Below, piece by piece: positions 1-64,000 of a DNA stretch of 64,000 nucleotides. Below the pieces are notes generated by a model. The model did not search any database and was not told the DNA's origin. It worked only from the letters and a program-made list of their open reading frames with translations. This DNA comes from an uncultured Candidatus Rokubacteria bacterium (GTDB lineage Bacteria > Methylomirabilota > Methylomirabilia > Rokubacteriales > CSP1-6), in NCBI GenBank assembly GCA_963762145.1, contig CAVXJS010000014.1:128001-192000 (forward strand), in the 5' to 3' direction. The stretch's first letter is position 1, and the number at the start of each line of letters is the position of its first letter. Position numbers and translations under genes: made by a program.

Positions 1-151
1 ACGGCGACCGGGAGGATCCTCTGGACATCACGGTTGCGTTACATGCGGTCTGAGCGAACGGTGGCCCGGGGGAAACGGCGGGTGTAGGGTGACCGATGAA
101 CCCGTGACTCGTTGAATCCGTGACCATTCCCTCGACACCAAGGAGGAGCTC

Positions 152-643
152 ATGGCGACCAAGACGGCAACCAGCAAGTCCACCAAGGTGAAGGCCATTC
201 CCAACGGCTACCATTCGGTCACGCCGTACCTGATCATCGACGGCGCGGCGCGCGCGCTCGACTTCTACAAGCGCGCCTTCGACGCCAAGGAGCTGATGCG
301 CATCCCGTCGCCGGGCGACAAGATCGGCCACGCCGAGATCAAGATCGGCGATTCCGTGATCATGCTGGCCGACGAGCACCCCGAGATGGATGCGCGGAGC
401 CCCGGCCACTTCGGCGGCTCGCCGATCAGCATCATGATCTACGTGGAGGACGTGGATAAGCAGTTCAAGCAGGCCATCGCGGCGGGCGGGACCGAGCTGC
501 GCCCCCTGACCGACCAGTTCTACGGTGATCGCTCGGGCACCCTCAAGGACCCCTTCGGCCATAGCTGGCACCTCTCCACCCACAAGGAAGACGTCAGCAT
601 GGAAGAAATGAACCGCCGCATGGCAGCCATGAAGAAAGACTAG
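152..643 (+). CDS. VOC/PhnB-like (glyoxalase/bleomycin resistance) family protein
   Basis: VTPYL..A.DFYK.AF, HAEIKIGDS, DQFYGDRSG.LKDPFGH motifs; RBS AAGGAGGAG upstream. Confidence 0.9.
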   Translation: MATKTATSKSTKVKAIPNGYHSVTPYLIIDGAARALDFYKRAFDAKELMRIPSPGDKIGHAEIKIGDSVIMLADEHPEMDARSPGHFGGSPISIMIYVEDVDKQFKQAIAAGGTELRPLTDQFYGDRSGTLKDPFGHSWHLSTHKEDVSMEEMNRRMAAMKKD

Positions 644-646
644 CCC

Positions 647-674
647 GGGGTCAGGTCTTGAATTACGACATTTC
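647..674 (+). repeat. Left terminal inverted repeat GGGGTCAGGTCTTGAATTACGACATTTC
   Basis: Exact reverse complement of 1649-1676. Confidence 0.95.
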
Positions 675-742
675 CCCAGGCGTGGCTGTGTCGTAATCGT
701 CACACTTGAGAGTCTGGACGCCGGAGCGGTAGCGTGGGCGCC

Positions 743-1660
743 ATGTCCCGACCGCTCCGGCTCCAGATTCCCGGCGGGATCTACCACGTCACCGCGCGCG
801 GGAATGCGCGCCGGGCGATCTTTGAGGACGACGACGACTGCGCCCGGTTTCTGACCGTCCTAGCGGGTACGGTCGCCCGCTATCGCGTGCTCTGTCACGC
901 CTACTGCCTCATGGGCAATCACTACCATCTGCTGGTGCAAACCCTGGAGGCCAATCTCTCCCTTGCGATGCGGCACCTCAACGGGGTGTACACGCAAGGA
1001 TTCAACCGGCGGCATGAGCGATGTGGTCATGTGCTGCAGGGTCGGTTCGCCGCTCAGCTGGTGGATGGGGATGCCTACCTACGGGAAGTCTGCCGCTACG
1101 TTGTGCTCAATCCGGTCAGGGCAGGCCTCGTCTCGCATCCCGGAGATTGGAAGTGGAGCAGCTTCCTCGCAACCGCAGGTCAGACGGCCGCGCCAGGGTT
1201 CCTCTCCGTGGAGTGGGTGCGAAACCTGAGCGGCGCCAGGACTCAGGCCGAGGCGATCCGGAGATTTGTCTCGTTCGTGGAAGCGGGAATCTCGGATCCC
1301 CGGAGCTTCATAGAGGTGTTAAGGGCGGAGCCGGTGTTGAGCCAAGCCTTGACCGAGCGGCTGGATGAGCGACGGCGCGTGTCAGGTGACTGCATCGAGT
1401 TTCCCCGCGCCCAGCGGTTTGCTTCAAGACCTCCGCTCGAACGGATCTTTCTGGGCATGACCTCCAAGGCCGACCGAAATTCGCGCGTGGCCCTGGCCGT
1501 TCGCGACCACGGATACACCATGCGCGAGGTAGCGGCGTTCCTCGGCCGTCACTACGCGACGATAAGCCGCGTCCTGGCGCAGACCGACGAGCATCGCATC
1601 GCGTCGCCTGACCGGGGCCAGAGTGCCGACAGCCTGGCGGCGACGGAAGAAATGTCGTAA
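743..1660 (+). CDS. REP-associated/Y1 (HuH) tyrosine transposase with C-terminal HTH
   Basis: YHVTARGN, MGNHYHLL (HuH), NPVRAGLV...WKWSS motifs; C-terminal YTMREVAAFLGRHYATISR helix-turn-helix. Confidence 0.9.
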   Translation: MSRPLRLQIPGGIYHVTARGNARRAIFEDDDDCARFLTVLAGTVARYRVLCHAYCLMGNHYHLLVQTLEANLSLAMRHLNGVYTQGFNRRHERCGHVLQGRFAAQLVDGDAYLREVCRYVVLNPVRAGLVSHPGDWKWSSFLATAGQTAAPGFLSVEWVRNLSGARTQAEAIRRFVSFVEAGISDPRSFIEVLRAEPVLSQALTERLDERRRVSGDCIEFPRAQRFASRPPLERIFLGMTSKADRNSRVALAVRDHGYTMREVAAFLGRHYATISRVLAQTDEHRIASPDRGQSADSLAATEEMS

Positions 1661-1676
1661 TTCAAGACCTGACCCC
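1649..1676 (-). repeat. Right terminal inverted repeat; contains the transposase TAA stop
   Basis: GAAATGTCGTAATTCAAGACCTGACCCC. Confidence 0.95.
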
Positions 1677-1679
1677 GAG

Positions 1680-3479
<1,800 letters not shown>

Positions 3480-3578
3480 GACCTTGACACTGTACCACGG
3501 ATGGAGTGGCGGACCAGCGCAGGCGTGGGGCATAATGACGAGTCCAATCCGGCGTCCCACGCGCAAGGAGGCTCATTC

Positions 3579-4154
3579 GTGAAGGCTCGCGTCGCCATCG
3601 TCGCGCTCGTCGCGCTGTTCGTGACATCCGTGTTGCCCGGCCCGATCGGGCCCGTCGGCGCCCAGCAGCCGACCCCACCCGCACCCAAGGAAGCCCCCAA
3701 AGGAGGCAAGAAGGTGAAACAGACGGCCGTCATCACCATGGAGAAGGGCGGCGAGATCGCGCTCGAGTTCTTTCCCGAGGATGCCCCCAAGACGGTGGAG
3801 AACTTCGTGACCCTGGCCAAGAAGGGCTTCTACGACGGCGTGACGTTCCACCGCGTCGAGCCGAACTTCGTGGTCCAGGGGGGTGATCCCAAGGGCAACG
3901 GCACCGGGGGCCCCGGCTACACGATCAAGGACGAGTTCAACAAGCAGAAGCACGTCCGCGGCATGCTCGCGATGGCGCGCACCCAGGCCCCGAACTCGGC
4001 GGGCAGCCAGTTCTACATCACGCTGGCCCCGGCCCACTTCCTCGACGGCCAGTACACCGTCTTCGGGCGAGTGACCTCCGGCATGGAGCTGGTGGACAAG
4101 ATCAAGGTCGGCGACAAGATGAAGTCGGTGAAGATCATCGAGGTCGACCAGTAG
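3579..4154 (+). CDS. Cyclophilin-type peptidyl-prolyl isomerase with signal peptide
   Basis: APKTVENF, FYDGVTFHRV, QGGDP.G.GTGGPGY, SAGSQFYI, LDGQYTVFG; GTG start after AAGGAGG. Confidence 0.93.
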   Translation: MKARVAIVALVALFVTSVLPGPIGPVGAQQPTPPAPKEAPKGGKKVKQTAVITMEKGGEIALEFFPEDAPKTVENFVTLAKKGFYDGVTFHRVEPNFVVQGGDPKGNGTGGPGYTIKDEFNKQKHVRGMLAMARTQAPNSAGSQFYITLAPAHFLDGQYTVFGRVTSGMELVDKIKVGDKMKSVKIIEVDQ

Positions 4155-4158
4155 CGTC

Positions 4159-5757
4159 ATGCCCTGGTCGCTCCTGATCCGGAACGGGACGGTGGTGGAC
4201 GGCAGCGGCGCGCCCGCGCGCGCCGCCGACGTCGCGGTGGAGGGCGATCGCATCGCGGCGGTCGGTCCGGGACTGACCGGCGAGGCGGAGCGGGTGATCG
4301 ACGCCAAGGGGCTGATGGTCACCCCCGGGTTCATCGACATCCACTCGCACTCGGACCTGGTCTACGACAAGTGCCCGTCGGCGGAGTCCAAGGTGCGCCA
4401 GGGCGTGACCACCGAGGTGGTCGGCATGTGCAGCTTCTCGCCCGCTCCGGTGGCCCCGGGGCGTGCGGATCTGGTGCAGGAGTGGGCGGGCGGCATTGGC
4501 GGCAAGATCCCGATCACCTGGAACAGCTTCGGCGAGTATCTCGATCACCTGCGGGCGCTCGGCCCCACCGTCAACATCGTGCAGTTCGTGGGCCACGGGG
4601 CCCTGCGGCTGGCCGCGGTCGGGGCCGCCGCGCGCGCGGTGACGCCGGAGGAGCAGCAGGGCATGGAGCGGCTGCTGGCGGAAGCGCTCGACGCGGGCGC
4701 CTTCGGCTTCTCCACCGGGCTGGTGTACGCGCCCAGCGTCTACGGCAACACCGACGAGCTGGTGAGCCTCGCGCGCAGCATGGCGAGCCGCGGCGGGCTC
4801 TACTTCTCGCACATCCGGGGCGAGGCGGCCACGCTCGAGCAGGCGGCCGAGGAAGCGATCAAGATCGGCGAGCAGGGCGGGGTGCCCGTGCAGATCGCCC
4901 ACGTGAAGGCCTCGGGCCGCGAGAACTGGGGCAAGATGGACCGCGTCCTGCGCATGATCGACTCCGCGCGTGCCCGCGGCGTGGACGTGACCGGCGACGT
5001 GTATCCGTACCCGGCGGGCAGCACCAAGATGGACAACCTGCTCCCCGCGTGGATGCACGACGGTGGCATCTCGAAGCTGCTCGAGCGGCTCGGCGATCCC
5101 AAGGCGCGGCAGCGCGCGATCGGGGACTGCCTGGTGGACGGCGAGCGCTGGCGCACCGGCTCGGGCGGCATGGGCTGGGACGAGATCATGATCGCCACGT
5201 GCTCCAAGCCCGAGCTGGCCGGTATCCACGTCGCGGAGCTGGCCCGGCGCACCGGCAAGGAGCCGGCCCAGGCGATGATGGACCTCGTCCTGGAGGAGCG
5301 TGCCGGTGTCTCGATGGTGGTGTTCTCGCAGAGCGAGGAGAACGTCGGCACCGCGCTGGGCTACGCGCACAACATGGTGGGCTCCGACTCGCTGTCGCTG
5401 CACGCCGGAACCGGCCCGCATCCCGGCAAGCCGCACCCGCGGAGCTACGGGACGTTCCCGCGGGTGCTCGGGGTCTACTGCCGCGAGAAGCGGCTCTTCT
5501 CGTGGGAGACCGCGGTGCACAAGATGACCGGCATGCCCGCGACCAAGCTCGGCCTGAAGGACCGTGGGCTCGTGCAGGGCGGCCGCGCCGCGGACCTGAC
5601 GCTCTTCGATCCGGCCACCGTGCGGGACGAGGCGACGTTCCCGGATCCGCACCGCCACCCGGTCGGCATCCCCTACGTCATCGTCAACGGGCGGGTGGTG
5701 GTGGACGGCGCCCGCTACCACGCGGTGCCGGCCGGCCGCGTGCTGACGCCTCAGTAG
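4159..5757 (+). CDS. N-acyl-D-amino-acid deacylase (D-aminoacylase, amidohydrolase)
   Basis: PGFIDIHSHSD, QGVTTEVVG.C, HPRSYGTFPRVLG, AVHKMTG.PA. Confidence 0.9.
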   Translation: MPWSLLIRNGTVVDGSGAPARAADVAVEGDRIAAVGPGLTGEAERVIDAKGLMVTPGFIDIHSHSDLVYDKCPSAESKVRQGVTTEVVGMCSFSPAPVAPGRADLVQEWAGGIGGKIPITWNSFGEYLDHLRALGPTVNIVQFVGHGALRLAAVGAAARAVTPEEQQGMERLLAEALDAGAFGFSTGLVYAPSVYGNTDELVSLARSMASRGGLYFSHIRGEAATLEQAAEEAIKIGEQGGVPVQIAHVKASGRENWGKMDRVLRMIDSARARGVDVTGDVYPYPAGSTKMDNLLPAWMHDGGISKLLERLGDPKARQRAIGDCLVDGERWRTGSGGMGWDEIMIATCSKPELAGIHVAELARRTGKEPAQAMMDLVLEERAGVSMVVFSQSEENVGTALGYAHNMVGSDSLSLHAGTGPHPGKPHPRSYGTFPRVLGVYCREKRLFSWETAVHKMTGMPATKLGLKDRGLVQGGRAADLTLFDPATVRDEATFPDPHRHPVGIPYVIVNGRVVVDGARYHAVPAGRVLTPQ

Positions 5758-5784
5758 CTCACGCCGGAGCTGCCGCGTCGCGCC

Positions 5785-6717
5785 CTAGGCGGGCCAGCGG
5801 TTGTCGCGGAGGTACTCGATCGCGGCCAGCGCGGCGGTGGCTCCGTCGCCGGCCGAGGTGACGAGCTGCCGCGCGGACTCGGCGCGCACGTCGCCCGCGG
5901 CGAGGATGCCCGGGACGCGGGTGCGCATGCGCAGGTCGGTCACGATCTGCCCGCGCGCGTCGAGCGGCACGAGCCCGCCCAGGAACTCGGTGTTGGGCGT
6001 GAGCCCCGCGTAGATGAACACCCCGCTGACGGGCACCGCGTCGGTCTTGCCGGTGGTCAGGTCCTCGACCTGCACGCGCTCGACGCCGTCGGCGCCCTCG
6101 ATCGCGCGCAGCGCGGCGTTCCAGCGGAAGGAGATCTTGCGCTCGCCGCGGCTCCGCTCCTGGAGGCTCGCGCAGGCGCGCAGGGTGTCGCGGCGGTGCA
6201 GCAGCGTCACCGAGGAGGCGTACTGGGTGAGATGGATCGCCTCGTCCACCGCCGCGTCGCCGCCCCCCACCACGATCACCGGCTTCTCCATGAAGAAGGA
6301 GCCGTCGCACGAGGCGCAGTGCGAGAGGCCGCGCCCGAGGAACTCCGCCTCGCCGGGCACGCCGAGCGTGGTGAAGCGCGAGCCGCTCGCGACGATCAGG
6401 GTGCTGGTGGTGTGGCTGCCACCGTCCGTGTCGATTCGCAGGAGGTCACCATCGCGGTGGACCGCGGTGACCTCGTTCATCGCGATCTCGAGGCCCGCCG
6501 CGGTGGCCTGCTCCTGGAGCAGCGGGCCCAGGGTGTAGCCGGCCACGCCCTGGGGGAAGCCGGGGAAGTTGGTGATGTGCTCGCAGTTGAGCACCTGGCC
6601 GCCGGAGGAGAACTTTTCGAGCAGCAGCGCGCGGCAGCGATCGCGGGCGGCGAAGATGCCGGCGGTGTAGCCGGCGGCCCCGCCGCCCACGATCAGGACG
6701 TCGAGGACGTCCGCCAT
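5785..6717 (-). CDS. trxB: Thioredoxin-disulfide reductase
   Basis: GGGAAG, GRGLSHCASCDG (CxxC), GGGDAAVDEA, AAGDVR. Confidence 0.9.
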   Translation of the reverse strand: MADVLDVLIVGGGAAGYTAGIFAARDRCRALLLEKFSSGGQVLNCEHITNFPGFPQGVAGYTLGPLLQEQATAAGLEIAMNEVTAVHRDGDLLRIDTDGGSHTTSTLIVASGSRFTTLGVPGEAEFLGRGLSHCASCDGSFFMEKPVIVVGGGDAAVDEAIHLTQYASSVTLLHRRDTLRACASLQERSRGERKISFRWNAALRAIEGADGVERVQVEDLTTGKTDAVPVSGVFIYAGLTPNTEFLGGLVPLDARGQIVTDLRMRTRVPGILAAGDVRAESARQLVTSAGDGATAALAAIEYLRDNRWPA

Positions 6718-6733
6718 GCGCTGCGTGTGCGGC

Positions 6734-7237
6734 CTACAGCTGCTTCAGCATCGAGTCGGCGTCGCTCACCTCGAACTTGCCGGGCGCCTCGACGTTCAGC
6801 GACTTCACCACGCCGTTGTCCAGCAGCATCGAGTAGCGCTGCGAGCGCACGCCCATCCCGCGGGCGGTGAGGTCCATCTCGAGGCCCATCGCCTTCGTGA
6901 GCGCGGCGCTGCCGTCGGCCATCATCCGGACCTTGCCGGTGCTCTTCTGATCCTTGGCCCACGCGCCCATCACGAAGGCGTCGTTGACCGACACGCACCA
7001 CACCTCGTCGACGCCCTTGCCCTTGAGCTTGTCGATGTTGGCCACGTAGCTCGGCACGTGCTTGGCCGAGCAGGTGGGGGTGAAGGCGCCCGGCAGGCCG
7101 AAGACCACGATCTTCTTGCCCTTGGTCAGGTCCGCGACCTGAAACGCGTTCGGGCCCACGGTGCAGCCCGGGGTCTCCTGCTCGATGAACTCCGTCAGCG
7201 TGCCGTCCGGCACGCGGTCACCAACTTTGATCGCCAT
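6734..7237 (-). CDS. Peroxiredoxin, Prx5/type II
   Basis: GLPGAFTPTCSAKHVP, SVNDAFVMGAW, RSQRYSM. Confidence 0.93.
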   Translation of the reverse strand: MAIKVGDRVPDGTLTEFIEQETPGCTVGPNAFQVADLTKGKKIVVFGLPGAFTPTCSAKHVPSYVANIDKLKGKGVDEVWCVSVNDAFVMGAWAKDQKSTGKVRMMADGSAALTKAMGLEMDLTARGMGVRSQRYSMLLDNGVVKSLNVEAPGKFEVSDADSMLKQL

Positions 7238-7453
7238 CGGTGTCTCCTCCTAGAGGGTGGTTAGTGCGCGGCGGCCCACTCGCGCGTTTCAGCAGGCGGC
7301 GGCTAGGGTACCATAGCCAACCCCTGGGTGTGAGCCGGCCGGGGCGATCAGGCGCTCGCTCCTTCGCCGGGCGCCGCCCGGCCGAGCCGGCGCCTCATGT
7401 AAGCCCCCGTTTCCGCTGAGGATGAGCCTGCCTCCGGCGCGGAATCTGGTATA

Positions 7454-7472
7454 TATGCTCCATGAGACATAG
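7454..7472 (+). promoter_or_regulatory. Candidate operator TATGCTCC-N6-CATAG, copy 1
   Basis: Same 13 fixed bases and spacing as 14657-14675; TATG/CATA dyad. Confidence 0.4.
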
Positions 7473-7941
7473 TGTGGGGCCCGAGGCCCCGGCCGGGCTC
7501 GCCGAACTCCGACGCGACCCCCGGCAGGCGGTACGCGAAGAGGAGATCGTCTGCCTGGTGTGCGGTCGGTCCTTCCGCCAGCTCACGAACACGCACCTGC
7601 TCTCGCACGGGTTGACCTCGGCCGACTACAAGCAGGAGCACGGCTACAATCCCGGCCGCGCGATGATGTGCCACGCCCTGCGCCGCGTGTACGCGGCGCG
7701 CGCGGTCCGCATCGGGTTCGCAGAGCGGATCCGGGAGCGCCCGATCGTGGCGCGGCCCGATCTGCGCCAACGCGGTGGCGCCCGCCGGGTCAGGCTCGAG
7801 GAGCTGCTGACCCGGCGGGAGATTCAGCGGAGCCCACGCGCGATGGGATCGCCGCGACGGGTCCGGACGCTTCGCCTCCGGAGTCCCCGTCGACGTTTGA
7901 GCGAGAGGCCGGCCGCGACTGGCCGACGCTCGCGCGCTTGA
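7462..7941 (+). CDS. Ros/MucR-family zinc-finger regulator; start and C-terminus uncertain
   Basis: IVCLVCGRSFRQLTNTHLLSHGLT..DYK...GY motif; a possible frameshift near 7840 would end it at TGA 7898-7900. Confidence 0.75.
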   Translation: MRHSVGPEAPAGLAELRRDPRQAVREEEIVCLVCGRSFRQLTNTHLLSHGLTSADYKQEHGYNPGRAMMCHALRRVYAARAVRIGFAERIRERPIVARPDLRQRGGARRVRLEELLTRREIQRSPRAMGSPRRVRTLRLRSPRRRLSERPAATGRRSRA

Positions 7942-7956
7942 GTAAGATGCGCCCTG

Positions 7957-8289
7957 ATGAAGCCCAAGCTCCGGGTGTGGGTCACGTTCGGCGAGGACCT
8001 CAAGTTCGGGGACGGGCGCGCGCGCCTGCTCGCGCTCATCGACGAGCGCGGCTCCCTCAAGAAGGCGGCCCAGGAGCTCGAGATGTCCTACCGCAACGCG
8101 TGGGGCTACCTGCGCGATCTCGAGGAGGCGGCCGGCTTCAAGTTCGTCGAGCGGGTGCCGGGGGGTGGGCCCGAGAGCGGCATGCGGCTCACCAAGGCCG
8201 GCAAGCGCTTCCTGGAGCGCTACCAGAAGTTCCGGAGCGGCCTCGACGAGGCGGCCCGGCGGCAGTTCGACCGCGTCTTCGGCGCGTGA
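7957..8289 (+). CDS. ModE-like winged-helix regulator without molbindin domain
   Basis: FGDGRARLL..I...GSLKKAA.EL.MSYRNAW.Y, GGG...G..LT. Confidence 0.88.
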   Translation: MKPKLRVWVTFGEDLKFGDGRARLLALIDERGSLKKAAQELEMSYRNAWGYLRDLEEAAGFKFVERVPGGGPESGMRLTKAGKRFLERYQKFRSGLDEAARRQFDRVFGA

Positions 8290-8627
8290 GCCCCGAGGCG
8301 AAGTATCTCTACCTGACCACGATCGGCCGGCGCAGCGGGCTTCCCCGACAGATCGAGATCTGGTTCACGCGCCGCGGAGGCCGCTACTACCTGGTGGCCG
8401 AGCATGGGCTGAAGGCGCACTGGGTGCAGAACCTCCTCGCGGAGCCCGCGGTGCGCGCGCGCGTCGGTCGCCGCTCGTTCGGCGGGCGAGCCCGGGTGGT
8501 GGATGCGCGGTCGGAGCGCGATCTGGTCGCCGCGGTCCGGGAGCGGTCGGAGGGCAAGTACGGCTGGGGCGCCGGCCTCGTCGTGGAGATCGCGCCGGCG
8601 GCGTCCCGGCGAGGCTCGTCGCGCTAG
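8286..8627 (+). CDS. Deazaflavin (F420)-dependent nitroreductase family, split beta-barrel
   Basis: YLYLTTIGRRSGLPR.IEIWF, WVQNLLAEPAVR; GTGA overlap with upstream stop. Confidence 0.75.
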   Translation: MSPEAKYLYLTTIGRRSGLPRQIEIWFTRRGGRYYLVAEHGLKAHWVQNLLAEPAVRARVGRRSFGGRARVVDARSERDLVAAVRERSEGKYGWGAGLVVEIAPAASRRGSSR

Positions 8628-10857
8628 CGCGTCGTCACGACCCGGATCAGCGCGCCGTCGGGCCGGGCCGGCGCGACCTCGCCGATGATCGCGGCAGCCT
8701 CGTCGCCCGCCGCGCGCAGCGCGCTCAGCATCGCCGAACTCCGCTCTCGCGGCACCGCGAGCAGCAGCCCTCCCGAGGTCTGGGGATCGAAGAGCAGGTC
8801 GAGCACCGCCCGGCGCGCCGCGTCCGGCTCCACGAGCATGGCCCGTCGCGCGCGAGCGTTCTCCGGATGCGCGGTGCTGCGGATGCCGCGGCCCAGCAGT
8901 GCCACCGCGCCGGGTAGCGCGGGAATCGCGGTGAGGTCGAGCAGCGCCGAGGCCTTGCTCGCGCGCAGCATCTCGCCCAGGTGCCCCGCCAGGCCGAAGC
9001 CGGTGACGTCGGTGGCGGCCGAGGGCCGCAACGGGATCATCGCGCGGGCGGCCGCCCCGTTGGAGCGAAGCATCGAGGCTGCGGTCGCCTCCACCCACTC
9101 GCCGCGCGCGAGCGCCCGCATGTCGGCCTGCAGGATCACACCGGTGCCGAGCGGCTTGGTCAGGATGAGCTGGTCCCCGGGCGCCGCGCCGCCGATGCGG
9201 ATCAGCGCATCGGCCGACGCCGCGAAGCCCCAGACCGCGAAGCCCACCACCAGCTCCGGCCCCGTGGTGGTGTGGCCGCCCACGAGCGTGACGCCGTCGG
9301 CATCCAGCGCGACCCGGGCTCCCGCCATCACCTGGTAGAGCGTCTCCTCCGCGCGCGCCGGCTCCGTTTCGGGCACACTCACCTGGGCCAGCGCGAAGCG
9401 TGGCGTCACCCCCTTGGCCCAGAGATCGCTGACCGCGTTGACCGCGGCGACGCGTCCGACCAGGTAGGGATCGTCCGCGAAGGCGCGGAACGAGTCGACG
9501 GTGGCCGCGACGATCTCGCCGCGCTCGGTCTCCACCGCGGCGGCATCGTCGGGCTGGGCCAGGCCCAGGACGACCGCGGGATGGCTCGGCACGCCGAGGC
9601 GCTCGAGCGCGCGGGTGAGGGAGGATTCACCCACCTTGGCCGCGCAGCCCCCGCAGAGCATGTCGCCGCCGGGCATCGTCGCCGCCGCGAAGTCCGGCGT
9701 GATCGCGCCGTCCCGATCGAGCACCTGGAAGCGGCGCACGAAGCGGCGGTCGATCCAGTCCTTCAACGAGAAGAGGACGCTCCCTTGGACCGACACGCCC
9801 CACTTGGTGCCGATGGCGCCGCCGTCGCCCAGGTTCAGCAGCGAGAGGAAGTCCCGCTGCGGGCGGTACGGGCGAAGGCGCGCGCCGCCGATCCTCGCCG
9901 TCAGGTTGTGCGCGAGCACCGGACCCTGGCGGACCGCGTAGACGCCGGCCTTGGCGAGGCCGGGGCCCGCTATCCACGCCGCGCAGTCGCCCACCGCGAA
10001 GACCTCGTCGTGCCCCACGCACTGCAGCGTCGGACGGATGCGCACGAAGCCGCCCTCGTCGGTCTCGAGCCCGGAGCCCTGGAAGATCGGCAGCGCGGCG
10101 GCGCCCGCCACCCAGACCACCGCGTCGGCGGGGAGCCGATCGCCGCCTTCCAGATGCACCGATCCGGTCTCGACCCGCGTCACGCGGGCGCCGGTGCGGA
10201 TCACGATCCCGCGTGCTCCGGCCGCGGCCTCGACGCGGGCGGCCGCGCTCGCCGCGTAGCCCGGCAGGACGCGGGGGCCGGACTCGAGCAGGAGCACCTT
10301 GACGCGCCCGCCGCGCCGCGGCCCCAGCCGGGCCGCGAGGGCGAAGGCCACCTCGACACCGCCCGCGCCCGCGCCGGCCACGACGAGGCGCGCGGCGTTG
10401 CGGGCCCGCGCGGCGGCCAGGAGCTCGTCCACGCGGCGGACGAACTCGCCGATCGGCCGCGTCGGGATCGCGTGCTCGCGAACGCCGGGCAGCTCGAGCC
10501 CGGCCACCGTCGAGCCCACGTCGAAGGACACGGTGTCGTACGCGATCGGCGGCCGGCCGTCCAGGACCAGGCGCCGCGCCCGGGTGTCGAGACCGGTGGC
10601 CGCCGTGATGATGCAGCGCGCTCCCGCACGCAGGGCGAGCGGACGCACGTCGATCTCGAGGTCGTCCCGCGAATACTGGCCGGCCACGAAGCCCGGCACC
10701 ATGCCGGAGTAGACGGCAACCGGCCGATCCACCACGAGGGTGAGGCGCGCACCGGGGACGGGCGTCATGGCCCAGCGCTTGAGCACCTGGATGTGGGCGT
10801 GGCCGCCGCCCACCAGGACCAGGTCGTGCCGGAAGGAGCCGCGGACGGCGAGCGCAT
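8624..10857 (-). CDS. selD: FAD-dependent oxidoreductase fused to selenophosphate synthetase (SelD)
   Basis: N-terminal DLVLVGGGHAH, YSGMVPG, KAGVYAVRQGP; C-terminal CGGCAAKV, PDDAA, GGHT, LTKPLGTG, ATDVTGFGLAGHL.EM, DPQTSGGLL; ATG at 10857 is out of frame with the body (probable indel). Confidence 0.88.
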
Positions 10858-10876
10858 GCCCGTCCGCGGCGGAGGA

Positions 10877-13187
10877 CTAGTGCTTGCCGTTGACCAGGGC
10901 CAGCGCGATGCGCTCCGGGCTCATCGGCAGCTCGGTCAGGCGCGCCCCGGTCGCATTGTGGATGGCGTTCGCGATCGCGGCGGGTGCCGGGATGATGGGC
11001 GGCTCGCCCACGCCACGGGCGCCGAAGGGCCCGGCCGGCGCGGGGACCTCGACGATGATGGTCTCGAGATTGGGCAGGTCCGCCGCGGTCAGCTTGCGAT
11101 AGTCGAGCAGGCTGGGATTCGTGAGCCGCCCGCTGTCGTCGAACATGAGCCCTTCCGTCAGCGCGATGCCGATGGACTGCACGGCCCCGCCCTGCATCTG
11201 GCCCGCGACGCCCATCGGGTTGATGGCCTTGCCCACGTCCTGCACCACCACGAAGTCGAGCAGCGTCACCTCGCCGGTGTCCGGATCGAGCTCGAGCCGC
11301 GCGAGCTGGGCCGCGAAGCCGGGGGCCTGCTGGCTGAACGCGGGGTTGGCCTTGCCGAGCACCGGCGGCGTCTTCGACATGTAGAGGTTGCCCTTCTTGC
11401 CGATGGAGGCCAGCGTGATGCCCTTGTTCGGCGCGCCGCGCACCGTGACCTTGCCGTCCACCAGCTCGAGATCGTGGACCGAGGCCTCGAGCTCCGCCGC
11501 CGCGATCTCGAACGTCTGCCGCCGCGCATCCTCAGCCGCCTGCAAGCACCGCCGCCCCGACGGTATAGATGGTCTTGCTGCCCGCGCTGAGCCCGGTCAT
11601 CGGCGCCACGTCGGTGTCGCCGGTGGTGATGCGCACCAGATCGGTGTCCACGCCGTAGGCGGACGCGGCGATCTGGGCCAGCGAGATGTTGGTGCCCGCG
11701 ATGTCCACCTGGCCGGTGAGCACCGCGAGCGTGCCGTCGGGATTCAACCGGACCGTCGCGCCGGTGGGCTGGAGCCCGCCGAGCCAGCCGCCCAGCGCCA
11801 GGCCCACGCCGCGGCGCTTGCCGTTCTTGCCCTCGGTGATCCACTGCTTGCGGCTCTTCCAGTGCGGGTGCTCGGCGATGCGCGCGAGCACCTGCTTGGC
11901 CCCGTTGTTCTGCCAGGGCTGGCCGTTCACCATCGGATCGCCTTCCTGGATCAGGTGGCGCATCCGGAACTCGACGGAGTCGAGCTCGAGATCGCGGGCG
12001 ATCTGCTCCATGTGCGATTCGATCGCGAAGATGGTCTGCGGGGCCACCGGCGCGCGGTAGGCCGCCACGCTCGGCTTGTGGGTCAGCACCTCGAAGCCGC
12101 GGATGTCGAACGACGGCCACTTGTACATGCTGCCGAGGAAGACCGCGCTCACCGCGAGCACCGCGCCGGAGTAGGCGCCGGAGTCGATGACGGTCTCCGC
12201 GTCGAGGGCCATCAGCGTGCCGTCGCGCTTGACGCCGGTCTTGAGCTTGATGATGACCTGCGGCGCGGGCATGCCCGCCTGCAGCTCTTCCCGGCGCGTC
12301 ATGACGTAGCGCACCGGGCGCTTGGTGACCTGCGCCAGCACCGCGGTGATCGGCTCGCAGAGCGCGCGGATCTTGCCGCCGAAGCCGCCGCCGCACTCCA
12401 CCGGGATGACCCGGATCGAGTTCTCGGGGATGCCGAGCACGTCGGCCACCTCGGAGCGCGTGTTGAACGAGCCCTGGGTGCTGGCCCAGAGCGTGAGCAG
12501 CCCGTTGCGGTCCCACTCGGCCAGGACCGCGTGCGGCTCGAGGTAGCCCTGGTGCACCATCGGCACGCGATAGGTCTTCTCGAGGACGTGATCGGACTCG
12601 GCGAAGCCCTTGGCCGGATCGCCGCGCTGCAGCCGCGCCTGCTGCGAGATGTTGACCGCCTTCGCCGGCGTGTCGCTCTTGGCGATGGCCACCGCGGAGT
12701 GGGCGAGCGCCTCGCTGGTGTCGGCCTCGGTGCCCGCGTCGGCGACCGGCGGCGCGCCGGGCAGCATGGCCTTGAGCGGATCGATCGAGGCGGCCAGCAC
12801 CTGGTACTCGACCTTGATGAGGTCGAGGGCCTCCTCGGCGATGGACGGCTCGTCGGCGGCCACCGCGGCCACCGGCTGGCCCATGAACACCACGCGGTCG
12901 ATGGCCAGCACGGCGTGGGCGCGCGTCGGCGCCTTCTTCTTCAGGTGCGGGATGTCCTTGGCGGTGATGACCGCGCGCACGCCGGGCAGCGCCTTCGCCG
13001 CGCTGGTGTCGATCGAGACGATCTTGGCGTGGGCGTGCGGGCTGCGCAGCAGCTTGGCGTGCAGCAGGCCCTTGGGCTGGATGTCGGCCACGTACTGCAC
13101 GCGGCCGGTGACCTTCTCGGGCCCGTCCGGCCGCGGAATCGAGATGCCCACTCCCTTGACGTCGCGCGTGGTCTTCATCGTGCTCAT
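10877..13187 (-). CDS. Xanthine dehydrogenase/CoxL-family molybdopterin-binding subunit; frameshift near 11545
   Basis: KVTGR..Y..DI, LRSPHAHAKI, HQGYLEPH, GGGFGGK, DTD, GQMQGGAVQSIG, GARGVGEPP. Confidence 0.88.
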
Positions 13188-13677
13188 CGAGCGCTCCCTC
13201 TGCGAGGCGAGGGTCTTGGCCGCCTCGCTGATCGCGGCCACCATGGCGGTGTAGCCGGTGCAGCGGCAGAGATTGCCGGCGATGCCGTAGCGAATCTGCT
13301 CCTCGGAGGGCCGCGGGTTCTCCTCGAGCAGCGCGGTCGCGGCCATGAGCACGCCCGGGAATGCAGAAGCCGCACTGGGGCACGCCGTGCCGCACGAACG
13401 CTTCCTGCAGCGGGTGCAGGGTCGTATCCGCGGCCGCGAGGCCCTCGATGGTGCGGACCTTCCGGCCGCGGGCCTGCATGGCCAGCATCAGGCAGCTCGC
13501 GACGACCTTGCCGTCCACGTGGACGGTGCAGGCGCCGCAGTCGCCGGTGCCGCAGCCTTCCTTGGGGCCGGTGAGGCCCAGGTTCTCGCGCAGGGCATCG
13601 AGGAGGTTGACGTAGGGCTGGACGAGCACCTCGACGGCCTCGCCGTTCACGGTGCAGCTCAGGAGCTGTTTGGCCAC
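13184..13677 (-). CDS. 2Fe-2S small subunit, CoxS/XdhC-like; frameshift near 13355, 3' end uncertain
   Basis: GPKEGCGTGDCGACTV, QCGFCIPG, GNLCRCTGY. Confidence 0.85.
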
Positions 13678-13694
13678 GGTGATGTGCCTCCGGA

Positions 13695-14557
13695 TCAGGC
13701 GTTCGCGCGCTGGAGCGCGGCGGTGAGCGTGCGGCGGGTGAGGACGCGGACCAGGTGCTTGCGGAACTCGATCGAGCCGCGCTGATCGTCGATGGGCTTG
13801 GCCGCCTCGATCGCCAGGGTGGCCGCGCGCTCGATGGCCTCGGGCGTCACCGCCTGGCCCTCGAGCGCCCGCTCCGCCGCGGTCGCGCGGACCGGCGTGG
13901 GCGCCACCGAGGCCAGCGCGATGCGCGCCTTGGTGCAGCGGCCGCCGGCCATCGTGAGCTGGGACGCCACCCCGACCACCGCGATGTCGAGCTCGCGCCG
14001 CGGCGTGTGCCGGAGGTACTGGCCGCCGCTGTGCGCGCCCGGCGGCGGCACGATCAGCTCGACCAGCAGCTCGTTCGGCGCGACGCACCGTCTTGCGCAC
14101 CCCGGTGAAGAAATCGGCCATCGGCACCCGCCGCTCGCCGCCGGGGCCCGCGATGACCGCGAGGGCCTCCAGCGCCACCAGCGGCGGCGCCATGTCGGCC
14201 GAGGGCGCCGCGTTGCAGAGGTTGCCGCCCACCGTGGCCAGGTTGCGCACCTGCAGCGAGCCGACCATGGCCGCGCTCTCCGCGATCGCCGCGATACGGC
14301 CCGCCCAGCGCCGGGCTCAGCTCGAGCTCGCGCGCGGTGACCGCGGCGCCGATGCGCAGGCCGTTGCCGTTCTGGACCTGCCGAACCCGGGCGATGCCGG
14401 AAAGGTCCACCACCACGGCGGGATGCAGGACCCCGTTCTTCATCTGGGGCAGGAGGTCGGTGCCTCCCGCGACCAGCTTGGCCTGCGCTCCTCGCTCGGC
14501 GAGGATCTTCAGGCAGTCTTCGAGGCTGTTCGGCAGAACGAGATCGAATCGTCGCAT
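13695..14557 (-). CDS. FAD-binding medium subunit, CoxM-like; frameshifts near 14295 and 14085
   Basis: AGGTDLLPQMK, QVRNLATVGGNLCNAAPSAD, PIDDQRGSIEFR; RBS CAGGAG. Confidence 0.85.
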
Positions 14558-14656
14558 CGATGTCTCCTGGGGGTTGGGCGCGCGCTGGCCATGATACACC
14601 GAGTCGCGATGAGCCGGAGGCGAGTCTACCACGTTGACTATGCTCCACTGAGCCTG

Positions 14657-14675
14657 TATGCTCCCGGTCGCATAG
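14657..14675 (+). promoter_or_regulatory. Candidate operator TATGCTCC-N6-CATAG, copy 2, between divergent coxM-like gene and tupA
   Basis: Dyad TATG-N10-CATA; an extra half-site TATGCTCC at 14639-14646. Confidence 0.45.
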
Positions 14676-14691
14676 AGCATTGAGATCACTC

Positions 14692-15538
14692 ATGATGATC
14701 AATCGACTCGCGGTGGTGTTGTCGATGCTGCTGGCTGGCCTGCTCCCGTCCACTCCGGGGCCGGGGGCCGCCGCAGTCGAGCATCGTCATCGTATCCACC
14801 ACCACCAGCACCCAGGACTCGGGGCTGCTCGACGTGCTGGTGCCCATGTTCGAGAAGCAGACCGGGCTGACCGTGAAGACCATCTCGGTCGGTACCGGCC
14901 AGGCCCTGGCCCTGGCGGCCCGCGGCGAGGCCGACGTCACGCTCGCGCACGCGCCCGGCCTCGAGAAAAAGTACGTGGACGAGGGCAAGATGACCAACCG
15001 GCGCCTCGTCATGTACAACGATTTCATCGTCATCGGCCCGCCCGACGATCCGGCGAAGATCAAGGGGTTGCCGAAGGCGCTAGACGCGCTCAAGCGTATC
15101 GCGGAGAGCCAGTCGCGCTTCGTCTCGCGCGGCGACAAGTCGGGGACTCACACCCTCGAGCTGGCGCTCTGGAAGCAGGCCGGTATCGAGCCGAAGGGCG
15201 CCTGGTACATCGAGTCCGGGCAGGGCATGGGGCAGACTCTCGGCATCGCCAACGACCGGCGGGCCTACGCGCTGACCGACCGGGCCACGTTCCTCGCGTT
15301 CCAGAAGCGGGTGGACCTGCCGATCCTCGTCGAGAAGGACCGGCCGCTGCTCAACATCTACTCGGTGATGGAAGTGAACCCGGCCAACGGCCCGCGCGTC
15401 AATCCCAGGGGCGGCAAGGCATTCGCGGACTTCATGCTGGCGCCCGAGACGCAGGCGGTGATCAAGAGCTTCGGCGTGGAGAAGTACGGCCAGCCGCTCT
15501 TCGTCCCGGTGGCCGGCAAGAAGGACGAGGACCTCTAG
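14692..15538 (+). CDS. tupA: Tungstate ABC transporter substrate-binding protein; frameshift near 14765
   Basis: STTTSTQDSGLLD, VGTGQAL, MYNDF, FVSRGDKSGTH..E, GQGMG motifs; signal peptide lies in another frame. Confidence 0.88.
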
Positions 15539-15555
15539 CCGCCCGAGCGACCACG

Positions 15556-16252
15556 GTGGGGCTCTTCGGGCAAGGCGTCCTCGAAGCGTTCCGCCTGCTG
15601 CTGGCGGGTGACGCGGAAGTCTGGCAGATCACCTGGCTCTCGCTGCAGGTCTCGGCGAGCGCCACCGCGCTCTCGCTGCTGGTCGGCATCCCGCTCGGCG
15701 CGCTGCTCGCGCTCGCGCGCTTCCCCGGCCGGGCGCTCGCGGTCAGCCTGGTGAACACCGGCATGGGGCTTCCGCCGGTCGTGGTGGGCCTGTTCGTGAC
15801 GATTCTCCTCTGGCGCAACGGCGCGCTCGGCTTCCTCGAGCTGCTGCTACACGCCGTCGGCGATGGTGGTGGGCCAGTTCGTGATCGCGGCGCCCATCGT
15901 TACCGGGCTCACCCTGGCCGCGGTGCAGCAGGTCCCGGAGACCTTCCGACTGCAGATGCTGGGGCTCGGGGCCTCGCGCGCGCAGATGTTCTGGGTGCTG
16001 CTCAAGGAAGCGCGCCTGCCGATGCTGGCCGCGGTGATGGCAGGATTCGGTGGCGTGATCTCCGAGGTAGGCGCCTCCATGATGCTGGGCGGCAATATCC
16101 GAGGCTCGACCCGCGTGCTCACCACCGCCACCGTGCTCGAGACGGGCAAGGGCAACTTCGACCTCGCCATCGCCCTGTCGGTGATCCTGCTGCTGATCAC
16201 CTTCCTGGTGAACTGGGCGCTGAGTTTCATCCAGCAGCGCCGGCCCGCCTGA
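15556..16252 (+). CDS. tupB: Tungstate ABC transporter permease; frameshift near 15845
   Basis: NTGMGLPPVVVGL, ISEVGASMMLGGNIRG.TRVLTTA..LET.KG.F. Confidence 0.88.
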
Positions 16253-16325
16253 CGGCGGCCCACGGTCGAGCAGGTACCGCCAAACCGTTTGATCGGCCGG
16301 TTCTCTTGCCGTCAGAATCGCGCCG

Positions 16326-17129
16326 ATGCGGAAGCGCTCGGCGGCGGTGGCGGCGGTTGCCGGCGCTGGGGTTGGAGTCCTGGGCGGCCTGATCGGTCTT
16401 GGGGGCGCGGAGTTCCGGCTCCCGCTTCTGATCGGGTACTTCTCGAATCCACTCCGGCGGGCTATTGGGCTGAACCTTGGCATGAGCTTGGTCACGGTGA
16501 TGGCCGCGCTCGCCGGGCGGCTCGCCACGGGCTCGGCGGCACCGGCGGCGCCTCTTCACGTCATCGTGGCCCTGATAGGTGGAGGCGTGGCCGGAGCCTA
16601 CATCGGCGCGTCATGGTTGGTCGGCGCGTCCAGTCGCGCCCTCTGGCGGGCGGTTCGTGGGCTACTGGCGGTTATCGGCGCGTTATTGCTCATCGAGGCC
16701 TTCGTGCCTTGGGGATCGGACGGCCTGGTCACTGGTTCGATTGCCCAGGCAACGGTGGGCGTGGTAGCGGGAGTATTGATTGGCGTCGTCAGCAGCCTGC
16801 TTGGCGTCGCTGGCGGGGAGCTCATTGTTCCGACCCTGGTGTTCGGGTTCGGGATTGACATCAAGGCGGCGGGGACGGCCAGCTTGATGATCAGCGTTCC
16901 CACCGTCTTGATGGGCTTGTGGCGTCAGGTATCGTCAGGTCTGCGACCGACCGCCGAGGAGTTCACGCGAATCGTCGTGCCGATGAGCGCGGGCTCGGTC
17001 GTCGGGGCGGTAGTCGGGGCCATGCTGATCGTATTCGTTCCGGGAGGATCCCTGAAGGTGGTGCTTGGATTGGTGCTCATCTGGTCGGCGGCTCGCCTCC
17101 GAGGCCTTGCCCTTGACGCCAAGGGATGA
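16326..17129 (+). CDS. TauE/SafE (TSUP) sulfite exporter family membrane protein
   Basis: GGLIGLGGAEFRLPLL and SSLLGVAGGELIVPTL repeats; multiple hydrophobic segments. Confidence 0.85.
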   Translation: MRKRSAAVAAVAGAGVGVLGGLIGLGGAEFRLPLLIGYFSNPLRRAIGLNLGMSLVTVMAALAGRLATGSAAPAAPLHVIVALIGGGVAGAYIGASWLVGASSRALWRAVRGLLAVIGALLLIEAFVPWGSDGLVTGSIAQATVGVVAGVLIGVVSSLLGVAGGELIVPTLVFGFGIDIKAAGTASLMISVPTVLMGLWRQVSSGLRPTAEEFTRIVVPMSAGSVVGAVVGAMLIVFVPGGSLKVVLGLVLIWSAARLRGLALDAKG

Positions 17130-17163
17130 CATGAGGGGAGTCGACGAAAGGCGCGGCTCGGGC

Positions 17164-17679
17164 TCAGCGAGTTCCTCGCCGAGTCTTCCGCGTCGGCTGC
17201 TGGGTGCCCATCCTTCGGCCGACGCCCTGCCCGCGCGCGGCCACTTCCGCGCAGGTGGGACCGCTTGGGCCGAGCGCATCGTCGATCCGATCACGCAAGG
17301 CGCGCAGCCGCTCGAGGAGAAGAAGACCCGTCTCGGTCAGCTCCATGCCCCGGGCGGAGCCGCGTCCCGGCCGACTTCGAACGACGGGAGTCTTGAGGGC
17401 GGTTTCTGCTCGCCGCAGATAGCCCCACGCGTGTCGATAGGACCAGCCGATCTCCCGGACCGCCTGCGCGAGTGAGCCATGCTGAACGATGCCTCGCAGC
17501 AGATGAAGGCCGCCGTCCCCCATCATGAATTCACCGCCCAGCTCGAGCCAGACCTTCGTCTTGACCTGGGCCGCGATTATGCTTTCGTGAGCACTTTGAA
17601 GAGCCGCATCGCGCTCGGTAGCATGGGACGTGGGCGCTGAAGTGACGATGCTCGGTTTTCTCGGCCGTCCGGTTCGCAT
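17164..17679 (-). CDS. Second ModE-like winged-helix regulator
   Basis: KTKVWLE..GEF.MGDGG..LL..I...GSL..A..EIGWSYRHAWGYL. Confidence 0.78.
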   Translation of the reverse strand: MRTGRPRKPSIVTSAPTSHATERDAALQSAHESIIAAQVKTKVWLELGGEFMMGDGGLHLLRGIVQHGSLAQAVREIGWSYRHAWGYLRRAETALKTPVVRSRPGRGSARGMELTETGLLLLERLRALRDRIDDALGPSGPTCAEVAARGQGVGRRMGTQQPTRKTRRGTR

Positions 17680-17728
17680 GGCGGTTCACAGTATCACGTT
17701 CCGAGCACGCACTCAGGAGGCAAGGGTC

Positions 17729-18505
17729 ATGTATCTCATCCGGTGTGTTGCGATTGCCTTGGCGCTGGTCGTACTGGGCTCGGCCGAGGTTGGCGCACAG
17801 GAGATCACCCTGTCGGTGGCGGTTAGTCTCAAGGATGCCGTGGAAGAGCTAGGACGCGGCTTCATGGCCGTCCGTCCGGGTGTGAGGCTCCGCTACAACT
17901 TCGGCGCGTCCGGCGATCTGCAGAAGCAGATCGAGGCGGGCGCACCGATCGACCTCTTTCTCTCGGCCGCGCAACGGCAGATGGACGAGCTAGAGAAGCA
18001 GAACCTGATTATCCCGGCCAGCCGGCGGGCCTTCGCCCGCAACGCGCTCGTCGTGATCAAGCCGGCCGACTCGCGTGTGGACATCACCAAGCCCGCGGAT
18101 CTGCTTGATCCGAGGGTGGCCCGCATCGTCATCGGCAATCCCAAGTCGGTGCCCGCCGGGCAGTACGCCGAGGAGAGTCTACGCACGCTGGGTCTGTGGG
18201 ATCGCCTGCAGCCGAAGCTCATCTTCTCCGAGAACGTCCGCCAGGCGCTCGACTACGTGGCGCGCGGAGAGGTCGACGCCGGATTCGTCTACACGACGGA
18301 CGTCGCGGCGCGTGCCCAGGGGGTGAAAGAAGCGTTCCGCCCGCCCGACGACAGTTGTCGACCCGTGACCTATCCGGGCGCGGTCGTGGCGGCATCCAAA
18401 CAAGCGGCGCTGGCGCGGACTTTCCTCGACCTTCTGGGCGGCGCCGAAGGTCGCGCTGTGTTGGGCCGCTTCGGCTTCCAGCCGCCGCCGGCCGGGGCGC
18501 GCTGA
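17729..18505 (+). CDS. modA: Molybdate ABC transporter substrate-binding protein
   Basis: SLKDA, NFGASGDLQKQIEAGAP.D.F.SA, GNPKSVPAGQYA, NVRQALDYV..GEVDAGFVY.TD; RBS CAGGAGG. Confidence 0.93.
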   Translation: MYLIRCVAIALALVVLGSAEVGAQEITLSVAVSLKDAVEELGRGFMAVRPGVRLRYNFGASGDLQKQIEAGAPIDLFLSAAQRQMDELEKQNLIIPASRRAFARNALVVIKPADSRVDITKPADLLDPRVARIVIGNPKSVPAGQYAEESLRTLGLWDRLQPKLIFSENVRQALDYVARGEVDAGFVYTTDVAARAQGVKEAFRPPDDSCRPVTYPGAVVAASKQAALARTFLDLLGGAEGRAVLGRFGFQPPPAGAR

Positions 18506-18613
18506 TCGCGGGGCGCGCGACCTGAGCGCCGGGTCGGCGGTCGCTCGGGTCCTCCGATGGGTCAGAGGCTCGCCCGGTCGTGGCATACTACACGGGCACC
18601 AAGGATCCCCATC

Positions 18614-19279
18614 GTGAGCCCGGACAGCATCTCCGCCCTCCGGCTGTCGCTGCAGGTGGCGGTGGCGGCCACGGCGCTCAATGCGCTCGTCGGCATTCCC
18701 ATCGCCTATGCGCTCGCCCGCCGCCGCTTCTGGGGCAAGGGCGTCGTGGACCTGCTGGTGACGCTGCCGCTGGTCCTGCCGCCCACCGTCGTCGGCTACT
18801 ACCTGATCGTGCTGCTCGGCCGGCGCGGCGTGCTCGGCGCGCCGCTGTACGAGCTGACCGGCTGGACGGTGGCCTTCACCTGGTACGCGGCGGTGATCGC
18901 GGCCACCGTGATGGCGCTGCCGCTGCTGGTGCGCACCGTGCGCGCGGCCATCGAGTCGGTGGACCGGGACCTGGAGCGCGCGGCCTACACCCTCGGCCGC
19001 TCCGAGCTGCGCACCGTGCTCGAGGTCACGCTGCCCCTGGCCCGCAACGGGATCCTGGCCGGGCTCGTGCTCGCCTTCGCTCGCGCGCTCGGTGAGTTCG
19101 GCGCCACCCTGATGCTCGCGGGCAACATCCCGGGTCGGACCCAGACCGTGCCGCTCTCCATCTACACCGCGGTGCAGACCGGCGAGAGCGGGGAGGCGCT
19201 CGGGCTGGTGGCGGTGCTCACCGCGCTCTCCTGCCTCGTGCTCATCGCGGCCAATCGCCTGGGCGCGCGCGCGGCATGA
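18614..19279 (+). CDS. modB: Molybdate ABC transporter permease
   Basis: LPLVLPPTVVGYYL, AFARALGEFGATLMLAGNIPGRTQT. Confidence 0.93.
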   Translation: MSPDSISALRLSLQVAVAATALNALVGIPIAYALARRRFWGKGVVDLLVTLPLVLPPTVVGYYLIVLLGRRGVLGAPLYELTGWTVAFTWYAAVIAATVMALPLLVRTVRAAIESVDRDLERAAYTLGRSELRTVLEVTLPLARNGILAGLVLAFARALGEFGATLMLAGNIPGRTQTVPLSIYTAVQTGESGEALGLVAVLTALSCLVLIAANRLGARAA

Positions 19280-20406
19280 CGAATCGGCTCGAGGTCGCGG
19301 TCCGCAAGTCGCTGCCCGGCTTCACGCTCGACGTCGAGTGGAGCGCGGGAGACGGCGTCGCCGCGCTCTTCGGGCCGTCGGGGGCGGGCAAGACCCTCAC
19401 CCTGCAGTGCCTGGCCGGCCTCGTGCGCCCGGACGCGGGTCGCATCGTGGTGGACGGCCACGTGCTCTTCGACGCGGCGGCCGGCATCGACGTGTCGCCC
19501 CAGCGGCGGCGCGTCGGCTACGTGTTCCAGGGCTACGCGCTGTTCCCGCACCTGACGGTACGCGGCAACGTGGGCTTCGGCCTCCGCGATCGCGGGAGGG
19601 CCGAGCGGCGCCGGCGGGAGGACGAAGTGCTGGCCCGTCTCGGCCTCGAGGCGTTCGCGGAGCGCTACCCGCGCGAGCTCTCCGGCGGCCAGCGCCAGCG
19701 GGTGGCCCTCGGTCGCGCGCTCGCCACCGATCCGGCGCTGCTCCTGCTGGACGAGCCCCTCTCCGCGCTCGACCTGCCGCTGCGGCAGGCCCTGCGCGAC
19801 GAGCTCCGCAGCATCCTCACCGGCTGGGGGATCGCGGCGGTGCTGGTCACGCACGACCTCACCGAGGCCTACCGGCTGGGCGATCGCATCGTGGTGTACG
19901 AAGAAGGGCGCGTCATCCAGGCGGCGCCGCGCGCCGAGCTGCTGTCGCAACCCTCGTCGCGCAGCGTGGCGCGCATCATGGGGATCCGGAACCTGGTGCA
20001 GGGGGTCACGCTCAAGGCCACGAGCGATCGTATCCAGTTCCGCTGGCGAGGCCAGGTCCTGGAGGCGGTGAACTCGCCGACCCGATCCTACCTGCCCGCG
20101 CCGGATAGTCCGCTCGCGTTCTTCATCCGGCCGGAGTACGTCCGGCTGATCCGGAAGGACCGGACCGGCGTGGACGGTTCCCACCATATGAACCTGATGG
20201 TCGGCACCGTCGTGCGCGAGGTGGACCTGGGCGCCTCGTGGACGCTCTTCATCCGGCTCGACGAGCCCGGCGCCCCCGCGCAGGGGGACTACGACCTCGA
20301 GCTCGAGGTGCCGCGGCTCGTGTACGAGATCCTCGAGATCGATCGCGATCGGCACTGGCAGTTCTCCCTGCACCGCGGCGCGATCCACGTGCTCCCCTCG
20401 TCCTGA
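19276..20406 (+). CDS. modC: Molybdate ABC transporter ATP-binding protein
   Basis: GPSGAGKT, VGYVFQ.YALFPHLTV, LSGGQRQR, LLLDEP; ATGA coupling to modB. Confidence 0.88.
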   Translation: MTNRLEVAVRKSLPGFTLDVEWSAGDGVAALFGPSGAGKTLTLQCLAGLVRPDAGRIVVDGHVLFDAAAGIDVSPQRRRVGYVFQGYALFPHLTVRGNVGFGLRDRGRAERRRREDEVLARLGLEAFAERYPRELSGGQRQRVALGRALATDPALLLLDEPLSALDLPLRQALRDELRSILTGWGIAAVLVTHDLTEAYRLGDRIVVYEEGRVIQAAPRAELLSQPSSRSVARIMGIRNLVQGVTLKATSDRIQFRWRGQVLEAVNSPTRSYLPAPDSPLAFFIRPEYVRLIRKDRTGVDGSHHMNLMVGTVVREVDLGASWTLFIRLDEPGAPAQGDYDLELEVPRLVYEILEIDRDRHWQFSLHRGAIHVLPSS

Positions 20407-21503
20407 TGGCGTCGCCGCCGGTCGTGGCGCTGCACGGCATCCGGGTCACCCGCGCCGGCCGAACGGTGCTGGAGGTCTCGGAGCTCTCGGTGGACGCGGG
20501 CCAGGTCCTGGCAGTGATCGGCCCCAACGGCGCGGGCAAGTCCACGCTGCTCCGGGTGATGGGCCTGCTCGAGCCGGTGACCGCGGGCGTGGTCCGCTTC
20601 CAGGGCGAAAGGGTGAGCCCGGCCAGGGGTCTTGCGGTGCGGCGGCGCATGGCCAGCGTCTTCCAGGAGCCGCTCCTGGCAGACACCACGGTGCGGGACA
20701 ACGTGGCCCTCGGCCTCCGCTTCCGCGGCGTGGACGACGACCGCGCGGCGCCGCGGGTGGACGCCTGGCTCGCGCGGCTCGGGATCGAGCATCTGGCGTC
20801 CCGGCAGGCGCGCACCCTCTCGGGGGGCGAGGCGCAGCGGACCGCGCTGGCCCGCGCGCTCGTGCTCGAGCCCGAGCTGCTGCTGCTCGACGAGCCGTTC
20901 TCCGCCCTGGATCAGCCCACTCGCGAGGCCCTGCTCGACGACTTCGCCCGCATCCTGCGCCAGGAGCGCACCACGACGGTGCTGGTGACGCATGATCGCG
21001 CCGAGGCCATGACGCTGGGCGACCGGGTGGGCGTGCTCATTGGGGGCCGTCTCGTGCAGCTCGATGACGCGGCCCAGGTGTTCCGAGCCCCCGCCTCCGA
21101 GGACGTGGCGCGCTTCGTGGGCGTGGAGAGCATCCTCGACGGGCGGGTCGTTGAGTGGACCCGGGACCTGGCCCTGGTAGACGTCGGGGGGCAGGTCATC
21201 GAGGTGGCGCAGCTGGCCGAGCCGGGCGAGCAGGTGCGTATCTGTGTGCGGCCGGAAGACGTGACGATTTTTCCGGGCGTCCCCAAGCCCGGCGGGACCC
21301 GGGAGTTCAACCGCGTGGGAGGCACGGTGCACAGGCTCGTGCCGACCGGTCCGCATGTTCGTGTGATCATTGACTGCGGATTCCCGCTGGTCGCCCTGGT
21401 AACGCAGCGCTCCGTGGAGGAGCTGGGCTTCGCCCCCGGGAGCCCGGTGACCGCGCACTTCAAGGCCACCGCCCCTCATCTCCTGCGCCACTCGAAGCCT
21501 TGA
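20406..21503 (+). CDS. tupC: ABC ATP-binding protein with TOBE domain, probably TupC
   Basis: GPNGAGKS, LSGGEAQR, C-terminal ALVTQRSVEELGF.PG..V.A.FKA TOBE. Confidence 0.75.
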   Translation: MASPPVVALHGIRVTRAGRTVLEVSELSVDAGQVLAVIGPNGAGKSTLLRVMGLLEPVTAGVVRFQGERVSPARGLAVRRRMASVFQEPLLADTTVRDNVALGLRFRGVDDDRAAPRVDAWLARLGIEHLASRQARTLSGGEAQRTALARALVLEPELLLLDEPFSALDQPTREALLDDFARILRQERTTTVLVTHDRAEAMTLGDRVGVLIGGRLVQLDDAAQVFRAPASEDVARFVGVESILDGRVVEWTRDLALVDVGGQVIEVAQLAEPGEQVRICVRPEDVTIFPGVPKPGGTREFNRVGGTVHRLVPTGPHVRVIIDCGFPLVALVTQRSVEELGFAPGSPVTAHFKATAPHLLRHSKP

Positions 21504-21529
21504 CAGTCCGAAGAGGCGGGGAGTATAAC
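21500..21529 (+). promoter_or_regulatory. Sigma-70-type promoter TTGACA-N18-TATAAC
   Basis: Near-consensus hexamers upstream of the DUF465-moaC unit. Confidence 0.6.
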
Positions 21530-21582
21530 GCGGGTGACGACGCTGGTTGGGGCAGGGTCAACCGCCTCGCAAGGAGGTCCGC

Positions 21583-21813
21583 ATGCCCGATACGGAAGCT
21601 TTCATCGAGCGACTCACCGCCGAGAATCATGACTTCCGCACCCTCCGTGAGGAGCACCACCGCTACGAAGAGGAGCTGGCCGCGCTGAACACGCGCGGGT
21701 TCCTGGCTCCCGATCAGCAGTGGCGGGTGAGCGAGCTGAAGAAGCTCAAGCTCATCGCAAAAGACCGGATGGAGACCATGCTCCGGCACGCGCGCGCCGC
21801 GACCCACGCCTGA
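21583..21813 (+). CDS. DUF465/YdcH-family small coiled-coil protein
   Basis: [29 protein letters not shown]; RBS AAGGAGG. Confidence 0.8.
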
Positions 21814-21833
21814 GTCGGGCTCACCCCCGACCG

Positions 21834-22403
21834 ATGTCCCCGTCCCGGGAGATGCCGGGCTTCCGTGGCCTCTCCCACCTGAACCCTGCCGGTGAAGCCC
21901 GGATGGTGGACGTCTCCGCCAAGTCGGAGACCGTCCGGGAGGCGGTGGCCCGCGTCACCATCAAGATGAAGGCGGCCACCCTGGCCGCGGTGCGCGCCGG
22001 CCAGCTCGCGAAGGGCGACGTGCTCGGGGTGGCCCGCACCGCCGGCATCATGGCGGCCAAGCGCACCCCCGACCTGATCCCCCTCTGCCACCCGCTGCGC
22101 ATCACCGGCGTGGACGTGGAGTTCGCGCTCGACTCGCGCCGCTCCACGATCACGGTGCACGCCCGCGTGCGCACGGTGGACAAGACCGGCGTGGAGATGG
22201 AGGCGCTGACCGCGGCGGCGGTCGCCGGCCTCACCGTGTACGACATGGTGAAGGCCGTCGACAAGGGGATCGTCCTCACCGACCTCTGCCTCGTCCAGAA
22301 ATCAGGCGGCAAGTCCGGAGACTGGAAGCGGGGCAGTGGCTCGGCGAGGCGCAGTGGCACGGCGAGGCGAAGCCGAAGGCGAGCCGAGCGGATACAGGAA
22401 TGA
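21834..22403 (+). CDS. moaC: Cyclic pyranopterin monophosphate synthase with repeat-derived C-terminal tail
   Basis: [52 protein letters not shown]. Confidence 0.93.
22357..22396 (+). repeat. 40-bp palindromic repeat family A, copy inside the moaC 3' end; partial copy at 22339-22354
   Basis: GCACGGCGAGGCGAAGCCGAAGGCGAGCCGAGCGGATACA, 38/40 identical to 56267-56306. Confidence 0.9.
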
Positions 22404-22441
22404 TAGCGCCACCGCGCTACCGCAACGGATCCTGACTGCCC

Positions 22442-23572
22442 ATGACCACCACCGCGATCATCTACTCCGACGAGTGGCGCCAGTTCGACTACGGGCCGGA
22501 GCATCCCCTGCGCATGGAGCGACTCGGGCTCACCTGGCGGCTGATGGAGGCCTACGGCCTCACCGCGCTGCCGCGCGCCAAGGTGTGGGCGCCCGAGCGC
22601 GCCGAGCTCGACGAGATCGCCCGCTTCCACTCGCGCGAGTACATCGAGATCCTGCGCGCGGTGAGCGCGGGCGACTGGGTGCCGCACGCGGCCAGCTACG
22701 GGCTCGGCCCCGGCGACAACCCGATCTTCCCGGGGCTGTGGGAGGCCGCGCAGCTCGGCGCGGGCGGCTCCCTGCTCGCGGCGCGGCTGGTCGCCGAGGG
22801 GGAAGCCACCCGGGCCTTCCACTTCGCGGGCGGGCTGCATCACGCCATGCCCGGCCGCGCGTCCGGCTTCTGCTACGTCAACGACGCGGTGCTGGCCATC
22901 ATGCGCCTGCGCCAGCGCGGCCTGCGGGTGGCCTACGTGGACATCGACGCGCACCACGGTGACGGGGTGCAGTTCGCGTTCTACGACGATCCGAACGTGC
23001 TCACCGTCTCCACGCACGAGCGCGGCGATCGGCTCTTCCCGGGCACCGGCTTCGTGGTGGAGATGGGCGAGGGCGCCGGGCTCGGGTACTCGGTCAATGT
23101 CCCGCTCCAGCCGCTCACCGACGACACGGTGTACCACGAGGCCTTCGAGGCGGTGGTTCCGCCGCTGGTGACCGCGTTCAAGCCCGACGCGCTCGTCATC
23201 CAGCTCGGGATCGATTCGCACCGGACCGATCCGCTCACCCATCTGAGCCTCACCGTCCAGGGCTTCACCCGCGCGGTGAAGCGCCTGCTCCCCCTGGCCC
23301 CTCGGGTGGTCGCGCTGGGCGGCGGCGGGTACGATCTGACCAACGTGGCGCGGGCCTGGACGGCGGCGTGGGCGGCCATGAACGACGTGGATCTGCCCCC
23401 CGACCTGCCGCGCGAGAGCCACCGGGACATGCAGCGGCTCGGCCTGGGGATCCTGTCCCTGAACGACCCGGTCGAGGCCCTGCCCCCCGACACCCGCCGC
23501 TGGGCCGAGGAGTACGCGCGCCGCCAGGTGGGGGAGATCCAGGACAGGATATTCCCGCTGCACGGGCTGTAG
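22442..23572 (+). CDS. acuC: AcuC-like class I histone deacetylase-family protein
   Basis: GPEHPL, GGLHHA, SGFCYVND, DIDAHHGDGVQ, FPGTG, GGGGY. Confidence 0.9.
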   Translation: MTTTAIIYSDEWRQFDYGPEHPLRMERLGLTWRLMEAYGLTALPRAKVWAPERAELDEIARFHSREYIEILRAVSAGDWVPHAASYGLGPGDNPIFPGLWEAAQLGAGGSLLAARLVAEGEATRAFHFAGGLHHAMPGRASGFCYVNDAVLAIMRLRQRGLRVAYVDIDAHHGDGVQFAFYDDPNVLTVSTHERGDRLFPGTGFVVEMGEGAGLGYSVNVPLQPLTDDTVYHEAFEAVVPPLVTAFKPDALVIQLGIDSHRTDPLTHLSLTVQGFTRAVKRLLPLAPRVVALGGGGYDLTNVARAWTAAWAAMNDVDLPPDLPRESHRDMQRLGLGILSLNDPVEALPPDTRRWAEEYARRQVGEIQDRIFPLHGL

Positions 23573-23581
23573 AATCGGGGG

Positions 23582-25035
23582 GTGGACACGACCCCCGTCG
23601 GCGCGACCGCGACCTCGGCCCCGGACATGGCCGCCGTCCGGGACACCGCTCCGGAGCAGATCGCGATCCGCGTGCCCCTGAAGGTCAAGCTGAGCCTCCT
23701 GATCACCGCGCTCGTGGTCCTGGCCGTCGCCCTGGTCGGCCTCTTTCTCCTCCGTCAGCAGCAGCAGAGCCTGACCGCGGAGATGACCAAGCGGGGCCTC
23801 ACGATGGCCGAGAACTTCGCGGCCGGAGCCAAGACCCCGCTGCTCACCAACGACGAGCTGACGCTCGGGGTGCTGGTGACCGACGCGATGAAGGATCCGG
23901 ACGTGGCGTACGTGATCGTCTCCGATCACCTGGGCAACGTGCTCGCCCACTCCGACGCGCGCGCGGTGAAGTCCGCGGTGGTCCGGCCCAAGGAGCTGGA
24001 GCCGCTCCAGAAGACCGTGCTGGTCCAGACCTACAAGACGCCGCAGGGCCGCATCATCGACTTCGCGGTGCCGCTGATCTACAGCGGGGTGCCGGTCGGC
24101 GCGCTCTACCTGGGCTTCAGCGAGGAGGCGATCAGCGCCGCGCTCGCGAGCGCGCGCAACCAGGCCCTGCTGATCACCCTGCTCATGGTCCTGGCCGGCC
24201 TCGGCGGCGCGGTGGGTCTGGCCGCGCTGCTCTCCGTCCGATCTTCCGCCTCGTACGGGCCACCGGGGCGATCGCGGCCGGCAACTTCAACATCGCGCTC
24301 CCGGTCGCCTCCCGCGACGAGCTGGGCGTGCTGACCGACTCCTTCAATCGGATGGCGCGGAGCCTCCGCGAGAAGGAGATGATCAAGCGCGCGTTCACCC
24401 GCTACGTGGCGCGCGAGGTGGTGGAGGAGATCCTCAAGGACCCGGAGAACCTGGTGCTCTCCGGCGAGCGGCGCCAGGTCACCGTGCTCTTCTGCGACGT
24501 CCGCGGGTTCACGCCGCTGTCGGAGCGGCTCTCCCCCGAGGAGGTCGTGCTGCTGCTCAACGACTTCTACAACCTGATGATCGAGACCACCTTCAAGTAC
24601 GACGGCACGCTCGACAAGTTCCTGGGCGACGCGGTCATGGCGGTCTTCGGGGCGCCGATGGCCCATCCCGACCACTCCGCGCGCGCCATCCGCACCGCGC
24701 TCGACATGCAGGAAGGGATTACCGGTCTCAACGAGCGCCGCAAGCGCGACGGCAAGGAAGGCATCTCGGTCGGTATCGGGGTCAGCGCGGGCGAGGCGGT
24801 CGCGGGCACGGTCGGCACCGAGGACCGCATGGAGTACACCGTGATCGGCGACAGCGTGAACCTCGCGGCCCGGCTCGAGTCCAATGCCAAGCCCGGGCAG
24901 ATCCTCATCAGCCATCGCACCTACGAGCGGGTGCGCGATCTGGTGGACGCCCGCCCGCTGGGGCGCATCCGCGTCAAGGGCAAGGAAGAAGAGGTCGAGG
25001 TCTACGAGGTGCTCGGCCTGACTCCCGTAGTGTGA
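23582..25035 (+). CDS. Membrane class III adenylate/guanylate cyclase with HAMP domain; frameshift near 24235
   Basis: Two TM segments, DELG.L..SFN.M HAMP, VLFCDVRGFT, DKFLGDAVMAVFGAP, YTVIGDSVNLAARLE. Confidence 0.87.
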
Positions 25036-25069
25036 GCGCGTTCCCGCCCCGGTCGCGTAGGATATGGGG

Positions 25070-26113
25070 ATGATGAAGCGTCGAATGCGTGGATCGAGCC
25101 TCCTGGTGAGCGCCGCCGCGCTGTGCCTCGCCGCGTGCGCCACCGCGAGCGCGCCCCCGACGTCCGGGCCGGCGCCCGCCGCCGCGCCCGGCGCGCCGCC
25201 GCCCCGTCCCGCCGCGTACCAGTCGGAGGACTTCATCGTCACCTTCGCCCAGGCCGGCGATACGCCGGCGACGCTGGCCGAGCGCTACCTGGGCGGGGCT
25301 GACAAGAGCTGGATGATCGAGGACTACACGGGGCTCCGCGCCTTCGCGCCCGGCCAGGAGGTCGTGATCCCACGCCGGCCGTGGAACCCGTCCGGGGTGA
25401 CGCCCGTCGGCTACCAGATCGTGCCGATCCTGACCTATCACAACCTGGGCGAGCAGGCGAAGGGCCGGCTCGTGCTGGCCGTCGCGAGCTTCCGCGAGCA
25501 GATGCGGTATCTGAAGACCAACGGCTACCGCGTGGTGAGCCTCGCCGACTTCATCGAGTTCACCCGTCTCAACCGCCAGCTCCCGCAGCGCGCCGTCGTG
25601 CTGACCTTCGACGACGGCTACCATGCGTTCAAAGACCACGCTTATCCGGTCCTCAAGGAGCTGGGCTTCACCGCCACCCTCTTTGTCTATACGGACTGGG
25701 TGGGCGCGGGACGGGCCGCCCTCTCCTGGGCGGAGCTACGCGAGCTGGCCGCCGCGGGCATGGATGTCCAGGCCCACAGCAAGACGCACGCGGACCTGCG
25801 CCGCGCCCAGGGCGAGACGGAAGCTCAGTACGCGCGGCGGATGCAGGCGGAGCTCGAGCAGCCGCAGGAGCTCTTCAATCGCAACCTCGGCCGCCGGAGC
25901 CAGATCCTGGCCTATCCGTACGGGCGCTGGGAAGAGGGCCTCCTGCCCAAGGTGAAGGAGTACGGCTACATCGCGGCCTTCTCGGTGCGCCGCCAGGGCA
26001 ATGCCTCCTTCGTGCGGCCGCTCGCCGGCCACCGGAGCCAGATCTACTCCGAGATGACACTGGACGACTTCGTCAAGAACCTGAACGTCTTCCAGGAGGA
26101 GAACCTCCGGTGA
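25070..26113 (+). CDS. Lipoprotein polysaccharide deacetylase (CE4) with N-terminal LysM-like domain
   Basis: LAAC lipobox, GDT...LAERYLG, PILTYH, LTFDDG, HSKTH, AYPYG. Confidence 0.85.
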   Translation: MMKRRMRGSSLLVSAAALCLAACATASAPPTSGPAPAAAPGAPPPRPAAYQSEDFIVTFAQAGDTPATLAERYLGGADKSWMIEDYTGLRAFAPGQEVVIPRRPWNPSGVTPVGYQIVPILTYHNLGEQAKGRLVLAVASFREQMRYLKTNGYRVVSLADFIEFTRLNRQLPQRAVVLTFDDGYHAFKDHAYPVLKELGFTATLFVYTDWVGAGRAALSWAELRELAAAGMDVQAHSKTHADLRRAQGETEAQYARRMQAELEQPQELFNRNLGRRSQILAYPYGRWEEGLLPKVKEYGYIAAFSVRRQGNASFVRPLAGHRSQIYSEMTLDDFVKNLNVFQEENLR

Positions 26114-27282
26114 TCGCGGCGCGGCGCTGGCTCACCGCGGCGGCGCTCGGCCTGACGCTCGGAGGCTGCGCGTCGGTAGCCTCCACCCCGCCGAGCGAGC
26201 CCGGCGCGGCGGCCTCGTCGGTCGCGCGGGACCCCCTCGCGGTGCGGCACCGGGAGCAGGCGGAGGCCCTCGAGCGTGACGGTCAGCTCCGGCGCGCGGC
26301 CGAGGAGCTGAAGATCGCGCTCGCGATCGCGCCCGCCGACGCGCGGACCCGCGAGTCCTTGCGGGCCCTGCAGGCGCGCATCGACCAGACGGTGGCCGAG
26401 CGGCTGGACGAGGGGCGCAAGGCGCTCGCCCGCGGCGTCCACCTGGAGGCCCGCCGCAAGTTCCTGGCCGCGCTCGCGGTCGACCCATCCAACCGTGCCG
26501 CCTTCGAGGCGCTCCAGAGCGATACGCGCGAGGTGGAGTTCATCACCCACAACGTCCGGGCGGGGGACACGCTGACCGCGCTGGCCCAGCGCTACTACGG
26601 CGACCGCTCGCGAGGCGAGGTGATCTGGGAGACCAACCAGCTCCCGCCCAATCCGCGCCTGGCTCCGGGCACCACGCTCAAGATTCCCGAGATCCCGGGC
26701 GTGCCATTCGTGCACCCCGAGGCGCGGCGGCCCGCGCCCGTGGTGGCGGCCATTCCCACGCCGGACGTGCCGCGTCCGGGCCCGACTCCGGGCCCCGTCG
26801 CGCCGGCCGCGCCCCCGACCAAGGAAGAGTTCACGCCCGAGGTCAATCCGTTGCTGGCCGCGGCCCGCGAGGCGCTCGAGCGCAGCGACTATCCGGATGC
26901 GATCGCGACGGTGGACAAGTTCCTGTCCGGCAAGCCGGGCGACCGCGAGGGGTTGACGCTCAAGAAGCAGGCGCTCTACGCTCAGGCCAAGAGCCAGATC
27001 GACGCGCGGCAGTATCAGGAATCCATCCAGAGCCTGAACCAGCTCGCGCGCCTGCAGCCCGACTACGAGGACGTGCCCAGCCTGCAGCGCCAGGCGCGCA
27101 CCCGCCTCGTCGAGCAGCACTACACGCAGGGCGTGCGCTTCTATCGCGAAGAGAAGCTCAAGGAAGCCATCGCGGAATGGCGGGTGGTGCTCGAGATGGA
27201 CCCGAGCAACGCCAACGCCCGCCGCAACATCGACCAGGCGGAGAAGCTGCTGCGCGGACTCGAGCAGCGCATGAAAAAGTAG
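26110..27282 (+). CDS. Lipoprotein with TPR repeats and LysM domain
   Basis: LGGC lipobox, HNVRAGDTLTALAQRYYGD..IWETN LysM, C-terminal EAIAEWRVVLEMDPSN TPR; GTGA overlap. Confidence 0.8.
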   Translation: MIAARRWLTAAALGLTLGGCASVASTPPSEPGAAASSVARDPLAVRHREQAEALERDGQLRRAAEELKIALAIAPADARTRESLRALQARIDQTVAERLDEGRKALARGVHLEARRKFLAALAVDPSNRAAFEALQSDTREVEFITHNVRAGDTLTALAQRYYGDRSRGEVIWETNQLPPNPRLAPGTTLKIPEIPGVPFVHPEARRPAPVVAAIPTPDVPRPGPTPGPVAPAAPPTKEEFTPEVNPLLAAAREALERSDYPDAIATVDKFLSGKPGDREGLTLKKQALYAQAKSQIDARQYQESIQSLNQLARLQPDYEDVPSLQRQARTRLVEQHYTQGVRFYREEKLKEAIAEWRVVLEMDPSNANARRNIDQAEKLLRGLEQRMKK

Positions 27283-27310
27283 TCCAACCGACAATCAGGA
27301 GACCGTCACC

Positions 27311-27904
27311 ATGAATCGACACGTTCGCACCGTCAGCACCCTGTTGCCGATCATCGGGCTCACCTTGCTCCTCGCGGGCTGCCCCAAGCGCCCGGCGATG
27401 ACCGCCGCGACCGCGCCGCCGCCGGTTCCGCCGCCCGCCGCGGCGCCGCCCACGCCGCCCGCGCCGGCCCCCGCGCCCGCGCCGGCTCCGGTGGCTCCGC
27501 CCACCGTGGCCCCGGCTCCGGCTCCCGCTCCCCCGCCGCCGGCGCCGCCGAAGGAGTACCGGCTCAACGCGGCCCTCAAGCAGATCTTCTTCGCCTTCGA
27601 CAAGGCGGAGATCCGGCCCAATGACGCCCAGACCCTTCAGGCCAGCGCGGCCTATCTCAAGGCCAATCCCAACCAGCTCGTGCTGATCGAGGGGCACTGC
27701 GACGAGCGGGGGACCGCCGAGTACAACCTGGCCCTGGGCGAGCGGCGGGCCAAGGCGGCCATGAACTTCCTCGTGTCCAACGGGGTCGAGGCGTCCCGGA
27801 TCACCACGATCTCGTACGGCAAGGAGCGCCCGGGCTGCACCGAGAAGAACGAAGCCTGCTGGTCCAAGAATAGGAATGACACGTTTTTGACCAAGGAAAA
27901 GTAA
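27311..27904 (+). CDS. pal: Peptidoglycan-associated lipoprotein with Pro/Ala-rich linker
   Basis: LAGC lipobox, IFFAFDK, IEGHCDERGTAEYNLALGERRA, ISYGKERP. Confidence 0.92.
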   Translation: MNRHVRTVSTLLPIIGLTLLLAGCPKRPAMTAATAPPPVPPPAAAPPTPPAPAPAPAPAPVAPPTVAPAPAPAPPPPAPPKEYRLNAALKQIFFAFDKAEIRPNDAQTLQASAAYLKANPNQLVLIEGHCDERGTAEYNLALGERRAKAAMNFLVSNGVEASRITTISYGKERPGCTEKNEACWSKNRNDTFLTKEK

Positions 27905-27917
27905 TACTTAGGAATTC

Positions 27918-27947
27918 TTGACAAAGCCGATTAACTTTATGTAGTAT
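27918..27947 (+). promoter_or_regulatory. Sigma-70-type promoter TTGACA-N18-TAGTAT
   Basis: AT-rich patch in a GC-rich genome; -10 ends 7 nt before ATG 27955. Confidence 0.7.
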
Positions 27948-27954
27948 CTGCGGC

Positions 27955-28020
27955 ATGCAGAAGGCCGGCGGACGTGCGCATCGCTGTTCCTGTCCGGGTT
28001 GTTGTCCTGGCGCAGCCTAG
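27955..28020 (+). CDS. Cys-rich leader peptide MQKAGGRAHRCSCPGCCPGAA, putative cysteine attenuator sORF
   Basis: Four TGT codons within 7 codons; leaderless position; upstream of a terminator and sulfite reductase. Confidence 0.7.
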   Translation: MQKAGGRAHRCSCPGCCPGAA

Positions 28021-28057
28021 GGCCTTCTAGCAGCCGAACGTCGTAGCACCGAGACGC

Positions 28058-28109
28058 AAAGCCGAGTGGGGGCCGTGAAGGAGCGGCCGCCGCTCGGCTT
28101 TCGTGTTTT
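28058..28109 (+). terminator. Intrinsic terminator/attenuator hairpin in the sulfite reductase leader
   Basis: AAAGCCGAGTGGGGGCCGT-GAAGGA-GCGGCCGCCGCTCGGCTTT followed by CGTGTTTT. Confidence 0.7.
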
Positions 28110-28123
28110 CAGGGGGGACGAGA

Positions 28124-29820
28124 GTGAGCGAGACGGGACACGAGACGAAGGCGCAGCGAGTGGAGCGGCTCAAGCGGGAGATGAACCCGTGGGCGGCGTA
28201 TTCGGAGATCGTCCGCTTCGCGCGGGACGGCTTCGAGGCCATCCCCCCGGAATGGCTCGGCACGTATTTCCGCTGGTGGGGCATCTACACCCAGGGCGAT
28301 GGCGTCGGCGCGGTGGGCGGCAAGGGCGGCGAGGGGAAGGCGGTGCCGTACTTCATGCTGCGTTCCGCATCCCCAACGGGATCCTGTCGGCCGCGCAGCT
28401 CCGCGTGCTCGCGGACCTGACCGAGCGTCACGCGCGGGGCGTGGCGGACCTCACCGTCCGCCAGAACGTGCAGCTCCACTGGGTGCGGGTCGAGGACTTG
28501 CCAGCGATTTTTTCCGCCCTTGGAGACTGCGGGCTCAGCAGCCTCGGCACCTGCGGCGACGTGACGCGCAACATCACCGGGTGCCCCCTGGCCGGTCTCG
28601 ACGCCGACGAGATCGTGGACGCCTCGCCGCTCGTGCACGCGGCGACCGCGATGGTCAACGGCAGCCCGGAGTTCTACAACCTGCCGCGCAAGTACAAGAT
28701 CTCGATCACCGGCTGCCGGTTCTGGTGCAGCTATCCCGAGATCAACGATGTGGGGCTCACCGCGGTCCGCGACAGCTACACCGGCCACGTGGGCTACTCG
28801 CTGCGGGTGGGCGGCGGGCTCTCGACCCAGCCGCACCTCGCCCCCAGCCTCGACGCGTTCGTGCGTCCGGAGCAGGTGCTCGCGGTGGTCAAGGGCGTCT
28901 CCGAGATCTTCCGCGACAGCGACGTGCTCCGCCAGAACCGCGAGAAGGCGCGGCTCAAGTTTCTCTTCCTCGATCACGGCTGGACCCCGGACCGGTTCCT
29001 CCACGCGCTCACCGCGCGGCTCGGCTTTCCCCTCGATCCGGCAATTCCCGAGACGCGGCCCGAGGAGGCCTATCGCGATCACGTGGGCATCCATCCGCAG
29101 AAGCAGGCGGGGCTCGTCTACGCGGGCCTGCCGATCCTGCGGGGCCGGCTCACGTCGGACGAGATGCGGGGCCTGGCCGGGCTCGCGGAGCGCTTCGGCA
29201 CCGGCGAGCTGCGGACCACGACCATGCAGAACGTCATCATCGTCAACGCGCCGCGGGCGCGCGCGGCCGAGCTCGAGCGCGCGATCGACCGCGCCGGCTT
29301 CCGGGTGGACGCCTCGCCCTTCCGGCGCGGCACGGTGGCGTGCACGGGCAGCGAGTTCTGCAAGCTCGCGCTGACCGAGACCAAGGCCTTCGCCCGCTGG
29401 CTCGTGGAGGATCTCGAGGCGCGGCTGCCCGGCTTCGAGGAGCACGTCCGCATCAACGTCACCGGCTGCCCGAACAGCTGCGGCCAGCACTGGATCGCCG
29501 ACATCGGAATCGAGGGCAAGAAGATCAAGATGGACGGGCGTCTGGTGGACGCCTACTACTTCTGCGTGGGCGGCGCGGTCGGCCGGCACCAGGCGGTGGC
29601 CCGCCCGGTCGGCTACCGGGTGCCGGCCCCCGCGGTCCCCGAGGCGGTGGAGCGCCTGTTGCGCGTGTACCTCGCCGAGCGGCACCCGGGGCAGACCTTC
29701 CGCGCGTTCTGCGCCGCGCGCACCGACGACGAGCTGCGGACCTACCTGGCCGGCGCGCCCGTCCCGGCCGCGGCCCGCGACGCCTCGCCCGGCCCCGTGC
29801 CCCATGGACTCGAGGGCTGA
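28124..29820 (+). CDS. Ferredoxin-type sulfite/nitrite reductase hemoprotein (SirA/CysI-like); frameshift near 28360
   Basis: ETKAQRVERLKRE, RQNVQLH, CGDVTRN..GCP, LPRKYK, ACTGSEFCKLA and TGCPNSCGQ siroheme/Fe4S4 cysteines. Confidence 0.88.
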
Positions 29821-29854
29821 GATCACTCACCCGAACCGACAAAGGAGACCGATC

Positions 29855-30499
29855 ATGACCCTTCGACTGGGCGATACCGCTCCCGATTTCCAGGCCGAGA
29901 CCACCGCCGGCCCCATCGGCTTCCACGACTGGCTCGGCGAGAGCTGGGCGGTCCTCTTCTCGCACCCGCGCGACTTCACGCCGGTGTGCACCACCGAGCT
30001 CGGCTACGTGGCGCGCCTGCGGCCCGAGTTCGAGCGGCGCGGCGTCAAAGCGATCGGACTCTCGATCGATCCGGTGAATTCCCACCAGGCCTGGGTGGCC
30101 GACATCAAGGAGACGCAGGGCTACGCGGTGAACTTCCCGATCGTCGCGGACCCGGATCGGAAGGTGGCCAACCTCTACGGCATGATCCATCCCGCCCACG
30201 ACGAGGTCTACACCGTCCGCACCGTGTTCGTGATCGATCCCAGGAAGAAGATCCGCCTGTTCATCACCTATCCCCAGACTACGGGCCGCAACTTCGACGA
30301 GATCCTGCGCGTGATCGACTCGCTGCAGCTCACCGACGGCCACCGCGTCGCGACCCCGGTGAACTGGAAGCCGGGCGAGGACGTGATCATCGTGCCCGCG
30401 GTCACCGACGAGGAGGCCCGCGCGAAGTTCCCGAGGGGCTGGCGCGCGCTCAAGCCGTACCTGCGACTCACGCCCCAGCCCGAGGCGGCCAGGCGCTGA
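29855..30499 (+). CDS. 1-Cys peroxiredoxin, Prx6/LsfA-like
   Basis: LFSHPRDFTPVCTTELG, YPQTTGRNFDEILRV.DSLQL, VATPVNW; RBS AAGGAG. Confidence 0.93.
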   Translation: MTLRLGDTAPDFQAETTAGPIGFHDWLGESWAVLFSHPRDFTPVCTTELGYVARLRPEFERRGVKAIGLSIDPVNSHQAWVADIKETQGYAVNFPIVADPDRKVANLYGMIHPAHDEVYTVRTVFVIDPRKKIRLFITYPQTTGRNFDEILRVIDSLQLTDGHRVATPVNWKPGEDVIIVPAVTDEEARAKFPRGWRALKPYLRLTPQPEAARR

Positions 30500-30500
30500 C

Positions 30501-31130
30501 ATGAGCGCGTACTACCCGGTCTTCCTCGATCTCTCGGGTCGCTCCGTGCTCGTCGTGGGAGGCGGTCCGGTGGCCGAGGGGAAGGTCGAGGGCCTGCTGG
30601 CCGCCGTCGCGCACGTCACGGTGGTGAGCCCCGCCGTGACGGCGCGCCTCGCGGGCTGGGCGTCCGCCGGCTGGATCGAGCACCTCGCGCGCGCGTACCG
30701 GCCGGGAGACCTGGCCGGGCGCGGGCTCGCGCTGGTCGCCACCGACGATCCGGCGGTGACGGGTGCGGTGGCGGCGGAAGGGCGCGAGCGCGGCATCTGG
30801 GTCAACGCGGCCGACGAGCCCGCGCGCTGCGGTTTCATCCTGCCCGCGGTGATCCGGCGGGGCCGGCTGGTGGTCGCGGTCTCCACCGGCGGGGCGAGCC
30901 CGGCGGCGGCGCGGGCGATCCGGGAAGAGCTCGAGGGCTATCTCACCGAGGATCACGCCACGCTGGTCGAGATGGCCGCCGACGCGCGGGAAGATCTGCG
31001 GCGGCGGGCCGTGTCTCCCGGCGCGGTCCGGTGGCGCAGCGCGCTCGACGGCGGCCTGCGCCGGCTGATCGCCGACAAGCGCTATCGTCAGGCGCGCGCC
31101 CGGCTGGCGACGAATCTCGAGTCGGTCTGA
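30501..31130 (+). CDS. Precorrin-2 dehydrogenase/sirohydrochlorin ferrochelatase (CysG N-terminal/SirC)
   Basis: YYPVFLDL, VGGG.VA..K, VNAADEP..C.FILPA, VSTGGASP. Confidence 0.88.
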   Translation: MSAYYPVFLDLSGRSVLVVGGGPVAEGKVEGLLAAVAHVTVVSPAVTARLAGWASAGWIEHLARAYRPGDLAGRGLALVATDDPAVTGAVAAEGRERGIWVNAADEPARCGFILPAVIRRGRLVVAVSTGGASPAAARAIREELEGYLTEDHATLVEMAADAREDLRRRAVSPGAVRWRSALDGGLRRLIADKRYRQARARLATNLESV

Positions 31131-31140
31131 TGGGCGCCTG

Positions 31141-32031
31141 ATGCGCGAGGGACGTGTCTATCTCGTCGGCGCGGGCCCCGGCGACCCCGGGCTCATGACC
31201 GTGCGCGGGCTCGACGTTCTCCGGGCCGCCGACGTGGTCGTCTACGATCGCCTCGTCAACCCGGTCCTGCTCGATGAGGCGCCGGCCGCCGCGCTCCGCC
31301 TGTTTGCGGGCAAGCGCGCCGGCGGCCACTGTCTCGCCCAGGGCGAGATCAACGCCCGCCTGATCGAGCAGGCGCGCCTCGGGCGCTCGGTCGTCCGGCT
31401 CAAGGGCGGCGATCCCTTCGTGTTCGGCCGGGGCGGCGAGGAAGCCCTGGCCCTGGCGGCGGCGGGCGTCCCGTTCGAGGTGGTGCCCGGGGTGAGCGCG
31501 GCTGTCGCGGTGCCCGCCTACGCGGGCATCCCGGTGACGCATCGGGGGGTCTCCTCGTCGTTCGCGGTCGTGACCGGGCACGAGGATCCGGCCAAGAATC
31601 ACGCCGACGTCGACTGGGGCCGGCTCGCCACCGCGGTGGACACGCTCGTCGTGCTCATGGGCGCTCAGAGCCTGCCGCGCATCGCCGCGGAGCTGGTCGG
31701 CCACGGCCGCCCGCCGGACACGCCGGTGGCGCTGATCCGCTGGGGCACGACCGAGGCGCAGGACGTCAGGGTCAGCACGCTCGGCGCGGTGGTGACCGAC
31801 GTGCGCGCGGCCCGGGTTGCGCCGCCGATGCTGGTGGTCATCGGCGAGGTGGTCCGGTTGCGGGAGCGCCTCGCATGGTTCGAGGCGCACGCACACGATC
31901 TCGAAGCGCTGACGGCGGAGGCCTCTGACCCTTGGCAAAAAGCCATACGAGTCGGGAAGATCCACGCGGCCGCCCTTGGAGCATCCGGGGTCGTCTTCGG
32001 GACTCAGGCACGCAGCGCGGCAAAAATTTGA
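31141..32031 (+). CDS. cobA: Uroporphyrinogen-III C-methyltransferase
   Basis: VYLVGAGPGDPGL, RLKGGDPFVFGRGGEE, YAGIPVTHRG. Confidence 0.92.
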   Translation: MREGRVYLVGAGPGDPGLMTVRGLDVLRAADVVVYDRLVNPVLLDEAPAAALRLFAGKRAGGHCLAQGEINARLIEQARLGRSVVRLKGGDPFVFGRGGEEALALAAAGVPFEVVPGVSAAVAVPAYAGIPVTHRGVSSSFAVVTGHEDPAKNHADVDWGRLATAVDTLVVLMGAQSLPRIAAELVGHGRPPDTPVALIRWGTTEAQDVRVSTLGAVVTDVRAARVAPPMLVVIGEVVRLRERLAWFEAHAHDLEALTAEASDPWQKAIRVGKIHAAALGASGVVFGTQARSAAKI

Positions 32032-32076
32032 CTCGGCGGCCCGGCGGCGCCTAGGCTCTTGGGCACGGAGGGAGCC

Positions 32077-32364
32077 ATGAAGATGCTGCCGCTGGCCGTG
32101 CTGTTGCTGCTCGCGAGCGCCGGGATCGCGCCGGCCCAGACGAAGTCCCAGGGCCAGCTCGACCTGGAGTACAAGCAGCGGACGCCCGCCCTCCGCCCGG
32201 TGCCGCCGCGGAAGGTCGAGGAGGACACGGCGCAGGCGGTGCGAGAGCTCAGTCGCCAGCGTACGGATCGCATGCTGCGTGAGGCCGAGCCGAAGCCGCC
32301 CCGCAGGCCCGATCTCGACCGCGACGTCACGCAGGGTATCCAGAACCGCGGCCTGAACCGCTAG
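32077..32364 (+). CDS. Small secreted hypothetical protein
   Basis: Signal peptide MKMLPLAVLLLLASAGIAPA; RBS GGAGGGAG. Confidence 0.65.
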   Translation: MKMLPLAVLLLLASAGIAPAQTKSQGQLDLEYKQRTPALRPVPPRKVEEDTAQAVRELSRQRTDRMLREAEPKPPRRPDLDRDVTQGIQNRGLNR

Positions 32365-32414
32365 TCGAGGGGCGGACGGCGATAAGGCCGCCCGGCTTCC
32401 CACGTGGCTGATGG

Positions 32415-35400
32415 CTAGCGGCGCTTGCGCGCCGCTGCCCTTCCTCTGCGTGGGCGGGGCTGGGTCTCCTCCAGGATTGGGACGCCGTCGCGGTAGTTGA
32501 CGTGGTGGCCGGGCACTGCGGGAACCCTTGGGCCTGGGGTGATGATGCCGACCAGGTTGAGGGGGTCGCAGGCAGAGACGCGGACGGTCTGGCCCGAGGG
32601 CTCCTCGCGGCGGATCGCGCGCAGCGCCTCCAGGGCCTCGGGGGCGGCGAACTGCTCGCCCACGAAGCCGCCCACGATGCGGCCGCCGCGAAGATCGCCG
32701 CGCATCTCGAGCCGGCGGTAGACGCGCAGCAGATCGCGCCAGGCGGGGACGTCCGGCTCCCGCTGCAGCAGATCGCGAAAGACCACGCCGTAGCGCTTCA
32801 CGTACTGCCTCGCCTTGGCCTCGACGAGATCGTCGGCCGCCGGGGTGGCGGGGGGCAGCAGCCGGGCCCAGCGCCCGGTCCCGGGCGAGGGCCGGAGCGC
32901 GACGGGCCGGCCGGGTCGCGCGCGGCGCCGCTTCTCGCCGTGGAGCAGGCTGCGCAGGCCGGCGAAGCCGTCGCCGGTGACGAGCCCGGCGGTCACCAGC
33001 TCGCAGAGCGCTTCCTCGACCTCGATGCGGAGCCGCCGCACCGCGGTGGCGATGTCGTCCACGAAGGACGCGCCCGTGCGCTCGAGGTGCGCCAGCACGT
33101 CACGCGCGGGCCCGGACGGCTGGATCGGCGACGCTCCGGCGGGGGTCGTGGCATCCGGCGGCGCGGGCCGCGGCGCGAGGAGCCAGGCGAGATCGCGGCG
33201 GAGCAGCAGCGCCACCGGCACCGTCGCGGACAGGCGTCGGCCGGCATGTCGCGCGCTCTCGTGCAGCCCGAGCCGTCCCCACACCACCTCGCCGGAGAGA
33301 CAGAGCTCGTCGAGCCAGCCCGGCTGGTAGCCGGCCACGCGTGACGACAGGAGGTCCCGCTCCCACACCCCCGCGGCGGCCTCGAAGCCTTGCAGGCGCT
33401 CGATCACCCGCAGCAGGCCGTCGCGGCCGTGCTGCTGGGTCGCGGGCCGCGCGTGCTGCCAGGACAGGAGGAAGCGCATGAGCACCGCGGGCGACACCGG
33501 CTCGATCAGCCGGCGCAGGCCGTCGAGGGTACGCCGGTGGATGCGCGCCAGCAGCCGTCGCTCGCACCACTCGACTTGCTCGCTCGCGATCGCCTCGGGT
33601 GTGAACCGCCCGCGGAGCACGCCGCCCTCGGCCTCCACCGCGGCCAGCGCCGCGTCCACCTCACCGGGGGTGACGTCGAGCGCGGTCGCGAGCGCCGCGG
33701 TGGTGGTGGGGCCGACCAGCCCGAGCCGCGCCCGCACGAGCTCGACCAGCGCGCCGTCCCGGTCGGCCCACGCCGCGGCCCGCCGCGCCGGGGGCTCGAT
33801 CAGGTCGGGCTCGAAGCGAGCCTCCGGCCAGACGGTGGCGGCCAGGGACCGCCGCTCGGCCGGCACCCAGAAGACGTGGTCGCCGTGGGGGAGCCGGGCC
33901 GCACGACCGGCCGCGATCAGCTCGTCCAGATAGCCGGTCCACGCGCTGCCGCCCTCGCGCTCGGGCAGCGCGCCCAGGTCGAGCAGCAGATCGTGCAGCT
34001 CGTCGGCGTTGCGGAGATCGGGCCAGGCCTCGTCCACCACCGCGGTGATCGCGGCGGGGTCGAGCCGGCCGACGTCGTCGGCCACGGAGGCGGGCAGGCC
34101 GCGGCGGAGCGTGACCGCACGCGCGCGGCGCTCCTCGAGCGGCGCGTCGTCGAGGAAGGCGTAGGGATTGGCGTTCAGGATCTCGTGCGCGAAGACCGAC
34201 GGCTCGGGCGTCTCGCGGGTCACGCGCCGGATCTGCCCGGCGTGCAGCGCGGTGAGCGTGGCGCGCAGGCCCTCGATGTCCATCGCCTCGGTCAGGCAGT
34301 CGCGCAGCGTCTCCCGCACGAGCGGGTGATCCGGCACCTCGATGGGCCCCGGCGCCGCGTTGTCCTGGCAGGCGAGCTGCTCGGGGAAGACCGCGACGAG
34401 GAGATCCTCCGCCCGCATGCGCTGCAGATACGGCGGCACCTTGCGCCCGTTCTGCCAGCGCAGCAGGGCGAGCGAGCGGTTGGCGTTCCAGCGCCAGCGC
34501 GTGTTGAACATCGGCGCCTGCAGCGCGGCCTGGATCAGCAGCTCCTCGATCCCGCCCGGGTGCAGCATCTCGAACACCGCCTCGAGCGGGAAGCTGTGCT
34601 GCGGCCCGAGCGAGAGCAGGACGCCGTCGTCGGTGGCGGCGGCCTGCAGCTCGAAGTTGAAGCTGTGGCAGAGCCGCTTGCGGAGCGCCATGCCCCACGC
34701 GCGGTTGATCCGGCCGCCGAAAGGCGCGTGGACCACGAGCTGCATGCCGCCGGCTTCGTCGAAGAACCGCTCCACCACCACCGTCTCGCGGGTGGGCACC
34801 GCGCCGAGCGCGGCCTTGGCGGCGGCGATGTAGTCGCGGGCGAGCAGGGCGCCGCGCCGGTCGAGGCCGGTCTCGCGCTCGAGCCAGGCCGCCGCGCTCT
34901 CGGGGTCGTGCAGGCGATCGGCCACGCCCTGCCGCACCGCGGAGAGCTCGGCCGACAGCTCGAGGGTGCGCGCCGGCCCCTCGCCGAGCCAGAACGGAAT
35001 GGTCGAGGGCGCCCCGCCCGCGTCCTCGACGCGCACGCGGCCGCTCTCGATCCGGCGGATGCGCCAGGAGCTGTTGCCGAGCAGGATGACGTCGCCCGCC
35101 ATCGACTCGATCGCGAAGTCCTCGTCGAGCGAGCCGATCGTGGTCTCGTCGGGCTCCAGCACGACCTCGTAGCTCGCGTTGTCCGGGATCGCGCCCCCCG
35201 AGGTGAGCGCGGCCAGCCGCGCGCCGCGCCGCGCCTTGAGCCGGCGCGCCACCCCGTCGCGATGCAGGCGCGCCGCGAAGCGGCCCCGCCGCGTGGCGAT
35301 ACCCTCGGCCAGCATGTCCACGACCTCGTCGAAGTCCTCGCGGGCGAGCGTCGCGTAGGGCGCGGCACGGCGACAGAGGTCGAAGAGCCGGTCCTCGTCC

Positions 35401-36662
35401 TGCTCCTCGCACGCGCAGATCGCCACGATCTGCTGGGCGAGGACGTCGAGCGGCGCGTGGCGCAGGCTGAGCCGGTCGATCTCGCCGCGTCGGGCCGCGC
35501 GCACCAGGGCCGCGCACTCCACGAGCTGGTCGCGGGTGAGGGGGAAGAGGCGCCCCTTGGGCGTGGCGATCAGGGCGTGGCCCGAGCGGCCGACACGCTG
35601 GAGCGCGGTGGCGATCGAGCGAGGGGAGCCGATCAGGCAGGTGAGATCGACCGTGCCCACGTCGATGCCGAGCTCGAGCGACGCGGTCGCCACCACCAGC
35701 GAGAGCTCGCCCGCCTTGAGCCGCTGCTCGGCGTCGAAGCGCCGCTGCCGGCTCAGGCTGCTGTGGTGCGCGGCCACCCGCTCGGCGCCGAGGCGCTCGG
35801 CCAGATGGCGCGTCACCCGCTCGACCAGACGCCGCGTGTTGACGAACACCAGCGTCGAGCGGTGCGCCCGGGCGAGCTCGGCGACGCGATCGTAGATCTC
35901 CTCCCACTGCTCGTTGGTACAGACCGCTCCCAGCTCGTCGCCGATCACCTCGATGGCCAGGTCCATGTCGCGGCGCTGGCCCACGTTGACGATCTCGGGC
36001 AGCGGCCGCTCCGCGCCCACCAGGAGCCGCGCCGCGGTCTGGATCGGCCGCACGGTGGCCGAGAGGCCGATCCGCTGCAGGCGCTCGCCCCGCGCGGCCA
36101 CCAGCTCCGCGAGCCGCTCGAGGGACAGGGCCAGGTGCGCGCCACGCTTGTCGCCCGCCACCGCGTGAATCTCGTCCACGATCACGGTGCGCACGTCGGC
36201 GAGCCAGCGCCGACTCGACTCGGCGGTGAGCAGGATGAAGAGCGACTCGGGCGTGGTCACCATGACGTGCGGCGGCCGGCGCCCGATCAGCCGGCGCTCG
36301 TGGGCGGGCGTATCGCCGGTGCGGACCGCGGTGCGGATCTCGGGCGCGGGAAGCCCCGCCGCCCGCGCCGCCACGGCCAGCTCGGCGAGGGGCTCGTCCA
36401 GGTTGCGCCGCACGTCGTTGGAGAGCGCCTTGAGCGGCGACACGTACAGGATCGCGGTGCGGTCTGCCAGCCGGCCCTCCACCGCCTCGCGGAAGAGCCG
36501 GTCGAGGCAGGCCAGGAATGCCGCGAGAGTCTTGCCGGAGCCGGTGGGAGCGGTGAGCAGCACGTCCCGCCCCTCCGCGATGAGCGGCCAGGCGCCGGCC
36601 TGCACCGGCGTGGGCTCGGTGTAGCGGGCGCGGAACCACGACTCGACGACGGGGTGAAACAT
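32415..36662 (-). CDS. lhr: Lhr-family ATP-dependent helicase with C-terminal winged-helix/glycosylase-like domain
   Basis: APTGSGKT, YVSPLKAL..D, TTPESL, DEIH, AHH.SLS, LELGID, QRVGRSGH, GG.IPD, C-terminal RYGVVFRDL..GEQFA. Confidence 0.92.
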   Translation of the reverse strand: MFHPVVESWFRARYTEPTPVQAGAWPLIAEGRDVLLTAPTGSGKTLAAFLACLDRLFREAVEGRLADRTAILYVSPLKALSNDVRRNLDEPLAELAVAARAAGLPAPEIRTAVRTGDTPAHERRLIGRRPPHVMVTTPESLFILLTAESSRRWLADVRTVIVDEIHAVAGDKRGAHLALSLERLAELVAARGERLQRIGLSATVRPIQTAARLLVGAERPLPEIVNVGQRRDMDLAIEVIGDELGAVCTNEQWEEIYDRVAELARAHRSTLVFVNTRRLVERVTRHLAERLGAERVAAHHSSLSRQRRFDAEQRLKAGELSLVVATASLELGIDVGTVDLTCLIGSPRSIATALQRVGRSGHALIATPKGRLFPLTRDQLVECAALVRAARRGEIDRLSLRHAPLDVLAQQIVAICACEEQDEDRLFDLCRRAAPYATLAREDFDEVVDMLAEGIATRRGRFAARLHRDGVARRLKARRGARLAALTSGGAIPDNASYEVVLEPDETTIGSLDEDFAIESMAGDVILLGNSSWRIRRIESGRVRVEDAGGAPSTIPFWLGEGPARTLELSAELSAVRQGVADRLHDPESAAAWLERETGLDRRGALLARDYIAAAKAALGAVPTRETVVVERFFDEAGGMQLVVHAPFGGRINRAWGMALRKRLCHSFNFELQAAATDDGVLLSLGPQHSFPLEAVFEMLHPGGIEELLIQAALQAPMFNTRWRWNANRSLALLRWQNGRKVPPYLQRMRAEDLLVAVFPEQLACQDNAAPGPIEVPDHPLVRETLRDCLTEAMDIEGLRATLTALHAGQIRRVTRETPEPSVFAHEILNANPYAFLDDAPLEERRARAVTLRRGLPASVADDVGRLDPAAITAVVDEAWPDLRNADELHDLLLDLGALPEREGGSAWTGYLDELIAAGRAARLPHGDHVFWVPAERRSLAATVWPEARFEPDLIEPPARRAAAWADRDGALVELVRARLGLVGPTTTAALATALDVTPGEVDAALAAVEAEGGVLRGRFTPEAIASEQVEWCERRLLARIHRRTLDGLRRLIEPVSPAVLMRFLLSWQHARPATQQHGRDGLLRVIERLQGFEAAAGVWERDLLSSRVAGYQPGWLDELCLSGEVVWGRLGLHESARHAGRRLSATVPVALLLRRDLAWLLAPRPAPPDATTPAGASPIQPSGPARDVLAHLERTGASFVDDIATAVRRLRIEVEEALCELVTAGLVTGDGFAGLRSLLHGEKRRRARPGRPVALRPSPGTGRWARLLPPATPAADDLVEAKARQYVKRYGVVFRDLLQREPDVPAWRDLLRVYRRLEMRGDLRGGRIVGGFVGEQFAAPEALEALRAIRREEPSGQTVRVSACDPLNLVGIITPGPRVPAVPGHHVNYRDGVPILEETQPRPRRGRAAARKRR

Positions 36663-36811
36663 TGCATCAGTATAGTCAGATTGTCTCCGGCCCGCATTCG
36701 AGAGCGCCCGTCGACGGGTCGGCACGACGGCCACCAGACCGGCGGTCCTCAGCTCGCGGGGCATGTCCCGCCTCCGCACCCGGCCGACGCTGGTAGACTC
36801 GCACCCAGACC

Positions 36812-37837
36812 GTGAAGAAAGATCACATCGACACCCTCTGCTCACCCGAGATCCCGCGGCGTGCCTTCATGGCGGCCCTCGCGGGCGGCCTCCTCGCCGC
36901 GCCGCTCGCCGCCGAGGCGCAGCCGGCGGGGAAGGTGCCCAGGGTCGCGTATCTGAGCGCTTCCTCCGCGGCGAGCGCCACATGGGGCGTCGAAGCCTTT
37001 CGGCAAGGATTGCGCGAGCTCGGTTATATCGAGGGACGGAACATCCTGATCGAATACCGGTGGGCGGATGGGCGGTTCGACCGCCTCCCTGCCCTTGCGG
37101 CCGACCTGGCCCGTCTTGCGGTGGATGTCATTGTTGCATCGAACACGCCCGCAGCCTTGGCGGCGAGAAATGCGACGGGCACGATCCCGATCGTCCTCGT
37201 GACAAGTGGCGATCCGGTGGGATCGGGGCTCGTCGCCAGCTTGGCGCGGCCAGGCGGGAACGTCACGGGGCTGAGCCTGTTTTCGACTCTGGCGATGAGC
37301 GGAAAGCAGCTGGAGCTACTCAAACAGGCATTCCCGACAGTCAGCCATGTAGCGGTGCTCGCCAATCCCGCGAATCCGCCGACGGCTGGCCTCTTGACGG
37401 AGACCGAACTCGCGGCTCGACCGCTCGGCCTGCGGCTTCGCGTCGTGCCGGTACGAGAGCCGAAAGAATTCGATGACGCATTCGCCATGATGAAGAACGA
37501 GCGCGTCCCGGCTCTCTTGGTCATAGCCGATCCCTTGGTCAATGATCACCGAGGCCGGATCGTTGCCTTCTCGGCGACAAACCGGCTCCCCGCAATCTAC
37601 CCGTACAGGACGTTCGTGGACGCGGGGGGCCTCATGTCCTACGGCGTGGATCTCTCCGATTTGAGTCGGCGTGCTGCGACCTATGTCGACCGGATCCTCA
37701 AGGGCGCCAAGCCCGCCGAGCTGCCCATCGAGCAGCCCACCAAGTTCGAGCTGGTCATCAACCTGAAAACTGCCAAGGCGCTCGGCCTGACGATCCCGCC
37801 GTCGCTTCTGCAGCGGGCGGACCAGGTGATCGAGTGA
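36812..37837 (+). CDS. Stand-alone ABC-type substrate-binding protein
   Basis: RRAF export signal, LRELGYIEG.NI.IEYR, GLVASLARPGGNVTG, EQPTKFELVINLKTAKALGL. Confidence 0.88.
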   Translation: MKKDHIDTLCSPEIPRRAFMAALAGGLLAAPLAAEAQPAGKVPRVAYLSASSAASATWGVEAFRQGLRELGYIEGRNILIEYRWADGRFDRLPALAADLARLAVDVIVASNTPAALAARNATGTIPIVLVTSGDPVGSGLVASLARPGGNVTGLSLFSTLAMSGKQLELLKQAFPTVSHVAVLANPANPPTAGLLTETELAARPLGLRLRVVPVREPKEFDDAFAMMKNERVPALLVIADPLVNDHRGRIVAFSATNRLPAIYPYRTFVDAGGLMSYGVDLSDLSRRAATYVDRILKGAKPAELPIEQPTKFELVINLKTAKALGLTIPPSLLQRADQVIE

Positions 37838-37960
37838 GCGCCAAACACTGGTACGCGTCGAGTAACCGGTTCAGGCGACGTCGAGTGGTCAGCCGCTTTG
37901 ATGGCCACCATGCGATAGCCGTCAATCAGTGGACGGCCGCGCTCGCCGCTTCCAGAGCGG

Positions 37961-38164
37961 CTAGGGCGGCCCGGTCCAGTCCTTTCGCTCCTGCTCGCTC
38001 AGGACCCGGTGGCAGTCCGCGCAGCGGCAGGCCTTGTCCGAGCAGTTGAGTCGGTTGCCGCCCAGCTCCGTGAGCACGCCTTCACGCCGGACCAGCAGTC
38101 CGGCGCGCCGGCCAACCGGGAACCGGTCGTGTCCGTCCCTTGGACACTCCGCGCGAATCGCCAT
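37961..38164 (-). CDS. Small putative metal-binding (zinc-ribbon-like) protein
   Basis: RBS CAGGAGG before ATG; CPRDGH...CSDKACRCADC. Confidence 0.5.
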   Translation of the reverse strand: MAIRAECPRDGHDRFPVGRRAGLLVRREGVLTELGGNRLNCSDKACRCADCHRVLSEQERKDWTGPP

Positions 38165-38281
38165 CGCCCGCCCTCCTGACCGCGAGGCTACTGCGCGGCC
38201 TGCGCGTTGTCCAAGCCGTGAGAGCGACGCGCGGGACTGCTCGTCGCTCGTACCGAACGCCGGTGCGCTATGCTACCCGCC

Positions 38282-39526
38282 ATGATTCCAGGCCCGCTCG
38301 TCGCTCTGTTCGCGCTGGCGCTGGCACTGGTCGTTTCGGGCGCACCTCCGCTCGCCGAGGCCCAGCGTCCTGCGGTCAGCCGCAGCGGCATGCTCGACGG
38401 CGCGGACTACCTTATCGAGGTGCCGGCCAACTGGAACGGCGGGCTCGTCGTCTTCGCGCACGGGATCCAGCGAGGGCCGGGCAAAGGCGACGTGCGCATC
38501 CCGCCGATCGCGAGCCACATCATTCGCGAAGGTCATGCGTGGATCGCGTCCGGCTACCGGGCGCGCGAGTATCAGCCCCACCTGTTCATCGAGGACCTCG
38601 TCGCGCTCCGCGAGCTGTTCCTGAAGGAGATCGGGGCGCCGCGCTGGTCGATCATCTACGGCCAGTCCATGGGCGGCCACATGACCGTCGCGTCCCTGGA
38701 GCTGCGGCCGGGTCTCTACCAGGGCGGTCTCTCGGAATGCGGGCTCGTCGACGGCATCGGGATCGCCGACTACCTGATGGCGTACACCGCCGCGGCCGAG
38801 CTGATCTCCGGTGTGCCCATCCTCGATGTGCCCGATCGACTCGCGTTTGGACCGCATCTCGCAGGTGTCGTACGGGCGCTCGGCATGCCGGGCTCGTACA
38901 CCGCGCGCGGGCAACAGTTCGACAGCGTGGTCAAGTTCCTGATGGGTGCCGATCGGGCCGGCAACGACCTGCCGCTGCGCCTCCAGGGGCTCCAGGCGCG
39001 GTACCTCGCCAACATCATGCACCGCCCCAAGGACGTCGAGAACGACCCGAACCCGGGCCTGCGCGCGGCGAGCACCGTCCACGTCAAGTACCGGATCGAT
39101 CCTGGCCTCGGTCTCACCGAAGACGAGCTCAATGCGCGCGTCAGGCGGATCCACCCGGTGAAGGACGCCCGTTCGTCGACCGCCAACCCGGTGTATGCGG
39201 AGCCGACCGGCCGGCTCACGGTGCCCCTTCTCACCCTGCACGAGACCGGTGATGCATGGGTCCCGCTGAGCCTCGAGCAGTCGTACAAGCGCCGCACCAT
39301 GCTGGCGGGGACGGACCACCTCCTCGTGCAGCGCGTGGTACGGGCCCCGAGTCACTGTGGCGTCGACGGGGAGACGCGGCGGCAGGCGTTCGACGATCTC
39401 GTCGCGTGGATCGAGCGCGGGGTGCGACCGGATGGCGAGGACGTGCTCGCCGCCGATCTCTCACGTATCGGACTCAAGTGGACGCCCTATCTCCACGTGG
39501 AGGACCCGCTGGCCCCGCGCCGCTGA
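38282..39526 (+). CDS. Secreted alpha/beta-hydrolase-fold protein
   Basis: Signal peptide, IEVPANWNGGLVVFAHG, GQSMGG nucleophile elbow, H..GD..VP, SHC. Confidence 0.78.
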   Translation: MIPGPLVALFALALALVVSGAPPLAEAQRPAVSRSGMLDGADYLIEVPANWNGGLVVFAHGIQRGPGKGDVRIPPIASHIIREGHAWIASGYRAREYQPHLFIEDLVALRELFLKEIGAPRWSIIYGQSMGGHMTVASLELRPGLYQGGLSECGLVDGIGIADYLMAYTAAAELISGVPILDVPDRLAFGPHLAGVVRALGMPGSYTARGQQFDSVVKFLMGADRAGNDLPLRLQGLQARYLANIMHRPKDVENDPNPGLRAASTVHVKYRIDPGLGLTEDELNARVRRIHPVKDARSSTANPVYAEPTGRLTVPLLTLHETGDAWVPLSLEQSYKRRTMLAGTDHLLVQRVVRAPSHCGVDGETRRQAFDDLVAWIERGVRPDGEDVLAADLSRIGLKWTPYLHVEDPLAPRR

Positions 39527-39568
39527 CCGATTGACTAGGCCGTCACACCTCCGTAGCCTTGTCGCGTC

Positions 39569-40819
39569 ATGACGGCCTCGTCCGAGACGGTGATCGTGGG
39601 CGGCGGGCACGCCGGGCTCGCGCTCAGCTATCACCTGGGCCGGCTCGGGCGCCCGCATCTCGTCCTCGAGCGGGGACGGGTGGCCGAGCGCTGGCGGAGC
39701 GAGCGCTGGGACTCACTGATGTTCCAGTTCCCCAACTGGAGCCTGCGTCTGCCCGGGCAGGAGTATCGCGGCAACGACCCGGACGGCTTTGCGACGCGCG
39801 ACGAGGTGATCGCGTTCATCGAGCGCTACTGCGAGCTCGTCGTCGCGCCCGTGCGGACCGGGGTGCGGGTGGATCGCGTCCGCCCGACGGACGGCGGCTT
39901 CCGGCTCGAGACCACGGACGGCGCCCTCGACGCCGCCAACGTCGTCGTCGCCACCGGTCCCTATCAGGAGCCGATCCTGCCGGCGCTTCGGCACGCCCTC
40001 CCGCCCGCGGTGGTCCAGGTGCACGCGAGCGGCTATCGCAATCCGGCACAGCTCCCGGCCGGGTCGGTGCTGGTGGTGGGCTCCGGCGCCTCCGGCTGCC
40101 AGATCGTGGAGGACCTGCTCGCGGCGGGCCGGACCGTGTACTTCTCGGTGGGCCGCCACCGGCGCTACCCGCGCCGCTACCGCGGCCACGACATGTTCTG
40201 GTGGATGGAGCGGATCGGCGCGCTGGACCAGACGCTCGACGAGCGCACCGACGCGCGCGAGCGGCCGAACCCGCTCGTCACCGGGGTCGGCGGCGGCCAC
40301 GAGATCGACCTCCGCGACTATGAGGTGGCCGGTGTCACGCTGCTCGGGCATCTGCGCGATGTCACCGGCTCGCGACTCCACCTGGCCGATGACCTGGACG
40401 CGCTCCTGGCCGCGGGCGACGAAAGCGTCGGCGTGTTCACGCGCGCCGTGGATGCCTACGTCGCGCGGTCCGGCCTCGCGGCGACGGCGCCGCCGCCGAG
40501 TCCGCCGTCCCACGGCGCGTCGTCGGCGCCGGTCCGCGAGCTCGATCTGGCCGCTTCCGGCATCACGTCGGTGGTCTGGGCCACCGGGTTCCGGCGCGAC
40601 TTCGGGTGGATCGACGCGCCCGTCTTCGACGAGCGAGGCGAGCCGGTGCATCGGCGCGGCGTGACCGGCTGCGCGGGGCTCTACTTCCTCGGGCTGCCGT
40701 GGCTCCACAAGCTCAAGTCATCGGTGCTGTGCGGGGTCGGGGACGACGCTGCCCATCTCGCCGACCATATCGCCGCGGACGCCTCGCGTCTCCGGCCGGG
40801 ACTGATCAGGAGGGCGTGA
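39569..40819 (+). CDS. Flavin-containing monooxygenase-like FAD-dependent oxidoreductase
   Basis: GGGHAGL, W..ERWDSL, ATG, H...YRNP, GSGASG.QI, WATGF, GLYFLGLPW. Confidence 0.85.
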   Translation: MTASSETVIVGGGHAGLALSYHLGRLGRPHLVLERGRVAERWRSERWDSLMFQFPNWSLRLPGQEYRGNDPDGFATRDEVIAFIERYCELVVAPVRTGVRVDRVRPTDGGFRLETTDGALDAANVVVATGPYQEPILPALRHALPPAVVQVHASGYRNPAQLPAGSVLVVGSGASGCQIVEDLLAAGRTVYFSVGRHRRYPRRYRGHDMFWWMERIGALDQTLDERTDARERPNPLVTGVGGGHEIDLRDYEVAGVTLLGHLRDVTGSRLHLADDLDALLAAGDESVGVFTRAVDAYVARSGLAATAPPPSPPSHGASSAPVRELDLAASGITSVVWATGFRRDFGWIDAPVFDERGEPVHRRGVTGCAGLYFLGLPWLHKLKSSVLCGVGDDAAHLADHIAADASRLRPGLIRRA

Positions 40820-41922
40820 TGGCCATCGAGTTCATCGGCATGATCGGAGTGCGGCCCGAAGGGGCCGACGGCGCCGCGGTGCACGTGATCGGCGGCGAGA
40901 TCGACATGGCGTGGGTCCGGGAGTTCTCCCGAGCCCACGAGCGCGCCGGCTTCGACAAGGTGCTGGTGGGCTACACGTCCACCTCCGCCGACGGCTTCCT
41001 GGTGTCCGCGTACGCCGCAGCCCACACCGAGCGGCTCGGCTATCTGCTCGCCCACCGCCCGGGCTTCGTCACGCCCACGCTGGCCGCGCGGAAGGCGGCC
41101 ACCCTCGATCAGCTCTCGGCCGGCCGGCTCGCGCTCCACATCATCACCGGCGGCAGCGACGCCGACCAGGCGCGCGATGGCGATTTCGTGGACCACGACA
41201 CGCGCTACCGCCGCACCGACGAGTACCTCGGGGTCATGCGGCGCGTGTGGACGGAGGCACGGCCCTTCGACCACGCGGGGGAGTTCTACCGTCTCACCGC
41301 CGCCTACTCGGACGTCAAGCCGGTGCAGCAGCCCCACGTGCCGCTCTACTTCGGCGGCGCCTCGGAGGCCGCGCACCGCATCGGCGTCCGGCACTGCGAC
41401 GTCTACATGCTCTGGGGTGAGCCGCTCGCCGCGATCCGTGACCGCATCGCGACCGTGCGCGCGGCGGCGGCCGAGGCCGGCCGGGAGCCGGGCGCGCCGC
41501 GGTTCAGCGTCTCGCTACGGCCGATCATCGCGCCCACCGAGGCGCAGGCCTGGGTCAAGGCGCACACGATCCTGGAGCAGGTGCGGACCAAGCAGGGCCA
41601 GCGCGCCGTCCCCCAGCCCGAGGCGATCGGCGCCCGCCGGCTGGTGGACTTCGCGCAGCAGGCCGACGTGCACGACAAGCGGCTCTGGACGCCGATCGCG
41701 GCGGCCGTCGGCGGCCAGGGCAACACCACCGCGCTGGTGGGCACGCCCGAGCAGGTGGCCGAGGCGCTGCTCGATTACCACGATCTCGGCGTGACCACGC
41801 TGCTGATCCGCGGCTTCGATCCGCTGAACGACGCGATCGAGTACGGCCGCGAGCTCATCCCCCTGGTGAAGACCGAGGTCGCCCGCCGCGAGCGGGATCG
41901 CGCGGCGGCGCTCGCGCGGTGA
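40819..41922 (+). CDS. Luciferase-like monooxygenase, SsuD-like
   Basis: HE.AGFD.VL, AHRPGF..PT.AAR..ATLD.LS.GR, LYFGGAS, ALVGTPEQVA. Confidence 0.85.
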   Translation: MAIEFIGMIGVRPEGADGAAVHVIGGEIDMAWVREFSRAHERAGFDKVLVGYTSTSADGFLVSAYAAAHTERLGYLLAHRPGFVTPTLAARKAATLDQLSAGRLALHIITGGSDADQARDGDFVDHDTRYRRTDEYLGVMRRVWTEARPFDHAGEFYRLTAAYSDVKPVQQPHVPLYFGGASEAAHRIGVRHCDVYMLWGEPLAAIRDRIATVRAAAAEAGREPGAPRFSVSLRPIIAPTEAQAWVKAHTILEQVRTKQGQRAVPQPEAIGARRLVDFAQQADVHDKRLWTPIAAAVGGQGNTTALVGTPEQVAEALLDYHDLGVTTLLIRGFDPLNDAIEYGRELIPLVKTEVARRERDRAAALAR

Positions 41923-42503
41923 CGCGGCTCCTGGCCGTCGTGGGCGCGGTGACGCCGCCGGGGCGCCTCGACGCGGCGGTGCGCTTCGCGGCCGACCGCG
42001 CGGCGGACCACGGAGGTGATCGGCGCGATATCTCCGCCACCGTCCTGAGCCTCGGCGCGCACCGCGTCTCCTTCGCGGACGGCCGCCCGCTCGACCGCTA
42101 TCCCGACGATACTGCGCGCGTCGTCGGCGCGATCGCCGAGGCCGACGCCGTGCTGCTCGCGAGCCCGGTCTACCGCGCCTCGTTCACCGGCGCGCTCAAG
42201 AACCTGCTCGATCTCACCCCGGTGGAGGCGCTGCGGGCCAAGCCGGTCGGGATCGTGGCGATGGGAGCGACGCTGCATCACTACCTGGGGGTGGACTGGC
42301 AGCTCCGCGCGGTGCTGGCCTGGTTCGGGGCGCTGGTGGCGCCGACCAGCGTCTACCTCGAGTCGGGCCACTTCCAGGACGGCCAGCTCACCGACCCGGC
42401 CGCACGAGCCGGCCTCGGCGACCTGGTCGGCGCGCTCGTCGCGATGGCGGGCTACCCCCGGGATCAGGCGGGCCCACCCCCATTGGCCGCAGGCCGCGGC
42501 TAG
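41919..42503 (+). CDS. NAD(P)H-dependent FMN reductase, SsuE/MsuE-like
   Basis: SPVYRASFTGALKNLLD; GTGA overlap. Confidence 0.85.
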   Translation: MTRLLAVVGAVTPPGRLDAAVRFAADRAADHGGDRRDISATVLSLGAHRVSFADGRPLDRYPDDTARVVGAIAEADAVLLASPVYRASFTGALKNLLDLTPVEALRAKPVGIVAMGATLHHYLGVDWQLRAVLAWFGALVAPTSVYLESGHFQDGQLTDPAARAGLGDLVGALVAMAGYPRDQAGPPPLAAGRG

Positions 42504-42537
42504 ACGCGCGCGCTAGGGTAGGCCTCGTTCGGGGCCT

Positions 42538-43095
42538 TCAAGGCCCCTTTCGATCAACCAGTCCGCGGATGACGTCGCGCGCGGCCTCGCTCTTCCAGTC
42601 GCGGCCGCCGACGATCCGGCCGACCAGACGCCCCTCGCGGTCGACCAGGTAGGCGGTGGGCGGTCCAAAGACGCCGTATGCCCGCCCGGTGAGGTCACCC
42701 GAGGCGTCGAGAAGCACCGGCGCGGTGTAGCCGCGGGCGGTCACCGTGCGCTTCACGATGTCCGCGCTCTCGCGAAAGGTGATCAGGAAGACGTCGAGCC
42801 CCTGTCCCTTGAATTCCTCGTAGAGCCGATTGACGGAAGGTAACTCCTCCCGGCAGGTCGTTCACCAGGTGGCCCAGAAGAACAGCAGCAGCGCCTTGCC
42901 CTTCTGGTCTTCGAGCTTCACGGTGCGGCCGTCGAGCGCGGGCAGGGCAAAGGCGGGCGCGGGGCGGGGCGACTCGTAGGCCTGGACGCCCATCTTTTCC
43001 CAGGCCGGCGGCGCGGCGGCGGGTTGCGCCGCCGCGGCCCCGGCCCAGAGCGCGGCCGCGATCAGGGTGACCGCGGCGAGCGGGCGCGCGCTCAC
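42538..43095 (-). CDS. TlpA/ResA-like thioredoxin-fold protein, putative selenoprotein (UxxC)
   Basis: APAFALP.LDG..V.L, FFWATW-TGA-TTCREELP, then PTAYLVDREG in the same frame; TGA at 42862-42864. Confidence 0.8.
42832..42859 (-). promoter_or_regulatory. Bacterial SECIS-like hairpin
   Basis: TGA + 9 nt + CGGGAGG-AGTTA-CCTTCCG. Confidence 0.6.
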
Positions 43096-43652
43096 GCGCC
43101 CGAGTCCTTGAGCGCCTTCAGCACCTCGGCCGGATCGAGCAGGTCGAGCGCATTGTCCTGGATCTTCATGAACCGGACCACGCCGTTCTTGTCGATCACG
43201 TAGTACGCGCGCTTGGCGTAGCGGAAGATCGGGCTCTTCTCGTCGGTGACCAGCGCGTCGTAGCCGGGCAGCATCGTGCGGCGGAAGTCGGACAGGAGGG
43301 GATAGCTGATCTTGTTCTGCTTGGTGAAGGCGTCCAGCGTGGCCGCGTGATCGGCGCTGATGCCCACGACCTGGGCGCCGGCGGCGGTGAACTGGGGCAA
43401 GGTCTCCTCGAAACCGAGGAGCTCCTTGGTTCAGGTATTGGTGAACGCCTGGATGAACGTGAAGACGACGACGGGGCCCTTGGCGGTCAGCTCGGACAGC
43501 TTGACCGGCTTGTTCCCCGGGCCCGGCAGGGTGAAATCGGGCGCTTTCTGGCCAACTTCCAGGGCCGCGGCCGGGCCGGCCGAGCCGAGGACGGCGACGC
43601 CCAGGCCGATCAGCAGCAGGGCCGCGATCAGCAGGGGAGTGATTCGACGCAT
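43092..43652 (-). CDS. Peroxiredoxin (BCP/AhpC-like) redoxin, putative selenoprotein (TxxU)
   Basis: Signal peptide, VGQKAPDFTLP, AFTNT-TGA-TKEL, then GISAD, YPLLSD, AKRAYYVIDK.G in frame; TGA at 43431-43433. Confidence 0.82.
43399..43427 (-). promoter_or_regulatory. Bacterial SECIS-like hairpin
   Basis: TGA + 9 nt + CTCCTCG-GTTT-CGAGGAG with lower AAGG/CCTT stem. Confidence 0.68.
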
Positions 43653-43739
43653 GGCGCTCTCCTTTCGAGGGTCGAGGGTGACACCCACACAACGAGCGGC
43701 GGGCTCCCGAAGTTTCCAGGCCACGCGCATAATGCTCGC

Positions 43740-44556
43740 ATGAATCGGTCGGTCGCTGCAGAGGCTATCGTCCCGGACCGGATGGCCTGGCGGATCCACC
43801 GGGAGCGGGTGCTGCTGGCCGGCTGGGGCCGGGCCATCCTGCTGCAGATCGCCCACCCGAAAGTGGCGCGCGGGGTGGCCGAGCACAGCGGGTTCGCCAG
43901 CGACCGGTGGGGGCGGCTCCGGCGGCTGCGGCGCACGCTGACCGCGATGCTCGCGCTGACCTTTGGCTCGGAGGCGGAGGCCGCGGCCTCGGCCGCGCGG
44001 ATCAATGCCATCCACGACCGCGTGCACGACCGGCTCGAGGGGCCGGAGGCGTACAGCGCGCACGATCCCGAGCTCGCTCACCTGGGTGCACGCCACCCTG
44101 GTCGAGTCATTCCTGCTGACCTACCGCCTCTTCGTGGGACCGGTGACGAGCGAGGAAGGCGATCGGTACTGCGCGGAGGCCGCCGGCATCGAGCCGGCGC
44201 TCGGCATCCCGCCGGGCCGGCTCCCGCGGACGGAGCGCGCGCTCCGCGAGTATCTGGACGGGATGCTGGCGGGCGGCTCGATCGAGGTGACCGACACCGC
44301 CCGGCGCCTCTCGCTCGAGATCATCAGGCCGCCCGCTCCGGCGATTCTCCGGCCCGCGCTCTGGCTGGCCGCGCTGCCGGCCGTCGGCCTCCTGCCCCCC
44401 TCGATCCGCGAGGCCTACGGGTTCCGGTGGAGTGACGGCCGGGCGCGGGCGCTTGGCGTGCTGGCCGCCGTGACGCGCGGGAGCCTCCCGCTGACGCCGC
44501 CGGGTCTTCGCTACTGGGCGGTGGCGCGCCGGGCGGAGCGGCGGGTGCGGCGGTGA
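43740..44556 (+). CDS. DUF2236/MpaB-like oxygenase-family protein; frameshift near 44075
   Basis: GRAILLQIAHP.VA.GV.EHS.F, IN.IHDRV, YSA.DPELL.WVHATL. Confidence 0.8.
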
Positions 44557-45011
44557 GCGAGATCACGGTCGGGGTCGAGTCGCCTCGCCAGGCCGACGTC
44601 CTGCGCCTGATCGAGGCGCTCGACGTCTACCAGAGCGGGCTCTACCCGCCCGAGAGCAATCACTTCCTGGACGTGGAGGGGCTCGCGGCGCCGAGCGTGC
44701 GCTTCTTCGTCGTCCGGCGGGACGGACAGGCCCTGGGCTGCGCGGGGCTGCGGCTCGATCCGGCGGGATGGGGTGAGCTGAAGCGGATGTTCGTGGCCCC
44801 GGAGGCCCGAGGGCTCAAGGTGGGGCGGCGCCTCCTCGATCAGATCGAAGAGGAGGCGCGCCGGGAAGGGCTCGTGTCGGTGCGCCTCGAGACCGGCATC
44901 TACCAGCCGGAGGCGCTCGGGCTCTACCGCTCCGCGGGCTACGTGGAGCGGGAGGCCTTCGGCGACTACGTCCCGGACCCGCTCAGCGTCTTCATGGAGA
45001 AGCGCCTCTGA
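44553..45011 (+). CDS. GNAT-family N-acetyltransferase
   Basis: YPPESNH, ELKRMFV.PEARG..VG, RLETGIYQPEA..LY. Confidence 0.88.
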   Translation: MSEITVGVESPRQADVLRLIEALDVYQSGLYPPESNHFLDVEGLAAPSVRFFVVRRDGQALGCAGLRLDPAGWGELKRMFVAPEARGLKVGRRLLDQIEEEARREGLVSVRLETGIYQPEALGLYRSAGYVEREAFGDYVPDPLSVFMEKRL

Positions 45012-45319
45012 CGACCCCACCACATGCCGCCCAGCACCGCGGCGGTGCCGCCCACCCCGAGAACGCTCAGCATCATGCCGCGCCGGATCGTCTCCCGTCC
45101 GTTGCTCACGCGGACCGCCACGTGGGCCGGCATGGCCTTCAGGTCGGCGCGGATGCGCCAGCGGGCGAAGGCGAGCGGGTCGGCCGGGTGCCAGTAAAGG
45201 CCCTGGTGGTCCGCGACGCAGAGGTGTATCTCGCAGATCTGCGGGTCGACGCATCTCTCGGCTCGCCAGCCGAGCCCACGACCACGCATCCCCGGACTTT
45301 GAAGCGCCAGGCTATCCAT
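44966..45319 (-). CDS. Hypothetical protein with C-terminal TM segment
   Basis: Strong RBS TAAGGAGGAG; upstream sigma-54 motif; 3' end overlaps the GNAT gene so the end is uncertain. Confidence 0.55.
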   Translation of the reverse strand: MDSLALQSPGMRGRGLGWRAERCVDPQICEIHLCVADHQGLYWHPADPLAFARWRIRADLKAMPAHVAVRVSNGRETIRRGMMLSVLGVGGTAAVLGGMWWGRQRRFSMKTLSGSGT

Positions 45320-45452
45320 TGATGTCGCTCCTCCTTACCCGACGTCTGGACCCAACAGCGGAGGCGGGTTGAATCCTCGCCCAGAACCGGTGTGTGGACG
45401 AGGACTCCGCACCTGTTCAACCCGCTCTCCGCCTCGGGTGTTCCGAACCATC

Positions 45453-45468
45453 AGCAAGAGCTGGGCCA
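45453..45468 (-). promoter_or_regulatory. Sigma-54 (-24/-12) promoter TGGCCC-AGCTC-TTGCT
   Basis: Matches TGGCAC-N5-TTGCW with exact spacing and one mismatch. Confidence 0.6.
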
Positions 45469-45638
45469 CGGCACGCATGGGCGGTATCCCGAACGAAAGG
45501 GCTGTTCCCGAGCGGTTCTCTCTCGTTTCGCTGCTGCGCGTTAAGAAGGATGCGGCGCGAACTGTGGAAGGAATTACCCTGAGGTAGCGCCCCGGTGGCG
45601 ATCGGCGCCCCACCAAATCACTGTGTTAGAGTACGCCC

Positions 45639-46277
45639 ATGCCTGCGGTGCTGATCACGGTCGAGGGCGTCGAGGGATCCGGCAAATCTACACAATGCGT
45701 CCGGCTCGAGCAGCATTTATCAGAGCGTGGCCTCCAGGTCGTGCGCACCAGCGAGCCCGACGGCACACCGCTGGGCCTGCGGGTGCGGGCGCTGTTCGAG
45801 GCTCCCGGCCCCACGCCGACGCCCCTCACCCAGACCTTCCTGTTCATGGCCGCCCGGCAGGAGCACGTCACGCGGGTCATCGCACCGGCGCTCGCGCGGG
45901 GCGCGGTGGTGATCTCCGACCGTTACGCGGACGCGACGGTGGCGTACCAGGGGTACGGCCAGGGCATGGACGTCCAGACCATCAGGGAGCTGAACATGCT
46001 CGCGACGGGTGGCGTGCTGCCCGACCTCACCCTGGTGCTGGACCTCGACCCGATCGCGGGCATGCGGCGCATCCGGGGACGCGCGCTGGACACCTTCGAG
46101 AAGATGGACACCGCCTTCCACCGCCGCGTGCGCGAGGGCTACCTGGAGATCGCGCGCGCGGACAAGAATCGCGTGGTGGTGCTGGACGCCGATCGCGAGC
46201 CGGACGCGCTGCACGCCGACGTCGTCCGCGCGGTGGACGACCTGCTGGCGCGGCGGGGAGGCGTCCGTGGCGCTTGA
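45639..46277 (+). CDS. tmk: Thymidylate kinase
   Basis: EGVEGSGKSTQ, EP, LF.AAR.EH, SDRY, AYQGYG, PDLT..LD. Confidence 0.95.
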   Translation: MPAVLITVEGVEGSGKSTQCVRLEQHLSERGLQVVRTSEPDGTPLGLRVRALFEAPGPTPTPLTQTFLFMAARQEHVTRVIAPALARGAVVISDRYADATVAYQGYGQGMDVQTIRELNMLATGGVLPDLTLVLDLDPIAGMRRIRGRALDTFEKMDTAFHRRVREGYLEIARADKNRVVVLDADREPDALHADVVRAVDDLLARRGGVRGA

Positions 46278-47157
46278 CGCGATCCGCGATCAGGACGAGG
46301 CGGTCACGCTGCTGCGCCGCGCGATCGCCTCGGAGCGGGTGGCCCACGCCTACGCCTTCGTCGGCCCGGAGGGCTCGGGTCGCCGGGCCACCGCGCTGGC
46401 CTTCGCGGCCGCCCTCGTCGCGCCGCAGGGCGGATCGGGCGCCGTCCGCGTCGAGCGCGGCAGCCATCCCGACGTGCACCTGCTCGGGCCGACCCCGCCG
46501 CCGAGCAATCCCAAGGGCACGCCGGCCCTTCGCATCGAGGCGATCCGGGAGCTGGAGCGCCGGGCCTCGCTCAAGCCGGCCGAGGCCGCCTGGAAGGTCT
46601 TCATCGTGGACGAGGCCGAGAAGATGACGGCCTCGACCCCGCAGGCGCTGCTCAAGACGCTCGAGGAGCCGCCCGCGCGGACCGTGATCATTCTCGTGCT
46701 CTCGCAGATCCGCGCGCTCCCCGCCACCGTGCTCTCCCGCTGTCAGGTGGTGCGCTTCCGCCCCCGGCTCGTGGAGGGCGCGCCCGCGCTCCTCCCCGAC
46801 GTTCGCGGCGAGGCGCATGCCCGCAGCCTGCGGGTCCTGGCCGAGGCGCGCGCGCAGGGGGTCGAGGCCATCCTGCGCCTGGGCGATCAGGTCGGCCGCG
46901 ACCGGCCGGCCGCGGAGGCCTTCGTCCAGGCGTGCTGGCTCTGGCACCGCGATCTGCTCTGCGGGCTGGTCGGCGCGTCCCCGAGCCTGGCCGTCTTCGG
47001 CGAGGCCGCCCTGAAGGCGGGAGGCGCGCGCCCGCTCGAGGAGGTCCTCGCCGCGCTCCGCGATTGCCGCGAGGCGTGGTTCGCGCTGCAGGGGAGCGTC
47101 TCGCCCCGGCTGAGCGTGGAAGTGCTGCTGGGCCGACTCACCGGAAAGGCCGCCTGA
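46267..47157 (+). CDS. holB: DNA polymerase III delta' subunit
   Basis: HAYAFVGPEG.G, HPDVH, ALLKTLEEPP, TVLSRC; tmk-holB synteny. Confidence 0.88.
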   Translation: MALDAIRDQDEAVTLLRRAIASERVAHAYAFVGPEGSGRRATALAFAAALVAPQGGSGAVRVERGSHPDVHLLGPTPPPSNPKGTPALRIEAIRELERRASLKPAEAAWKVFIVDEAEKMTASTPQALLKTLEEPPARTVIILVLSQIRALPATVLSRCQVVRFRPRLVEGAPALLPDVRGEAHARSLRVLAEARAQGVEAILRLGDQVGRDRPAAEAFVQACWLWHRDLLCGLVGASPSLAVFGEAALKAGGARPLEEVLAALRDCREAWFALQGSVSPRLSVEVLLGRLTGKAA

Positions 47158-47158
47158 C

Positions 47159-48050
47159 ATGACCGAGCCGATCGAGCCCGCCGCGACCGCCGCCTCGGTG
47201 GCCGAGGAGACGCCCCAGTACCTGATCGGGGTGCGGCTGCGCGAGCCCCTCTTCGCCGAGGACCATCTGACCACCGACGGCGATCTCCACGTGGGCGATC
47301 TGGTGCTGGTGGACCTGGGAGGCGGCATCGCGGTGGGCGAGGTGCGGCGCCCCAAGCGTCCGCTGCCCTCGTTCAAGCGCGATCGTGTCTACCGCCGGGT
47401 CGTCCGGCGCGCCACCACCGCGGAAGCGAACGAGTGGCGCGACCGCCGGGCGCGCGAGGTGCGTGGGGTGGAGACGTGCCAGCGGATGGCGCGCGCGCGC
47501 TCGCTCGCCATGAAGATCGTCGACGTGGAGATCGAGGCCTCGCGCCGCCGCGTCACCGTCTTCTTCAACTCGGAGGAGCGGGTGGACTTCCGCGACCTCG
47601 TGCGCGACCTCGCCCGCGAGTTCCACGCCCGGATCGAGATGCGCCAGATCGGGGCGCGCGACACCACCAAGCTCCTCGACGGCATCGGCCCGTGCGGCCG
47701 CCAGCTCTGCTGCTCGTCGCACCTGCGCAAGTTCGATCCGATCTCGGTGAAGATGGCCAAGGCGCAGGACATGCCGCTGACCGACAGCCGGCTCCTCGGC
47801 AACTGCGGGCGGCTCAAGTGCTGCCTCCTCTACGAGTTCTCGACCTACGAGGAGCTGCGCTCGCGGCTGCCGCGGGTGAACACCGCCTGCTCCGGCGGAC
47901 TGCGGCGGGGGCGGCTGCATGACCGGCAAGGTGCGGTCGCTCCGGGTCCTGAAGCAGTCGGTGGTCGTCGGCTTCCCGGACGGCACCGAGGCGGAAGTCC
48001 CGCTCGACCAGCTCACCTGGGAAGGGCGCGACCACATCAAGCCGGCCTGA
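47159..48050 (+). CDS. PSP1/YaaT (RicT)-family protein; frameshift near 47890
   Basis: RVDFRDLVRDLA, RIEMRQIGARD, GIGPCGRQLCC, G.CGRLKCCL.YE. Confidence 0.88.
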
Positions 48051-48069
48051 CGGCCGGGCGACCCGGCGC

Positions 48070-49991
<1,922 letters not shown>

Positions 49992-49992
<1 letters not shown>

Positions 49993-50747
49993 TGCGCGCC
50001 GTGCTCGGGGAGACGTTCCGCCTCCTCGCCCGACACCTGCACCTCTTCACCCTGATCTCGCTGACGGTGTGGCTGCCCACCCACCTCCTGCTGAACTATC
50101 TGGAGTTCTTCGACCCGGGCGAGGACTCGACCGGCCGAGCGCTACGCATAGTCCTCACCGCGCAGGTGGTGCTCGATCCCTTCGTGGTGAGCGCGCTGCT
50201 GTCCGCGCTCGCCCGTATCAAGCACGGGGTGCCGGTCACCTACTGGCAGGCCCTCGCGGAGGGCTTCAGCGCGTGGCCCCGCCTCATGCTCGTGCGCTTC
50301 GTCGTGATCTGGGTGCTGCTGTTGCCCTCGCTCGGCTGGCTGGCCATCTACCAGGCCGGGCCCGCGGTCCGGATCGTGGGGAGCCTGGGGCTCATCGGAT
50401 TGACCGTGCTGATCCTCGCGCTCCTGGTGCGCTTCGCGCTCGTGGATTCGGCGGTGGTGCTCGGCGGGGCTTCCGTGTTCACCGTCTGGCGGCAGGCGGC
50501 CGAGCTCACCGCGGGCCAGCGCTGGAGCATTCTCTGGACCGCCACCGCGCTCTTCGTGCTGATCTTCGGCGTCGCGATCGCGGGCGGTCAGGCCTTCCGG
50601 ACCGTGCCCGGCGCCAACCACTTCGTGGCGCGGGTGCTCTTCGACTGCATCCTCGCGGTGGCGCAGTCCCTCTTCACGATCGCGCTCTTCCTCTTCTACT
50701 GGCGGAAGCAGGAGATTCCGGCGCCGGTCGAGCCCGCCCGGACGTGA
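49992..50747 (+). CDS. Hypothetical integral membrane protein
   Basis: About six hydrophobic segments; start overlaps the metG stop. Confidence 0.7.
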
Positions 50748-51765
50748 CCGACCGGGGTCCCGCGCTCGCGCCGCGCCTGCCGCTGGTCGGCTGGCTCGGC
50801 GGCTGGCCCATCTCGATCTTCTCGCTGGCCCTGGGCCTGGCCACCCTGTTCGTCTTCCGCCGCGGCCTGCCGCACGTGGGCTGGATCGTCGGGCTACCTG
50901 CTGCTCCTGTGGCTGCTCTTCGTCGTGATCACCGAGCTCCGCAGGCCGCTCACCGAGCGGCGGGCGCGGGCTCGTGCTCTCCGCCGCCGACTACACGATC
51001 CAGACGCTCTATCACAACCTGCTGCTCTTCGTGCTGCCCGCCTACTACGCGGCGGCCACGCTCGACTCGCGGAACGTGGTGTTCCCCGCGCTCGTCGCGA
51101 CCGGCGCGCTCGTCACCGCGATCGACCCGGTTTACCGACGGGTGGTGGCCCCCCGGCGCTGGCTCGGCCACGCGCTGATGGGCTTCTCCATCTTCGCTGC
51201 GCTCAACGTCGCGCTGCCCCTGGTCGGCCTCCAGCCCATCCTGGCGCTGCAGGCCAGCGCGGTGATCGCCGCGCTCGCGCTCGCGCCCGCCTTCCGGCGC
51301 GAAGGGGTCTCGGGCTGGCTGCGCGCCCACGCCATGGCGCTGGCCGCGGCGGCGGTCGCGCTGGTGCTGGTCTGGTTCGCGCGGGGGCTCGTGCCGCCCG
51401 CGCCGCTCTTCCTGGCCCGCACGGTGGCCGCGCGCGGCGTGGCCGACCTCGAGCCGGTGGAGCCGGTCGTGGGCGGACTGGTGGCCGCGGCGACCGTGCG
51501 CGAGTGGGGCGAGCTGGCCGCCTACACCGCGGTCTACGCCCCGGCCGGGGTGCGGCAGCGCATCACCCACGTCTGGTGGCGGGACCGGCGGCAGCTCGCC
51601 CGCGTGGTCCTGCCGACCCCGGTGCTGGGTGGCCGGCGCGAGGGATTCCGCACGTATTCGCGCTTCACGGATCTCAAGGCGCCCGTCGCGGGCGCGTATC
51701 GGGTGGATGTGCTGACGGCGTCCGGCCAGCTCATCGGCCGCCTGCGCTTCACCGTCACCCCCTGA
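50744..51765 (+). CDS. DUF2914-like membrane protein; frameshifts near 50895 and 50970
   Basis: TM N-terminus; C-terminal AYTAVYAP.G....I.HVW, GGRREGFRTYS, GQLIGRLRF. Confidence 0.7.
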
Positions 51766-51774
51766 GAGGGCGTC

Positions 51775-53079
51775 ATGGACAGTATATGGATCGAGATGGT
51801 CCTGATCGGCGTGTCCATCATGGCGAACGGATTCTTCGCCGGCTCGGAGATCGCGCTGATCTCGGCCCGCCCGGGCCGCCTGGCCGAGCTGCGCGACAAG
51901 GGACTCTCGGGCGCCGCGGTGGCGGCCGCGCTCAAGCGCGAGCCCGAGCGGTTTCTGGCCACCATCCAGATCGCCATCACCCTGGTGGGGACCCTGGCCT
52001 CCGCGGTCGGCGGAGCGGCGGCGGTGGACGCGCTCCAGCCGTGGCTCGCCGGCCTGAACTTGCCCGGGGCGACCCGGTGGAGCGGGCCGGTGGCCCTCGG
52101 GATCGTGATCCTGCTCATCAGCTTCTTCTCCCTCGTCCTGGGCGAGCTCACGCCGAAGGCGCTGGCCCTGCGCAATCCCGAGTCCTGGGCCGCTCACGTG
52201 GCGCGGCCCATCGCCTGGCTGGTGCGTGTGCTCGACGCGCCGAGCCGGGTCCTCACGTGGTCCACCCGGATCGTCCTGATCGTGATCGGGCACCGCGACA
52301 CCCCGCCGGCCCCGCTGGTCTCCGAGGAGGAGGTGAAGTATCTCGTCCGCGAGGGCGCGTCTCAGGGCGTGTTCGAGGCCCACGAGAGCGACCTCGTCCA
52401 CCGCGTGTTCCAGTTCACCGACACCGCGGTCCGCCACGTCATGTCGCCGCGGCCGAACATCCGGGCCCTCGACATCTCGACGCCGCCGGACGAGGTTCTG
52501 AAGCGGGCGGCCGAGCTGGGCCACACCCGGCTGCCGGTGCATCGCGGGAGCCTGGAGCAGACGGTGGGGGTGGTGGTGATCAAGGATCTGCTGCGCTGCG
52601 CCGCCGAGGGCACGACCCCGGTGCTCGAGCAGCTCCTTCACGCGCCGATCTTCGTGCCGGAGGTGACCCAGGTCAGCGACGTGCTGCGGATGTTTCAGCG
52701 GCGCCGGCTCCACCTGGCCCTGGTGGTGGACGAGTACGGACAGGTGGTCGGGCTCGTCACCACCGAGGACCTGCTGGAAGAGATCGTGGGAGAGATCCGC
52801 GACGAGGGCGACAGCCCGCGGCTCGAATCGGTCACCCGGCTGCCCGACGGCTCCTATATCATCGACGGCACGGCGACGATCCGGGATCTCCGCGAGCAGG
52901 TCGGGCTGCCGCTCGACGACTCGCCCGACTACCAGACGGTCGCCGGCTTCATCCTGCACCGGCTCGGCGTGGTGCCGCGGTCGGGCGCGACGCTCCACGC
53001 GGCCGGCCATCGCTGGACCGTGCTGGACATGGAAGGCCCTCGGATCATGAAGGTGAAGGCGGAGCCGGAGCGAGCCTGA
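51775..53079 (+). CDS. Hemolysin/CNNM (CorC/HlyC) family, DUF21-CBS-CorC
   Basis: NGFF..SEIALIS, FLATIQ, GELTPK.LAL, HTRLPV, VVDEYG...[16 protein letters not shown]. Confidence 0.92.
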
Positions 53080-53871
53080 TGCCGCTCTTCGACACGCACG
53101 CGCATCTGCATTTTCCCGAGCTGCTGGCGGACCTCGACGCGGTGCTGGAGCGCGCGCGGGCCGCCGGGGTGACCGGGATGGTGACCATCGGCACCGATCG
53201 CGAGACCAACCCCGCCGCGGTGGCGCTGGCCGAGCGCGTGCCCGACGGTCTGGGCCACCGTGGGCATTCATCCCCACGACGCGGGCGAGGCGACCGAGGC
53301 GGACTACGAGGCGATGGAGCGGCTGGCCCGCGGGTCGGCCCGGGTGGTGGCGCTGGGGGAGATGGGGCTCGACTTCTTCCGCAACCTCTCGCCCCGAGCG
53401 GCGCAGGAGACGGCGCTGCGCCGGCAGCTCGACATGGCGCGCCGGCTCGGCAAGCCGGTCGTCGTCCACTGCCGCGACGCGCACCCGGAGGCGCTCGCGA
53501 TTCTCGCGGCGGAGCGCGTCCACGAGGTCGGCGGCGTCATGCACTGCTTCTCGGCCGACGTGGACGTGGCCAAGCGCTGCCTCGACCTGGGCCTGATGAT
53601 CTCGCTCGCGGGGCCGGTGACCTACAAGAACGCGCGCGCGCTGCCGGAGGTCGCCCGCTTCGTGCCCGCCGACCGCCTGGTGGTGGAGACCGACTGCCCG
53701 TTCCTGCCGCCCCATCCCCATCGCGGGCAGCGCAACGAGCCCGCGTGGGTGGCGATCACCGCCGCCCACGTGGCCGATCTGCGCGGCGTCTCGTCCGAGG
53801 CGCTCGGCCGGACCGTCACCGAGAACGCGCACCGGCTCTTCCACCTCCCGATCCCCGAGCTCCCCCGCTGA
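53079..53871 (+). CDS. tatD: TatD-family DNase; frameshift near 53248
   Basis: FDTHAHL, GIHPH, GEMGLDF, HCRDA, MHCFS, ETDCPFL.P.P.RG.RNEP. Confidence 0.9.
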
Positions 53872-53896
53872 TCACCACACACGAAGGAGTCGCCTC

Positions 53897-54676
53897 ATGG
53901 CCTACTCGGACATCCTCTTCGAGGTCAAGAATCAGGTGGCGTGGCTCACGATCAACCGGCCCGACAAGGGCAACACCTTCCGGCGGCAGACCGTGCTCGA
54001 GATGACGCAGGCGCTCAACGAGGCGCGCAACGACGCGGGGGTGCGGGTGGTGGTGATCACCGGCGCGGGCGACCGCTTCTTCTGCATCGGAGGCGAGAAG
54101 GAGCCCAACGACGGCCTGCTGCACTACCACAACGTGCCGCCGGTGGTGGATCTCTACACCCTCATCGACATGATGCCGGTGCCGGTCATCGCGATGGTCA
54201 ACGGGTTCTCGGTGGGCGGCGGCAACGTGCTCGCCAACATGTGCGATCTCACGGTGGCGAGCGAGCAGGCGACCTTCCGGCAGGTGGGACCGGCGATGGG
54301 CTCCTACGACGCGGGGTTCGGCACCTGGTACCTCGAGGACTCGGTGGGGCGCAAGCGCGCGAAGGAGATCTGGTACCTCAACCGCAAGTACAGCGCGAAG
54401 GAAGCGCAGGCGATGGGACTGGTCAACGACGTGGCGCCGCACGCGGAGCTGCGCGCGCGCACCGAGGCGATGTGCGAGGAGCTGAAGAAGCGCGGGCCCC
54501 AGGCGCTCGCCGCGCTGAAGGCCGCCTTCCACGCCCGCCACAACGGGGTGGCCGGCCTCTCGCGCGTGTCGATCGACCACCTGGTCGCGAACTACTACCA
54601 CACCGAGGAAGCCAAGGAGATGGGCCGGGCCTTCAACAGCAAGCAGGACCCCGACCCCGACAAGTTTTATCGGTAG
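53897..54676 (+). CDS. Crotonase-superfamily enzyme, MenB/BadI-like
   Basis: YSDIL, ITINRP-like LTINRP, FCIGG, VGGGNVL, QVGP..GSYDAGFG, G.KRAKEIWYL. Confidence 0.8.
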   Translation: MAYSDILFEVKNQVAWLTINRPDKGNTFRRQTVLEMTQALNEARNDAGVRVVVITGAGDRFFCIGGEKEPNDGLLHYHNVPPVVDLYTLIDMMPVPVIAMVNGFSVGGGNVLANMCDLTVASEQATFRQVGPAMGSYDAGFGTWYLEDSVGRKRAKEIWYLNRKYSAKEAQAMGLVNDVAPHAELRARTEAMCEELKKRGPQALAALKAAFHARHNGVAGLSRVSIDHLVANYYHTEEAKEMGRAFNSKQDPDPDKFYR

Positions 54677-54688
54677 TCCACCTCACAA

Positions 54689-54723
54689 CCCTCTCCCCTC
54701 AGGGGAGAGGGCAGGGTGAGGGG
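54689..54723 (+). repeat. Palindromic repeat family B between convergent genes
   Basis: CCCTCTCCCC-TCA-GGGGAGAGGG-CAGGGTGAGGGG. Confidence 0.85.
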
Positions 54724-54746
54724 TGGTCGAAGGTGAGAGGGCCGCC

Positions 54747-55040
54747 CTACGCCCGCGCGAGCACGGCGAGCGCCCGCGGCAGATCCGCGGCGGCGACCAG
54801 CAGCAGCACCTCGGCCTGGTGGCCCACGCTGAAGGGATAGACCGAGGGCGCGAGCCGGCTCCGCGGCACCACCGTGATCCCTTCGCTCTCGAGCAGCCCG
54901 CGGACCACGAGGGCTTCCGTCTGATCGCGGCAGCGCCGTGCCTCCACCAGCTCCGCGGCATCGCGACCGGGCGCGGGCGGCTTCGGGGGAGGCGTCGGGA
55001 AGCGGATGATCTTCGCGCGCCGCGCGGCCATGCCGCTCAT
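54747..55040 (-). CDS. DUF2007-like small protein
   Basis: EALVVRGLLESEGI...VLLLV...D...A..VL. Confidence 0.7.
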   Translation of the reverse strand: MSGMAARRAKIIRFPTPPPKPPAPGRDAAELVEARRCRDQTEALVVRGLLESEGITVVPRSRLAPSVYPFSVGHQAEVLLLVAAADLPRALAVLARA

Positions 55041-56227
55041 GCTAGCACGCCGGGCCGGTGCCTCCAGCGAAGGCGCCAGAAGCAGACGAGCGCGGTGACG
55101 CCGGCCACCGCGATGGCGGTGGTCATCGGACGCGCGGTGCCGTCCCAGAAGTGGCCGACCGCGACGCTGTAGAGCGCCGAGCCCGTCATCTGGAGGAAGC
55201 CGGCCACCGCGGCCGCGAGGCCGGCCATGCGCGGGAACGGGCCGACCGCGCCGGCCATGCCGTTCGGCAAGGCGAGGCCGAGCCCGATCGCGAACACGAA
55301 CATCGGAGCGATCACCGCGGCCACCGTCAGCACCCCGCTCCAGGCCAGCGCGGCCAGCAGCAGCCCGCCCGCGGCGCCCAGGATGGTGCCGGAGAGGATC
55401 GTGCGGTCGAGCCCGAGCTGCGCGCCGAACCGGCCGGAGAGGAAGGTGCCGGTCATGATGCCGACCGCGACCGAGCCGAAGCAGAGCCCGAACTGGCTCG
55501 GCGAGACCCCGAGCACACCGATCAGCACGAAGGACGAGCCGGAGATGAAGGCGAACTGACCGCCGAACATCAGCGCGTTCACGAGCACGTAGGCCACGTA
55601 GCTCCGGTCGGTGAGCAGCTCCGCCACGTTGCGGCCCATCTGCCCCGGCTGGAGCGCGGTCGGATCCTGGCGGACATTGGTCTCGGGCACGCCCACGATC
55701 ATCAGCGCCACCAGGAACGCCCCCGCGCCCGCCAGCACGAAGAAGATCGCGCGCCAGCCGAAGGCCTCGTGCACGTAGCCGCCCAGGATCGGCGCCAGCA
55801 TCGGGTTGAGCGACTGGAACATGCTCATGTAGGAGAACACCCGTGCGGCCCGCTCGCGGTCGTAGAGGTCGCGGATCACCGCGCGCGCTACCACGGGTCC
55901 GGTGCCGCCGCCCAGGGCCTGGAGCACGCGCGCCCCGATCAGCACGCCGATGGTGGGGGCGAGCGCGCACGCGAGGCCGGCCACCGCGTAGAGGCCGAGG
56001 CCGCCGATCAGCACCCAGCGGCGGCCGAAGCGGTCGGAGAGCGGGCCGTAGACGAGCTGGGAGGCCGCGAAGGCCATCAGGAACAGGGTCACCGTGAGCT
56101 GCGCGACCGCGGCCTCGGCGCCGAACACCGCGGCGATGGTGGGCAGCGAGGGCAGGAACATGTCGATGGACAGGGCGCCCAGGCCCACCACCGCGGTCAG
56201 CACGAACTCCACGCGCACCTGGCTCAT
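55037..56227 (-). CDS. Bcr/CflA-family MFS efflux transporter
   Basis: SIDMFLPSLP, QLVYGPLSDRFGRR, APILGG, FGWRAIF. Confidence 0.92.
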   Translation of the reverse strand: MSQVRVEFVLTAVVGLGALSIDMFLPSLPTIAAVFGAEAAVAQLTVTLFLMAFAASQLVYGPLSDRFGRRWVLIGGLGLYAVAGLACALAPTIGVLIGARVLQALGGGTGPVVARAVIRDLYDRERAARVFSYMSMFQSLNPMLAPILGGYVHEAFGWRAIFFVLAGAGAFLVALMIVGVPETNVRQDPTALQPGQMGRNVAELLTDRSYVAYVLVNALMFGGQFAFISGSSFVLIGVLGVSPSQFGLCFGSVAVGIMTGTFLSGRFGAQLGLDRTILSGTILGAAGGLLLAALAWSGVLTVAAVIAPMFVFAIGLGLALPNGMAGAVGPFPRMAGLAAAVAGFLQMTGSALYSVAVGHFWDGTARPMTTAIAVAGVTALVCFWRLRWRHRPGVLA

Positions 56228-56266
56228 ATACACCACCCAAGTCGGAAGCGGTAGAATGCGGCAGTA

Positions 56267-56306
56267 GCTCGGCGAGGCGCAGCCGAAGGCGAGCCGAGCG
56301 GATACA
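56267..56306 (+). repeat. 40-bp palindromic repeat family A, intergenic copy
   Basis: GCTCGGCGAGGCGCAGCCGAAGGCGAGCCGAGCGGATACA; 9 nt downstream of TAGAAT at 56252-56257. Confidence 0.9.
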
Positions 56307-56361
56307 AGTAGGGAAGTCACGGTGGCTTCGGCACACGCCCAGCGACGGAGAGCCGAAACGC

Positions 56362-57651
56362 ATGGACAAGTTCGAATACTTCAGCGGCTTGCCGGAAGTG
56401 GGGATCGTCCCGCGGGCCCCGCACGTGGGCCCGCTGCTCCGCCACGTCCACGAGCAGGAGCACGGGCGCGGCGGCTTCGCGGGCCAGGTCAGCCACACGT
56501 ATCACCTCTACCCGCCGAACAACTGGCTGCCGGGGGAGTCCCGCGCGCTCGAAGGATGGGCGCCGGCCTGGGAATCGCCCCTACGCCCGGTGGGCGGCGC
56601 GCACCACGCCCTCGGGGTCGCGCGGCCGCGGGAGCCCCGCGACGTCTATCGGGGCATGGCGCGCCTGGTGGCCAATGCCACCGTGGCCATGAACGTGACC
56701 GCGCCCGCCGCCCCCATGGACTACTTCTTCGAGCACCACTCGGCCACTCTCGTGTTCTTCATCCACGAGGGCGGCGGCACGCTCGAGACCCTCTTCGGGC
56801 CCATCGCCTACGGCCGCGGCGACTTCCTCATCGTGCCCAAGGGCATTCCCCACCGGTTCGAGCTGGCGCCCGGGTCCCAGTACTACTGGGTCTACGAGAG
56901 CTTCGCGGGCGATCCCGAGAAGTCGGAGGCGGCCACCACCGGGCAGTTCATCACCCACAGCCGGAGCGACTACCGCTTCCCGCGCTCGCTCGATACCCGC
57001 AACGAGGCGGGGCGTTTCGAGATCGTCTCCAAGGTCGGCTCGGTCTACACGCGGCGGGTGCACCCGACGCATCCCTTCGACGTGGTGGGCTGGCGCGGCG
57101 ACTACCTGCCGTACCGCTTCGCGGTGGAGGACGTGCGGCCGCTCACCGCGGATCGCTCGCACGTGCCGCCGTCGGGCCACACCATCTTCAAGCTCCCCGG
57201 CTGCTACCTGTGCGTCTTCACGGTGCGCTCGGTCGAGAAGGAGGGGATGTGGCTGCCCTTCTTCCATCGCAACCTGGACTACTGCGAGACCATCGGCTAC
57301 CACTGGGGCGACTTCTTCAGCCGGGGCGGGGTGATCCGGGAGGGGATGGTCACCGTCCATCCCGTCGGGCTGCCCCACGGCCCCCAGCCGTCCGCGCTCG
57401 CGGCGTTCATGGACGGCCAGCGTCCCGCCCGGCACAACGAGGTCGGCATCATGGCCGACTTCACGAACCCGGCCCAGATCTCGGAGTACGCCCTCGGGCT
57501 CTCGGAGCCCGACTACATGAAGAGCTGGAGCGCCTACACCACGGACCCGCGCTTCACCCACCGGCCGGAGCGCCTGGCCGACGTGCGCGCGCTCGCCGAG
57601 GGACTGGCCGAGGCCCGGGACGAGCTGCGCCCGCGCTCCGACGCGCCCTGA
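56362..57651 (+). CDS. Homogentisate 1,2-dioxygenase-like protein
   Basis: HEQEHGR.GF.G, HPFDVVGW.G...PY, SHVPPS.H, FHRN.D..E and H..G.PHGPQP iron ligands. Confidence 0.8.
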   Translation: MDKFEYFSGLPEVGIVPRAPHVGPLLRHVHEQEHGRGGFAGQVSHTYHLYPPNNWLPGESRALEGWAPAWESPLRPVGGAHHALGVARPREPRDVYRGMARLVANATVAMNVTAPAAPMDYFFEHHSATLVFFIHEGGGTLETLFGPIAYGRGDFLIVPKGIPHRFELAPGSQYYWVYESFAGDPEKSEAATTGQFITHSRSDYRFPRSLDTRNEAGRFEIVSKVGSVYTRRVHPTHPFDVVGWRGDYLPYRFAVEDVRPLTADRSHVPPSGHTIFKLPGCYLCVFTVRSVEKEGMWLPFFHRNLDYCETIGYHWGDFFSRGGVIREGMVTVHPVGLPHGPQPSALAAFMDGQRPARHNEVGIMADFTNPAQISEYALGLSEPDYMKSWSAYTTDPRFTHRPERLADVRALAEGLAEARDELRPRSDAP

Positions 57652-57652
57652 C

Positions 57653-58657
57653 ATGCTGCGGTTCGGGTTCTTCTCGGTGGTGGACCACTACCCGCAAGAG
57701 CTCGGGCGCACGACGGCCGACTTCTACGGCGAGCTGCTCGAGCAGGCCGAGGCCGCCGACGCGCTCGGCTTCGACTCGTTCTGGGTGGCCGAGCACCACT
57801 TCCACGAGTACGGCGGGGTTCCGCGCCCGCCGGTGTGGCTGGCCGCGGCCGCGGTGCGGACGCGCCGGATCCGCCTCGGGTCGGGGGTGGTCGTGCTGCC
57901 GTTCGACAACCCGCTGCGCACCGCCGAGGACTACGCGATGGTCGACGTGCTCTCGGGCGGCCGCCTCGACCTCGGGGTGGGCTCGGGCTACCTCACGCAC
58001 GAGTACGCGGGCTTCAACCTCGACCCGGAGGAGAAGCGCGCGCGCTTCGAGGAGGCGCTCGAGGTGCTGCTCCGCGCGTGGACCGGCGAGCGCTTCTCGT
58101 ACGAGGGCCGCTACCATCGGGTCCGTGACGTGCAGCTCAACGTGCGGCCGGTGCAGCGGCCGCGGCCGCCCATCTGGGTGGCCACCCTTCGCGCCGACAG
58201 CGCGCCCCGCATCGGGGCTCGCGGGTTCCCGGTCATGCTGATCCCCTACGCGAGCGCGGAGACCCTGGCCCAGATGGCCGAAGGGGTGGCCGACTACCGG
58301 GCCGCGTTCGTCCAGGCGGGGGGCCGCCCCTCGGCCGCCACCGTGCCGTTCGGTCTCCACCTGCACTGCGCGGAGAGCACCGCGCAGGCCCGGGCGGAGG
58401 CGCGCGAGTGCATGGAGCGCTACGTGCGCACGCGACTCTACGCGGTGCAGCGGCCGTTCGAGACCCTCGTCGACCAGGACGTGGTGGCGTTCGGCGATCC
58501 CGAGGAGATCGTCCGGGTCGCCCGGCGCTACGAAGCGGCCGGGTTCACGCATCTCCTCGCCATCGGCAACTTCGGCGGTCTGCCCCACAAGCAGGTGCTG
58601 CGGTCGATGGAGCTCATGGCGCGGCACGTGCTGCCGCGCTTCGCGACCGCATCGTGA
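57653..58657 (+). CDS. Luciferase-like (LLM) flavin-dependent oxidoreductase
   Basis: GFDSFWVAEHHF, T.RIRLG.GV..LP...PLR.AED.A.VD.LS.GR, P.Q.PRPPIW. Confidence 0.88.
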   Translation: MLRFGFFSVVDHYPQELGRTTADFYGELLEQAEAADALGFDSFWVAEHHFHEYGGVPRPPVWLAAAAVRTRRIRLGSGVVVLPFDNPLRTAEDYAMVDVLSGGRLDLGVGSGYLTHEYAGFNLDPEEKRARFEEALEVLLRAWTGERFSYEGRYHRVRDVQLNVRPVQRPRPPIWVATLRADSAPRIGARGFPVMLIPYASAETLAQMAEGVADYRAAFVQAGGRPSAATVPFGLHLHCAESTAQARAEARECMERYVRTRLYAVQRPFETLVDQDVVAFGDPEEIVRVARRYEAAGFTHLLAIGNFGGLPHKQVLRSMELMARHVLPRFATAS

Positions 58658-59706
58658 GCCCGCGCGCGCTCTCGACCCGCGACGCGCAGCTCCCCGCCGC
58701 GTACTCCGATCGGCTCGAGGCGCTCTCGCTCGCGCCGCTGTGGACCGCGCTCCACGCGCTGCTGCCGCCCGAGCGGCAGACCCGGGTGGTGCCGCACCGC
58801 TGGCGGTGGAGCGAGCTGCGGGCGCCGCTGCTGGAGGCCGCGCGCCTGGTGCCGATCGAGCAGGCCGAGCGACGGGTGCTGGTGCTGTGCAATCCCGGGC
58901 TGCCCGGCAACTTCTCGGCGACCGCCACGCTCTACGCGGGCCTGCAGATCATCCTGCCCGGCGAGGCGGCGCCCAGCCACCATCACACCGCGGCCGCGCT
59001 CCGCCTGATCGTCGAGGGCGACGGGGCCTACACCACGGTGGACGGCGTGAAGTGCGCGATGGAGCCGGGCGACTTCATCATCACCCCGCCGATGCGCTGG
59101 CACGACCACGGCCACGAGGGCCGCGAGCCGGTGATCTGGCTGGACGGGCTCGATATTCCGCTCGTCCGTAGTGTGGAGGCGAACTGGGCTTCGGCGATGA
59201 AGCCGGCGGCCGCGCCCGCGACCGAGACCGATTCCTCCCAGGACGAGCTCACCGCGGCCGGCCTCGTGCCACGCCAGTCGCGCTACGAGGAGACCGGCTA
59301 CCCGCAGGTGCGCTGGCCGTGGCGCACCGCGCGCGCCGCGCTCGCGGCGATGGCCGCCACCGCGCCCCGGCGCGCGTCGGTGGTGCTGCGCCACGTGAAC
59401 CCGCGCACCGGCGAGTACCCCCTCAAGACGATGGGCTCCGAGGTGCGCTGGCTGCGGCCCGGCGAGGAGACCAGCGCGGAGCGCCGCACCGCGAGCGAGG
59501 TGGTCCACGTGATCGAGGGACAGGGCGAGAGCCAGGTCGGGGACCGGACGCTCGACTGGCAGGCCGGCGACGTCTTCGTGGTGCCGCCGTGGCAGCGGAC
59601 CACGCATCGCAACCGCTCGGGCCAGGCTCCCGCCTGCCTCTTCCATCTCAACGACGAGCCCGCCATCCGCGCTCTCGGACTCTGGCTCGAGGAAGTGGAC
59701 GAATGA
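58654..59706 (+). CDS. Gentisate 1,2-dioxygenase-family bicupin
   Basis: AERRVLVL.NPGL, TLYAGLQ.ILPGE.APSH.H, WHDHGH, WLDGLD.P. Confidence 0.85.
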   Translation: MSPRALSTRDAQLPAAYSDRLEALSLAPLWTALHALLPPERQTRVVPHRWRWSELRAPLLEAARLVPIEQAERRVLVLCNPGLPGNFSATATLYAGLQIILPGEAAPSHHHTAAALRLIVEGDGAYTTVDGVKCAMEPGDFIITPPMRWHDHGHEGREPVIWLDGLDIPLVRSVEANWASAMKPAAAPATETDSSQDELTAAGLVPRQSRYEETGYPQVRWPWRTARAALAAMAATAPRRASVVLRHVNPRTGEYPLKTMGSEVRWLRPGEETSAERRTASEVVHVIEGQGESQVGDRTLDWQAGDVFVVPPWQRTTHRNRSGQAPACLFHLNDEPAIRALGLWLEEVDE

Positions 59707-60425
59707 CGCCCCGCTACGAGTCCCTGATGGAGGTCGTCCGCTCGCGCATGACCAACCGCGCCTTCGCGCCCGCCGACATCCCCCGGGCGCACGTCGAGAT
59801 GATCCTCGAGGCGGCGCGGCACGCCCCATCGGGCGCCAACGCCCAGCCCTGGCACTTCGTCGTGGTCACGGACGAGGCGGCCAAGGCCGCGATCGGCCGG
59901 TGCTTCGTGGACGAGCAGCAGCACCGCGCGAAGCTGCGCATGGGGTTTCCCACCCCGAACTACAACGGGGTGAAGACCGCGCCGGGGCTCATCGTCATCG
60001 CGGCCGACTTCCGGTTCGTGCGCGCGTTCCCGGTGCTCAACGACGGCTCGGACCTGGACCGGCTCTATCATCAGAACGCGGAGCGTATCCTGCTCCAGTC
60101 GGTGGCCGCCGCCACCATGTCCGCCCACCTGGCCGCCGCCGCGCTCGGCTACGCGGTGTGGTGGATCACCGCGATCGGCCAGGAGGACATCCAGAAGCAG
60201 GTGAAGCCGCTGCTCGGCGTGCCCGACGAGCTCGGCATCATCGACGTCATGTGCTTCGGCCCGCCGCTCAAGCCGTCCTACAAGCGCTGGAAGAAGCGCC
60301 TCGACCAGATCGCGAGCTGGGACCGCTTCGATCCCGCCAATCTCATGACCGACGGAGAGATCGACGAATGGGTGAAGACCACGCGGCACAAGGTGATGTA
60401 CCGCGACGAGAGCCGGGTGGACTGA
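59703..60425 (+). CDS. Nitroreductase-family flavoprotein
   Basis: R..NRAF, ILEAARHAPSGANAQPWHFVVV, HLAAAALG. Confidence 0.85.
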   Translation: MTPRYESLMEVVRSRMTNRAFAPADIPRAHVEMILEAARHAPSGANAQPWHFVVVTDEAAKAAIGRCFVDEQQHRAKLRMGFPTPNYNGVKTAPGLIVIAADFRFVRAFPVLNDGSDLDRLYHQNAERILLQSVAAATMSAHLAAAALGYAVWWITAIGQEDIQKQVKPLLGVPDELGIIDVMCFGPPLKPSYKRWKKRLDQIASWDRFDPANLMTDGEIDEWVKTTRHKVMYRDESRVD

Positions 60426-61366
60426 TGACCCCTCTCATCCCGGTCGACCGCGTTCGCGTCACCACGGTGGTCGACAACTACATCGACGCGCTCCGACAGG
60501 ACGAGAAGGTCGCCCGCCGGCACAGCGCCTTCGTGGCTCGGCAGATGGTGGACCTGCGCGCGGAGCACGGCCTTGCCCACCTCGTCGAGATCACGCGGGG
60601 GCGCGAGACGACGCGGATCGCCTTCGACTTCGGCCCTTCCGAGGCCGCGATCACCCACAACTTCCGGGTGCTGGGCCTCGATCCTGCCGCCGTCGACGTC
60701 CTCGCGCTGAGCCACGGCCACTGGGATCACTTCGGCGGGCTGCTCGGTTTCCTGCGGACCTATCGCCCCGCCATGAAGAAGCCGCTGACGTTCCACGGGG
60801 GCGCGGATCACTTCCTCCCGCGCTGGAACCAGCGCGGGGCCGACCGCGTCAGCATGGGCCGCCTCTACCGCGAGGAGATCGAGCGCTACGACGTCGGGGT
60901 GGAGACGGTGCGGACGCCGACCCTGCTCGCCGAGGGCGCGCTGCTGAGCGGGGAGATGCACGAGGCGGAGGCGTTCGAGCCGATTCCGGCCAATCTCCAG
61001 GTCGAGCGTGACGGAGCGATCGGGCCGGACGATTTCCTGGGCGAGCAGACCCTGATCGCGCACGTGAAGGGCCGGGGCCTCGTGGTGGTGACGTCGTGCT
61101 CCCACCGCGGGATCGTCGGCATCTGCCGCAATGCCGCGCGCATCGCGGGCGTCTCCAAGGTCCACGCGGTGATCGGCGGCTTCCACCTGAGCGGCCTCAA
61201 GGAGGAGCGGGTCACGCGGGTGGTGGACGCCTTCCGGGCGCTCGAGGTGGACTGGGTGGTGCCGCAGCACTGCACCGGGCTCGAGTCCATGGCCACCCTG
61301 CTCCACCGCCTTCCGTCCGAGACGGTGGTGACCTCGGTCGGCTCCACCTTCACCTTCGAGGCGTAG
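60425..61366 (+). CDS. MBL-fold metallo-hydrolase (dihydropteroate synthase-like MBL subgroup)
   Basis: VVDN, AEHGL, LSHGHWDHFGG, CSHRGIV, IGGFHL, P.HCTG. Confidence 0.82.
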   Translation: MTPLIPVDRVRVTTVVDNYIDALRQDEKVARRHSAFVARQMVDLRAEHGLAHLVEITRGRETTRIAFDFGPSEAAITHNFRVLGLDPAAVDVLALSHGHWDHFGGLLGFLRTYRPAMKKPLTFHGGADHFLPRWNQRGADRVSMGRLYREEIERYDVGVETVRTPTLLAEGALLSGEMHEAEAFEPIPANLQVERDGAIGPDDFLGEQTLIAHVKGRGLVVVTSCSHRGIVGICRNAARIAGVSKVHAVIGGFHLSGLKEERVTRVVDAFRALEVDWVVPQHCTGLESMATLLHRLPSETVVTSVGSTFTFEA

Positions 61367-61368
61367 GG

Positions 61369-61434
61369 CCCCTCGCCCTCGAACCCCTCGCCTTCGAACC
61401 CCTCACCCTGCCCCTCTCCCCAGAGGGGAGAGGG
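61369..61434 (+). repeat. Two tandem 15-mers CCCCTCGCCYTCGAA followed by a family B palindrome
   Basis: 61369-61383 and 61384-61398, then CCCCTCACCCTGCCCCTCTCCCC-AGA-GGGGAGAGGG. Confidence 0.85.
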
Positions 61435-61437
61435 TTC

Positions 61438-62379
61438 TTACTCGAGGTCGCGGGCGGCGGGGAGGCCGCCGGCCGCGGTCGCCGCGCGCACCGCGCGCGC
61501 GATCGCGCGCGCCACCAGGGCCGCGGCCTCGCGGCCGAGGACGTCCACGTCGGCGCGCGCGGTACCCACCGAGAGGCAGAAGAGCGCGTCGCCGTCGGTG
61601 CCGAGATGCGGTGGCGAGAGCGCGAGGGTGAAGCCATCCATCGCCAGGCCGGCCAGACGCGCGGCGCCCGCCTTGTCGAGGGCCGCCGTCGTCGCCACCA
61701 GGCCGATCGTGGTATTGGTCGGGCGGAACGCGGGCGGCCGGGCGCCCGCGGCGAGGGCCGCGCCGGTGTCGATCAGCCGGCGGCCGCCGGCGGCGTCGCG
61801 GGCTCCCGCGATGAGCCGACCGGTCTCGGGATCGCGCACGTCGCCCACCGCGTTGACCGCCATCAACGCGCCGAGGTGCACGCCGTCGCGCTCCAGGACC
61901 GCGCACCCGAGCCCGCCCTTGGTGGCGCGCGCGATGCCGTGGAGCTTGCCCACGCTGGCGCCGGTGCCCGCGCCCACGTTGCCCTCGGCGACGGGCCCCG
62001 GCTGCGCGGCGGCGGCGGCGCGATGGCCCATCGCGCGATCGGGGCGCGCGGTGGAATCGCCCAGGCCCAGGTCGTAGAGGATGGCGCCGGCCACGTGCGG
62101 CACCACGGTCTGGCTCGTGGGGAAGCCGACGCCCCGCTCCTCGAGGTAGCGCATCACGCCCCAGATCGCCTCGAGGCCGAAGGCGCTGCCGCCGGCCAGG
62201 ACGACGCCGTCGAGGGTCGGGACGAGATGGCGCGGGTCGAGGAACTCGAGGCCGTGCACGCCGGCGGCCCAGCCGCGGATCTCCACCCCCCCGACCGCGG
62301 GCGCGTCGCTCAGGATCACGGTGCAGCCGGTGAGCCCGACCGCGTCGGTGACGTGGCCGACCCGCAGGCCGGGGATCAT
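61438..62379 (-). CDS. P1/S58 (DmpA-like) peptidase family protein
   Basis: G.RVGH.T, LTGCTVI, LAGGSAFGL, EGNVGAGTGA, NTTIG, DGD..F. Confidence 0.85.
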   Translation of the reverse strand: MIPGLRVGHVTDAVGLTGCTVILSDAPAVGGVEIRGWAAGVHGLEFLDPRHLVPTLDGVVLAGGSAFGLEAIWGVMRYLEERGVGFPTSQTVVPHVAGAILYDLGLGDSTARPDRAMGHRAAAAAQPGPVAEGNVGAGTGASVGKLHGIARATKGGLGCAVLERDGVHLGALMAVNAVGDVRDPETGRLIAGARDAAGGRRLIDTGAALAAGARPPAFRPTNTTIGLVATTAALDKAGAARLAGLAMDGFTLALSPPHLGTDGDALFCLSVGTARADVDVLGREAAALVARAIARAVRAATAAGGLPAARDLE

Positions 62380-63588
62380 GAGCGCGTGCGGCGGGCCGGC
62401 GCGCGACTGACGTCGTCCAGGCGGGTGCGGCCCAGCGCGACCTCGGAGGCCATCTCGATGCCGCGCGCGGCGAGAGCCCGCGCGAACGGGATGGCGATCG
62501 CGGACCGCGTGGCATCCGCGAGCGCGGCCGCGGTCTGCTCGGCCATCGCGGCCGGCTCGAGGCGTCTGGTCATCCGGAAGATCTCCGCCATCTCGCGCAG
62601 CCGAGACGCCCAGCGCCGCCGCGCCGCATCAGGGAGCTGCGCCTCGACGACGCCGTCCACGATGGAGGCTTCGCGCTGGGCCTTGACCTGATCGGAGACG
62701 ACGAGACGGCTCTCGCGCACCTGGAGCAGCGCGAGCGCCTCGTGCTGCACGCGCGCGGGGTCGATGAACCAGCCCATGAGCTCGGGGAGGTCGAGGAGGC
62801 TCGGAGGAGCGGTCGAGGAGAGATTCGGTCGCTGCGGCCGGGGTGGGCATGTCCACCGGAAGCTTCTCTTCTGTATCCGTTCGGCTCGCCTTCGGCTGCG
62901 CCTCACCAAGCTTCGGCCGCAGGTCAGCCCGTGACTGCACCCCGGCGGCGGCAAACAGGCGCCGCCATCTGGCGAACTCGGGGGGTGGCACGGTGCCGAG
63001 GCGCTCGTGCAGCGCGAGGGCGTCGGCGACCAGGGCGCAGGCGCGGGCGCCGTCCACTTCCACCCACGGCAGCTTCTGGCTCTCGCGCAGGCCGCGTAGC
63101 TCCGCCTCGAGCCGCTTGCGGGCGATGGGCCCGCCCGCGGCGTCCATGATGCCCGCCTCGTCGTTCAGGATCAGCGAGCAGAGCCGCAGACCGCCGCCCA
63201 GGCCGCCCTCGAATAGGATCCACGCGGCGCGGGAGCCGCTGCCGTCGATGCCGGAGAGCCAGGCGCGCACCGGGTGCTCGGCCGCCCGGGTCACCACCGG
63301 CCGCGCGGGCGCCGTGGCGGCCGGGCGCGGTGGGCGGAGCCCCGACTGATCGAGCCGGTAGAGGGCGCGCCGGACCGCGCGCCGGTGGTCCTTGTCGGGG
63401 GCCGCGGCGTCGAGGCGCTCGAGCAGTGGCAGCGCGCCGGCGCCATGCCCCTTCACCAGCGCGCGCAGGGCATCGTCGAGCACGGACGGGCTCACGCGGG
63501 CCAGCGCGGGCGGGTCACCGCCGGCGAGCGCGGCCTCGAGGGCGGCCAGGCAGGCCGCCGCCTCGTCATGCGGGGCGCGCGTGGTCAT
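62376..63588 (-). CDS. Conserved-looking hypothetical protein with in-frame repeat A; frameshift near 62800
   Basis: Start/stop overlaps with both neighbours; RRALYRL, WLSGIDGSGSR, LL.LPEL.GW segments. Confidence 0.65.
62872..62911 (-). repeat. 40-bp palindromic repeat family A, in-frame intragenic copy
   Basis: GCTTGGTGAGGCGCAGCCGAAGGCGAGCCGAACGGATACA, 37/40 identical to 56267-56306; encodes LGEAQPKASRTDT. Confidence 0.9.
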
Positions 63589-64000
63589 TCGGCGAGGAGC
63601 GCGCGGAAGAAGGGATCGGCGGGCCAGGCCTCCGCGGGCACCGCATTCGCCCGGAAGTAGACCTTGCGCGCGTAGGTGAGCGCGCCCGCGTACATCTCGA
63701 AGCGATCGGCGAGGCGGCGATAGAGGGAGGCGTCGGCCTCGGCGCCCGCGCGCGCCACCTCCGCCACGAAGCGATAGGCGAGGCGCCCTTCGTGCTCGTA
63801 GTAGCCGGTGACCGCGAGGCCGTCCACGTAGTCGCGGAAGACTCCCGTCATGAAGAGCGTGTAGTCGCCGATCTGCCGCCGCAGCACGCGCTCCGTGCCC
63901 GGGTTGAAGCCGGGCGCTTGCCAGTCCCACACGTGCTGGATCGCCAGCAGCGAGTCCGCGACCGTGTCGAGGCGCCGGCCGGGCAGCTCGCGGAGCGTGC
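63585..64000 (-). CDS. Hypothetical protein; 5' end outside the window
   Basis: Open frame RQIGDYTLFMTGVFRD...YY..EG..AY; ATGA overlap with the next gene. Confidence 0.65.
   Translation of the reverse strand, partial: TLRELPGRRLDTVADSLLAIQHVWDWQAPGFNPGTERVLRRQIGDYTLFMTGVFRDYVDGLAVTGYYEHEGRLAYRFVAEVARAGAEADASLYRRLADRFEMYAGALTYARKVYFRANAVPAEAWPADPFFRALLAE

Follow-up and report, generated by a model that had tools for sequence, protein, structure and literature searches.

The 64,000-nt stretch analysed here (the window), from a contig of a soil bacterium of the Candidatus Rokubacteria (Methylomirabilota), contains two adjoining reading frames on its minus strand that are each interrupted by one in-frame TGA, raising the question of whether both encode selenoproteins and, if so, whether their products act together in a redox process outside the cytoplasmic membrane. 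Our best explanation as a whole, a selenocysteine (Sec) operon whose exported products form a peroxide relay, carries in our estimate a probability of about 0.7.

Gene 1 (43092..43652, minus strand; coding part 43652..43095, stop codon 43094..43092) starts with ATG and encodes 186 residues before its TGA stop, and a Shine-Dalgarno-like AAGGAG can be read 6 nt 5' of the start codon (43659..43664, minus strand). Its internal TGA is codon 74 (43431..43433, minus strand) in the context FTNT-U-TKE. Gene 2 (42538..43095, minus strand) runs from a GTG at 43095..43093 to a TGA stop at 42540..42538 and encodes 185 residues, with its internal TGA at codon 78 (42862..42864, minus strand), the first position of UxxC in the active site W-A-T-W-U78-T-T-C81. 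The start of gene 2 and the stop of gene 1 overlap in GTGA (43095..43092, minus strand), the feature from which the initial annotation had proposed that the two genes are coupled, and the ORF list splits each gene at a single TGA as it had described; the placement of these TGAs at codons 74 and 78 also holds in translations made with TGA read as U. TGA is in addition the terminal stop codon of both genes. Only four sites emerged when the window was scanned in all six frames for TGAs with 45 or more open codons of coding-like GC3 on each side; two of them belong to this pair and the other two resemble ordinary gene ends, so the split-gene pattern goes beyond chance. Scanning of 42350-43950 yielded no sigma-70 promoter and no intrinsic terminator. 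The further proposal that each fold is completed past the TGA is borne out by Pfam AhpC-TSA matches that span the interruption in gene 1 (5.5e-30, residues 33–161) and in gene 2 (6.9e-25, residues 45–157), the latter also matching Redoxin and Thioredoxin_8.

Sec decoding of both internal UGAs is the part of the answer that we regard as close to certain. The genome encodes selA (577 bits) and selB (363 bits), which adjoin each other, as well as two copies of selD, one with a TGA of its own, and a single tRNA-Sec (69.3 bits), for which ARAGORN agrees and reports the anticodon tca; all score above their family cut-offs, and selA, selB and tRNA-Sec are clustered on one contig (C9). The Sec machinery that the initial annotation's reading implies is therefore present, as are the two other signatures expected of it, namely alignment of TGA with TGA or Cys in homologues and purifying selection 3' of the interruption. 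Both genes have TGA in the identical alignment column at every one of 40 orthologous loci, which come from about 37 independent assemblies; all 50 gene 1 matches at E≤1e-56 contain one TGA, as do 98 of the 100 matches listed from 151 sampled genomes of the phylum. Cys stands at the TGA position of gene 1 in the homologues P0014, P0016 and P0027 and at the locus L077, while TlpA-like Cys paralogues encoded by this genome have WASWCLEC, WATWCGYC and WATWCEPC at the site that corresponds to the gene 2 TGA. Past the TGA, gene 1 has a median dN/dS of 0.31 and gene 2 one of 0.34, no worse than the 5' values of 0.37 and 0.45.

If the TGAs were instead true stops, the locus would consist of pseudogenes or four small genes, or would reflect sequencing or assembly errors. 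This explanation draws on the fact that standard gene calling splits the genes and that fragments populate public databases: gene 1 appears in public protein sets mostly as C-terminal fragments of 102–113 aa, or with W at both TGAs in code-4 translations, and gene 2, for which the check covered the window's own ORF track, is split at its TGA there as well. The same public records agree with the earlier claim that gene callers miss these genes. An identical TGA in some 37 independent assemblies makes sequencing error untenable, however, and the selection acting downstream, the single Pfam domains that cross each TGA, and the loss of a catalytic residue exactly where Cys homologues have Cys all speak against termination, leaving true stops with a negligible probability. 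Scarcely more credible is the decoding of UGA as Trp, Gly or Cys through a genome-wide code change or SECIS-independent read-through. Some public gene calls do place W at the TGA, but these calls also read through the terminal TGA into the next gene, which marks a wrongly chosen code. Moreover, TGA is otherwise the commonest stop of the genome and ends 24 of the 38 coding-like ORFs of the window, tRNA-Trp has the anticodon CCA, and tRNA-Sec is the sole tRNA with a UCA anticodon among the 68 found. A complete Sec machinery and the coincidence of the site with a redox-active Cys position likewise argue against any of these amino acids. Since the mis-annotation is systematic, the catalytic residue is lost from downstream analyses of an abundant soil phylum.

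Each internal UGA is followed directly by a stem-loop with a G in its apical loop. The SECIS-like hairpin of gene 1 (43398..43428, minus strand; MFE fold) has an upper stem CUCCUCG/CGAGGAG with the loop GUUU and a lower stem CAAGG/CCUUG, and that of gene 2 (42834..42852, minus strand) reads CGGGAGG-AGUUA-CCUUCCG. Both loops start 16 nt past the UGA, and the bSECISearch criterion for this spacing is roughly 16–37 nt. The gene 2 hairpin is present in all 38 distinct orthologous sequences, with 96.6% of cells paired as against 55–69% when the partner is slid. Rare codons are frozen within it, Leu being written as UUR in 37 of the 38 sequences and Pro as CCU in all of them, even though, over 38 of the window's ORFs, UUR accounts for 1.4% of Leu codons and CCU for 1.9% of Pro codons. 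Covariation in this hairpin is insignificant (as high a score arises in 54 of 500 shuffles), and five of its seven pairs never vary. For gene 1, a 7-bp hairpin of −10.6 kcal/mol is found in all eight distinct sequences of the closest subgroup, orthologues of other subgroups have different hairpins, and RNAalifold returned no single consensus hairpin across 32 sequences. A strict bulge-free model gives no qualifying hairpin in 10 of these 32, which fold into a different long hairpin (−20 to −28 kcal/mol). Stability alone is uninformative because the genome is 71% G+C; hairpins at −8 kcal/mol or better occur at 13% of 8120 control codons, and free energy was discarded as a discriminator between Sec genes and Cys paralogues for the same reason. 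An Rfam scan of 42400-43750 (E≤10) returned no SECIS family and three matches at chance level. By the established route of Sec decoding, SelB with Sec-tRNA(Sec) would recognise the hairpin downstream of each in-frame UGA, and translation would place Sec at residue 74 of the gene 1 product and residue 78 of the gene 2 product. No such hairpin follows the terminal UGAs, which would act as stops.

The closest solved structures to the gene 1 protein are the archaeal BCPs 2ywn and 2cx3 (E 1e-25), whose peroxidatic Cys aligns with U74. Arg148 is invariant in 42 of 42 alignment rows and aligns with the Arg of the AKRA segment of BCPs, and Glu77 is also invariant across the rows. The peroxiredoxin motif PxxxTxxC(U) is nonetheless incomplete: the Pro at −7 is absent (I in 39 of 42 rows; L, M and V in one each), gene 1 showing a one-residue deletion at this point relative to the solved BCPs, and the residue at −3, which is Thr71 in the window's protein, is T in 29 rows, S in 1, A in 4 and N in 8. 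Because the Pro is missing and the Thr is not conserved, the peroxidase activity of gene 1 is uncertain. We considered whether Sec might make the Pro and Thr dispensable and rejected the idea in that form, as the clade's Cys homologues also lack the Pro. Against the NCBIfam model for PrxU (NF040737, peroxi_PrxU) gene 1 scores 29.5 bits, below the cut-off of 270. The window's gene 1 protein is wholly free of Cys, and the mature part contains neither Cys nor a second Sec in any of the 39 Sec-form rows, so that an external reductant would be needed.

Gene 2 resembles TlpA and ResA. It matches the NCBIfam models for ResA (4.1e-27) and TlpA (3.9e-21) but stays below the cut-offs of both (95.2 vs 170 and 75.8 vs 230 bits) as well as those of WAxxUGC_long (54.4 vs 300) and SelL_rel_redox (30.7 vs 120), and we therefore assign it to the broad fold family rather than to these curated subfamilies. 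Its relatives in the PDB are 3kcm, ResA and TlpA; the active site lines up with ResA and, in 3kcm, with FWATWCPPCREE, and U78 falls on the first Cys of the CxxC motif in ResA and TlpA. Trp74, Trp77, U78, Cys81 and Arg82 are invariant in 39 of 39 rows, as is Pro146 in a G-x-P-T loop, which from the alignment with ResA is inferred to be the cis-Pro.

Both translations begin with the hydrophobic, signal-like segments that the initial annotation had described. Residues 1–30 of gene 1 (43563..43652, minus strand) comprise MRR, a hydrophobic core and AAA before LEVGQKAPDF, and residues 1–23 of gene 2 (43027..43095, minus strand) form a signal- or anchor-like segment that leads into a Pro/Ala-rich linker. 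In each case basic residues are followed by 18–19 uncharged hydrophobic residues and then by an Ala-rich A-x-A. Solved cytoplasmic BCPs align with gene 1 only from residue 31 onward, the A-x-A before LEVGQ is conserved in gene 1 orthologues, and gene 2 orthologues keep hydrophobic N-termini. TlpA homologues are membrane-anchored proteins. These N-terminal features make it probable that both products are exported or held by an anchor outside the cytoplasmic membrane.

The two genes travel together. Of 50 places with gene 1, 47 have a gene 2 match next to it; these span at least two families, and beyond the genus the flanking genes show no conservation. The remaining three places have gene 1-like genes with no gene 2 beside them, and gene 1-like and gene 2-like genes lie on different contigs in two genomes. 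No membrane reductase gene (DsbD/CcdA) and no conserved neighbour accompanies the pair in the window or at eight other loci, and the two DsbD_TM genes of the genome (C11:410104 and C19:150199) are not near it. This arrangement is best explained, in our view, by a self-contained operon of two selenoprotein genes. Paralogous modules of a peroxiredoxin-like and a TlpA-like gene recur in genomes with the pair. One of them, a Sec/Cys version, lies in the same genome (C14:43755-44884), and at L077 a full-length Cys form of gene 1 adjoins a Sec form of gene 2. Because Sec/Cys and Cys/Sec pairs both exist, either partner can carry Sec while the other carries Cys.

Signal-like N-termini, conservation of the operon and the analogy with TlpA and PprX of Caulobacter lead us to propose an extracytoplasmic relay, though gene 1, with its incomplete peroxiredoxin motif, weakens the case. 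In such a scheme gene 1 would be a Cys-free, one-Sec BCP/PrxQ-like protein whose selenolate is oxidised to a selenenic acid by peroxide or some other oxidant. Gene 2, through its U-x-x-C site, would reduce the gene 1 intermediate and be left with an internal selenenylsulfide, U78-C81, and the re-reduction of gene 2 would then fall to a membrane electron transporter of the CcdA/DsbD type whose gene lies at another site in the genome. We consider the chances of a functional relay between the two proteins to be evenly poised. A stricter version, in which an all-selenium relay outside the cytoplasm passes through an intermolecular U74-U78 diselenide, is tentative and on balance doubtful.

The two proteins might also be genuine selenoproteins that do not form a peroxide relay and are co-transcribed through a shared compartment or regulon. 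The TlpA-like protein might then have one of the roles classically ascribed to such proteins, for instance in the reductive maturation of copper or cytochrome proteins or in the repair of oxidised envelope proteins, and the peroxiredoxin-like protein would be a one-Sec thiol/selenol oxidoreductase acting on another substrate. The incomplete peroxiredoxin tetrad, with Pro missing and T or S at the Thr position in 30 of 42 rows, fits this explanation, as do the failure of either protein to reach any curated NCBIfam cut-off, the places where gene 1-like genes are separated from gene 2, and the report that the peroxiredoxin-like protein PrxL of Caulobacter has no detectable peroxidase activity (PMC3322552). 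Set against it are the adjacency of the pair in at least two families while other neighbours change, the recurrence of paralogous modules with the same two partners, the invariance of Arg148 and of Sec at the peroxidatic position, the identity of the best structural relatives as true BCP peroxidases, and the need of a Cys-free enzyme for a dedicated external reductant. Taking both sides together, we judge independent functions improbable and retain the peroxide relay as the working model.

The pair is real, and as both enzyme types are already known selenium users it is not new in kind; both selenoprotein families have been known since 2004–2008. The founding experimental member of the Sec-containing peroxiredoxin family is reportedly PrxU of Eubacterium acidaminophilum. 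What the locus adds is a set of natural Sec/Sec, Sec/Cys and Cys/Sec modules, a ready comparison for why Sec is kept over Cys, in which the Sec/Cys and Cys/Sec versions are natural swaps that could show the benefit of selenium for each partner of an exported redox couple. That Methylomirabilota are rich in selenoproteins is already in print, and a review (PMC13188914) cites a metagenome-assembled genome for which 63 selenoprotein genes are predicted; together with the prior knowledge of both families, this makes the discovery incremental. Literature searches on the pair and on selenoproteins in Rokubacteria/Methylomirabilota gave us no published account of the operon, and papers or supplements elsewhere may have one.

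The review (PMC13188914) and the GOS study (PMC2398784) list a Sec-containing peroxiredoxin family (Prx, PF00578, TxxU). Gene 1 of the window shares with it the AhpC/TSA fold, the conserved active-site Arg, T-x-x-U and the location of Sec, exactly where a peroxidatic Cys would stand. It departs from the family in lacking both the Pro of PxxxTxxU and a resolving Cys, in having A or N instead of Thr in 12 of the 42 rows, and in its 30-residue signal-like N-terminal extension, and by the NCBIfam score given above it is not the PrxU equivalog. The two sources also describe UxxC selenoproteins (Prx-like 1, Prx-like thiol:disulfide oxidoreductase and thiol-disulfide isomerase-like; PF00578 or cd02966), which gene 2 resembles in its TlpA/ResA-like thioredoxin fold and in having Sec first in UxxC; it differs from them as a distinct clade fixed in an operon behind a Sec-Prx-like gene. 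Pairs of neighbouring genes for thioredoxin-fold selenoproteins have been published, and such an arrangement, as here, suggests a shared redox process, although the combination of Prx (TxxU) with a TlpA-like protein (UxxC) is not among the adjacent pairs named in the passages available.

A functional parallel comes from Caulobacter crescentus, where a ScsB-TlpA-PprX pathway for peroxide reduction in the cell envelope was demonstrated experimentally (Cho et al. 2012, PMC3322552); the exported BCP/PrxQ-type PprX is reduced by exported TlpA, which is fed by a DsbD-family transporter. The Rokubacteria pair likewise combines a BCP/PrxQ-type with a TlpA-type partner, in a genome with two DsbD_TM genes. 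The Caulobacter proteins are Cys-based, PprX combines a complete Pro/Thr/Cys/Arg set with a resolving Cys, and the pprX gene (CC1673) does not lie beside tlpA (CC2210), whereas the window's pair has Sec as both catalytic residues, a Cys-free peroxiredoxin-like partner and translational coupling. If the relay model is correct, this operon would represent a selenium counterpart of the only characterised bacterial pathway for peroxide reduction in the cell envelope.

Two coupled redoxin genes on the minus strand, proposed in the initial annotation as a candidate selenoprotein pair, were re-read, and their coordinates and motifs matched exactly. Gene 1 (43652..43095, stop 43094..43092) starts with ATG, with AAGGAG 6 nt upstream, and comprises 186 residues when its internal TGA is read as selenocysteine (Sec, U), placing U74 in FTNT-U-TKE. 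Gene 2 runs from a GTG (43095..43093) to a TGA (42540..42538) and comprises 185 residues, with U78 in WATW-U-TTC; a GTGA overlap joins its start to the gene 1 stop. Both genes are cut at the internal TGA in the mechanical ORF list, and the Pfam domain AhpC-TSA spans that codon in gene 1 (5.5e-30, residues 33–161) and in gene 2 (6.9e-25, residues 45–157), the latter also matching Redoxin and Thioredoxin_8. Scanning all six frames of the window for TGA codons with 45 or more open, coding-like codons to either side returned four sites, namely those of gene 1 and gene 2 and two others that resemble ordinary gene ends. The pair consists of two intact reading frames that require UGA decoding.

The genome encodes selA (577 bits), an adjoining selB (363 bits), two copies of selD, one of which (C11:419505-420437) itself has an in-frame TGA, and one tRNA-Sec that passes the Rfam gathering score with 69.3 bits and that ARAGORN calls as SeC with anticodon tca. 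The Sec machinery on which the proposal depends, selA, selB and tRNA-Sec, is therefore all present. A genome-wide code change that makes TGA a sense codon is excluded, because the sole UCA anticodon among the 68 tRNAs found by ARAGORN in the whole genome is that of tRNA-Sec, tRNA-Trp has CCA, and TGA terminates 24 of the 38 coding-like ORFs of the window. Gene 1 and gene 2 also both terminate with TGA. One predicted tRNA, with a four-base anticodon (atgg), was given no amino acid by ARAGORN. Elsewhere in the window, 8627-10813 (-) encodes a 729-aa fusion of Pyr_redox_2 (NADH dehydrogenase-like) and SelD without internal TGA, beside a thioredoxin-reductase-like gene and a Redoxin gene (5788-6717 (-) and 6737-7237 (-)); Ndh-SelD fusions are reported in the consulted part of the GOS study (PMC2398784).

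Among 61 genomes searched (the window's own and 60 relatives), 59 contain a gene 1 match at E<=1e-10 and 60 a gene 2 match at E<=1e-25, and each of the 50 gene 1 places that reach E<=1e-56 (45 genomes) holds exactly one TGA. We aligned 40 loci from two families of the order, the 20 best and 20 more distant, and the TGA falls in the identical column in 40/40 for gene 1 and gene 2 alike. Three public proteins (P0014, P0016 and P0027), true Cys homologues of gene 1 with 51–56% identity, carry Cys in the U74 column. In gene 1, median pairwise dN/dS (780 pairs) goes from 0.37 before the TGA to 0.31 beyond it, and in gene 2 from 0.45 to 0.34; since the values are lower downstream, the downstream halves are at least as constrained. 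Both the retention of the TGA in orthologues and the purifying selection beyond it thus agree with the selenoprotein proposal. Of 151 genomes sampled evenly across the phylum, 84 contain a gene 1 orthologue (E<=1e-35), including 68/93 genomes of family f1, 10/11 of f4 and 5/7 of f11, with none at this cut-off in f7 (0/18) or f8 (0/12). One TGA is present at 98 of the 100 places listed in this sample, whereas of the other two, one (G074:C79) is full-length with Cys and one is a partial match in which the site is not included. These tallies take in three genomes flagged as unpublished (G029, G107 and G143), whose omission changes nothing of substance.

Each UGA in the window is followed by a compact, SECIS-like hairpin with its apical loop beginning 16 nt past the codon: CUCCUCG-GUUU-CGAGGAG, lengthened by CAAGG/CCUUG, in gene 1 and CGGGAGG-AGUUA-CCUUCCG in gene 2. 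The gene 2 hairpin is kept in 38/38 distinct orthologous sequences, with 96.6% of cells paired, a share that drops to 55–69% if the 3' side is shifted by 1 to 3 columns. Of the seven pairs, five are invariant and one occurs as G-U (20), G-C (13) or A-U (5) without ever being disrupted; covariation is not significant, its score being reached by 54/500 shuffles. Codon choice is the better argument for constraint at the RNA level: within the hairpin, Leu is UUA/UUG in 37/38 sequences and Pro is CCU in 38/38, codons that account for 1.4% of Leu and 1.9% of Pro codons, respectively, in 38 ORFs of the window. For gene 1, RNAalifold found no common structure over 32 sequences, and 10/32 have no qualifying hairpin under a strict bulge-free model. 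The 7-bp CUCCUCG/CGAGGAG hairpin is present in 8/8 members of the closest subgroup, intermediate sequences form a longer hairpin (-20 to -28 kcal/mol, loop about 30 nt downstream), and in the most distant subgroup CCGGGC-UGGAC-GCCCGG lies 19 nt beyond the UGA. Hairpin stability alone proves little, as 13% of 8120 control codons reach -8 kcal/mol in this 71% G+C window; no SECIS family of Rfam matches here.

Judged by its sequence, the gene 1 product belongs to the AhpC/TSA family and is BCP/PrxQ-like. In alignments with the solved archaeal BCPs 2ywn and 2cx3 (E 1e-25), U74 falls on their peroxidatic Cys, and U74, E77 and R148 are invariant in 42/42 aligned rows (39 Sec and 3 Cys forms). None of the 39 Sec rows contains another Cys in its mature part, so that the protein would be a one-Sec enzyme without a resolving residue. 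The Pro of the canonical PxxxTxxC(U) motif is absent, with I, L, M or V instead and a one-residue gap relative to the solved BCPs, while the Thr position is occupied by T (29 rows), S (1), A (4) or N (8). Because the Cys homologues likewise lack this Pro, its loss is a trait of the clade and not of Sec use. Gene 1 scores 29.5 bits against a cut-off of 270 bits for the curated PrxU model. The gene 2 product is a TlpA/ResA-like thioredoxin-fold protein, although its scores do not reach the cut-offs set for the curated models of ResA, TlpA, WAxxUGC_long and SelL-related proteins. Its residues W74, W77, U78, C81, R82 and P146 are invariant in 39/39 rows, the first CxxC Cys in the solved structures of 3kcm, ResA and TlpA aligns with U78, and Cys paralogues in the same genome read WASWCLEC, WATWCGYC and WATWCEPC at this site. 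The gene 1 N-terminus consists of MRR, 18 hydrophobic residues and AAA directly before LEVGQKAPDF, where cytoplasmic BCPs begin to align, and an A-x-A ahead of LEVGQ is kept in its orthologues; in gene 2 a hydrophobic segment leads into a Pro/Ala-rich linker. We read both N-termini as putative signal peptides or anchors, which makes export of both proteins probable.

As anticipated in the initial annotation, gene callers miss gene 1. Related public proteins are mostly C-terminal fragments of 102–113 aa annotated as 'redoxin domain-containing protein', and many come from Methylomirabilota MAGs. Several calls that seem full-length place W at the Sec site (P0003, P0005–P0008 and P0011) and, with the exception of P0011, W again at the terminal TGA, followed by run-on into the next gene. 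W at both TGAs together with the run-on indicates that a TGA=Trp code had been used wrongly on short metagenome contigs.

The pair is flanked in the window by convergent luciferase-like monooxygenase and FMN reductase genes and by divergent MpaB-like oxygenase and GNAT acetyltransferase genes. In 8 other loci with 5 kb flanks, FMN reductase and MpaB neighbours recur within the genus only, other neighbours differ, and no DsbD/CcdA gene is found beside the pair. As neighbours vary outside the genus, the conserved unit is the pair itself: by manual comparison of place lists, a gene 2 match adjoins 47/50 gene 1 places. The three exceptions (G012:C462, G034:C85 and G025:C102) belong to an FTPT-U subtype without a TlpA-like neighbour, and in G034 and G025 a Sec-TlpA-like gene lies on a separate contig without a Prx-like neighbour. 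The divergent MpaB/Lcp-like gene of the window (43740-44556 (+)) is split between two frames (Pfam positions 1-77 in one, 82-230 in the other, with ORFs overlapping around 43963-44030), reflecting either a frameshift or an assembly error; its orthologue in locus L070 is a single intact ORF of 277 aa. At three sister-family loci (L065, L067 and L071, from G048, G057 and G052), the pair lies beside a 1290–1367 aa gene combining a sigma-54 activator, AAA_16 ATPase, HTH and TPR repeats.

Related modules combine Sec and Cys differently. Outside the window, the same genome has a second module (C14:43755-44884) in which a Sec-Prx-like gene (FSPT-U-AANL) with a signal-like N-terminus precedes a Cys TlpA-like gene (WASWCLEC), and Sec/Cys modules of this type occupy at least 10 places in the gene 1 and gene 2 match lists. 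L077 (G074:C79:21000-24500) shows the reverse combination at ~910-1988 (-): its gene 1 is full-length with Cys (ANKT-C-IDE), and a Sec version of gene 2 (WTTW-U-PDC) comes directly after it. In addition to the genes described so far, five AhpC/TSA-type genes in the window's own genome have a redox-site TGA (C14:214091-214459, C9:814528-814893, C14:638634-639074, C11:835104-835391 and C19:141193-141519), among them a canonical P-x-x-x-T-x-x-U BCP, a W-U-P-Y-C type and a WASW-U-G-C type. In total, 8 of the 28 AhpC-TSA matches in this genome contain an internal TGA. Its two DsbD_TM genes each adjoin a Cys-type TlpA-like or AhpC-like gene.

With frames that require UGA, decoding machinery, hairpins in place, alignment at the catalytic site and operon conservation in hand, the core interpretation as a real selenoprotein pair is correct, and we put the probability that Sec decoding of both genes is genuine at about 0.95. 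Sec would be inserted at U74 and U78 in a SelB-dependent manner, and both proteins would be exported. In the proposed relay, peroxide would oxidize U74 to a selenenic acid, U78 of the TlpA-like partner would attack the oxidized U74 with C81 resolving, and a CcdA/DsbD-type transporter would re-reduce the gene 2 protein. We give this relay model even odds. Its main rival, that both are genuine selenoproteins but act on other substrates, is a rather unlikely alternative, which is favored by the incomplete Prx motif of gene 1 and has a precedent in PrxL, described as inactive in the consulted part of a Caulobacter paper (PMC3322552).

The genes are new members of already known kinds of selenoprotein. 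The consulted sections of a review (PMC13188914) list Prx (PF00578, TxxU), Prx-like thiol:disulfide oxidoreductase (PF00578, UxxC), thiol-disulfide isomerase-like (cd02966, UxxC) and UGC-containing TlpA-family proteins, and cite a Methylomirabilota MAG for which 63 selenoprotein genes are predicted; Prx and Prx-like 1 are among the most abundant families in the consulted part of the GOS study (PMC2398784). None of the papers retrieved in a literature search describes this gene pair, which offers a modestly interesting model for a relay and a useful lesson in annotation. For the relay, the closest tested system is ScsB-TlpA-PprX of Caulobacter, in which, according to the consulted part of PMC3322552, TlpA reduces an exported PrxQ-type peroxiredoxin; that system is Cys-based, whereas gene 1 and gene 2 would employ Sec.
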